Shown here: positions 1 to 3,518 of the stretch, one piece after another | How positions within the stretch are numbered: the first letter of the stretch is position 1 | How the letters are laid out: the number at the start of each line of letters is the position of its first letter | Source of the DNA: a virus | Taxonomy: Duplodnaviria > Heunggongvirae > Uroviricota > Caudoviricetes | Virus record (IMG/VR): IMGVR_UViG_2585427758_000017 | Coordinates: 1-3,518 of that record | Strand: one strand, 5' to 3' | DNA: 3,518 nt | The notes under the pieces: generated by a model | What the model was told of the DNA's origin: nothing | The model's input: the letters and a program-made list of their open reading frames with translations, nothing else | Databases searched by the model: none | Program-made: the position numbers and the translations under genes

Positions 1-408
1 ATGATCACTATTACCAAAGGGCGACTGCTGACAATCAAGCAGTGGCGCGAAACATACGGACCGGGTAGCAACGTTGTACTGCCAGCAGAAGAAGCGGAAG
101 AACTGGCACGAATTGCACTGGTATCGCTGGAAGCAGAGCCGGTGGCAAAGATTATAGCTCATTACCCATTAGGAGTTGACGTAGGCAAACAAAAGTTCGT
201 ACAGGCCATTGGAGAGCTTCCTGACTTTGGCGGATATCTATTTGCCGCCCCTCCAGCGCCGATAGTGCCGGAAGAAGCAACTCCGGAAAACGTAGAAATG
301 CTCTCTGGCTATGTTTCCACGTACAAATTAACCGATAGCGAGCGCGATATTGCTGCCGAAATATGGAACGCCTGCCGCGCCGCTATGCTTCATGGGAAAG
401 GAGAGTGA
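1..408 (+). CDS. Hypothetical prophage accessory protein (135 aa), short paralogue of the 684..1427 gene
   Basis: ORF begins with ATG at base 1 and ends TGA 406..408. N-terminus MITITK matches MTTITK of the 684 gene, and both share an ELARIAL-SLEA-PV motif and a C-terminal module (PAPxVPEEATPENVEMLSGYVSTYKLTDSERDIAAEIWNACRAAML). No upstream sequence is available, so no RBS can be seen. Family not identified. Confidence 0.6.
   Translation: MITITKGRLLTIKQWRETYGPGSNVVLPAEEAEELARIALVSLEAEPVAKIIAHYPLGVDVGKQKFVQAIGELPDFGGYLFAAPPAPIVPEEATPENVEMLSGYVSTYKLTDSERDIAAEIWNACRAAMLHGKGE
247..392 (+). repeat. Copy A of a ~146-bp near-identical direct repeat (4 mismatches; 121-bp perfect core 263..383)
   Basis: Manual alignment at an offset of 671 bp: 247..392 against 918..1063. 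Mismatches are at 252, 262, 384 and 393. It encodes the shared C-terminal module of the two paralogues. Confidence 0.9.
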
Positions 409-409
409 T

Positions 410-673
410 ATGGCAACTTTAACAAAAAAAGAACGGGCATGGTTGAACGAATTACAGGACGTTCTTGATCGCTGCCCATCACCGAAAAAAATTGGTTTTT
501 ACACCATTGGCGATAAAAGCATTTACCTGTATGACCTGCGCCGCATGGATGAAATCATGGAGGCTCTTGATAATCGTTCGTCGATGGATTGGTGTGTTGC
601 TGTTCATGATATGAATGCAGGGTTTGATGAAAAGATTTTGTTCCCCTCATCAGTTGAAAGCACTGCGGGTTAA
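410..673 (+). CDS. Hypothetical small protein (87 aa, MATLTKKERAWLNELQDVLDRC...)
   Basis: ATG at 410 is preceded by an AAAGGAGAG Shine-Dalgarno (397..405) and lies 1 nt after the upstream stop (TGA-T-ATG). The ORF-track start at 350 has no RBS and overlaps the upstream gene, so 410 is preferred. Stop TAA 671..673. No recognisable family. Confidence 0.6.
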   Translation: MATLTKKERAWLNELQDVLDRCPSPKKIGFYTIGDKSIYLYDLRRMDEIMEALDNRSSMDWCVAVHDMNAGFDEKILFPSSVESTAG

Positions 674-677
674 GGAG
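672..677 (+). promoter_or_regulatory. Shine-Dalgarno AAGGAG for the 684..1427 CDS
   Basis: AAGGAG overlapping the upstream TAA stop, 6 nt before ATG 684. Confidence 0.7.
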
Positions 678-683
678 TAACAC

Positions 684-1427
684 ATGACCACTATTACCAA
701 AGAACGTATTGAATTGTTCATTAAAAATCCGCTTGAAAACGGGCTTACCCGTGGTGAACAAATGGAACTGGCACGGATTGCGCTGGCATCGCTGGAAGCA
801 GATCCAGTTAAACGAGTTAACTCAGATCAGATGCGCCGAGTCTGCTTAGAAGCTAATCGCCATTTAGATAAATATGACGCGATGGCGAAAGAGGTAAATA
901 AGTTGCTTGGACGCATCGCCCCGCCAGCGCCGGTAGTGCCGGAAGAAGCAACTCCGGAAAACGTAGAAATGCTCTCTGGCTATGTTTCCACGTACAAATT
1001 AACCGATAGCGAGCGCGATATTGCTGCCGAAATATGGAACGCCTGCCGCGCCGCCATGCTTCAGTCCGGAAACTTTCGGGAAAACAAGAATTCGTCAACC
1101 AATAATTTTCGGGAAATCGCGGAAACGTCAACCAACTATCCGGCAATTCCTAGTGAGGTGTTGTCCGCAATCCTGAAGGTTGCCAGGATTCGTGCCGATT
1201 TCGATGATTTTGACGGTGACAGGCGAGGTATCGGTGATTGTCTGGATGAGGCTGAGCAAGAGCTTATCGTTACCATTAACAAATATGCCAGTCAGTTGGC
1301 AGCAGAACCTATAGCGCCTAATGACGTTCGAGAGCAGACAGCCATTCCACAAGTTCCGGTAACTCCGGATGGTTGGATAAGCTGTAGTGAGCGAATGCCG
1401 GACGACAGGCAGGAGGTGAATCAATGA
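684..1427 (+). CDS. Hypothetical modular prophage protein (247 aa): N-terminal module paralogous to the 1..408 gene, internal tandem repeat linker, C-terminal region ending in a DUF551-like WIS..R.P motif
   Basis: ATG 684 is preceded by an AAGGAG Shine-Dalgarno (672..677) with a 6-nt spacer. It shares the 146-bp near-identical segment with the first gene. The C-terminal residues WISCSERMPDD resemble, from memory, the start of DUF551 found in lambdoid accessory proteins; this is not verified. Confidence 0.7.
   Translation: MTTITKERIELFIKNPLENGLTRGEQMELARIALASLEADPVKRVNSDQMRRVCLEANRHLDKYDAMAKEVNKLLGRIAPPAPVVPEEATPENVEMLSGYVSTYKLTDSERDIAAEIWNACRAAMLQSGNFRENKNSSTNNFREIAETSTNYPAIPSEVLSAILKVARIRADFDDFDGDRRGIGDCLDEAEQELIVTINKYASQLAAEPIAPNDVREQTAIPQVPVTPDGWISCSERMPDDRQEVNQ
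918..1063 (+). repeat. Copy B of the ~146-bp near-identical direct repeat (perfect core 934..1054)
   Basis: Same alignment as copy A. Flanking sequence diverges immediately on both sides. Confidence 0.9.
1071..1136 (+). repeat. In-frame tandem duplication, 2 x 33 bp (25/33 identical), encoding NFRENKNSSTN / NFREIAETSTN
   Basis: 1071..1103 aligns to 1104..1136 with conserved TTTCGGGAAA and CGTCAACCAA cores. It starts 8 bp after the end of the 146-bp repeat, inside the 684..1427 CDS. Confidence 0.8.
1411..1416 (+). promoter_or_regulatory. Shine-Dalgarno AGGAGG for the candidate micropeptide
   Basis: Exact AGGAGG, 7 nt upstream of ATG 1424. It lies inside the 3' end of the upstream CDS. Confidence 0.5.
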
Positions 1428-1507
1428 GCTGGCCTGATGCAATCGTAACTCTGGGGGTGGTATTCGCAGCAGCGTTTGTTGTGTTCTCGATTTGTCGATG
1501 GGGATAA
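1424..1507 (+). CDS. Candidate 27-aa hydrophobic micropeptide (MSWPDAIVTLGVVFAAAFVVFSICRWG), putative single-pass membrane peptide
   Basis: ATG 1424 is preceded by a perfect AGGAGG (1411..1416) with a 7-nt spacer, the strongest SD in the window. The start overlaps the upstream stop as ATGA. It has a 17-residue uninterrupted hydrophobic core followed by CRWG, and its TAA stop (1505..1507) sits 4 nt before the next ATG. It is absent from the ORF track only because of its length. Confidence 0.35.
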   Translation: MSWPDAIVTLGVVFAAAFVVFSICRWG

Positions 1508-1511
1508 CCAC

Positions 1512-1754
1512 ATGTTCGCTTTGATTCAACGCGGTCAGATATACACGGACAGAGCCGGATACCCCGTGGTGATTACTCGCATCACTGAGCACTCAGTGTT
1601 CTTTCGACGGATGGACGGACGATCCGGGCGGGTACGCATTGGTGAGTTAAACTGCCTGTTCGAACATATTGACCACCAGGAGTACCGCAAAATTCTCGCG
1701 GACACTGAGCAGGAAAAGCACCTGAAAAAATTACGAGCCATAAAAAGGAAGTAA
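1512..1754 (+). CDS. Small hypothetical prophage protein (80 aa, MFALIQRGQIYTDRAGYPVVITRITEHSVFFRRMDGRSGRVRIGELN...)
   Basis: The ORF-track entry 1476..1754 starts at a TTG with no RBS. The in-frame ATG at 1512 follows a GGGGA purine tract (1499..1503) and directly follows the micropeptide stop, so it is preferred. Resembles small proteins commonly found just upstream of xis in enterobacterial prophages (possibly DUF4222-type, unverified). Confidence 0.6.
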   Translation: MFALIQRGQIYTDRAGYPVVITRITEHSVFFRRMDGRSGRVRIGELNCLFEHIDHQEYRKILADTEQEKHLKKLRAIKRK

Positions 1755-1757
1755 AGA

Positions 1758-1904
1758 ATGAATAAAGCATTTGAACGATGGGTCCACCAGCGTTACGGCA
1801 ATCGCTATGACCTGACGCGAGATGTTGACGGCTTCTACTGTCGTGAAGTTGTGAAGCGAATGTTTGAAGTGTGTTGCCACTGCCGTGGGCTGAGTGTTGT
1901 GTGA
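1758..1904 (+). CDS. Small Cys-rich hypothetical protein (48 aa, MNKAFERWVHQRYGNRYDLTRDVDGFYCREVVKRMFEVCCHCRGLSVV)
   Basis: ATG 1758 is preceded by an AAGGAAG Shine-Dalgarno (1745..1751) with a 6-nt spacer and lies 3 nt after the upstream stop. Its TGA stop (1902..1904) overlaps the xis SD. It carries a C28-x10-C39-C40-H41-C42 cluster. It is below the ORF-track length threshold. Confidence 0.45.
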   Translation: MNKAFERWVHQRYGNRYDLTRDVDGFYCREVVKRMFEVCCHCRGLSVV

Positions 1905-1912
1905 GGTAATAC

Positions 1913-2149
1913 ATGGGCAATGTGATTCAACTGGCTCCCAATGAATGGGTTTGTGAAAGCGTTCTTATCGCAATTACCGGGCTCAAACCAGGCACAATTC
2001 TTCGGGCCCGGAAAGAATGCTGGATGGTTGGAAGAGAGTATATTCACGTATCACCAGACGGTAATCCAAAGCCTTCCAGTGAATGTATGTATAACAGAAA
2101 AGCAATAGATGCCTGGGTCGCCTCAATGAAAAACAAACAACCCAGGTGA
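1913..2149 (+). CDS. xis: Excisionase / recombination directionality factor (78 aa)
   Basis: Small basic protein immediately upstream of and co-oriented with the integrase. The sequence MGNVIQLAPNEWVCESVLIAITGLKPGTILRARKECWMVGREYIHVSPDGNPKPSS matches, from memory, the excisionase-like family of E. coli Rac/e14-type prophages. GAGGT SD 1903..1907. Confidence 0.8.
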   Translation: MGNVIQLAPNEWVCESVLIAITGLKPGTILRARKECWMVGREYIHVSPDGNPKPSSECMYNRKAIDAWVASMKNKQPR

Positions 2150-2194
2150 TTTAATATCATGAAATATGTAAGCTCGTATCGCTCTTGGGCGTCT

Positions 2195-2199
2195 GGAGG
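2195..2199 (+). promoter_or_regulatory. Shine-Dalgarno GGAGG for int
   Basis: GGAGG 5 nt upstream of ATG 2205. Confidence 0.7.
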
Positions 2200-2204
2200 T
2201 ATCG

Positions 2205-3518
2205 ATGGATAAAGTCAAATATCCAACAGGCGTCGAAAACCACGGCGGCACATTACGCATCTGGTTTAATTTTAAAGGTAAACGTGTCAGGGAAAATCTT
2301 GGTGTCCCTGACACTGCCAAGAACAGGAAGATCGCCGGGGAACTGCGGACATCAGTATGTTTTGCCATCCGCACAGGAAGCTTTGATTATGCTGCACAGT
2401 TCCCTGACTCCCCCAACCTTCAGGCTTTTGGGGTAAGTAAAAAAGAAATTACGGTGAAGGAACTTGAAGAAAAGTGGCTGGATCTGAAACGAATGGAAAT
2501 CTCTGCAAATGCATTCAATCGCTATGAATCCGTTGCAAGAACGATGGTTCCGAAAATTGGAGGCAGTAGACTGGTGTCATCGGTAACCAAAGAGGAATTG
2601 CTGTATATCAGGAAAGATTTGCTTACCGGGTATCAGAATTCAACGAAAAACAAAGCAGCAGCAAAAGGACGGAGCGTCGTTACTGTAAATTATTACATGA
2701 CGACAATCGCTGGAATGTTTCAGTTTGCTGCAGATCACGGTTACTTAGAAGCAAATCCCTTCCAGGGAATTAAGCCTCTTAAAAGAGCCAGGGCAGAGCC
2801 AGATCCGCTAACTCGTGACGAATTTATTCGCCTGATAGATGCTTGCCGACATCAGCAGACGAAAAACCTGTGGTCATTGGCTGTGTACACAGGAATGCGT
2901 CACGGTGAACTGGTCTCCCTGGCCTGGGAAGATATCGATCTGAAGGCAGGAACAATTACCATCAGGCGCAATTATACGAAACTTGGTGAGTTCACTCTAC
3001 CGAAAACTGAAGCAAGCACAAACAGGGTTGTGCACCTTATCCAGCCCGCTATCAGTGTCCTGAAAAATCAGGCTGAAATGACAAGACTGGGTAAGCAGTA
3101 CAACATCAAGGTGCAACTACGTGAATATGGACGTTCAGTGAACCATGAATGTACTTTCGTGTTTAACCCTCAAGTGGTTAGAAAAAGCGAACAGGTAGGT
3201 TTTGTCTACAAAGTCGATTCTGTAGGTGACTCATGGGAAACAGCCATTAAGCGTGCAGGGATCAGGCATCGAAAGGCATACCAGTCACGACACACTTATG
3301 CGTGCTGGTCATTATCTGCCGGAGCAAACCCAAGCTTCATTGCCAGCCAGATGGGCCATGCAAGTGCCCAGATGGTATTCAATGTATACGGAGCATGGAT
3401 GACTGACAGCAATGCAGAACAGATCGCAATGCTGAATCAGAAGCTGACAGATTATGTCCCAATGATGCCCCATAGTCACCAAAGTGACACCAGAGGCTTA
3501 TTAAAATCAGTAAGTTAA
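2205..3518 (+). CDS. int: Tyrosine recombinase, lambdoid phage integrase with N-terminal arm-binding domain (437 aa)
   Basis: GGAGG SD 2195..2199 with a 5-nt spacer. The N-terminus (HGGTLRIWFNFKGKRVRENLG) is arm-binding-like. Catalytic residues can be placed: Arg I R232 (2898..2900, TGMRHGE), Lys K267 (3003..3005, LPKTEA), Arg II R362 (3288..3290, SRHTYACW), His H385 (MGHAS) and nucleophile Tyr Y395 (3387..3389, NVYGAW). Resembles Rac IntR-type integrases from memory. Confidence 0.95.
   Translation: MDKVKYPTGVENHGGTLRIWFNFKGKRVRENLGVPDTAKNRKIAGELRTSVCFAIRTGSFDYAAQFPDSPNLQAFGVSKKEITVKELEEKWLDLKRMEISANAFNRYESVARTMVPKIGGSRLVSSVTKEELLYIRKDLLTGYQNSTKNKAAAKGRSVVTVNYYMTTIAGMFQFAADHGYLEANPFQGIKPLKRARAEPDPLTRDEFIRLIDACRHQQTKNLWSLAVYTGMRHGELVSLAWEDIDLKAGTITIRRNYTKLGEFTLPKTEASTNRVVHLIQPAISVLKNQAEMTRLGKQYNIKVQLREYGRSVNHECTFVFNPQVVRKSEQVGFVYKVDSVGDSWETAIKRAGIRHRKAYQSRHTYACWSLSAGANPSFIASQMGHASAQMVFNVYGAWMTDSNAEQIAMLNQKLTDYVPMMPHSHQSDTRGLLKSVS

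Follow-up and report, generated by a model that had tools for sequence, protein, structure and literature searches.

The 147-bp direct repeat in the window, by which we mean the whole 3,518-nt stretch of DNA analysed here, is probably a single allele, present twice, of a portable module in the mosaic Ea22/Eaa/DUF551 family, reassorted by recombination at short conserved joints. We assign this reading, which rests on sequence comparison, a probability of about 80%. Self-comparison of the window matches positions 246–392 to 917–1063 at 144 of 147 bases. The copies differ at 252 (T/G, synonymous), 262 (A/G, Ile/Val) and 384 (T/C, synonymous), and positions 263–383 form an exact core of 121 bp. 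The near-identical direct repeat described in an earlier note on this DNA is thus present in both genes, with the 121 identical bp and the 671-bp spacing (start of copy 1 to start of copy 2) both recovered; over 247–392 the near-identity holds, but the count is 143/146 rather than the 142/146 given there. Shuffling the window 200 times gives longest exact direct repeats of 11 bp on average and 15 bp at most, which excludes a chance origin. Both copies start at codon position 3 and are therefore in the same reading phase. Recombination between them would be in frame and would, as proposed earlier, excise the 87-aa gene. The repeat has the >90% identity between otherwise dissimilar sequences by which PMC3945230 defines a mosaic segment, its flanks being unalignable. 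No above-background identity is seen directly outside 246–392 and 917–1063, where the module edges are sharp, and the traces of lower-level homology that the same paper describes as flanking mosaics are absent there.

The locus is the accessory region upstream of xis-int in a lambda-like (lambdoid) prophage of E. coli. The ORFs all read from the + strand and, as in the lambdoid early-left (exo-xis) region, precede xis (DUF1233) and int, and in phage PhiR5_1 a homologous gene lies downstream of gam-bet-exo-orf60a-orf61-ea22. Related E. coli loci adjoin yecE or mlrA and have PF13935-bearing genes as upstream neighbours, and the relatives are annotated as Ea22, Eaa or DUF551. Genes of the region are often annotated as pseudogenes or fragments; the one such locus checked (L081) has an intact ORF. 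The window is itself recombinant, as positions 1–1555 are identical to an mlrA-type prophage (L088) and positions 1355–3518 to a locus of the yecE type (L062). One L088-type prophage is on contig CYCY01000002.1 of GCA_001277395.1. A single base separates the gene-1 stop codon from the start codon of the 87-aa gene (TGAtATG), and the genes upstream of the latter vary among loci.

Table 1. Features of the window, with positions numbered from its first base.
Feature	Positions	Strand	Description
Gene 1	1..408	+	135 aa; ORF; block A, module, 5-codon tail (HGKGE)
N-terminal joint (MxTITK)	1..19	+	18/19 vs 684–702, homologous
Joint encoding ELARIALxSLEAxPV	100..143	+	39/44 vs 765–808, homologous; crossover point at other loci
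Module copy 1	246..392	+	haplotype T,A,G,T at 252/262/379/384; encodes PPAPIVPEEATPENVEMLSGYVSTYKLTDSERDIAAEIWNACRAAML
Module right joint (G-WNACRAAML)	362..391	+	~30-nt island, wobble-conserved; second copy 1033–1062
87-aa gene	410..673	+	PHROG 1714; SD AAGGAG at 398–403
Gene 3	684..1427	+	247 aa; block C, module, block D; stops after 16 DUF551 residues (WISCSERMPDDRQEVNQ*)
Module copy 2	917..1063	+	haplotype G,G,G,C
Crossover interval, tandem block to yecE-type xis-int backbone	1355..1555	+	overlap of L088 and L062 identity
DUF4222 gene	1512..1754	+	domain match
Excisionase (DUF1233)	1913..2149	+	profile matches
Tyrosine integrase	2205..3518	+	437 aa; prophage end adjoins yecE in E. coli

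Gene 1 belongs to the Ea22/Eaa-like mosaic family as one of its short members. It matches PHROG 60/5117/660, and its exact protein is listed by 338 collection blocks and seen on 188 contigs. Gene 3 is a truncated allele: it matches the Pfam DUF551 profile (PF04448) over positions 1–16 of 68 only (23.8 bits, cut-off 22). The full domain has 68 positions, from W..s.ERMP to HWMPLPEPP, and most gene 3 relatives, including close ones, are 291–308 aa long and carry all of it. Searches of gene 1, the 87-aa gene and gene 3 against Pfam, NCBIfam, PADLOC and PDB sequences gave only this truncated DUF551 match. Gene 1 has no Pfam match, gene 3 matches only DUF551 and NCBIfam gives none; the Ead_Ea22 (PF13935) signature is thus absent from both. 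They share with the Ead/Ea22-like family only the short MxTITK N-terminus and PHROG 60. PADLOC defence models have zero matches among the six small proteins of the window. The AlphaFold2 model of gene 3, built from a 26-row alignment, has a mean pLDDT of 43 and is therefore unusable.

Three conserved blocks are common to gene 1 and gene 3, with non-aligning DNA between them. The stretches between the N-terminal blocks align like shuffled sequence (z = 0.14 for DNA, 0.5–1.1 for protein), and the N-terminal block has an offset of 665, compared to 671 for the module. The two genes had been taken for paralogues with drifted N-terminal halves. This does not hold, because only 1–19/684–702 and 100–143/765–808 are homologous and the rest consists of non-homologous alternatives. 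The N-terminal stretch of ~90% similarity claimed earlier does exist, at 100–140 against 765–805 (37/41), but not against the partner given for it, 771–811 (15/41). Greater conservation of the module than of the rest is not supported either, each block being 96–100% identical to its own homologues elsewhere. The suggestion that the contrast in identity reflects module exchange and not uniform divergence is borne out: the same module occurs in unrelated contexts and the blocks are shuffled. Tandem duplication in situ followed by divergence is ruled out, as blocks A and C cannot be aligned with each other and either one is found by itself at other loci with ~100% identity.

Among 82 module copies on public contigs, all from loci ascertained through exact matches within the module or a joint, the left and right contexts are L1-R1 in 15, L2-R2 in 25, L1-R2 in 24 and L2-R1 in 1, with another left or right context in the remaining 17. 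At least five left and at least three right contexts surround the module, in nearly all combinations. The protein clusters (50% identity) that carry it at ≥94% identity number at least 20, and its position in them ranges from 29 to 224. The 44-bp joint has recombinants of its own, of the form A[1-137]+C[82-233] at three loci (L001, L057 and L033) and of the reciprocal form at a fourth (L047), and a protein alignment of relatives (A1) displays the same shuffling of blocks. In E. coli genomes that have at least one match, the median number of homologous places is 2 and the maximum is 9.

The module is a portable unit of ~49 codons, a Pro-rich linker followed by what is probably a small helical unit. 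Its layout is joint, core, joint, and the conserved joints sit within the module ends, not outside them. Across 46 unrelated core types, wobble bases of the right joint are 80–91% conserved compared to ~35% on either side, far above the codon-usage prediction, which could reflect a DNA- or RNA-level function or the shared descent of non-independent sampled sequences. The Ala codon GCC is used at 80–87% inside this joint and at 24% in the 60 upstream codons. At three loci (L086, L095 and L096) homology to the window begins at 364. Two or more downstream types are seen with 14 core clusters, and all four combinations occur in two core pairs. A motif search of the literature collection used here returned no paper on the PAPVVPEE...WNACRAAML module. 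A degenerate scan of species-representative genomes for the C-terminal helix of the module found only two mis-binned gut MAG contigs and added no taxonomic breadth. Three large repeat proteins with weak module matches (P0153, P0163 and P0166) were dropped, as they resemble unrelated Ig-like repeats.

Family members consist of short conserved joints (MxTITK, ELARIALASLEA, PAPVVPEE, WNACRAAML and WISCSERMP) that alternate with exchangeable, mutually non-homologous blocks. We propose that the blocks are reassorted when prophages in the same host and incoming phages recombine homologously at these joints. Rad52-like recombinases generate mosaics where homology is short and diverged, and minimal pairing segments are 23–27 bp for Red-beta and 31–34 bp for RecA (PMC3945230). 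The enzymes involved here may be host RecA or a phage Red/RecT-type protein, for which ~23–34 bp of identity would be sufficient. Gene 1 and gene 3 would then be separate assemblies that happen to bear the same module allele, and they would stand in tandem because recombination set an A-module-87aa block beside an 87aa-C-module-D block, in a presumed order of events. The near-identity of the copies would be a population-wide trait of the module allele and not the outcome of conversion between them. As a by-product, the tandem could serve as a substrate for an in-frame 671-bp deletion. Since the module edges are sharp in the window, its junctions could also stem from illegitimate recombination plus selection instead of homologous recombination at joints.

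Tandem and single-copy states both occur in nature. The predicted in-frame chimera, with the N-terminus of gene 1 and the C-terminus of gene 3, exists in public data as an exact 251-aa protein, HFF6139676.1, on 2 NCBI contigs; it carries Ile88, as expected if the crossover fell within the 121-bp core. The reciprocal protein, of 131 aa, is likewise present as an exact match in the collection. Among further 251-aa relatives, three differ from the exact chimera at 1–2 residues and a fourth at 5. Single-module variants, anticipated by the earlier note in related prophages, are found there as single-gene forms with the same xis-int, and forms related to the chimera occur in phage PhiR5_1, on plasmids of ~98 kb and in 70 of 5,426 complete genomes. 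A metagenome scan for the A-module-D junction gave 11 matches. Each belongs to the common G,G,A,C / D' type, and the window haplotype is absent from these 11.

One of the two readings offered in the earlier note is recent gene conversion, which would have acted within the genome and homogenised the C-terminal module of in-situ paralogues while the remainder drifted. The 98% identity of the copies between dissimilar flanks would agree with this, as would the G at 1050 that copy 2 in the tandem has in common with copy 1, the commonest C-M-D' haplotype having A. However, the single-copy A-M-B and C-M-D populations are set apart by the same three differences as the two copies. The copy-1 haplotype is common to 13 A-M-B copies, mostly at loci without a second module, and the copy-2 haplotype (G,G,G,C) also occurs at loci that lack a partner copy. 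Each window copy thus has the usual single-copy haplotype of its own context, and recent conversion between the two is not needed. The flanks are non-homologous rather than drifted and the module keeps the same level of identity in 20 or more unrelated protein contexts, so that we regard conversion as quite improbable. It is unlikely, too, that the tandem is ancestral, with the widespread A-module-D single genes as its repeat-mediated deletion products and the repeat as a functioning switch that deletes the 87-aa gene. In E. coli, segments flanked by short direct repeats are deleted by RecA-dependent crossover, slippage or single-strand annealing. The window likewise has direct repeats, 121 bp perfect and 671 bp apart, and a predicted in-frame product whose exact protein exists, with Ile88 as expected. 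The 121 bp of identity are longer than the minimal pairing segments given in PMC3945230, and at one locus (L214) the 87-aa gene is duplicated with a period of 671 bp, which shows that this unit changes copy number. Yet most natural single-copy genes are not products of the window tandem. G,G is present at 252/262 in 24 of 24 A-M-R2 copies sampled from viruses and genomes, in 11 of 11 metagenome copies, in PhiR5_1 and in the plasmid gene, and all of these also carry the alternative D' block, except for the plasmid gene and a short fragment (L078). This rules out their origin by crossover in the core of the window tandem. The abundant chimeras, with their G,G,A,C haplotype and different D block, are therefore not its deletion products. 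The tandem is ~99.8% identical over window 1–1888 in ~17 of 24 contigs (those read with exact gene 3) and is itself 100% identical across strains and backbones, which suggests that it is young; intact A-M-D-DUF551 genes are common on plasmids of ~95 kb, which fits the single gene as the older form.

The wobble conservation of the ~30-nt right joint, being above the codon-usage prediction, might instead mark a promoter, sRNA, structured RNA, protein-binding site or other DNA or RNA element lying within the reading frame. We consider this very improbable: a scan of the window gives no Rfam match at E≤1, promoter- and terminator-like sites are at chance level with zero within the module, and folding of module RNA on both strands gives z = –0.7, –0.9 and +0.3. 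The module core is also freely replaced while the joints persist, and blocks reassort across the joint. The conserved ends and hypervariable middle superficially resemble cassette systems, but a dedicated system of programmed variation acting on the repeats (a shufflon or invertase, a diversity-generating retroelement or a cassette switch) has a negligible probability, as the repeats are direct with no inverted partner in the window, the only recombinases encoded there are the phage integrase and excisionase, with no reverse transcriptase or invertase, and the variants are non-homologous blocks and not point-mutated copies.

Among the closest known counterparts of our preferred reading, a module allele shuffled by joint recombination, are the ea22/eaa genes of lambda and Stx phages, which are mosaic genes of the exo-xis region with a portable DUF551 (PMC10834534). 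They likewise occupy the position between recombination genes and xis-int, and have a short conserved N-terminus, a block mosaic and DUF551 as a portable C-terminal domain. The window differs in that gene 1 and gene 3 themselves lack a PF13935 match, in that the PAPVVPEE...WNACRAAML module is absent from the blocks quoted from that paper, and in having two family members that share one module allele, in tandem around an unrelated 87-aa gene. The boundary-sequence model of phage mosaicism, as cited in PMC3029335, likewise has short conserved DNA islands, here ~19–45 nt, flanking exchangeable segments. All flank combinations occur here and the island length fits the minimal pairing segments of PMC3945230. 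Classical boundary sequences are intergenic, whereas the joints of the window fall within coding sequence, where a linker or domain has its edge, and are synonymously conserved.

A further possibility, which we regard as doubtful, is that PAPVVPEE-[22–41 variable codons]-WNACRAAML is a dedicated intragenic exchange cassette whose ~25–30-nt ends are kept identical at synonymous sites as homology arms for Red/RecT-type recombination. If so, accessory proteins would exchange a hypervariable core, which presumably binds a target and exists in dozens of alleles, tandem arrays like that of the window would be intermediates growing and shrinking by 671-bp steps, and evolvability would be under selection and not a passive by-product of relatedness. 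The repeat itself is an ordinary product of the recombination that shuffles accessory genes and does not reveal a new mechanism. For annotators, the intact ORF at L081 is a caution against the frequent pseudogene and fragment calls in the region. The locus provides a clean, quantifiable case of lambdoid prophage accessory genes rebuilt from parts, and the occurrence of a 147-bp piece in nearly every combination of neighbours, together with its wobble-conserved ends, supports the old ‘linker sequence’ model at a within-gene scale.

The direct repeat that the earlier note reported between gene 1 and gene 3 is real. The two copies of the module agree at 144 of 147 positions, whereas shuffling the window 200 times gave a longest exact direct repeat of 11 bp on average and 15 bp at most. 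The note's count of 142/146 was nearly right, its own frame giving 143/146. A crossover between the copies would be in frame because both start at codon position 3.

Features of the window; paired positions are those in gene 1 and gene 3
Feature	Position	Description
Gene 1	1–408	135 aa; A–module–short tail HGKGE
87-aa gene	410–673	
Gene 3	684–1427	247 aa; C–module–D
Module	246–392; 917–1063	direct repeat of 147 bp; starts 671 bp apart
Exact core of repeat	263–383	121 bp
Module mismatches (copy 1/copy 2)	252, 262, 384	T/G (Pro/Pro), A/G (Ile/Val), T/C (Ala/Ala)
5' common stretch	1–19; 684–702	18/19 identical
44-bp common block	100–143; 765–808	39/44 identical
Right joint	362–391; 1033–1062	G-WNACRAAML; ~30-nt island
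Imperfect 33-bp tandem repeat	1071–1135	78% identity; NFRENKNSSTN / NFREIAETSTN
DUF551 remnant	1355–1427	WISCSERMPDDRQEVNQ, then stop after 16 residues
27-aa hydrophobic ORF	1424–1507	MSWPDAIVTLGVVFAAAFVVFSICRWG; overlaps gene-3 stop via ATGA

Gene 1 and gene 3 have only three stretches in common: the 5' stretch, the 44-bp block and the module. In both intervals between them, DNA alignment does not exceed that of shuffled sequence (z = 0.14 each), and the encoded peptides score only slightly higher (z of 0.5 and 1.1). This rules out the view that the genes are paralogues whose N-terminal halves have drifted. The pairing of 100–140 with 771–811 on which that view drew is in the wrong register (15/41); the correct partner is 765–805 (37/41). 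The two genes are mosaics, with conserved blocks set between unrelated ones. The earlier note had also offered recent gene conversion or module exchange, and of these the second proves right. An exact 60-mer of the core matches 71 IMG/VR stretches. Together with two E. coli chromosomes and loci traced through the exact gene-1 protein, these gave a sample of 82 module copies, which have at least five left and at least three right contexts. Both flanks are of gene-1 type in 15 copies and of gene-3 type in 25; 24 join a gene-1 left flank to a gene-3 right flank, one has the opposite combination, and 17 differ from these in their left or right context. Crossovers also fall in the 44-bp block, giving A[1-137]+C[82-233] at three loci (L001, L057, L033) and the reciprocal at L047. 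Among 1.84 billion cluster representatives, at least 20 protein clusters contain the module with ≥94% identity; they are mutually less than 50% identical overall, and the position of the module in them varies between residues 29 and 224.

The haplotypes can be explained without gene conversion. That of copy 1 (T,A,G,T at 252/262/379/384) is common to 13 copies between A and the 87-aa gene, most of them at loci without a second module nearby, and the copy-2 haplotype (G,G,G,C) is also found in single-copy loci. The window's copies differ at the three sites that distinguish the two haplotype populations, and we see no sign of recent homogenisation inside this genome. Every block is 96–100% identical to its own homologues at other loci; the module thus has no special conservation and is simply the piece common to both genes. 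Among species-representative genomes, the module occurs only in metagenome-assembled genomes labelled Segatella copri and Collinsella sp.; the contigs (L083 and L084) are 1.8 and 3.0 kb long, most likely pieces of E. coli prophages that were mis-binned.

The protein alignment A1 reveals shuffling in every block, with three N-terminal and three middle variants, one optional insertion, and alternative cores of the module, flanked by PAPVVPEE and WNACRAAML. Gene 3 covers only positions 1–16 of the 68 of DUF551, and most of its near relatives have 291–308 aa and a complete DUF551. The body of DUF551, between the conserved WISCSERMP and HWMPLPEPP, is hypervariable in full-length relatives and takes many forms that do not align; its layout is that of the module: joint, variable core, joint. 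The 33-bp tandem repeat lies directly 3' of module copy 2; its unit number seems variable among relatives, and L062, a yecE-type prophage, has an additional D[70-285]-like stretch. The AlphaFold model of gene 3 (mean pLDDT 43) is too poor for use; for the module it suggests coil over a Pro-rich linker, then two helices.

The single-gene variant predicted by the note exists as an architecture, and its deletion route is mechanistically sound, with tandem and single-copy states both found; the abundant chimeras are not deletion products of this tandem. The architecture is also present in phage PhiR5_1, in 70 complete genomes out of 5,426 (coverage ≥80%), and on ~98-kb E. coli plasmids, whose intact A–module–D–DUF551 gene matches the predicted chimera in one BLAST piece (728 nt, 98.8% identical). 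Every abundant chimera examined (24 in the viral/genome sample, 11 from metagenomes, PhiR5_1 and the plasmid gene) has G,G at 252/262, and all except the plasmid gene and a short fragment (L078) also have D', the alternative to D. These chimeras therefore cannot have arisen by a crossover in the core of this tandem. The exact 251-aa chimera with Ile88, the residue expected from a core crossover, is present in a 15-billion-protein collection (HFF6139676.1, 2 contigs), and an exact look-up there found no Val88 version. Four further 251-aa variants exist, with Ile88 or Val88, so A–module–D may be the older form. The same look-up placed the reciprocal 131-aa protein, C–module–HGKGE, on 21 contigs. 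Among these is plasmid NZ_CP022085.2 of E. coli O104:H4 (L214), where at 3014–3948 two copies of the 87-aa gene with a 671-bp period flank a 131-aa gene that is the exact reciprocal recombinant predicted from the window. This duplication indicates that the 671-bp unit does change copy number in nature. The change may have run from tandem to single or the reverse, and an adaptive role of the deletion is a possibility.

The window covers part of a lambdoid prophage, in its early-left accessory region. All genes are oriented toward a DUF4222 gene, a 48-aa gene, the excisionase (DUF1233) and a 437-aa tyrosine integrase, and yecE adjoins the integrase end in E. coli. In PhiR5_1 the order is gam, bet, exo, orf60a, orf61, ea22 and then the homologous gene. 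Relatives are annotated as Ea22, Eaa or DUF551 proteins; the mosaic nature of ea22 genes in Stx phages and the portability of the DUF551 domain have been described before (PMC10834534). In RefSeq, PGAP calls many family members, as at L001, L002, L081 and L085–L087, pseudogenes, "incomplete" or "partial in the middle of a contig". The L081 region annotated as broken holds a single 295-aa ORF that is intact; annotation by homology thus appears to be misled by the mosaic structure. The 27-aa ORF has no family match and may encode a small membrane peptide. In the window we found no Rfam match, no excess of promoter- or terminator-like sites over chance, and no inverted repeats or variation-system enzymes; the RNA fold of the module is not unusual, and a defence-model search gave no hits.

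Window positions 1–1888 are 99.84% identical, as a single contiguous piece, to mlrA-integrated prophages that have a 428-aa integrase and carry the tandem (L088, L091–L094, L097); about 17 of the 24 contigs examined that encode exact gene 3 match this tandem. Positions 1–1555 are identical to L088 and 1355–3518 to L062, so the window is itself a recent recombinant of two prophage types, with the crossover within 1355–1555. Not one complete RefSeq genome of E. coli, out of 5,426, carries the whole tandem arrangement; a variant in strain B19695 has another gene before the first copy. Among loci with xis–int as in the window, L089 and L090 have a module-less 207-aa Ead_Ea22 gene before the 87-aa gene, and L031, L045, L062, L065, L073 and L074 have one A–module–D' gene and lack the 87-aa gene.

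The exchangeable blocks meet at short conserved islands, the joints. A degenerate scan for WNACRAAM(L/F), with the amino acids fixed and all wobble positions free, matched more than 120 IMG/VR stretches (L098–L213 among them) and yielded 87 distinct 30-residue cores in 46 clusters at <60% identity. In these sequences, which are related to one another, wobble conservation is 80–91% within the right-joint island (Trp-codon-anchored, GGC TGG AAC GCC TGC CGC GCC GCC ATG CT) across the 46 unrelated upstream cores, and drops to the background of ~35% within a few codons on either side. GCC makes up 80–87% of Ala codons in the island versus 24% across the 60 codons upstream in these sequences, and CGC makes up 91% versus 25% of Arg codons. 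The left joint (CCAGCGCCGGTAGTGCCGGA-GAA, PAPVVPEE) behaves similarly and sits 22–41 codons upstream, so core lengths differ. At the right joint, 14 core clusters each have at least two downstream types, 13 downstream clusters each have at least two cores, and two core pairs display all four combinations. Homology to the window in L086, L095 and L096 starts at 364, the beginning of this joint. Rad52-like recombinases have been shown to make mosaics at short, diverged homology, and reported minimal pairing segments are 23–27 bp for Red-beta and 31–34 bp for RecA (PMC3945230); the island, identified here by sequence comparison, is of matching length. The joint islands would fit this role of the recombinases and the older boundary-sequence model, as cited in PMC3029335. 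The locus adds a new, well-resolved case to the lambdoid mosaicism already known, and its sole feature meriting follow-up is the synonymous-site conservation of the intragenic joints.

Follow-up and report, generated by a model that had tools for sequence, protein, structure and literature searches.

The stretch of DNA analysed here (3,518 nt, referred to as the window) ends with the genes for an excisionase and an integrase, and six genes precede them. The question is what these six genes are, and whether they constitute one functional system. The features of the window are as follows.

P1, 1-408, + strand, 135 aa, acidic, N-terminal two-thirds of an EaA/DUF551-type protein
P2, 410-673, + strand, 87 aa, acidic, predicted alpha/beta protein
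P3, 684-1427, + strand, 247 aa, paralogue of P1
Direct repeat copy 1, 246-392, no strand, 147 nt, within P1, encodes APPAP..NACRAAML
Direct repeat copy 2, 917-1063, no strand, 147 nt, within P3
Two tandem 33-nt units, 1071-1135, + strand, in P3, NFRENKNSSTN and NFREIAETSTN, 78% identity
P4, 1424-1507, + strand, hydrophobic micro-protein of 27 aa, MSWPDAIVTLGVVFAAAFVVFSICRWG
P5, 1512-1754, + strand, 80 aa, basic, DUF4222
P6, 1758-1904, + strand, 48 aa, basic, phrog_3871
xis, 1913-2149, + strand, 78 aa, DUF1233-type excisionase
int, 2205-3518, + strand, 437 aa, tyrosine integrase of the phiP27 type

Coding sequences occupy 97.7% of the window, and 81 nt are non-coding. The eight ORFs are all on the + strand, and the gaps between them are, in the order from P1 to int, 1, 10, -4, 4, 3, 8 and 55 nt. 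Direct reading of the sequence bears out the description in the first-pass annotation of eight same-strand genes that nearly abut or overlap. There is one true overlap (ATGA), between the stop of P3 and the start of P4. The junctions quoted there are exact: TGA-T-ATG at 406-412, ATGA at 1424-1427, and TGAGGT at 1902-1907, where the stop codon of P6 lies inside the SD of xis. An SD-like purine run is found 5-8 nt before every internal start: AAGGAG for P2 (398-403, within the final codons of P1), AAGGAG for P3, AGGAGG for P4, GGGGA (weak) for P5, AAGGAAG for P6, GAGGT for xis, and GGAGGT for int. Seven of the eight ORFs match Pfam and/or PHROG families. The exception is P4, which has no match in either and is backed by comparative evidence. 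Among the ORFs of the minus strand, the only match is a weak one, of a 154-aa ORF (1128-1592) to phrog_23547 (E = 5e-5), and this ORF was taken as an antisense mis-call.

The last two genes constitute a xis-int module. The xis product matches PF06806 (E = 9.5e-33) and phrog_539 (excisionase DUF1233), and the int product contains Arm-DNA-bind_2 and Phage_integrase (PF12167, E = 1e-23; PF00589, E = 3e-18). The two genes are 94% identical to those of phiP27 at the nucleotide level. In related E. coli chromosomes, a gene labelled yecE (DUF72) adjoins the integrase gene. The gene order in three relatives (L001, L002, and L210) is a cI-type repressor, accessory genes, Ead_Ea22, and P1-P2-P3-[P4]-DUF4222-P6-xis-int. 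The genes annotated or called from the repressor to int are on one strand in these relatives, except for one 75-aa call on the minus strand in L210. This one-strand order matches the pL layout of lambda. Synteny in L001, L002, L210, L003, and L294-L300 shows such a block flanked by the early recombination genes and xis-int, on the strand of the repressor and pL side.

The exo-xis region of lambda and Stx phages (orf60a, orf63, orf61, orf73, ea22, ea8.5, and orf55) occupies the same position, from the recombination genes to xis-int on the pL strand, and its small, non-essential, tightly packed genes are likened to those of the block. Its proximal block is conserved, and the distal set of genes that comes next is variable (PMC8614690). 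Ead_Ea22 genes are present just upstream of the window counterpart in the relatives of this prophage. DUF1317 (orf60a) is found in distant lambdoids with DUF4222, and DUF1382 (orf63) and TraR-like genes are found in those from E. coli. In contrast to the entire exo-xis region, the window spans only the variable distal part. It is likely, with a probability of roughly 0.8, that the block belongs to a lambdoid E. coli prophage, where it forms the variable distal end of the exo-xis ("ea") accessory region, and that it is composed of independently exchangeable cassettes, not of one system. Gene structure, family assignments, mosaic breakpoints, synteny and the conservation of each ORF are direct results of the analysis. 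By analogy with the exo-xis genes that have been studied, the small products of the block may modulate the physiology of the host or the phage.

None of P1 to P6 has homology to Ea22, Ea8.5 or Orf55 of lambda; P5 and P6 show no similarity to Ea8.5 or Orf55. For P1 and P3, affiliation to Ead_Ea22 (PF13935) was rejected: there was no Pfam match at E < 0.1, BLASTP against lambda Ea22 gave E values of 0.72 and 6.6, and the hhalign probability was 0.2%.

According to published work, the pL-transcribed exo-xis region is non-essential and can influence lysogenization, induction and the lysis-lysogeny decision (PMC7093339, PMC8614690, PMC3824215). Its transcription from pL has been described for lambda and Stx phages (PMC7093339). 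From the layout, it is plausible that a single transcript runs from pL through the block, as was proposed earlier. Expression of the genes would be of the delayed-early kind, starting at pL upon induction or infection, and transcription would read through into xis-int. Promoter-like sites (6, with 5.2 expected) and terminator-like sites (4, with 3.5 expected) in the window are at chance level. The window contains no CII-type site (TTGYN6TTGY, as expected for a pI-like promoter), and the Rfam search at E <= 1 gave no match. A consensus scan for the pL promoter in the relative L001 picked out none.

Mosaicism, claimed previously for this region, is supported by internal repeats and by relatives that match the window only piecewise. 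The direct repeat of 147 nt (246-392 and 917-1063) is 98% identical between its two copies, and shorter repeats are observed between 100-143 and 765-808 and between 1-19 and 684-702. The homology block of P1 stops precisely at the end of the repeat, which is the start of the P2 cassette. Breakpoints coincide with the ends of the repeats and with the DUF551 stub in P3. Among the complete E. coli genomes searched, the whole window was not found in one piece, and the best match covered 95% in five pieces. Positions 1-725, which hold P1, P2, and the beginning of P3, are 100% identical to DNA of DicB-type prophages, in which it lies in the rightward, nin-like region. The cassettes are thus not confined to the integrase-proximal location.

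In this reading, the cassettes are joined at short conserved linkers, namely the MTTITKER start, ELARIALxSLEAEP, NACRAAML, PDGWIS, and QEVNQ-stop/ATGA. P2 is a self-contained cassette inserted at the NACRAAML linker, and P5 and P6 are a pair moving among different integration modules. The block is not a multi-gene system, in agreement with the first-pass annotation, which could identify none; the genes are independently shuffling cassettes and gave no system-level matches. The region is ordinary lambdoid mosaicism, with recurrent gene families mostly of unknown function. As a whole it is a textbook case that changes nothing, and its value lies in three leads, which are P4, the DUF4222 model, and P2.

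P1 (pI 4.9) matches no Pfam family, and its PHROG matches (phrog_60, phrog_5117, phrog_660, and phrog_3323) are each annotated as unknown function. A 252-aa protein (P0314) is nearly identical in sequence to P1 up to about residue 131, after which it has a P3-like C-terminus, representing the uninterrupted form. P1 is recognizable from its sequence as a modular protein of the EaA/DUF551 type, which the P2 cassette interrupts directly behind the NACRAAML module. In the relative L210, the stop codon of a 171-aa gene overlaps the start of P1 by 4 nt. P3 begins with an N-terminal module, followed by the NACRAAML module that it shares with P1, a tandem repeat of 11 aa, phrog_14306 as the central domain (E = 2e-53), and lastly a DUF551 stub (PDGWISCSERMPDDRQEVNQ). 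The score of P3 against DUF551 (PF04448) is 23.8 bits with the cut-off of 22, yet the match covers only profile positions 1-16 of 68, and the domain is not complete. Compared with a 287-aa DUF551 protein in L006, the window has an in-frame deletion of 132 nt (44 codons), and the core of the domain is gone. P1 and P3 are chimeras of EaA/DUF551-type modules in which the DUF551 core has been lost. They resemble EaA/DUF551 proteins (P22 EaA-type and YfdS of CPS-53) in the N-terminal, NACRAAML, and pre-DUF551 modules, and differ from them in the missing core.

It is possible, but unlikely, that P1 and P3 are decaying, functionless debris that recombination has left of EaA/DUF551 genes, carried along in a permissive region. 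P1 is shortened relative to the 252-aa protein, P3 lacks 44 codons of its only recognizable domain, and related neighbours are labelled as pseudogenes in RefSeq. However, the reading frames and SDs of both genes are intact, and exact copies recur: the P1 sequence is listed in 338 blocks of the assembly collection and the P3 sequence in 140 contigs. The same DUF551 stub is seen after at least five different upstream sequences. Such recurrence is more readily explained by a stable allele than by a single chance lesion.

In contrast to the previous statement that none of the six products could be assigned, P5 has a characterized relative, RgdR, by common membership in DUF4222. Sequence searches of the PDB with P1, P2, P3 and P5 returned nothing meaningful. 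P5 (pI 10.1) scores 51.3 bits against DUF4222 (PF13973; cut-off 27) and covers profile positions 2-53 of 53, which places it in the family. RgdR (ECs1581) scores 82 bits (E = 2e-23) against the same profile. Type III secretion (LEE) and motility in EHEC are regulated by RgdR, a member of DUF4222 (PMC3378721, PMC10877973), and the tripeptide RGD was reported to be important for its activity (PMC3378721). RgdR has phenotypes in motility and Congo-red binding, and regulation of LEE1/T3SS and non-specific binding to DNA count among the functional traits of the RgdR family. P5 does not have RGD; it has R7-G8-Q9 at the corresponding position, and G and Q are near-invariant in the P5 clade. The identity between P5 and RgdR is 41% over 27 aa only. 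The two proteins share the Pfam domain, small size, strong basicity (pI ~10 in both), and a conserved strand with R-G-x-I-Y-x-D, and the gene of each is carried by a prophage or island. RgdR differs in having an N-terminal extension of 16 residues, which is absent in P5. The RgdR gene precedes the gene for a primase in a P4-like element, which is a PICI according to PMC6092414, whereas the P5 gene is upstream of xis in a lambdoid prophage.

By analogy with RgdR, P5 may act on transcription. The structural model of P5 shows a Tudor/SH3-like barrel and a basic helix, through which P5 could bind RNA polymerase or DNA. The fold model of DUF4222 suggests a possible mode of action for the virulence regulator RgdR as well. 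Distantly related DUF4222 genes of Enterobacter and of E. coli are located 0.2-0.9 kb upstream of xis or int, and downstream of Gam/RecT/YqaJ or Rad52/SSB genes and DUF1317 (lambda orf60a). The E. coli loci additionally have DUF1382 (orf63) and a TraR-like zinc-finger gene on the upstream side.

P6 matches phrog_3871 (E = 7.5e-33) and is found in 44 phage records, ~1.6-2.2 kb from the int end where the numbering of the record begins there. P6 adjoins P5 in all 81 loci. The identity of P5-P6 is 91-100% in most loci, and only 86%/77% in each of two loci. The adjacent xis and int in P5-P6 loci fall into three identity classes, 100/100, 49/76, and 0/27%. These comparisons indicate that P6 travels with P5, abutting at least three kinds of integration module. 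The residues F5, G14, Y17, D22, Y27, and R29 of P6 are invariant. P6 was rejected as a zinc finger or zinc ribbon because the cysteines (C28, C39, C40, and C42) all vary among homologues. A PDB match to a TAL effector (E = 7e-20) was also rejected, as it adds up weak similarity to many TALE repeats, with no single stretch over the threshold.

P4 is absent from annotation in the RefSeq records inspected. Nevertheless, 199 of 201 homologous P4 starts open a frame of exactly 27 codons, and the ORF is unbroken in 55 of 56 distinct contexts, which were chosen through P5 alone. In codons 7-22, pN/pS is 0.43 for P4, versus 0.93 and 1.39 for the two alternative frames, a pattern of purifying selection. 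The mean Kyte-Doolittle hydropathy of residues 6-24 is 2.6. P4 is predicted to be a genuine single-pass membrane peptide of 27 aa. It is encoded by at least 504 IMG/VR contigs, and P4-like DNA is present in ~1,100 of 5,426 complete E. coli genomes. Four kinds of gene end are observed upstream of the ORF, and two main kinds of gene downstream. Its translation is probably coupled to whichever gene stands before it. No peptide string of P4 was found in the main texts searched or in the supplementary material of a paper on the EHEC translatome. P4 is not a frameshifted remnant of DUF551, as the other two frames stop immediately. It is not fused to DUF551 proteins, either; the DUF551 proteins that share 90% clusters with it do not contain the peptide, and the co-grouping is an artefact of clustering. 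This conserved, selected gene for a membrane peptide, missing from the inspected annotations, is one of the leads.

Two further readings are unlikely. In the first, P4 would be a widespread functional membrane micro-protein, largely overlooked by reference annotation, which lambdoid phages express by translational coupling behind interchangeable EaA/DUF551-type genes. P4 could then act in early development on these soluble partner proteins, or on a process in the host membrane such as division, membrane potential, or exclusion. In the second, DUF4222 proteins including RgdR would be Tudor-domain factors binding RNA polymerase. The RNA polymerase-interacting domains of CarD and UvrD are proposed as analogues of the DUF4222 Tudor domain, and binding to RNA polymerase would account for the promoter-unspecific effects of RgdR.

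It is improbable that P4, alone or with the coupled gene, is a membrane-active toxin or kil-like peptide that causes growth arrest or depolarization on induction, like type I toxins. P4 resembles small membrane proteins (Hok/Gef-type toxins and small inner-membrane regulators) in size and in its single hydrophobic helix, and these are also often overlooked by annotation. Its ends are conserved and its SD is strong. A Hok/Gef-family gene is present ~153-158 nt downstream of P4 in roughly 60 of 199 loci. However, that hok gene belongs to a module with its own expression, and the window does not contain it. P4 is unrelated in sequence to those proteins, matches no Pfam or PHROG family, and has neither its own promoter nor an antisense RNA detected with Rfam. 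Unlike type I toxins, it is translationally coupled within an operon. P4 is thus not assigned to Hok/Gef or any other type I toxin family.

The proposal that part of the block has a host-directed defence, exclusion or anti-defence function is quite improbable. The location is typical of "moron"-like genes. Many anti-restriction proteins are acidic, and P1, P2, and P3 are all acidic (pI 4.7-4.9). The signature of DUF551 is also found in a phage MazZ, a dATP/dGTP pyrophosphohydrolase that inhibits host restriction enzymes (PMC10834534), but the DUF551 core is missing from P3. PADLOC gave no match for any of the eight proteins at E <= 0.1, NCBIfam gave none for P1 to P6, no enzymatic or known inhibitor domain is present, and the cassettes shuffle independently of each other. 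Nothing supports the host inhibition, restriction alleviation or exclusion suggested in the first-pass annotation. A point in favour of such a function is P2, for which a confident alpha/beta fold without a solved relative is predicted. P2 is widespread in Enterobacterales, and this 87-aa protein is a testable lead.

The window holds eight ORFs, all on the plus strand, and the non-coding remainder is 81 bases.

Genes of the window from the ORF reading (P1 to P6, the proteins encoded upstream of xis and int)
1-408, plus strand, P1
410-673, plus strand, P2
684-1427, plus strand, P3
1424-1507, plus strand, P4
1512-1754, plus strand, P5
1758-1904, plus strand, P6
1913-2149, plus strand, xis
2205-3518, plus strand, int

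The junctions described in the first-pass annotation, TGA-T-ATG at 406-412, ATGA at 1424-1427 and TGAGGT at 1902-1907, are all exact in the sequence; the last doubles as the P6 stop and the Shine-Dalgarno sequence (SD) of xis. A purine-rich SD lies 5-8 nt before every internal start. Promoter-like and terminator-like sites in the window are no more numerous than in shuffled sequence, and the Rfam search of the window (E <= 1) gave no match. From this layout and the literature, the most economical reading is pL-driven expression that would read through into xis-int. In the related locus L210 (9489-10004), and likewise in L211-L213, the gene for a 171-aa protein lies directly upstream of P1. Its stop shares 4 nt with the P1 start; thus, the coupled gene chain extends past the left edge of the window. 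The 171-aa protein has no Pfam match on record and, judged by eye, contains a D...E-x-K pattern like that of PD-(D/E)xK nucleases.

In the close relatives L001 (strain CMZE063), L002 (phage PhiR49_2) and L210, a cI-type repressor gene and the later annotated or called genes share the window strand and lead into xis-int. The sole exception is a minus-strand call of 75 aa in L210. A cro-like gene is oppositely oriented, Ead_Ea22 genes are directly upstream of the window's position, and the order from repressor to int matches the pL layout of lambda. In lambdoid prophages that are more distantly related, from Enterobacter and E. coli, a DUF4222 gene is located downstream of Gam/RecT/YqaJ or Rad52/SSB genes and of DUF1317 (lambda orf60a), at 0.2-0.9 kb upstream of xis or int; the E. 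coli loci additionally carry DUF1382 (orf63) and a TraR-like gene. Judged by this gene order, the accessory block is the variable, distal portion of the exo-xis region, the lambda accessory region between the recombination genes and xis-int. The exo-xis region is transcribed from pL, is non-essential, and affects lysogenization and induction (PMC7093339, PMC8614690, PMC3824215).

Domain matches identify the xis product as a DUF1233 excisionase and the int product as a tyrosine recombinase (Arm-DNA-bind_2/Phage_integrase). Their DNA is 94% identical to that of phage phiP27, and a DUF72 gene (yecE in some records) abuts the integrase gene in complete E. coli genomes. In lambda, xis and int overlap, whereas in the window they are 55 nt apart (2150-2204), and a CII-type TTGYN6TTGY site, candidate for a separate int promoter, is found nowhere in the window. 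Thus, lysogenic int expression may be organised otherwise than in lambda.

Positions 1-725, which span P1 and P2 in full plus the opening 42 nt of P3, are 100% identical to DNA of DicB-type prophages (L211-L213, 10001-10725). There, the cassette is in a rightward, nin-like operon, with replication genes on one side and Hok/Gef, RusA and Q-antiterminator genes on the other. The P1-P2 cassette is therefore not bound to the integrase-proximal site. The identity points to recent exchange of the cassette between different prophages.

Repeat analysis revealed that P1 and P3 are paralogous chimeras with three common elements.

Elements shared by P1 and P3
P1 1-19 and P3 684-702, start module
P1 100-143 and P3 765-808, ELARIALxSLEAEP module, 89% identical
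P1 246-392 and P3 917-1063, 147-nt direct repeat ending in NACRAAML, 98% identical

The 147-nt copies flank the P1 end, the whole of P2 and the P3 start. Homologous recombination between them would remove P2 and join P1 to P3, yielding a protein like P0314. P1 is the front of this longer protein, which elsewhere has 252 aa and a P3-like C-terminus. The P1 stop is five codons past NACRAAML, and these codons (HGKGE) contain the P2 SD. PHROG matches of P1 and P3 (60, 5117, 660 and 3323; also 14306 for the P3 centre) are all of unknown function. Relatives of P1 and P3 are labelled "Ea22" in some records. Membership in Ead_Ea22 was rejected, with no Pfam match, no similarity to lambda Ea22 and an hhalign probability of 0.2% against the Ead_Ea22 alignment.

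The DUF551 match in P3 scores barely over the cut-off, and its alignment is limited to profile positions 1-16 of 68. Set against L006, an O26 prophage whose DUF551 protein has 287 aa, the window is missing 132 nt, a loss of 44 codons that keeps the reading frame, and the remainder is PDGWISCSERMP-DD-RQEVNQ. It is unlikely that these truncated and chimeric genes are recombination debris. In other contigs, the DUF551 stub occurs after at least five different preceding sequences, and is therefore a circulating allele.

Sequence comparison indicates that the 27-codon P4 ORF is real. DNA-level searches found this stretch at ~75% identity, with the ORF intact, in VT2-Sakai/933W-type Stx phages and the O26 prophage. 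Copies of the window ORF (1424-1507) are at 1516-1599 in both L005 (VT2-Sakai) and L006, and at 6802-6885 in L002. The ORF has exactly 27 codons from 199 of 201 homologous starts in IMG/VR and phage loci (60 distinct DNA sequences). Over codons 7-22, the part left free by the search patterns, pN/pS is 0.43, whereas the two alternative frames give 0.93 and 1.39. At homologous loci, the start always forms an ATGA overlap with a TGA stop and is preceded by a GGAGG-type SD. Among 56 distinct contexts, picked solely via the neighbouring DUF4222 gene, 55 have an intact ORF. The sole broken copy (L257, upstream of a DUF4222 gene) has one extra G within a G run, which may reflect either an error in sequencing or a site prone to slippage.

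P4 homologues have conserved ends, MxWP(D/E)A and SICRW(G/R), and a middle that is variable yet hydrophobic. As residues 6-24 have a mean hydropathy of 2.6, P4 fits a predicted single membrane helix; that such a peptide is membrane-toxic is quite improbable. The preceding gene ends are of four kinds: full DUF551, the DUF551 stub, ...LISVEDILR and ...NIEQ(E/K)VN(R/Q). Downstream is either a DUF4222 gene after 4 nt or a mok/hok (Hok/Gef toxin) module after ~155 nt. The latter arrangement is seen in 933W/VT2-Sakai-type Stx phages (1753-1965 in L005) and many IMG/VR contigs. P4 is absent from the annotation of the inspected RefSeq and phage records, 27-aa variants are called "bacteriophage protein" in a few GenBank records, and a literature text search of main texts found no occurrence of its peptide strings.

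P5 matches DUF4222 (51.3 bits), which has 972 detectable members; the named ones are all from Enterobacterales among the matches listed (120 of 972). RgdR (ECs1581), an activator of LEE1/type III secretion, motility repressor and non-specific DNA binder (PMC3378721, PMC10877973), itself matches DUF4222 (E = 2e-23). P5 is distant from RgdR, with 41% identity across 27 aa, and has RGQ in place of RGD. The first-pass annotation assigned no function to any of the six upstream products; this remains valid for P1-P4 and P6, but P5 has a characterised relative in RgdR. By this analogy, it is most likely that P5 modulates transcription like RgdR. P0023, an E. coli DUF4222 protein of 100 aa, contains an exact internal duplication of ~20 residues, with GYPVKIIRSTDHSVFFKRMD present twice.

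P6 is a basic protein of 48 aa (phrog_3871). A zinc finger was ruled out because the cysteines vary among homologues. The phmmer match of P6 (1758-1901) to TAL effectors in PDB (E = 7e-20) had zero qualifying stretches; the E-value is an artefact of a weak match summed across many repeats. The P6 gene is directly upstream of xis in phages of E. coli, Salmonella (Fels-1) and Klebsiella. P6 is more conserved than its neighbours xis and int: identity to the window is 83% for P6, 57% for xis and 65% for int in Fels-1, and 77% for P6 and 26% for int in the O26 prophage. P5 and P6 are adjacent in 81/81 loci holding both and 91-100% identical in most of them, whereas the xis/int beside them fall into three identity classes (100/100, 49/76 and 0/27%). 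Therefore, the P6-xis junction is a module boundary.

PADLOC found no defence-system profile match for the window proteins, and domain searches of the accessory block found no enzymatic domain. Because of these results, and because the cassettes recombine independently at short conserved linkers, the block fits an ordinary mosaic accessory region with no co-evolving system; the earlier statement that no defined multi-gene system could be identified is borne out. An anti-defence or exclusion role for the block, or part of it, is very unlikely. The added value beyond familiar mosaicism is modest and lies in the P4 micro-gene and the predicted DUF4222 and orphan P2 folds. An antisense ORF of 154 aa (1128-1592, minus strand) crosses the junctions between P3, P4 and P5. 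Its match to phrog_23547 is weak (E = 5e-5), and that family probably consists of mis-called antisense ORFs.

Follow-up and report, generated by a model that had tools for sequence, protein, structure and literature searches.

We propose that a 27-codon reading frame in a Caudoviricetes sequence is very likely a genuine gene, translated into a membrane peptide with a single predicted helix. The window, that is, the whole stretch of DNA analysed here, spans 3,518 nt (positions 1 to 3,518 of IMG/VR record IMGVR_UViG_2585427758_000017). The frame belongs to a 99-nt unit that runs from a Shine-Dalgarno (SD) sequence to a stop codon (Table 1). This unit is best explained as a cassette moving among lambdoid prophages of Escherichia coli and Shigella, those of the Stx type among them, as well as P1-like phage-plasmids and a small number of large virulent phages. 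The micropeptide family that it encodes was previously unnamed.

Table 1. Features at and around the micropeptide gene (positions in the window)
Feature	Position	Strand	Details
27-codon ORF	1424..1507	+	product MSWPDAIVTLGVVFAAAFVVFSICRWG; TAA at 1505-1507; predicted membrane helix, residues 6-24
Shine-Dalgarno AGGAGG	1411..1416	+	spacer TGAATCA (7 nt), then ATG 1424-1426
ATGA start/stop overlap with the 247-aa gene	1424..1427	+	TGA of the 247-aa gene at 1425-1427; translational coupling signal; read directly
Upstream partner, ead/Ea22-like, 247 aa	684..1427	+	Pfam DUF551 positions 1-16 of 68 = residues 230-245; PHROG matches
Downstream gene DUF4222	1512..1754	+	Pfam DUF4222 at 8e-14; begins 4 nt past the micropeptide stop
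Mobile 99-nt module (SD, start, 27 codons, stop)	1409..1507	+	limits of DNA homology in other phages

The first-pass annotation had described a perfect AGGAGG 7 nt before ATG 1424, a start overlapping the stop of the 247-aa gene and a 4-nt gap to the next gene, and had concluded that the ORF is packed like a real cistron. Direct reading of the sequence agrees on every point. The coordinates of the AGGAGG match, the TGA of the 247-aa gene is part of the ATGA, and the TAA ends at 1507 with the next ATG at 1512. Hence the ORF is closely packed on both sides. The claim that this is the strongest SD of the window also holds, because its predicted duplex with the anti-SD (−11.6 kcal/mol) exceeds those at all other gene starts (−5.5 to −10.6 kcal/mol). 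AGGAGG occurs only once in the window, both strands counted. For a single sequence, the combination of SD and ORF is only mildly unlikely to arise by chance: 62 ORFs of at least 20 aa, 6 spacer positions and a factor of 4^-6 give an expectation of about 0.09. The comparative evidence takes the ORF far beyond chance.

Homology with other phages starts at 1409, and in 933W-type phages it stops at 1507. The flanks on both sides are unrelated from one context to the next: upstream we count at least five unrelated genes, downstream at least five unrelated contexts. The upstream partners comprise proteins with Ead_Ea22 and DUF551, proteins with DUF551 only and four families without DUF551. Of 5426 complete E. 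coli genomes, at least 1007 contain the 99-nt unit, and a single genome can carry as many as four copies; the matches occupy 1349 E. coli places, and each of the 1032 E. coli records with a match covers at least 80% of the module. The unit was found in 70 phage records by tblastn, in 79 by blastn, in at least 120 IMG/VR contigs and in 180 plasmids, mostly P1-like. Virulent Av-05-like phages are among the carriers. In a scan of GTDB species true matches were restricted to Escherichia/Shigella; the only other hits were two tiny contaminant contigs and two chance matches. The Rac prophage of K-12, which was also scanned, carries no copy.

The reading frame is preserved in nearly all copies of the module. 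We used three samples that were picked without selection on the ORF body. The ORF is intact in 79 of 80 copies anchored on DUF4222 and in 198 of 200 anchored on an 18-mer (SD plus ATGA); across all loci found by nhmmer, 290 of 294 copies have exactly 27 codons. One Salmonella variant has 24 aa and lacks the Cys-Arg; as a tblastn query it gives no matches, probably an effect of low-complexity filtering. Loss of the SD or of the frame in homologues had been named as the outcome that would speak against a gene. The homologues do not bear this out: the frame is kept in the 290 of 294 copies just given, and the SD core in all 290 intact copies (median duplex −11.6 kcal/mol). The 22-mers upstream of homologous copies fall into 38 distinct sequences, including two unrelated sequence classes, and all of them contain the SD core. 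The ATGA overlap occurs in 180 of 216 copies, and 13 further copies have a 1-nt overlap of the TGATG type.

Substitutions follow the codon structure. Mean entropy at the three codon positions is 0.58, 0.29 and 0.99, and the third position is more variable than the second (p = 9e-6) and the first (p = 0.002). The dN/dS ratio is 0.26 for all codons and 0.37 for codons 7-23. The latter value suggests moderate constraint on the helix core, as would be expected if mainly hydrophobicity matters. The other two forward frames have dN/dS values of 0.58 and 1.9 and always contain stops. The conservation of W3, P4, D/E5, A6, R25 and W26 rests on smaller unbiased sets, because the collection pattern for most variants preset these residues. 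Rare variants are W3R, P4R, R25S and W26R.

Could the conservation belong to something other than a sense gene? The ORF might be due to chance, might coincide with an RNA element that is conserved, or might be the shadow of a gene on the other strand. Long antisense ORFs do cross the micropeptide ORF. The 154-aa ORF at 1128-1592(−), whose frame is that of 'ORF C38' (C38 of Stx2 phage II), is interrupted by stops in 40 of 56 variants and has a dN/dS of 2.6. Another antisense frame, which shares the wobble positions, is open in 55 of 56 variants with a dN/dS of 0.27. This low value is the echo that shared wobble positions would be expected to produce, and the frame has neither a conserved start nor a conserved stop, because the flanks vary between contexts. 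We prefer the sense reading since the start, SD, stop and module boundaries support it; dN/dS alone is not the basis of the choice. At the RNA level there is a weak, conserved CAGG/CCUG pairing of the SD with codons 3-4. Rfam (no match at E ≤1) and RNAalifold reveal no antisense RNA or conserved RNA structure at the ORF, and the consensus fold reaches only −2 kcal/mol without covariation. Only the sense ORF fits the three-base periodicity together with the conservation of ATG, SD and stop, and we regard the absence of a sense gene as extremely improbable.

A second possibility concedes translation but not the peptide. The ORF could act as a relay that carries ribosomes from the upstream gene to DUF4222, in which case its product would be irrelevant. 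The ATGA overlap upstream and the 4-nt gap downstream would suit such a relay. So would the conserved TGG-GGA-TAA end, which resembles a weak SD for the DUF4222 gene, whose own SD is the window's weakest (−5.5 kcal/mol). The arrangement of micropeptide followed by DUF4222 occurs in 120 of 216 copies. However, about 45% of copies have no coupled downstream gene; what follows them is hok/sok (some 155 nt away and with its own promoter), hairpins or genes on the opposite strand. Since certain copies lead into terminator-like hairpins or an independent hok/sok locus, the ORF must be more than a bridge. Conversely, the DUF4222 genes of P27 and other phages do without the micropeptide and have their own SD; the diverged DUF4222 genes of P27, AU6Stx1, Klebsiella RAH1 and Stx2a_JNE090861 have none upstream. 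The amino-acid constraint, the fixed length and the preserved hydropathy also argue against a relay, which we consider very improbable.

The ORF had been called unannotated. This is true of RefSeq/PGAP, which omits it in four of four records inspected and also in phage PhiR5_1, but not of GenBank as a whole, where a few records carry homologues. Exact 27-aa homologues appear there as 'hypothetical protein', 'bacteriophage protein' or 'prophage protein' (e.g., AOM45384.1, ETI78407.1 and EIL24003.1), and WP_250221393.1 is a 45-aa version with a long start. A query with this 45-aa version yields Escherichia 'hypothetical proteins' only. Prodigal has a default minimum of 90 nt. Pipelines skip the ORF because its 84 nt fall below that minimum. 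Entries of the type 'GGES-M...' are partial calls in the frame of the small ORF. Since cluster mates bore the DUF551 label, we also considered a frameshift fusion of the DUF551 protein with the micropeptide. It was rejected: proteins of 121 and 185 aa lack the peptide, and 1391-1423 contains no slippery site.

No above-threshold match to the micropeptide exists in Pfam, NCBIfam, PHROG, PADLOC, PDB or Rfam. The best sub-threshold match in NCBIfam, the KdpF equivalog TIGR02115, scores 14.7 bits against a cut-off of 26.85 and covers 12 residues only. The peptide strings occur neither in the full texts covered by our literature search nor in the supplementary files of the Sakai Ribo-seq and Pro-SMP studies, and we found no paper on the micropeptide.

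Hydropathy supports the architecture proposed for the peptide: a single hydrophobic helix, preceded by a short polar stretch and followed by an Arg/Trp end. The Kyte-Doolittle mean over 19 residues is 2.63 at residues 6-24 of the window peptide. Across all 36 variants it ranges from 1.7 to 2.8, so that every variant has the hydrophobicity at residues 6-24 that a membrane helix requires. From hydropathy and charge, these residues would insert as a helix with WP(D/E)A, the acidic end, on the outside and Arg-Trp on the cytoplasmic side. The route of insertion may be YidC-type, as for the Pf3 coat protein. That protein has a similar layout, with a short acidic N-tail, one helix and Arg-Trp at the cytoplasmic end, and the analogy suggests an N-out/C-in orientation. 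Unlike the micropeptide, Pf3 coat is a structural protein of a filamentous virion and has 44 aa; we claim no homology. The invariant Gly11 and the alanines 13, 15 and 17 would form small-residue faces that pack onto another helix.

The genomic position suggests when the peptide is made. The micropeptide gene lies on the same strand as xis-int and upstream of it, and downstream of ead/Ea22-like genes, which corresponds to the repressed early leftward operon. It shares this region and transcription unit with the exo-xis proteins Ea22, Orf60a, Orf61, Orf63, Orf73 and Ea8.5. It is directly coupled to a gene of the Ea22 V2 (DUF551) type, an architecture that has been described (PMC10834534). In the window the upstream protein retains only the first 16 positions of the DUF551 domain, and RefSeq labels it 'DUF551 domain-containing protein'. 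In Stx phages ea22 is among the earliest pL transcripts and is the exo-xis gene with the highest transcription (PMC10834534). Thus, as a gene in the exo-xis stretch of the pL operon, the micropeptide gene would be among the first transcribed after infection or induction. Because of the same location it would be silent in a repressed lysogen. Ribosomes that end the Ea22-type gene at UGA may restart at the overlapping AUG; direct ribosome loading on the very strong SD is also conceivable. We consider it likely that the ORF is a real gene for a predicted inner-membrane peptide and that this early pL expression logic applies. The described exo-xis proteins are all soluble, unlike the predicted membrane micropeptide, and the word 'transmembrane' is absent from a modelling review of these proteins (PMC8614690).

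An early membrane peptide could be a toxin that damages the membrane or inhibits the host, of the Kil, type I or holin-like kind. It would oligomerise through its small-residue faces and, after derepression of pL, would depolarise the inner membrane or make it permeable. The micropeptide is in the same size class as the type I toxins (Hok/Gef, TisB, Ldr, Ibs, ShoB, DinQ) and shares their single hydrophobic helix; in size and helix TisB, ShoB, DinQ and Ldr are close parallels. The Gly/Ala faces could allow oligomers. Hok/sok or other toxin-antitoxin modules often adjoin the gene, and in 933W-type phages a true hok/sok locus lies about 150 nt downstream. The gene is also located in a CI-repressed early operon, where lambda and Rac hold their kil genes; like lambda Kil and Rac KilR, it would have a small, non-essential product made early after induction.

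Yet the hallmarks of a type I toxin were sought at the locus, and its own promoter, an antisense RNA and a structured, silenced mRNA were all not found. A consensus scan detects no sigma-70 promoter-like site near the ORF on either strand, including the minus strand around 1400-1520, although such scans are weak evidence. The micropeptide gene differs from type I loci further in its exposed strong SD and its upstream coupling. The peptide has no polar or charged tail of the kind usual in Hok, Ldr and TisB. Searches of Pfam, NCBIfam, PHROG and PADLOC did not relate its sequence to the Hok/Gef, Kil, Sie or defence families, nor to further toxin families. Kil proteins are soluble inhibitors of FtsZ and are not known to have a membrane helix. 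Moreover, given the very strong SD and the coupling to a highly expressed early gene, a depolarising toxin would be made as soon as development begins, to the detriment of the phage itself. A toxin, suggested by analogy, is an unlikely reading, and we do not think that the micropeptide kills the cell.

Alternatively, the micropeptide may serve in exclusion at the inner membrane and keep rival phages from adsorbing or from bringing in their DNA, in the way of Imm and Sp of T4. The predicted location in the inner membrane would fit. So would the accessory nature of the gene (present in some phages, absent from others) and its wide horizontal spread among coliphages that compete with one another, the virulent Av-05-like ones included. 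But a lysogen could exclude other phages only if the gene had a promoter to drive it, and the consensus scan detects no promoter-like site nearby on either strand. Since the gene is coupled to a CI-repressed operon and has no such site nearby, it should be off in lysogens. PADLOC assigns none of its defence families to the micropeptide or its neighbours, and the exclusion proteins known to us are much larger. Exclusion thus appears improbable.

For our preferred reading, a translated membrane peptide that is not a toxin, the closest parallels in form are KdpF, AcrZ, MgtS, PmrR, CydX and MgrB. These proteins also have fewer than 50 aa, one hydrophobic helix and no enzymatic domain, and they work by binding larger membrane proteins. 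The micropeptide has no real homology to them; in contrast to them it is phage-borne and part of an early phage operon, and no neighbouring gene codes for a membrane partner. It would probably act through helix-helix contacts. Our guess, and a tentative one, is a role early in phage development: the peptide would bind and modulate an inner-membrane protein of the host, or would assemble into small homo-oligomers.

There is a slim chance of a different role, in which the micropeptide is the membrane half of a two-part system whose soluble half is coded just upstream. It would serve as a tether or relay that brings lysis-lysogeny regulators of the Ea22/DUF551 type to the inner membrane, e.g., to FtsH/HflKC, which controls CII. 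Coupled synthesis would then supply the micropeptide and the upstream protein in roughly equimolar amounts. If so, the published phenotypes of ea22 deletions in Stx phages would partly reflect the loss of a hidden gene.

If the micropeptide is translated, about one fifth of the E. coli genomes sequenced so far carry it as a hidden gene, as do 933W and VT2-Sakai, the reference phages for Shiga toxin. The surrounding exo-xis region is currently studied one gene at a time for its influence on prophage induction and, through this, on toxin release. A deletion or polar mutation of the upstream ea22-type gene would silently abolish translation of the micropeptide as well. A change of ATGA to ATAA offers a clean genetic handle: the start is lost and the upstream stop is kept. 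The micropeptide would be a well-supported addition to the poorly charted small membrane proteins of phages.

The 27-codon micropeptide ORF is a conserved cistron of the early operon, with a Shine-Dalgarno sequence (SD), a stop/start overlap and a hydrophobic product. The first-pass annotation had described its SD and spacing, the ATGA overlap, the ORF ends and the next ATG, all of which we found in the sequence (see table). It had also called the SD the strongest of the window. Indeed, the AGGAGG anti-SD duplex reaches −11.6 kcal/mol, compared to −5.5 to −10.6 kcal/mol at the other gene starts, and AGGAGG is present only once on both strands of the window. In a single sequence, such an SD and ORF are only mildly improbable (chance of about 0.09, by arithmetic over the 62 ORFs of the window). 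Hence the case for a gene rests on comparison.

Features of the micropeptide cistron in the window
Feature	Position	Strand	Remark
AGGAGG (SD)	1411-1416	+	read in sequence
Spacer TGAATCA, 7 nt	between AGGAGG and ATG 1424	+	read in sequence
TGA stop of 247-aa gene	1425-1427	+	ATGA overlap with ATG 1424
Micropeptide ORF, encodes MSWPDAIVTLGVVFAAAFVVFSICRWG	1424-1507	+	TAA at 1505-1507
Next ATG (DUF4222 gene)	1512	+	read in sequence

Loss of the SD or the frame in homologues had been named as evidence against a gene. Instead, an SD core lies 5-20 nt 5' of the start in 290/290 intact copies (median duplex −11.6 kcal/mol). Of 216 copies, 180 have the ATGA overlap between the start and the upstream stop, and another 13 have a TGATG overlap. 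An upstream class that has nothing else in common with the window's class, ...GTGGAGGATATTTTACG-ATG, keeps the SD as well. The ORF is intact in 79 of 80 copies anchored on the DUF4222 protein, 198 of 200 anchored on an 18-mer (SD plus ATGA) and 290 of 294 nhmmer matches over all 304 loci. None of these samples was selected on the ORF body; intactness was verified on about 300 copies, against a total of 1349 genomic places. The exceptions are two single-base frameshifts, one of them in a G-run, and a premature stop. Locus L011 (ON470583.1, 1496-1606) has a 1-nt deletion directly after ATGAC; this yields a 36-aa frame, which carries a hypothetical-protein annotation. L199 (1112-1196) carries an additional G in the G-run of codons 10-12. 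Both frameshifts may be sequencing errors or genuine decay.

We compared 56 distinct nucleotide variants, encoding 33 peptides. Most were gathered with a search pattern that fixes eight codon features and leaves codons 7-23 unconstrained. Because the copies are related and recombining, the column tests are descriptive: in codons 7-23, mean column entropy is 0.58 at position 1, 0.29 at position 2 and 0.99 at position 3, the last being higher than at position 2 (p = 9e-6) and at position 1 (p = 0.002). The same holds for the pairwise Nei-Gojobori dN/dS, which is 0.26 over all codons and 0.37 for codons 7-23. The other two forward frames have dN/dS of 0.58 and 1.9 and stops in every variant. Judged from all these comparisons, the ORF is very probably a protein-coding gene under purifying selection.

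That the sense strand holds no gene is hardly credible. A 154-aa antisense ORF (window 1128-1592, − strand) that overlies the micropeptide is in frame with the annotated 'ORF C38' of Stx2 phage II. This frame is not conserved (stops in 40/56 variants, dN/dS 2.6), and 'ORF C38' is probably spurious. A second antisense frame, the one sharing wobble positions with the sense ORF, is open and has a dN/dS of 0.27. Low dN/dS in such a frame is a known echo of sense-strand constraint, and we read the value this way. Since the flanks differ between contexts, neither a start nor a stop of this frame is conserved. No conserved RNA structure emerged (RNAalifold −2 kcal/mol, no covariation), and an Rfam search gave no match. 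Within window 1409-1450, a conserved pairing is possible between CAGG of the SD and CCUG in the conserved Trp-Pro codons, but it is weak (about −2 kcal/mol) and lacks covariation.

The peptide consensus is M-x-W-P-(D/E)-A-(F/I/L)-x-x-(V/L)-G-(I/V)-(A/V)-(M/I/F)-A-(V/I/A)-A-(L/F)-x-(V/L)-(Y/F)-S-(I/L)-(C/F)-R-W-(G/R/W). G11 is invariant across 17 aligned variants (55/56 in the full set), and positions 13, 15 and 17 are small residues. The hydrophobic, helix-like character claimed from one sequence extends to the family: the top 19-residue hydropathy window is always residues 6-24 (Kyte-Doolittle mean 1.7-2.8). By the positive-inside rule, the acidic N-tail and Arg-Trp C-end suggest an N-out/C-in orientation, as in Pf3 coat. 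Salmonella P1-like phage SJ46 (L225, ~1838-1912) encodes a 24-aa variant, MSWPEAFAIVGVAMAIAAIFIFWG, after an extra 86-aa gene (overlap TAATG). Hence the WPEAF head, G11 and the Ala ladder are the most durable features, Cys-Arg is dispensable, and the family is wider than the strict search pattern reveals.

The region corresponds to the exo-xis part of the early leftward operon. Exo-xis genes belong to the first genes to be transcribed, and in Stx phages none of them is transcribed as highly as ea22 (PMC10834534). All genes of the window point rightwards, toward xis (DUF1233 excisionase) and a tyrosine integrase. Window 1200-1760 is 100% identical to a prophage adjoining yecE/yecN/cmoA in E. 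coli B1-56. Over its full length, the window is mosaic (best match: 95% coverage, 99% identity). The upstream 247-aa gene (684-1427) is ead/Ea22-like, with a DUF551 profile match limited to positions 1-16 of 68. DUF551 appears mostly deleted, and the ...QEVNQ-stop end, bearing the micropeptide's SD, is retained. A direct repeat (246-392 vs 917-1063, 147 nt, 98% identity) and a second repeat (100-143 vs 765-808, 44 nt, 89%) mark ORF 1-408 and the 247-aa gene as tandem paralogous ead/Ea22-like modules. Between DUF4222 and xis lies a 48-aa Cys-rich ORF (…YCREV…CCHCRG…, 1758-1904), annotated as hypothetical; its sole family is phrog_3871, whose function is not known.

The suggested tblastn search returned homologues in 70 phage records (79 by blastn), including 933W, VT2-Sakai, BP-4795, YYZ-2008, a P1-like phage and Av-05-type large phages. 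Homologues also occur on >120 IMG/VR contigs and 180 plasmids (E. coli 154, Salmonella 25, Klebsiella 1), mostly non-mobilisable replicons of ~95-100 kb. The module was found in 1007 or more of 5426 complete E. coli genomes, with up to 4 copies each; every match spans >=80% of the 99-nt query. In a scan of GTDB species representatives, only Escherichia/Shigella gave true matches. Copies on two tiny contigs, L215 (Xanthomonas pisi, 431 bp) and L219 (Acinetobacter idrijaensis, 369 bp), are identical to the 933W and P1-like E. coli phage types and most likely assembly contamination.

DNA similarity between module copies begins at window 1409, 2 bases 5' of the SD, and in 933W-type phages ends at 1507, the final base of the stop codon. 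Both flanks are unrelated from one context to another. Among the upstream genes are those for Ead_Ea22+DUF551, DUF551-only, 933W L0139, 114-aa ArgO145, 220-aa Av-05 and 86-aa SJ46 proteins. Among the downstream contexts are DUF4222 at +4, a P1-type 78-aa gene at +2, hok/sok at a distance of ~155 nt and equipped with a promoter and 5' leader of its own, terminator-like hairpins, and an opposite-strand toxin-antitoxin pair. In 933W-type phages (933W: L003; 1501-1584, 1590-1950) about 40 nt separate the micropeptide end from a promoter-like TTGCGG-16-TAGAAT and the 5' leader of the hok mRNA (GGTGCTTGAGGC...). Thus the 933W-type micropeptide lies directly 5' of hokW/sokW yet is separate. In 15 IMG/VR loci (such as L020, minus strand, L033 and L017) a second small hydrophobic ORF follows ~35 nt after the stop. 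It encodes 34 aa, MSDDISLAMEGALAV[IV]AVVGVYCLVVFLMDRLGN, has its own AGGAGG-type SD, and precedes a perfect palindrome and then hok/sok, a predicted row of three small membrane-peptide genes. Two 74-aa gene calls (P0055, P0056) are fusions of the micropeptide and the 34-aa ORF.

The ORF could also be a pure ribosome relay, passing ribosomes on to the next gene. This is highly improbable: the micropeptide is constrained at the amino-acid level, many contexts hold nothing downstream to relay to, and diverged DUF4222 genes occur without it in P27, AU6Stx1, Klebsiella RAH1 and an Stx2a phage. The P27 DUF4222 gene visibly has its own SD.

Curated families gave no above-threshold match: the best were DUF883_C in Pfam (14 bits), KdpF in NCBIfam (14.7 bits vs a cut-off of 26.85) and phrog_4612 and phrog_38566 in PHROG (E = 0.02-0.04). 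PADLOC and PDB searches gave no match. By these comparisons the micropeptide belongs to no named family and is very probably a new family of an already known kind. The claim that it is unannotated holds for 1424-1507 in 4/4 RefSeq/PGAP records and the PhiR5_1 phage record, but not for all homologues: some are deposited, all from Escherichia, as 27-aa 'hypothetical', 'bacteriophage' or 'prophage' proteins or as 43-57-aa long-start calls. A 15-billion-protein collection contains neither the variant of this window nor that of 933W, and the accessible exo-xis literature does not mention the micropeptide.

We propose that the micropeptide would be translated via reinitiation and/or direct ribosome loading, insert into the membrane and act by helix-helix packing on its Gly/Ala faces. 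In this it would resemble small single-helix membrane proteins as a class. Our tentative preference is that it modulates a host inner-membrane protein or forms a benign small oligomer. A toxin is unlikely: a depolarising toxin at full strength from the first minute would harm the phage, and no type I toxin control features were found. An exclusion factor is quite doubtful.

Such a gene is unsurprising in principle, yet it is widespread and present in medically relevant Stx phages. It is invisible to annotation pipelines and can confound ea22 genetics.

Follow-up and report, generated by a model that had tools for sequence, protein, structure and literature searches.

Modules of the host gene

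The window, the whole 3518-nt stretch of DNA analyzed here, carries on its + strand a 247-aa gene (684..1427) for a mosaic protein of the Eaa/DUF551 family, as assigned from the ORF list and from database names: near-identical proteins are called either 'Eaa protein' or 'DUF551 domain-containing protein'. This host gene belongs to a phiP27-like prophage and sits in its early-left operon, with xis and int further downstream; in a related prophage it is found downstream of yfdP/Q/R/S-like and ead/Ea22-like genes. Pfam and PHROGs searches of the host protein returned families without known function only, among them partial matches to 11 PHROGs, all function-less, and a Foldseek search of the PDB with its AlphaFold2 model gave no match below E = 0.6.

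The C-terminal part of the upstream module occupies positions 917..1063 (+ strand) and is 98% identical to positions 246-392 of a paralogous ORF; its end corresponds to an AlphaFold2 helix spanning residues 108-130. The paralogous gene (1..408, + strand) encodes 135 aa, comprises the upstream module only and stops five codons past the ..CRAAML junction (HGKGE, then the stop codon). In the set of diverse representatives, the protein likewise terminates at 10 of 162 AAML-type junctions, which together with the paralog indicates that the upstream module can stand alone.

A semi-conserved lead-in, WNACRAAMLQSG (1035..1070, + strand, residues 118-129), delimited by pairwise identity, the codon table and the starts of E. 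coli alignments, forms the 5' shoulder of the homology island described below. On the opposite side of the repeat, the trailing linker YPAIP (1137..1151, + strand; consensus (S/Y)P(V/A)(I/T)P) forms the 3' shoulder, as judged from the decay of identity and from a predicted coil reaching residue 156. It is followed by the downstream helical module, ..VLSAILKVARIRADFDDFDGDRRGIGDCLDEAEQELIVTINKYASQLAA (1152..1304, + strand, residues 157-207), for which AlphaFold2 predicts helices at residues 157-175 and 183-207 with pLDDT 75-85. The initial annotation had regarded the region 3' of the repeat as unique; it proved to be a widely shared module, found behind many other N-terminal parts and at 230 related viral loci, and residues 116-230 match phrog_14306. 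A scan of a one-genome-per-species contig collection with the downstream module recovered 2 weak loci only and is uninformative on its spread.

The gene ends with a DUF551 remnant, a QEVNQ tail and the stop codon (1371..1427, + strand). The remnant (residues 230-245) matches Pfam PF04448 (DUF551) with 23.8 bits against a gathering cut-off of 22, covering profile positions 1-16 of 68; the complete domain is absent from the host protein and is carried by the full-length relatives P0009, P0044 and P0139. With just 16 of the 68 positions present and the full domain in relatives, the window gene is a domain-deleted relative of the family.

The tandem repeat and its unit number

Between the two modules, a pair of 11-codon units lies in frame with the ORF at 684-1427, together forming a 66-bp repeat (residues 130-151). 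Unit 1 (type A; 1071-1103, + strand) is AACTTTCGGGAAAACAAGAATTCGTCAACCAAT and encodes NFRENKNSSTN (residues 130-140), and unit 2 (type B; 1104-1136, + strand) is AATTTTCGGGAAATCGCGGAAACGTCAACCAAC and encodes NFREIAETSTN (residues 141-151). The units are identical at 25 of 33 nucleotides and 7 of 11 amino acids, and they have two cores in common, TTTCGGGAAA at 1074-1083 and 1107-1116 and CGTCAACCAA at 1093-1102 and 1126-1135. The repeat begins 8 bp after position 1063, where the shared module 917-1063 (matched by 246-392) ends, exactly as initially described.

A repeat search of the window reported the unit pair as 78% identical with a spacing of 33, and the core pattern, which occurs twice in the window, was absent from 200 dinucleotide-preserving shuffles. 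In an unbiased scan of periods 12-60, the top tandem of the window had a period of 33 and lay at position 1070; it scored 25 matches and a log p of -18.7, which none of 300 shuffles equalled, the best reaching -14.4. Tandem Repeats Finder, run on the window with a minimum score of 30, did not list the 66-bp repeat because its copies are diverged and merely two. The in-frame 33-bp tandem duplication at 1071-1136 proposed in the initial annotation is real, chance being excluded by both shuffle comparisons.

Exactly two units were present in all of the best 120 of the closest proteins and in all of the best 80 of the closest loci. At the junction leading from ..CRAAML to ..(S/D)EVLSA(I/V).., three relatives (P0220, P0228 and P0250, of type GNSPVIP..) contain no unit, five (P0138, P0157, P0160, P0164 and P0192) contain one and others two; in diverse relatives, the same junction is also filled by an unrelated linker. 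Intact genes of distant relatives carry 0 or 1 unit, and the sole three-unit array found, A+B+B, occurs in a disrupted copy (L025) in another module context. The length polymorphism anticipated at the outset is thus present, as 0, 1 or 2 units, among distant relatives and absent among 200 close ones.

Single units of both kinds, A-only and B-only, occur, indicating that at least one type derives from a diverged pair. The one-unit copies L244 and L245 read AAC TTT CGG GAA followed by ATC xCG GAA ACG TCA ACC AAC, that is, the head of unit 1 joined to the tail of unit 2, and are hybrids at the DNA level. A search with a synthetic five-unit bait revealed no array of more than two units among just 130 scored candidates, mostly fragments, and argues only weakly against longer arrays. 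Judged from these alleles, units have been gained and lost only rarely, unlike in a hypervariable repeat; unequal crossover or slippage within the 10-nt cores would occasionally remove or add a unit. The best reading of the 66 bp is an old in-frame tandem duplication that has become fixed as a two-unit cassette, NFRE-xxx-SSTN + NFRE-xx-E-x-STN.

Spread and variation of the cassette

In viral contigs, the two-unit cassette was found in at least 151 copies, flanked by at least 33 types of upstream and at least 19 types of downstream module that are unrelated to one another (types separated at <60% aa identity); the contig samples were gathered with cassette-derived patterns, and the module-type counts are lower bounds. 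In complete E. coli genomes, it is present at 2785 places in 1176 of 5426 genomes, with up to 8 copies per genome and 117 places on plasmids. The genes of this very large pool reside in prophages and on plasmids of E. coli, Shigella and Salmonella, and the cassette occurs in prophages with different integrases as well as on plasmid replicons.

Pairwise identity amounts to ~0.3 in the upstream flank, ~0.9 in the cassette and ~0.4 in the downstream flank, values that are inflated at the search-pattern positions. It climbs from ~0.3 to 0.5-0.7 over the lead-in (-36 to 0) and falls from 0.74 to 0.46 on the trailing side (+66 to +84), outlining an island of homology of ~66-100 bp, with a median identity of 88%, exactly at the module junctions. 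E. coli alignment starts cluster at query 352-365 (window 1035-1048) and, for the downstream module, at query 450 (window 1133).

Within unit 1, the tripeptide N-K-N varies among relatives (NKN, SKN, NKG, NKD, KKG and others), and the F-R-E and S-S-T-N codons are fixed; the variants of unit 2 include IAET, ISET, IPEA and KIPEA. A diversity-generating retroelement was considered for the variation focused in the tripeptide and rejected, the window containing neither a reverse transcriptase nor a template repeat and the element being too short. A codon-degenerate scan, in which F, R, E, S, S, T, N, N, F, R and E could each be encoded by any of their codons, yielded at least 120 matches, and these use TTT CGG GAA..TCG TCA ACC AAY AAT TTT CGG GAA with very few synonymous departures. 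Diversity at four-fold degenerate sites is ~0.03 in the cassette versus 0.02 in the adjoining module; synonymous diversity is therefore not below that of the neighbouring module and gives no sign of special DNA-level selection.

On sequence comparison, the cassette proves identical by descent across the E. coli, Shigella and Salmonella pool. As one explanation of the repeat, the initial annotation had offered a recombination scar left by the joining of the two modules, a logic that has to be reversed: the cassette is a portable, pre-existing element that recurs with the same codons between these at least 33 upstream and at least 19 downstream types. We found no description of it in the literature on DUF551, Eaa, Ea22 and phage mosaicism; the 66-bp cassette itself is undescribed and belongs to an already known kind of element.

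Proposed linker and recombination roles at module junctions

According to AlphaFold2 (single model, pTM 0.26), the repeat is located in a coil (residues 131-156, with pLDDT <50 at 132-152) between the helix at residues 108-130 and that at 157-175; a disorder prediction for residues ~128..152 had been suggested at the outset. The repeat segment is 82% polar or charged, with 6 Asn in 22 residues, and has on either side a helical module that is also found in other arrangements. The prediction supports a view of the cassette as a polar, intrinsically disordered tether of ~22-27 residues joining two independently folding helical modules; the host protein would then resemble beads on a string, an Eaa/DUF551-family prophage protein with the cassette between the beads. 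The idea of an Asn/Ser/Thr-rich interdomain linker that changes length therefore stands as regards the polar predicted coil and the 0, 1 or 2 units in relatives, with the qualification that such change is rare. A constant unit number together with a folded segment had been named as the outcome that would speak against it; instead, the number varies and the segment is predicted to be coil.

Low-complexity flexible linkers, such as Q-linkers and the Pro/Thr-rich linkers of cellulases, connect the domains of bacterial multidomain proteins. Like these, the cassette is polar, of low complexity, predicted to be disordered, variable in length and placed between autonomous domains. Ordinary linkers drift fast and conserve composition rather than sequence, whereas the cassette is a defined 2 x 11-residue sequence, encoded by the same codons in dozens of unrelated domain contexts. 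F-R-E and S-T-N are kept even in distant variants that precede zinc-ribbon modules, a conservation that hints at a peptide-level constraint which would be superfluous for a purely passive tether.

We consider it probable that the old, fixed duplication serves both as a disordered linker and as an island of homology that plausibly guides the in-frame shuffling of modules, with rare changes in unit number. Homologous recombination in the island or at its edges would re-join modules in frame; the island marks where homology ends, not necessarily the point of exchange, and crossovers in the cassette are putative. Phage recombinases of the Rad52 type, which tolerate short and diverged homology, would be the most plausible agents, given the relaxed homologous recombination described for Rad52-like phage recombinases (De Paepe et al. 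2014, PMC3945230; Martinsohn et al. 2008, PMC2327257). Red-beta needs minimal processing segments of 23-27 nt and RecA of 31-34 nt, and intragenic exchanges of ~100 bp are frequent (PMC3945230); the cassette is of a comparable size. Both flanks are unrelated in 2169 of 2775 pairs, among which the longest stretch of exact identity measures 22 nt in the median, with 46% of these pairs containing one of 23 nt or more and 18% one of 31 nt or more, so that an exact run long enough for Red-beta is present in only about half of them. Four four-gamete configurations were detected across the cassette (at least 33 x at least 19 module types), showing that its two flanks reassort independently. Between unit-1 NKN/SKN and unit-2 IAET/ISET all four combinations exist, a hint of crossovers within the cassette; these are single-base variants, which recurrent mutation may also produce. 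Among 45 unique instances, the conditional entropy of the haplotype is 0.56-0.58 bits given the upstream type versus 0.91-1.27 bits given the downstream type; haplotypes are thus tied more tightly to the upstream module, suggesting that many exchanges may lie 3' of the cassette, which would then travel with that module.

This last observation also favors a passive linker, in which the cassette would belong to a neighbouring module, mostly the upstream one, and hitch-hike in illegitimate or flank-driven joining, its own homology being non-causal and selection keeping only junctions at domain boundaries. The same reading fits the synonymous diversity, equal to that of the adjoining module, the lack of a 23-nt exact run in more than half of the unrelated-flank pairs and the unrelated linkers that fill 101 of 162 family junctions. 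However, upstream type U4, that of the window, carries three haplotypes, each typical of its downstream partner, whereas upstream type U0 carries one haplotype with two downstream types, which points to exchanges on both sides of the cassette; the four-gamete configurations and the clustering of E. coli homology ends at the cassette edges also argue against mere hitch-hiking, and we regard it as possible, if rather unlikely. A functional short linear motif, NFRE..STN, serving docking, processing or degradation and doubled for avidity as a constant 'handle', would explain why F-R-E and S-(S/T)-T-N persist while the intervening residues vary, also in distant versions before zinc-ribbon modules (e.g. 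DFREISNSSTNNFRENAETSTKCWC), and why there is such a strong preference for two units rather than one or three. Against this, the low synonymous divergence means that recent common descent alone can explain the conservation, Pfam and PHROGs searches give no motif or family match, and alleles with 0 or 1 unit between the same flanking modules occur in multiple 50%-identity clusters, so that the motif is dispensable or its number flexible; such a function seems improbable. As for a hypermutable contingency repeat whose frequent slippage would vary the protein, alleles with 0, 1, 2 and 3 units do exist and the one-unit alleles have the hybrid structure expected of slippage, but the units are just 76% identical with cores of 10 nt, two units are found in 200 of 200 close relatives and no longer array appeared among the 130 candidates of the bait search, leaving this explanation very little credence.

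An embedded DNA- or RNA-level signal, such as a site bound by a regulator or recombinase or a folded RNA, would account for two direct repeats with 10-nt cores, almost invariant codons and a nearby near-palindrome, and the initial annotation had suggested a protein-binding site of this kind. The near-palindrome, placed there at about 1065..1079, does exist, at 1066-1080 (CCGGAAAcTTTCGGG, pairing 6 of 7 positions), but at chance level: the window contains five such near-palindromes against ~4.7 expected, and this one is conserved in only 33 of 75 unique contexts. The codons of the adjoining module are equally invariant, and the cassette is associated with more than one integrase and also present on plasmid replicons. 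When the motif was sought elsewhere, as initially proposed, 43 kb covering a closely related prophage plus the adjoining chromosome contained no other copy; RNA folding of 1040-1165 is weaker than in 197 of 200 shuffles (z = +1.9), and the window has no Rfam hit at the gathering thresholds. A nucleic acid-level signal thus appears highly improbable, and the suggested binding site finds no support. Programmed frameshifting at GGGAAAA was also discarded, the heptamer being out of the X_XXY_YYZ register of the reading frame, as were integrase arm-type sites, since the element is intragenic, 1.1 kb before int, and is found with different integrases.

As a linker that would also guide module shuffling, the cassette can be compared with several known systems. 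In T-even phages, glycine-rich motifs of gp38 and conserved motifs of gp37 mediate modular exchange (Tetart et al. 1998 in Trojet et al. 2011, PMC3157838); there, as in our case, short conserved intragenic sequences part variable or unrelated segments, which are shuffled in frame. The T-even glycine-rich motifs make up the core structure of one folded domain whose shuffled loops set host range, whereas the cassette is predicted to be a disordered tether connecting entire domains of a non-structural early protein, with putative crossovers. At the level of whole proteins, the host gene family represents an extreme case of the domain-level mosaicism of phage proteins (Smug et al. 2023, PMC10684548), in whose text 'linker', 'domain boundary' and 'breakpoint' do not occur and 'eaa' appears only within reference identifiers. 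Short, partly diverged homology in otherwise different phage genomes, as a substrate of mosaicism, likens the cassette to the linker or boundary sequences of the modular theory of lambdoid phage evolution. The classical lambdoid linkers, which Susskind and Botstein in 1978 and Clark et al. in 2001 are said to have described, reportedly lie between genes; unlike them, the cassette resides inside a reading frame that it must preserve and contains an internal tandem duplication.

It is conceivable, although we think it unlikely, that the cassette is a family-wide frame-preserving recombination adaptor, kept for the combinatorial exchange of early-gene domains. It would then be a viral counterpart of an exon-shuffling junction, present in about one-fifth of E. 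coli genomes in up to eight copies, and the preference for two units would reflect a need for ~60 bp or more of homology together with a sufficient tether length.

The immediate impact of these findings is modest. Few phage genes are as mosaic and as poorly understood as the Eaa/DUF551 genes of lambdoid and phiP27-like prophages, and if the cassette marks or guides their junctions, it would provide a sequence landmark for cutting the encoded proteins into true modules in annotation and structural work. It would also offer a recodable substrate for testing short intragenic homology as a driver of domain shuffling in temperate phages, a process so far argued mostly from tail-fibre genes, and the several copies per genome would constitute potential sites of recombination between prophages.

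The two-unit repeat and its prophage setting

The 247-aa gene (684–1427), a member of the Eaa/DUF551 family, carries a cassette of two 11-codon units, NFRENKNSSTN (unit 1, 1071–1103) and NFREIAETSTN (unit 2, 1104–1136), exactly where the initial annotation had set them. The units are identical at 25 of 33 nucleotides and 7 of 11 amino acids, with the cores TTTCGGGAAA and CGTCAACCAA common to both. None of 200 shuffles contained the core pattern, which the window has twice. When every period between 12 and 60 was scanned, the cassette came out as the best tandem in the window, equalled by 0 of 300 shuffles; Tandem Repeats Finder, run on the window, did not report the two-unit repeat.

The window comes from a lambdoid (phiP27-like) prophage, of which it forms the integrase end, and further encodes a 135-aa ORF (1–408) paralogous to the 247-aa gene, an 87-aa ORF (410–673), a 27-aa hydrophobic ORF (1424–1507), a DUF4222 gene (1512–1754), a 48-aa ORF (1758–1904), an excisionase (DUF1233; 1913–2149) and a tyrosine integrase (2205–3518). 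In a related E. coli genome, yfdP/Q/R/S-like and ead/Ea22-like genes lie upstream of the equivalent block, and the integration site of that prophage adjoins yecE/yecN. In the related prophage (record L247, 22010–24075), the 3′ end of the integrase gene runs 19 nt into the beginning of the host gene for DUF72 (yecE), consistent with integration into or beside the 5′ end of that gene. None of 5,426 complete E. coli genomes contained the window in its present arrangement, and the best match (95% coverage) was broken into five pieces, which shows the rapid reshuffling of the region.

The two paralogous mosaic genes, 0.7 kb apart, have three patches in common: 19 nt at the start, 44 nt (100–143/765–808) and 147 nt at 98% identity (246–392/917–1063), between which they are unrelated in sequence. 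As direct repeats, the patches could recombine and so remove the gene that lies between them (410–673). At the 3′ end of the 247-aa gene (1371–1427), DUF551 is reduced to profile positions 1–16 of 68 and passes directly into the usual C-terminal ..QEVNQ and stop, an arrangement resembling loss of the domain core by internal, in-frame deletion. Two related records (L246 and L247) and the homologous proteins P0169 and P0290 have the identical ending, so it is a circulating allele rather than a private lesion. The 27-aa ORF (MSWPDAIVTLGVVFAAAFVVFSICRWG) starts at an ATG that shares bases with the stop of the 247-aa gene (ATGA). This ORF had no match in Pfam or PHROG, and the equivalent position is unannotated in L246 and L247; its product could be a small membrane peptide.

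Unit number and spread across module contexts

Two units were present in all of the 120 best proteins from a search of 5.8 billion proteins and in 80 of 80 viral loci with a 96–100% identical downstream module, and a hypervariable repeat was rejected on these counts. A sample chosen independently of the linker comprised the best 150 representatives of clusters at 50% identity; in it, the junction after ..A-M-L-(Q/H) led into two units in 38 cases, one unit in about 10, a zero-unit GNSPVIP linker in 6, a stop codon in 10 and other linkers or modules in 101. Between one identical pair of flanking modules, 0, 1 or 2 units were found. Single units were either A-type, like unit 1 (NFRENKNSSTN followed by YP or SP; P0138, P0157, P0160, P0164 and P0238), or B-type, like unit 2 (NFRE-IAETSTN; P0172, P0181, P0187 and P0192); as each keeps its own diverged middle, at least one type descends from a two-unit form. 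At the DNA level, two one-unit copies from E. coli read AAC TTT CGG GAA / ATC xCG GAA ACG TCA ACC AAC, the head of unit 1 fused to the tail of unit 2, and match what slippage or unequal crossover within the TTTCGGGAAA core would be expected to produce.

Homologues thus carry zero, one or two units, plus one array of three. This sole three-unit array found (A+B+B, its B units differing by 1 nt) lies at about 6021–6180 of the viral locus L025; a premature stop (CAG to TAG) and a 1-nt deletion lie immediately upstream, so the gene is probably decaying, or the sequence contains an error. A five-unit bait search, in which only 130 candidates were scored, detected no array of more than two units. 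As far as these sequences indicate, length polymorphism is present but rare, and the initial proposal of a linker changing length by slippage holds for the occurrence of such changes, though solely as rare events.

At least 120 matches to the core pattern were found in viral contigs, and their translations placed the identical double unit behind many differing upstream and before many differing downstream sequences. Downstream partners comprised the ..SEVLSAI.. helical module, several DUF551 variants (..PDGWISCSERMP..), the ..ALLPGGFTIEEAKELHE.. module and zinc-ribbon-like modules (KCWCHTCRPV.., CPKCGGRGSYHC..). With module types separated at <60% amino acid identity, 151 two-unit instances were flanked by at least 33 upstream and at least 19 downstream types, lower bounds from pattern-ascertained viral-contig samples, with at least four four-gamete configurations across the cassette. 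When 75 unique contexts were aligned at the cassette, nucleotide identity between pairs averaged about 0.3 upstream of −36, climbed across WNACRAAMLQSG to about 0.9 in the cassette and had dropped to about 0.4 at +90. A search with 126 nt that have the cassette at their centre matched 2785 places in 1176 of 5426 complete E. coli genomes (median 2, maximum 8 per genome), 117 of them plasmid-borne. Whole-gene alignments against E. coli genomes begin or end at window 1035–1048 and 1133, the edges of this homology island.

A codon-degenerate scan accepted any codon for F-R-E ... S-S-T-N-N-F-R-E. Among the 120 matches listed, the F, E, S-S and T codons were uniform save one TCT, the other synonymous variants being AGG (once) and CGT (five times) for CGG, and AAT/AAC at the first Asn; variation was mostly non-synonymous, in three residues between the cores. 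Given such near-uniform codons, the copies are identical by descent and were spread by recombination. Convergent peptides were rejected, the same codons being kept despite the codon-degenerate search.

Other linker "alleles" recur at the ..CRAAML junction in P0121–P0270 (GNSPVIPDGW/GNSPVIPDEVL, G(A/S)(E/Q)PVSQTYKLxEL(A/S)GNSPV(I/T)P and GAENAES...), so the family may have a limited set of junction cassettes and not just one. For P0274 and P0282 (the latter 101 aa, 49 member sequences, without a partial flag), the annotated start is the methionine within AAMLQ (MLQAGNFRE..). The ATG may at times serve to produce the downstream module by itself, or else gene callers restart there after upstream disruption.

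Predicted linker and tests for nucleic-acid signals

The units encode residues 130–151 of the 247-aa protein. An AlphaFold2 model (52-sequence alignment, mean pLDDT 66.9, pTM 0.26) comprises a helix (108–130), a coil (131–156), two further helices (157–175 and 183–207) and a disordered tail. Within the coil, pLDDT falls below 50 at residues 132–152; the low pTM is expected for a beads-on-a-string protein. The linker segment is 82% polar or charged. The upstream module can exist by itself: the paralogous ORF at 1–408 stops five codons beyond ..CRAAML, and a stop ends the protein at 10 of 162 such junctions among diverse representatives. Together, the low-pLDDT coil, the polar composition and the stand-alone upstream module support the initial reading of an interdomain linker, and the segment is a predicted disordered tether between autonomous modules.

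The initial annotation also considered a protein-binding site embedded in the coding DNA, and had noted a near-palindrome where unit 1 begins. The near-palindrome is present, but its true position is 1066–1080, it pairs at 6 of 7 positions, and it is one of five in the window, the chance expectation; it occurs in just 33 of the 75 contexts. No further motif copy was detected in 43 kb of related prophage and flank. The cassette RNA has weaker structure than 197 of 200 shuffles, and an Rfam search gave no match. Four-fold-site diversity is about 0.03 in the cassette versus about 0.02 in the adjacent downstream module and is thus not below that of its neighbour, giving no sign of extra DNA-level constraint. 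With motif copies, palindrome conservation, RNA folding and Rfam all negative, an embedded DNA or RNA signal is not supported.

Proposed recombination at the cassette and known analogues

These comparisons show a fixed, diverged two-unit duplication that is common by descent to many unrelated module contexts, with flanks reassorting on both sides, and whose rare losses or gains of a unit bear the hallmark of unequal exchange within the cores. The notion of a scar left by the recombination that joined two modules gives way to that of a portable junction cassette. We infer that the homology island may itself be a preferred substrate for module-reassorting recombination, which would preserve the reading frame. 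Pairs with unrelated flanks on both sides have 88% identity across 66 bp, and the longest stretch that they share without mismatch is 22 nt at the median and at least 23 nt in 46%. For Red-beta and RecA, minimal segments of 23–27 nt and 31–34 nt, respectively, are cited by De Paepe et al. (PMC3945230), who show that exchange on short, diverged homology is mainly the work of Rad52-like phage recombinases and note that intragenic exchanges of about 100 bp are frequent; the proposed role of the island draws on these values.

The upstream module type present in the window (U4) occurs with three cassette sequence variants, or haplotypes, each the usual haplotype of its downstream partner, which assigns the U4 exchanges to the WNACRAAMLQSG-NFRE shoulder. 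In U0, a further upstream type, a single haplotype occurs with two downstream modules, which assigns the U0 exchanges to the 3′ shoulder. Against the island as recombination substrate count the tighter tracking of haplotypes with the upstream than with the downstream module, the absence of a long exact run in half of the unrelated-flank pairs, and the pattern-ascertained sampling of viral contigs.

Intergenic linker sequences, as in the modular theory of lambdoid phages, provide the second of two analogues. The closest mechanistic analogue lies in the conserved motifs of T-even tail-fibre/adhesin genes, within or near which exchanges yield chimeric adhesins, according to PMC3157838 (citing Tetart et al. 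1998). Unlike both, the cassette is internally duplicated, forms part of a reading frame in an early, non-structural gene family, and is a tether between domains that is predicted to be disordered, not a structural core. At the protein level it is similar to other low-complexity linkers, but unlike them it keeps its exact sequence and codons over dozens of contexts. The papers found to mention DUF551 give no description of the cassette; two of them name DUF551 only as a domain of unknown function, "portable" according to the Ea22 paper; the terms "linker", "domain boundary" and "breakpoint" are all absent from a survey of phage protein mosaicism (Smug et al. 2023, PMC10684548). The cassette is an undescribed member of a kind already known, the conserved junction or linker sequences of mosaic phage genes.

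Follow-up and report, generated by a model that had tools for sequence, protein, structure and literature searches.

The gene at 684-1427 of the analysed DNA (3,518 nt, referred to here as the window) encodes a 247-aa phage accessory protein that stops just after the opening residues of a DUF551 domain. This raises the question of what became of the rest of the domain. The first-pass annotation had suggested a deletion or replacement in which the body of the domain was lost and a micropeptide and the next gene took its place. The evidence assembled here favors deletion without replacement. The 3' end of 684-1427 very probably (about 0.85) derives from a DUF551-coding segment by a deletion between two short repeats.

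Gene content of the window

The window corresponds to the integrase-proximal end of a lambdoid prophage's early-left accessory region, and all its genes are on the + strand. It begins with an ORF having an Ea22-like N-terminus (1-408; ORF list and family searches) and an 87-aa gene (410-673; phrog_1714), followed by the mosaic Eaa/Ea22-like accessory gene (684-1427; ORF list and PHROG families phrog_14306, phrog_60, phrog_5117, and phrog_660). Downstream are a 27-codon hydrophobic ORF from the ORF list (1424-1507), a DUF4222 gene (1512-1754; Pfam DUF4222, 51.3 bits), a 48-aa gene identified in PHROG and called orf48 (1758-1904), an excisionase (1913-2149; Pfam DUF1233), and a tyrosine integrase (2205-3518; Pfam Arm-DNA-bind_2 and Phage_integrase). 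The PHROG matches for 1512-1904, covering the DUF4222 and 48-aa genes, are phrog_285 and phrog_3871. From the excisionase and integrase, the truncated gene can be placed at the int-proximal end of that region. In the RefSeq annotation of related E. coli chromosomes, the same gene arrangement adjoins yecE (DUF72), with a 19-nt overlap between the 3' end of the integrase gene and the beginning of yecE (L001 4805-4823; L006 4574-4592), which puts the prophage at the yecE attachment site. An Rfam search of the window gave no match, and no promoter-like site was found in 1200-1800.

The 247-aa protein matches phrog_14306 with an E-value of 2.4e-53 and phrog_60 with 5e-33. Its close homologues are named "Eaa protein" or "DUF551 domain-containing protein" in the databases, and residues 1-242 are 96-100% identical to proteins bearing these names. 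By database naming and by phrog_60 and phrog_14306, the similarity that defines Eaa/EaA proteins of lambdoid, P22-like, and P1-like phages extends across the N-terminal and central modules. The central module was also found in POCJ13 gp74 and SJ46 J46_0093, and the identical 247-aa protein is encoded in two IMG/VR loci (L008 and L043). The N-terminal and central modules are intact, and only a stub is left of the C-terminal DUF551 domain. Membership in the Ead_Ea22 family was considered and rejected, as neither the 247-aa protein nor the ORF at 1-408 matched the coiled-coil profile Pfam PF13935 at E-values up to 10; PF13935 does match neighboring genes in related loci, and the N-terminal motif ELARIALASLEA is common to proteins annotated as Ea22-like.

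Several other features of the region were recorded. The ORF at 1-408 and the gene at 684-1427, two tandem Eaa/Ea22-like paralogues, have in common a 147-nt direct repeat with 98% identity (246-392 and 917-1063), and proteins of the PhiR5_1 type look like the N-terminus of the first ORF joined to the module of this repeat. A 33-nt internal tandem duplication with 78% identity (1071-1102 and 1104-1135) encodes NFRENKNSSTN/NFREIAETSTN within the linker of the 247-aa protein. On the - strand, a 154-aa ORF (1131-1592) lies over 684-1427 and weakly matches phrog_23547 (E 5e-05), a family of unknown function that probably consists of shadow ORFs called on the wrong strand; this ORF, too, was judged to be a shadow ORF.

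The DUF551 remnant

The frame ends with ...WISCSERMPDDRQEVNQ, or, in a longer reading of the C-terminus, with ...PDGWISCSERMPDDRQEVNQ and the stop. The TGG codon of W231 begins at 1374 and the TGA occupies 1425-1427, exactly where the first-pass annotation had placed them. In Pfam, residues 230-245 (GWISCSERMPDDRQEV; 1371-1418, + strand) align with profile positions 1-16 of the 68 positions of DUF551 (PF04448), with an E-value of 8.2e-05 and 23.8 bits, which only just exceeds the gathering score of 22 bits. The remaining positions of the profile, including the closing H-W-M-P-L-P-E-P-P, find no match in the protein, and full-length relatives (P0004, PhiR12_1, P0106, and the protein of contig L098) cover profile positions 1-68 at 42-69 bits. 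The 56 nt leading up to the junction are identical to genes with a whole DUF551 domain, so the resemblance of the stub reflects homology and not chance. The last 17 residues had therefore been correctly recognized as a truncated DUF551 opening.

The missing part was sought with a custom HMM, built from 46 full DUF551 domains of close homologues and run on the six frames of the window. It matched the stub alone (hmm 1-22, 26.7 bits), the next best score was -3.5 bits, and no other part of DUF551 was found in the window, in agreement with the earlier remark that nothing downstream continues the domain. Because the stub scores above the Pfam cut-off, PGAP names such proteins "DUF551 domain-containing"; many stub proteins carry this name in RefSeq, and identical junctions elsewhere are labeled "phage protein" or "hypothetical protein".

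Full-length homologues and the deletion junction

Most of the 120 best homologues are 83-100% identical to the window protein over the first ~230 residues, and in 106 of them the WISCSERMP and W-M-P-L-P motifs enclose a DUF551 core. Seven of the 120 cluster representatives end exactly as the window protein does, in ...MPDDRQEVNQ. This bears out the suggestion that a deletion removed the body of the domain. The cores of these homologues (P0001-P0120, taken from the equivalent of window 1401-1412 onward) comprise 54 unique sequences in 15 classes, and identity between classes has a median of 23% and a maximum of 35%. These variable cores sit between the invariant WISCSERMP and HWMPLPEPP in proteins at least 83% identical elsewhere; judged by these comparisons, the DUF551 core behaves as a hypervariable cassette.

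One full-length core matches the 5' side of the stub. It reads ...MPDDRQEVVVQTHSGWRYIAF...HWMPLPEPPQEV... and is referred to here as the parental-type core; it was found in a gut-metagenome contig and in seven complete E. coli genomes. The 5' flank of the stub contains the distinctive codon run GAC GAC AGG CAG, and the 23-mer ending at the junction leads into this core in contig L098 (human gut, ORNK01000182.1), which continues ...MPDDRQEVVVQTHSGWRYIAFYESHSGLFYDSPEGDVEYVLVTHWMPLPEPPQEVK to the stop and contains a full DUF551 domain (57.2 bits, profile positions 1-68). The flank is identical in the full-length genes of L098 and L115, and E. coli strain 20AR0300 is 100% identical over 201 nt. 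Two of the seven genomes, one of them L115, were read to the end of the gene: UID2309220026 ends in QEVNRG, and AR_0055 ends in QEVK and has DDGQ in place of DDRQ.

In the parental-type core, a first copy of the repeat, GCAGGAAGT (Q-E-V), lies right behind the opening motif. A second near-copy, GCAGGAGGT (Q-E-V), lies behind the closing PEPP motif and belongs to the universal 3' end of these genes. The two copies form a direct repeat that matches at eight of nine positions, with 6 nt perfect, in the same reading frame. They flank a core of 141 nt in the parental-type sequence, GACGACAGGCAGGAAGTTGTT...CCGCCGCAGGAGGTG, and the window corresponds to the parental-type gene minus the 141 nt (47 codons) between them. 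A single hybrid copy, GCAGGAGGT, remains at 1409-1417 (+ strand). Alignment with L098 and PhiR12_1 shows the window sequence, GACGACAGGCAG followed by GAGGTGAATCAATGA, as the 5' part of L098 and the 3' part of PhiR12_1 joined at GCAGGARGT. The comparison with full-length homologues that the first-pass annotation had proposed thus placed the breakpoint at this repeat. Only the parental-type core has Q-E-V at the 5' site; the 15 core classes of the 120 best homologues all lack it there, which explains why it was the parental-type core that was lost. A previous estimate from other core classes, with junction microhomology of at most 4 nt (GCAG), was overturned by the 9-nt near-repeat of the parental type.

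The full-length genes with core DDRQEVVVQTHSGWRYIAFYESHSGLFYDSPEGDVEYVLVTHWMPLPEPPQEV (20AR0300, UID2309220026, AR_0055, and ORNK01000182.1) share with the stub gene the opening motif and the 5' flank through GACGACAGGCAG, except for DDGQ in AR_0055, and carry both Q-E-V repeats. They differ from it in keeping the 141-nt core, in their tails (QEVK or QEVNRG), in their downstream genes, and in their N-terminal modules. The combination of this core with the QEVNQ tail and the small ORF, which would be the exact immediate parent, was absent from all sampled genomes, where full-length parental-type copies end in QEVK or QEVNRG. For this reason, a deletion within a single genome and an unequal crossover between two phages are not separable.

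The proposed course of events is as follows. A parental-type cassette of the form ...PDGWISCSERMPDDRQEV-VVQTHSGWRYIAFYESHSGLFYDSPEGDVEYVLVTHWMPLPEPPQEV-NQ and stop would have undergone recombination or replication slippage between the same-frame copies GCAGGAAGT and GCAGGAGGT, losing 141 nt (47 codons). This molecular route, which we infer from the repeats, may have been taken within one phage genome or by unequal crossover between a phage with the cassette and one with the QEVNQ tail. The remnant comprises the opening motif, a single hybrid Q-E-V, and the tail in its original form. As the repeats share a frame, the product is in frame; the TGA that overlaps the start of the small ORF is therefore preserved, together with the Shine-Dalgarno sequence of that ORF, and the upstream N-terminal and central modules stay open. 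Genes of the exo-xis/ea region are accessory, so the stub allele is tolerated, and it has been passed on along with the block of small ORF, DUF4222 gene, and orf48 through homologous recombination at the conserved flanks.

A variant of the junction was observed in E. coli CMZE063 (L001 ~2715, equivalent to window 1415), which reads CAGGAAGTG instead of CAGGAGGTG (GAAGTG versus GAGGTG) and has the base of the 5' repeat at the single mismatched repeat position. It may have arisen by point mutation, by crossover at another position, or in a second, independent deletion, and a strictly single origin of the junction is therefore unproven.

Distribution of the junction

A 40-mer centered on the junction, so that no match could be seeded without it, occurs at 126 places in the complete E. 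coli genomes, of which 124 out of 5,426 contain it. The junction is also present in 70 IMG/VR contigs. In IMG/VR, the 5' flank is always followed by the stub junction, and a search for the parental type returned stub forms only. Among 33 metagenome contigs with the 5' flank, 32 have the stub and one (L098) is full-length. An exact search for the 5' flank in GTDB species-representative genomes gave no match. In the phage collection, the junction occurs only in PhiR5_1, deposited as a complete phage genome with E. coli C as host; the related ΦR phages are described as a panel of lambda relatives for plaquing tests (bioRxiv 10.1101/2025.11.03.685801). One O104:H4 genome was read and encodes the stub protein; additional O104:H4 records match either the junction or its flank.

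The 32-mer of the 5' flank occurs at 129 places in 125 genomes; its surplus over 126 is at least partly due to the CMZE063 variant and the full-length genes of 20AR0300 and UID2309220026. The small-ORF segment was found at 196 places in 182 genomes, and about two thirds of its copies lie behind the stub. In 74 loci, the sequence in front of the junction encodes 31 distinct proteins, which represent at least 10 upstream architectures of 27-431 aa. Given these many architectures and the wide distribution, the stub allele is real and predates many recombination events.

The small ORF and the conserved downstream block

Within the last codons of the stub gene lies the sequence AGGAGGTG (1411-1418), read as a Shine-Dalgarno element (feature 1411-1427, + strand). 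It ends five bases before the ATG of the small ORF (1424-1426), and this ATG overlaps the TGA of the stub gene (1425-1427) as ATGA. By its position, AGGAGGTG probably serves as the ribosome-binding site of the small ORF, and translation of the ORF may be coupled to that of the stub gene. The 27-codon ORF (MSWPDAIVTLGVVFAAAFVVFSICRWG) is conserved behind stub and full-length genes alike. A diverged homologue, MSWPEAFAIVGVAMAIAAIFIFWG, again with a stop/start overlap, was found in the P1-like phage SJ46 (L005 2303-2377). Since this homologue keeps the overlap, the ORF is probably a real gene for a small membrane peptide. It has no annotation in the public records examined and no family in PHROG, Pfam, or NCBIfam; NCBIfam likewise has no family for the stub protein or the neighboring small genes. 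In one locus (L078), a different hydrophobic ORF of 40 aa occupies the position of the small ORF.

The order of genes behind a full-length domain is seen in PhiR12_1, whose 121-aa DUF551 protein (PV340549.1, XSB41575.1) is annotated as "Ea22". This protein reads ...DGWISCSERMPNDKQYVWCWG...VTHWMPLPEPPQEVNQ to the stop, and its complete DUF551 domain ends in ...HWMPLPEPPQEVNQ (PEPPQEVNQ and stop). Like the window, PhiR12_1 has the QEVNQ tail, the Shine-Dalgarno sequence and the ATGA overlap, a small ORF that differs from that of the window by 2 nt, the DUF4222 gene, and the 48-aa gene. It differs from the window in having a complete domain of another core class (NDKQYVWCWG...) and a shorter, different N-terminal part. 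As both the small ORF and the DUF4222 gene stand behind a full DUF551 domain in this phage, they are native downstream neighbors, and the downstream genes are unchanged by the deletion.

The stub allele travels as the left edge of the block of small ORF, DUF4222 gene, and orf48. From the stub to orf48, the DNA shows 95-100% identity in almost every locus long enough to include this part, with the exception of L047 and L067, where DUF4222 is only 72-73% identical. The block (window 1374-1904) is joined to two types of xis/int among loci L002-L076, with integrases of ~100% or ~70% DNA identity. No complete E. coli genome covers the whole window, the best reaching 95%, and the IMG/VR locus L008 matches 1-1904 at 99-100% and has the other of the two integrase types. 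A metagenome locus (L077 3884-4011; P0081, 130 member sequences) carries the stub allele minus a further 31 nt, comprising the Shine-Dalgarno sequence, the stop, and the start of the small ORF; its frame reads on through the small-ORF region in another frame up to the start of the DUF4222 gene.

Predicted structure and relation to Ea22 and YfdS

AlphaFold models with a homologue alignment were made for the window protein and the full-length P0004. In P0004, most of residues 231-290 (DUF551) have pLDDT values of 81-87; this is the only confidently modeled region, with strands predicted at 244-251, 258-265, 270-275, and 278-290. In the window protein, residues 205-247 have pLDDT below 50, with means of 28-36 in blocks of 10 residues from 211 onward, and no strands; the prediction contains no compact beta-rich folded domain at this end. 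The deleted part holds all four main beta strands; what is left would accordingly be an unstructured tail, and the allele a domain-loss allele. According to these models, the stub probably does not fold, and the function of DUF551 would be lost. A PDB sequence search with the full DUF551 protein gave no match at E up to 1, and Foldseek with the P0004 model (whole-chain mean pLDDT 55) gave no match in the PDB at E up to 0.001.

DUF551 has been described as a portable module, present in variant V2 of the Stx-phage Ea22 and in YfdS from CPS-53 (PMC10834534, PMC4776307). Ea22 of lambda and of Stx phages (PMC10834534, PMC7093339) comes from the same neighborhood, the early-left accessory region near xis-int. 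The Stx-phage variants resemble the window protein in being mosaic with variable C-terminal domains, DUF551 being the portable C-terminal module in V2, and GenBank labels the stub protein of PhiR5_1 as "Ea22". Ea22 of lambda and Stx phages favors lysogeny (PMC7093339). This pro-lysogenic activity belongs to those Ea22 proteins, from which the window protein differs in lacking a PF13935 match and in the deletion of its C-terminal domain. The available portion of the supplement to the Ea22 NMR paper was searched for the stub motif, in case the "16 amino acid segment shared by V1 and V2" corresponds to the stub, and the motif was not found. YfdS, from the cryptic prophage CPS-53, is, like the window protein, a prophage accessory protein with a DUF551 signature, but it has the whole domain. 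Its deletion mutant is reported to be sensitive to H2O2, and it is reported as part of the yfdQRST multicopy suppression (PMC4776307); these phenotypes are not transferable to a 16-residue stub.

Alternative explanations

The stub is commoner than the full-length parental type in complete E. coli genomes (124 versus 7). The core could be a fast-evolving specificity or target domain, and the allele without it could have been selected, for example by escaping a host defense that senses the domain or by altering an oligomer; its excess over the parental type and its presence on many backgrounds would then be explained. The 15 diverse core classes between invariant flanks, the open upstream reading frame in nearly all copies, and the presence of the stub in a phage deposited as a complete genome would fit such adaptive loss. 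Nevertheless, this explanation is quite unlikely. The literature assigns DUF551 no function (PMC10834534, PMC4776307), clonal sampling (O104:H4, for example, is represented by many isolates) and linkage to a block downstream that is itself successful both confound the counts, and the copies are so nearly identical that selection is not measurable. Furthermore, the metagenome variant with the additional 31-nt deletion looks like ongoing decay. A more specific form of the idea is speculative and improbable: the DUF551 core would act as a hypervariable specificity cassette, pitted against a host factor or defense in an arms race, and the core-less allele would be a selected null cassette. If true, the null cassette would go unrecognized yet leave the N-terminal modules and expression of the small membrane peptide in place, and its selection would explain why the stub is ~18 times commoner than the parental type in complete E. 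coli genomes. The excess of the stub may reflect hitch-hiking with the downstream block and clonal sampling, which are simpler explanations than selection, though selection could also contribute.

Replacement of the domain body by incoming DNA carrying the small ORF and the downstream gene is very unlikely. It would account for the missing body and for a small ORF that begins at the stop codon, but PhiR12_1 has the same tail, small ORF, and DUF4222 gene behind a full-length DUF551 gene. Moreover, the stub retains the original last five codons, so there is no foreign DNA at the junction. Of the event first suggested, the deletion stands and the replacement does not: the loss was internal and in frame, the QEVNQ tail and the stop survived, and the micropeptide and next gene were not put in the place of the domain.

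It is similarly hard to credit that the short ending is natural and ancestral and that the DUF551 cores were inserted later. The seven homologue clusters with this exact end and the frequency of the stub allele in E. coli are in its favor. Against it, every stub copy has the same junction and the same unique 5' flank, GACGACAGGCAG, while the full domains are far more diverse; the opening motif that was kept belongs to the DUF551 profile and lacks its closing HWMPLPEPP partner, and the two repeats of the full-length form explain the junction exactly. Homologues that end at this point, which the first-pass annotation had named as evidence against a truncation, do exist, but they are a derived minority sharing one identical junction. 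Finally, a sequencing or assembly artefact can practically be dismissed, as the identical junction comes from independent projects, in 124 complete genomes, 70 viral contigs, 32 metagenome contigs, and one isolated phage.

Implications for the Eaa/Ea22 family

Loss of the domain by deletion between the repeats makes the window gene an ordinary, tolerated, and widely circulating domain-loss allele of a mosaic Eaa/Ea22-like gene. The domain and the mosaic gene family are known, recombination between short direct repeats is a well-known event, and no new kind of system is involved. For annotation, the 16-residue remnant that passes the Pfam cut-off leads to RefSeq names announcing a domain that the proteins do not have. 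For the biology of these phages, the locus is a clean and fully traced case of domain loss between two short same-frame repeats, and it shows how an allele spreads across many lambdoid prophages via recombination at conserved flanks. PhiR5_1 provides a natural domain-deletion allele with matched full-length forms for work on the function of Ea22, Eaa, and DUF551.

Follow-up and report, generated by a model that had tools for sequence, protein, structure and literature searches.

A conserved 48-codon gene next to xis in lambdoid prophages: the cysteine cluster of its product is not a conserved metal-binding site

In phage lambda, the genes ea8.5 and orf55 lie between ea22 and xis (PMC8614690). 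[quoted passage not shown] The fold of lambda Ea8.5 is a hybrid of a zinc finger and a homeodomain, and its function is unresolved (PMC8614690). Small proteins of the early left arm are also encoded by the Rac prophage: YdaE (annotated as a ‘zinc-binding protein’) and RcbA, which in Rac of E. coli K-12 occupies the slot beside a DUF1233-type xis (xisR).

We analysed a stretch of 3518 nt (hereafter the window) that is the left arm of a lambdoid prophage; its positions 1400–2250 are 100% identical to the sequence of E. coli O104:H4 and other strains. Every gene of the window is located on the + strand, in the order Ea22-like, Ea22-like, a 27-aa ORF, DUF4222, a 48-aa ORF, xis and int (Table 1). 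The initial annotation, made from the sequence without database searches, had drawn attention to the 48-aa ORF as the possible gene of a metal-binding regulator or anti-host factor.

Table 1. Coordinates of the features found in the window, with the supporting matches or properties
Feature	Position	Strand	Evidence or property
Ea22-like gene 1	1–408	+	
Ea22-like gene 2	684–1427	+	
27-codon ORF	1424–1507	+	
DUF4222 gene, 80 aa (RgdR family)	1512–1754	+	PF13973, E 8.2e-14
Shine-Dalgarno AAGGAAG of the 48-aa gene	1745–1751	+	read directly
48-aa CDS, WP_001030156.1, PHROG 3871	1758–1904	+	pI 8.9, basic two-helix product (predicted)
Codon 39, TGT (Cys), lineage-specific change from TGG (Trp)	1872–1874	+	W in 84/86 homologues
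TGA of the 48-aa gene overlapping the xis Shine-Dalgarno TGAGGT	1902–1907	+	sequence
xis, 78-aa DUF1233-type excisionase	1913–2149	+	PF06806, E 9.5e-33; PHROG 539, E 5.1e-40
Tyrosine integrase, 437 aa	2205–3518	+	Arm-DNA-bind_2, 9.8e-24; Phage_integrase, 3.1e-18

The 48-aa ORF occupies the niche of the lambda exo-xis proteins (Orf55, Ea8.5, Orf63, Orf61, Orf60a and Orf73): within the early leftward operon it comes after the ea22-like genes (two in the window) and before xis, all being on one strand, and its product is likewise small. The kinship with the exo-xis class is one of position and size only, not of homology. For Orf55 the hhalign probability was 0.2%, and the alpha/beta fold predicted for Orf55 differs from the two-helix hairpin predicted for the 48-aa protein; for Orf63 the probability was 0.04%. 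The family PF20735, which lambda Ea8.5 itself matches at 1e-48, did not match the 48-aa protein; also, in contrast to the zinc-finger/homeodomain hybrid of Ea8.5, the 48-aa protein has no conserved metal site (see below). YdaE and RcbA resemble it as small prophage proteins of the early left arm but are not homologous to it (hhalign 4% to YdaE and 0.1% to RcbA). The statement of the initial annotation that small zinc-binding proteins in this position include known host-interference factors is, in view of the status of Ea8.5 and of the PF20735 and YdaE comparisons, an overstatement.

The ORF starts with an ATG at 1758 and terminates with a TGA at 1902–1904; its product is MNKAFERWVHQRYGNRYDLTRDVDGFYCREVVKRMFEVCCHCRGLSVV. 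The motif AAGGAAG, separated from the ATG by 6 nt, is located within the final codons of the DUF4222 gene; the TAA stop of the latter (1752–1754) is followed by 3 nt (AGA) and then by the ATG of the 48-aa ORF. On the other side, the gap between the TGA and the xis ATG (at 1913) measures 8 nt (GGTAATAC). The sequence TGAGGT is positioned 5 nt before this ATG (its GAGG core, at 1903–1906, is 6 nt before it), and the overlap of the stop codon with the Shine-Dalgarno sequence of xis is a probable translational-coupling junction. AAGGAAG is conserved among the E. coli relatives; in other genera, the start of the 48-aa gene overlaps the upstream stop codon by 1 or 4 nt. The ORF, its AAGGAAG, the 3-nt and 8-nt spacings and the residues C28, C39, C40, H41 and C42, all present in the window protein, are as initially described, and the claim of a real cistron with its own ribosome-binding site immediately upstream of xis holds, the downstream gene matching both DUF1233 and PHROG 539 (Table 1).

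We found no promoter-like site in positions 1300–2300, and the one terminator-like match in this interval (1583–1598, inside the DUF4222 gene) is at the chance level (mean of 0.8 in shuffled sequences). A search against Rfam matched no family, the RNA fold was no better than that of shuffled sequence (z = 0.33) and CII-box-like matches to TTGC-N6-TTGC occurred at chance level only. Since no promoter or terminator signal, Rfam family or RNA structure was detected, the 48-aa ORF is best described as an internal cistron of a polycistronic early operon.

The gene is not new: it is an already-annotated small phage gene. PGAP annotates the exact ORF in E. coli O104:H4 as WP_001030156.1, ‘hypothetical protein’, and in a sample of 30 rows across E. 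coli matches this label was carried by all 28 rows in which the greater part of the ORF is covered. In Stx phage BP-4795 the same gene is named ORF3, and in Salmonella phage Fels-1 it is STM0895.1n; the older records of phiP27 and VT1-Sakai leave it unannotated. The initial remark that the ORF had been missed is true of the ORF track then in use, but not of the PGAP annotation. The protein matches PHROG 3871 end to end (residues 1–48 against profile positions 1–48 of 48, E 7.5e-33) and agrees with the family, including the proteins of BP-4795 and Fels-1, in length, position and motif. The motif reads F5-E6...G14-x-R-Y-D-L-T-R-D...G25-x-Y27-x-R-E-V-V-K-R-M-F-E-x-W39; the window protein has every position except W39, which is C, and this W39C allele is the sole difference from the family.

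Membership in PHROG 3871 gives the gene its name, not its action. Scans of the 48-aa protein against Pfam, NCBIfam and PADLOC gave no match, and a sequence-profile search of the PDB gave a chance match only (E 1.6). A profile search of 1.84 billion representative proteins produced 29 matches, all but two of them short (31–111 aa), none of which ties the PHROG 3871 family to a known domain. The other two matches were in long repetitive proteins (E 9e-6 and 9e-4); these matches are weak and were set aside as probably spurious. A partial match under the name ‘DUF4222 domain-containing protein’ (H116) proved to be a deletion remnant and pseudogene, not a fusion. In the deletion remnant of E. coli 2014C-4587 (L109, 1407–1544), a truncated DUF4222 pseudogene abuts codons 30–44 of the 48-aa gene just upstream of xisR. 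A literature search for ‘STM0895.1n’ found nothing, and searches on DUF4222, RgdR and exo-xis found papers on neighbouring genes, none on the 48-aa gene.

The DUF4222 gene upstream of the 48-aa ORF belongs to the same domain family as RgdR/ECs1581. RgdR contains a DUF4222 domain (PMC10877973); this prophage-encoded protein activates LEE type III secretion and represses motility in EHEC O157:H7 (PMC3378721).

The window contains 48 ORFs of at least 25 aa, so that a 48-aa ORF alone proves nothing; it is conservation that lifts it above chance. Frame conservation in related prophages, a check proposed in the initial annotation, was complete: the frame is intact in 93 of 93 fetched loci carrying the gene (27 distinct CDSs). 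Could the ORF still be a chance one without product, or owe its conservation to a feature of the opposite strand? Many short ORFs do occur by chance in the window, and two reverse frames are open across the ORF there. Yet among the 27 distinct CDSs these reverse frames are open in only 21 and 19, while +1 is the only one of the six frames open in all 27. In pairwise comparisons of 12 diverged copies, dN/dS was 0.04–0.29 in every pair with estimable dS; the most distant pairs are saturated at synonymous sites, yet the protein is conserved. We therefore give this explanation a negligible probability; the 48-aa ORF is a genuine gene under purifying selection.

Homologues form 104 clusters, from Escherichia, Shigella, Salmonella, Klebsiella, Citrobacter, Enterobacter, Cronobacter and Pantoea. 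DNA of the gene is present in 899 of 5426 complete E. coli genomes (about one in six) and in 489 viral contigs, and a protein identical to that of the window is encoded in at least 1000 contigs. The carriers include Shiga-toxin phages BP-4795, VT1-Sakai and phiP27 as well as the O104:H4 outbreak lineage. Purifying selection together with carriage by one in six E. coli genomes argues that the gene does something useful for the phage.

We next consider the cysteine cluster, proposed to form a metal-binding knuckle C28...C39-C40-H41-C42. Column statistics were derived from 86 homologues of at least 44 aa. Position 39, C in the window, is W in 84 of the 86 (98%). Codon 39 of the window, TGT, is one base away from TGG; the L044-type allele has W, and the O104:H4 locus L001 differs from L044 by one non-synonymous difference. 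C39 is thus a lineage-specific replacement of a near-universal W, and the apparent ‘CCHC’ of the window is really WCHC. This W39C change at a near-invariant core position may impair the protein. The other positions are conserved to different degrees: C at 28 in 87%, C at 40 in 77% (R in 13%), H at 41 in 76% (Y in 13%) and C at 42 in 92%.

A zinc-knuckle regulator or anti-host factor using C28 and C39-C40-H41-C42 as ligands could draw on the four Cys and one His that the window allele has at these positions and on the fairly good conservation of C42 and C28. The set C28/C40/H41/C42 is retained together, however, in only 43 of the 86 clusters, and 13 clusters have at most two possible ligands (4 of these 13 have frameshifted C-termini). 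Intact WRYC alleles are abundant, e.g. in Salmonella cluster P0080 (476 contigs) and its cluster-mate P0147 (at least 1000 contigs); WRHC alleles are also intact and widespread. Three distant members from an exhaustive profile search have each lost three of the four positions: P0167 has A/K/L at 28/41/42, P0168 has V/R/D at 28/40/41 and P0171 has A/L/A at 28/41/42. In the Xenorhabdus copy L012 (YASEVVKRMFEVWREAKG) none of positions 28, 40, 41 and 42 is retained. Despite these Cys/His changes, the family retains F5, E6, G14, RY(D/S)L, D22, G25, Y27, E30, RM(F/Y) and W39. The Cys and His positions are, then, freely substituted among homologues, an outcome that the initial annotation had itself named as contradicting its proposal.

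The spacing and the predicted structure lead to the same result. A retroviral-type CCHC zinc knuckle has the spacing C-X2-C-X4-H-X4-C. The window allele is like it only in having the letters C, C, H and C close together: its residues are spaced C-X10-C-C-H-C, the run opens with the C that is the lineage-specific mutation, the ligands are not conserved across homologues and the segment is predicted to be helical (residues 29–43), a geometry of neither knuckle nor ribbon type. No zinc-finger family of Pfam was matched at E up to 1. The cysteine cluster is not a conserved metal-binding site, and we regard the zinc-knuckle reading, which also lacks a YdaE or Ea8.5-family match, as highly improbable.

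AlphaFold2 with the family alignment predicts, for the monomer, helices at residues 2–13 and 29–43 joined by a 15-residue loop (mean pLDDT 81). The loop carries the near-invariant sequence G14-x-R-Y-D-L-T-R-D-x-x-G-x-Y27. By hydrophobic moment and helical wheel, the hydrophobic face of helix 2 consists of C28, V31, V32, M35, W39 and C42. The replacements among homologues agree with this arrangement: at position 42, C is replaced by A, L, V or F and at position 28 by S, A, F or Y, hydrophobic or small residues as expected of positions packed in a core; R is found in place of C40, and Y, E or K in place of H41, the spectrum expected of exposed positions. In the model, C28, W39 and C42 are predicted buried core residues of helix 2, and C40 and H41 are predicted to be exposed. 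Residues 39–42 are consecutive in one predicted helix and C28 directly precedes this helix, 11–14 residues away; such an arrangement would be unable to form a knuckle in the monomer. Structure prediction, which had been suggested as a check on metal-site geometry, thus gave a model without knuckle geometry. A Foldseek search with the model found nothing in the PDB at E ≤0.001 and only a 47-aa homologue in BFVD.

The composition of the protein raises a further possibility, that of a small nucleic-acid-binding regulator, a basic helical hairpin acting, perhaps as a dimer, on DNA or RNA. The pI is 8.9–9.0, there are nine Lys/Arg residues, R16, R29, K33 and R34 are near-invariant and R21 is present in 86% of homologues; as noted above, exo-xis neighbours include proposed transcription modulators. 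On the other hand, the Pfam, PDB profile and Foldseek searches gave no DNA-binding family or fold (helix-turn-helix, ribbon-helix-helix or another), and a 48-aa protein with a long loop would be an unusual DNA binder. The basic charge is equally compatible with a nucleic-acid target and with a protein partner. We consider the nucleic-acid reading quite unlikely.

The genomic settings of the family are more diverse than the window suggests. In the E. coli-type loci read, the DUF4222 gene is located 3 nt upstream in all but six (no upstream ORF is called in those six) and the DUF1233 xis is usually 8 nt downstream; outside E. coli-type loci the upstream neighbour is variable and is not DUF4222. 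The window shares its order, with the 48-aa gene directly before xis, with most other loci read, among them phiP27, Fels-1, BP-4795, Klebsiella prophages and CharmingMan. Still, the excisionase gene that follows belongs to any of five different families: PHROG 539/DUF1233 in the window, PHROG 2917 in L036, PHROG 629 (then a lambda-type integrase) in L009, the HTH_17/AlpA type in L005, L006 and L105, and the PrtN type in L008. Even among alleles that share at least 92% identity with the window protein, the accompanying xis gene differs. In L007 and L011, the 48-aa gene and xis are not adjacent, other genes being located between them.

Other members are found away from excisionase genes altogether. 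A second subfamily, with proteins ending in ...CHCKG-x-E-x, is located in the nin region after NinG, RusA or NinH and directly before a Q-like antiterminator gene (PHROG 753) or Pfam Q gene (L010, L102–L104, L106–L107 and L110). The third setting is found in Citrobacter phage vB_CfrS_K1M and a related phage of Salmonella, CF-SP1 (L111/L114 and L112): a 44-aa member is the last in a group of small genes adjoining tail genes, an arrangement that CF-SP1 shares in the local region read. No integrase, excisionase or repressor is annotated among the 96 features of vB_CfrS_K1M. With copies before Q in the nin region and a copy in vB_CfrS_K1M, co-occurrence with an excisionase-integrase module is not obligate, and the 48-aa gene is shown to be an independent module moving between accessory-gene regions.

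These settings bear on the main rival explanation, in which the protein is an excision accessory factor working with Xis and/or Int, e.g. by stabilising or modulating the recombination directionality factor. It would fit the position directly upstream of xis and the junction GTG TGA GGT..ATG, which is retained in L005, L006 and L008 even though the xis family changes. It would also fit a natural in-frame fusion of a 48-aa homologue to a DUF1233 excisionase beside an intact integrase (L098). Against it stand the pairing of these ≥92% identical alleles with unrelated excisionase families, which indicates no partner-specific co-evolution, a whole subfamily before Q, the intervening genes in L007 and L011, the member in vB_CfrS_K1M and the occurrence of the L098-type fusion on two contigs only. 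We judge the explanation unlikely.

The fusion itself (L098, 2962–3336, in a Logan contig of DRR526068) is located directly upstream of the integrase gene, and its 48-aa-type part is without Cys at 28, 40 and 42. It may be a hint of a functional link to Xis, or a one-off rearrangement. A broader proposal would make the family a ‘terminal-gene’ modulator, a small protein whose gene is placed directly before, and translationally coupled to, the regulatory gene that closes each early operon (xis in the left one, Q in the right one), and which would adjust when, or to what level, excision and the late switch occur; were it true, the L098 fusion would be the trace of a physical partnership. To us this proposal appears decidedly doubtful.

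The tight spacing on both sides, with the stop codon embedded in the xis Shine-Dalgarno sequence 8 nt from the ATG and the same junction in L005, L006 and L008, could also mean that the ORF is a leader delivering ribosomes to the xis start, the peptide itself being unimportant. Judged by these junctions, translational coupling to xis is likely. Coupling alone cannot explain the 48-aa gene, however, because the protein sequence is conserved: the dN/dS values are low and residues are invariant across genera. In addition, the family persists where no xis follows, and in Stx phages a gap of 18 nt, with no stop/Shine-Dalgarno overlap, separates the 44-aa variants from xis. A leader whose peptide is unimportant is therefore very unlikely.

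As a whole, the explanation that we favour, and consider probable, combines an early-operon cistron with a helical hairpin that would act as a stand-alone accessory protein on a shared, most likely host, partner. The gene belongs to the early leftward operon (exo-xis, pL-type) of the prophage; placed between the DUF4222 gene and xis, it would be transcribed together with these two genes and probably coupled to both in translation. The product, mildly basic and predicted to be a 48-aa helical hairpin, has cysteines that are not a conserved metal site, and is presumably made early after induction or infection. The invariant loop, together with the basic face that R29, K33 and R34 give to helix 2, would probably bind the partner, which would be common to all carriers. 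This partner is most likely a component of the Enterobacteriaceae host rather than Xis or Int, because the family adjoins five unrelated excisionase families and Q and occurs in a phage without annotated int or xis. In addition, the stop/Shine-Dalgarno overlap would make xis translation depend in part on ribosomes finishing the 48-aa ORF.

Two observations concern the upstream part of the window. The two tandem Ea22-like genes have a near-identical internal segment in common (PAPxVPEEATPENVEMLSGYVSTYKLTDSERDIAAEIWNACRAAML), and upstream of position ∼1400 the layout of the window differs from that of the O104:H4 locus L001, where a single ‘phage protein’ is present; together, the shared segment and the difference in layout point to recombination among ea22 alleles. 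The 27-codon ORF that follows encodes MSWPDAIVTLGVVFAAAFVVFSICRWG, with a hydrophobic core that by eye resembles a single membrane helix, and its start overlaps the stop codon of the Ea22-like gene (ATGA). The RefSeq O104:H4 record is without this ORF (gap between CDS 2270–3028 and CDS 3113–3355 in L001). The ORF is kept in >70 fetched loci, with diverged variants including MNWPEAFTAVGVAIAVAFILYSLFRWG and MSWPDAFFGAACVFAMAAMVLAIIFWG; it is a better candidate than the 48-aa ORF for a truly missed small gene.

The main value of the analysis is a correction: the apparent metal-binding cluster stems from one allele (W39C) and is not a trait of the family. No result points to a new kind of mechanism. 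Temperate enterobacterial phages have many conserved small genes, of which the 48-aa gene is one; the partner of its product, once found, would add to the poorly understood exo-xis and nin accessory sets.
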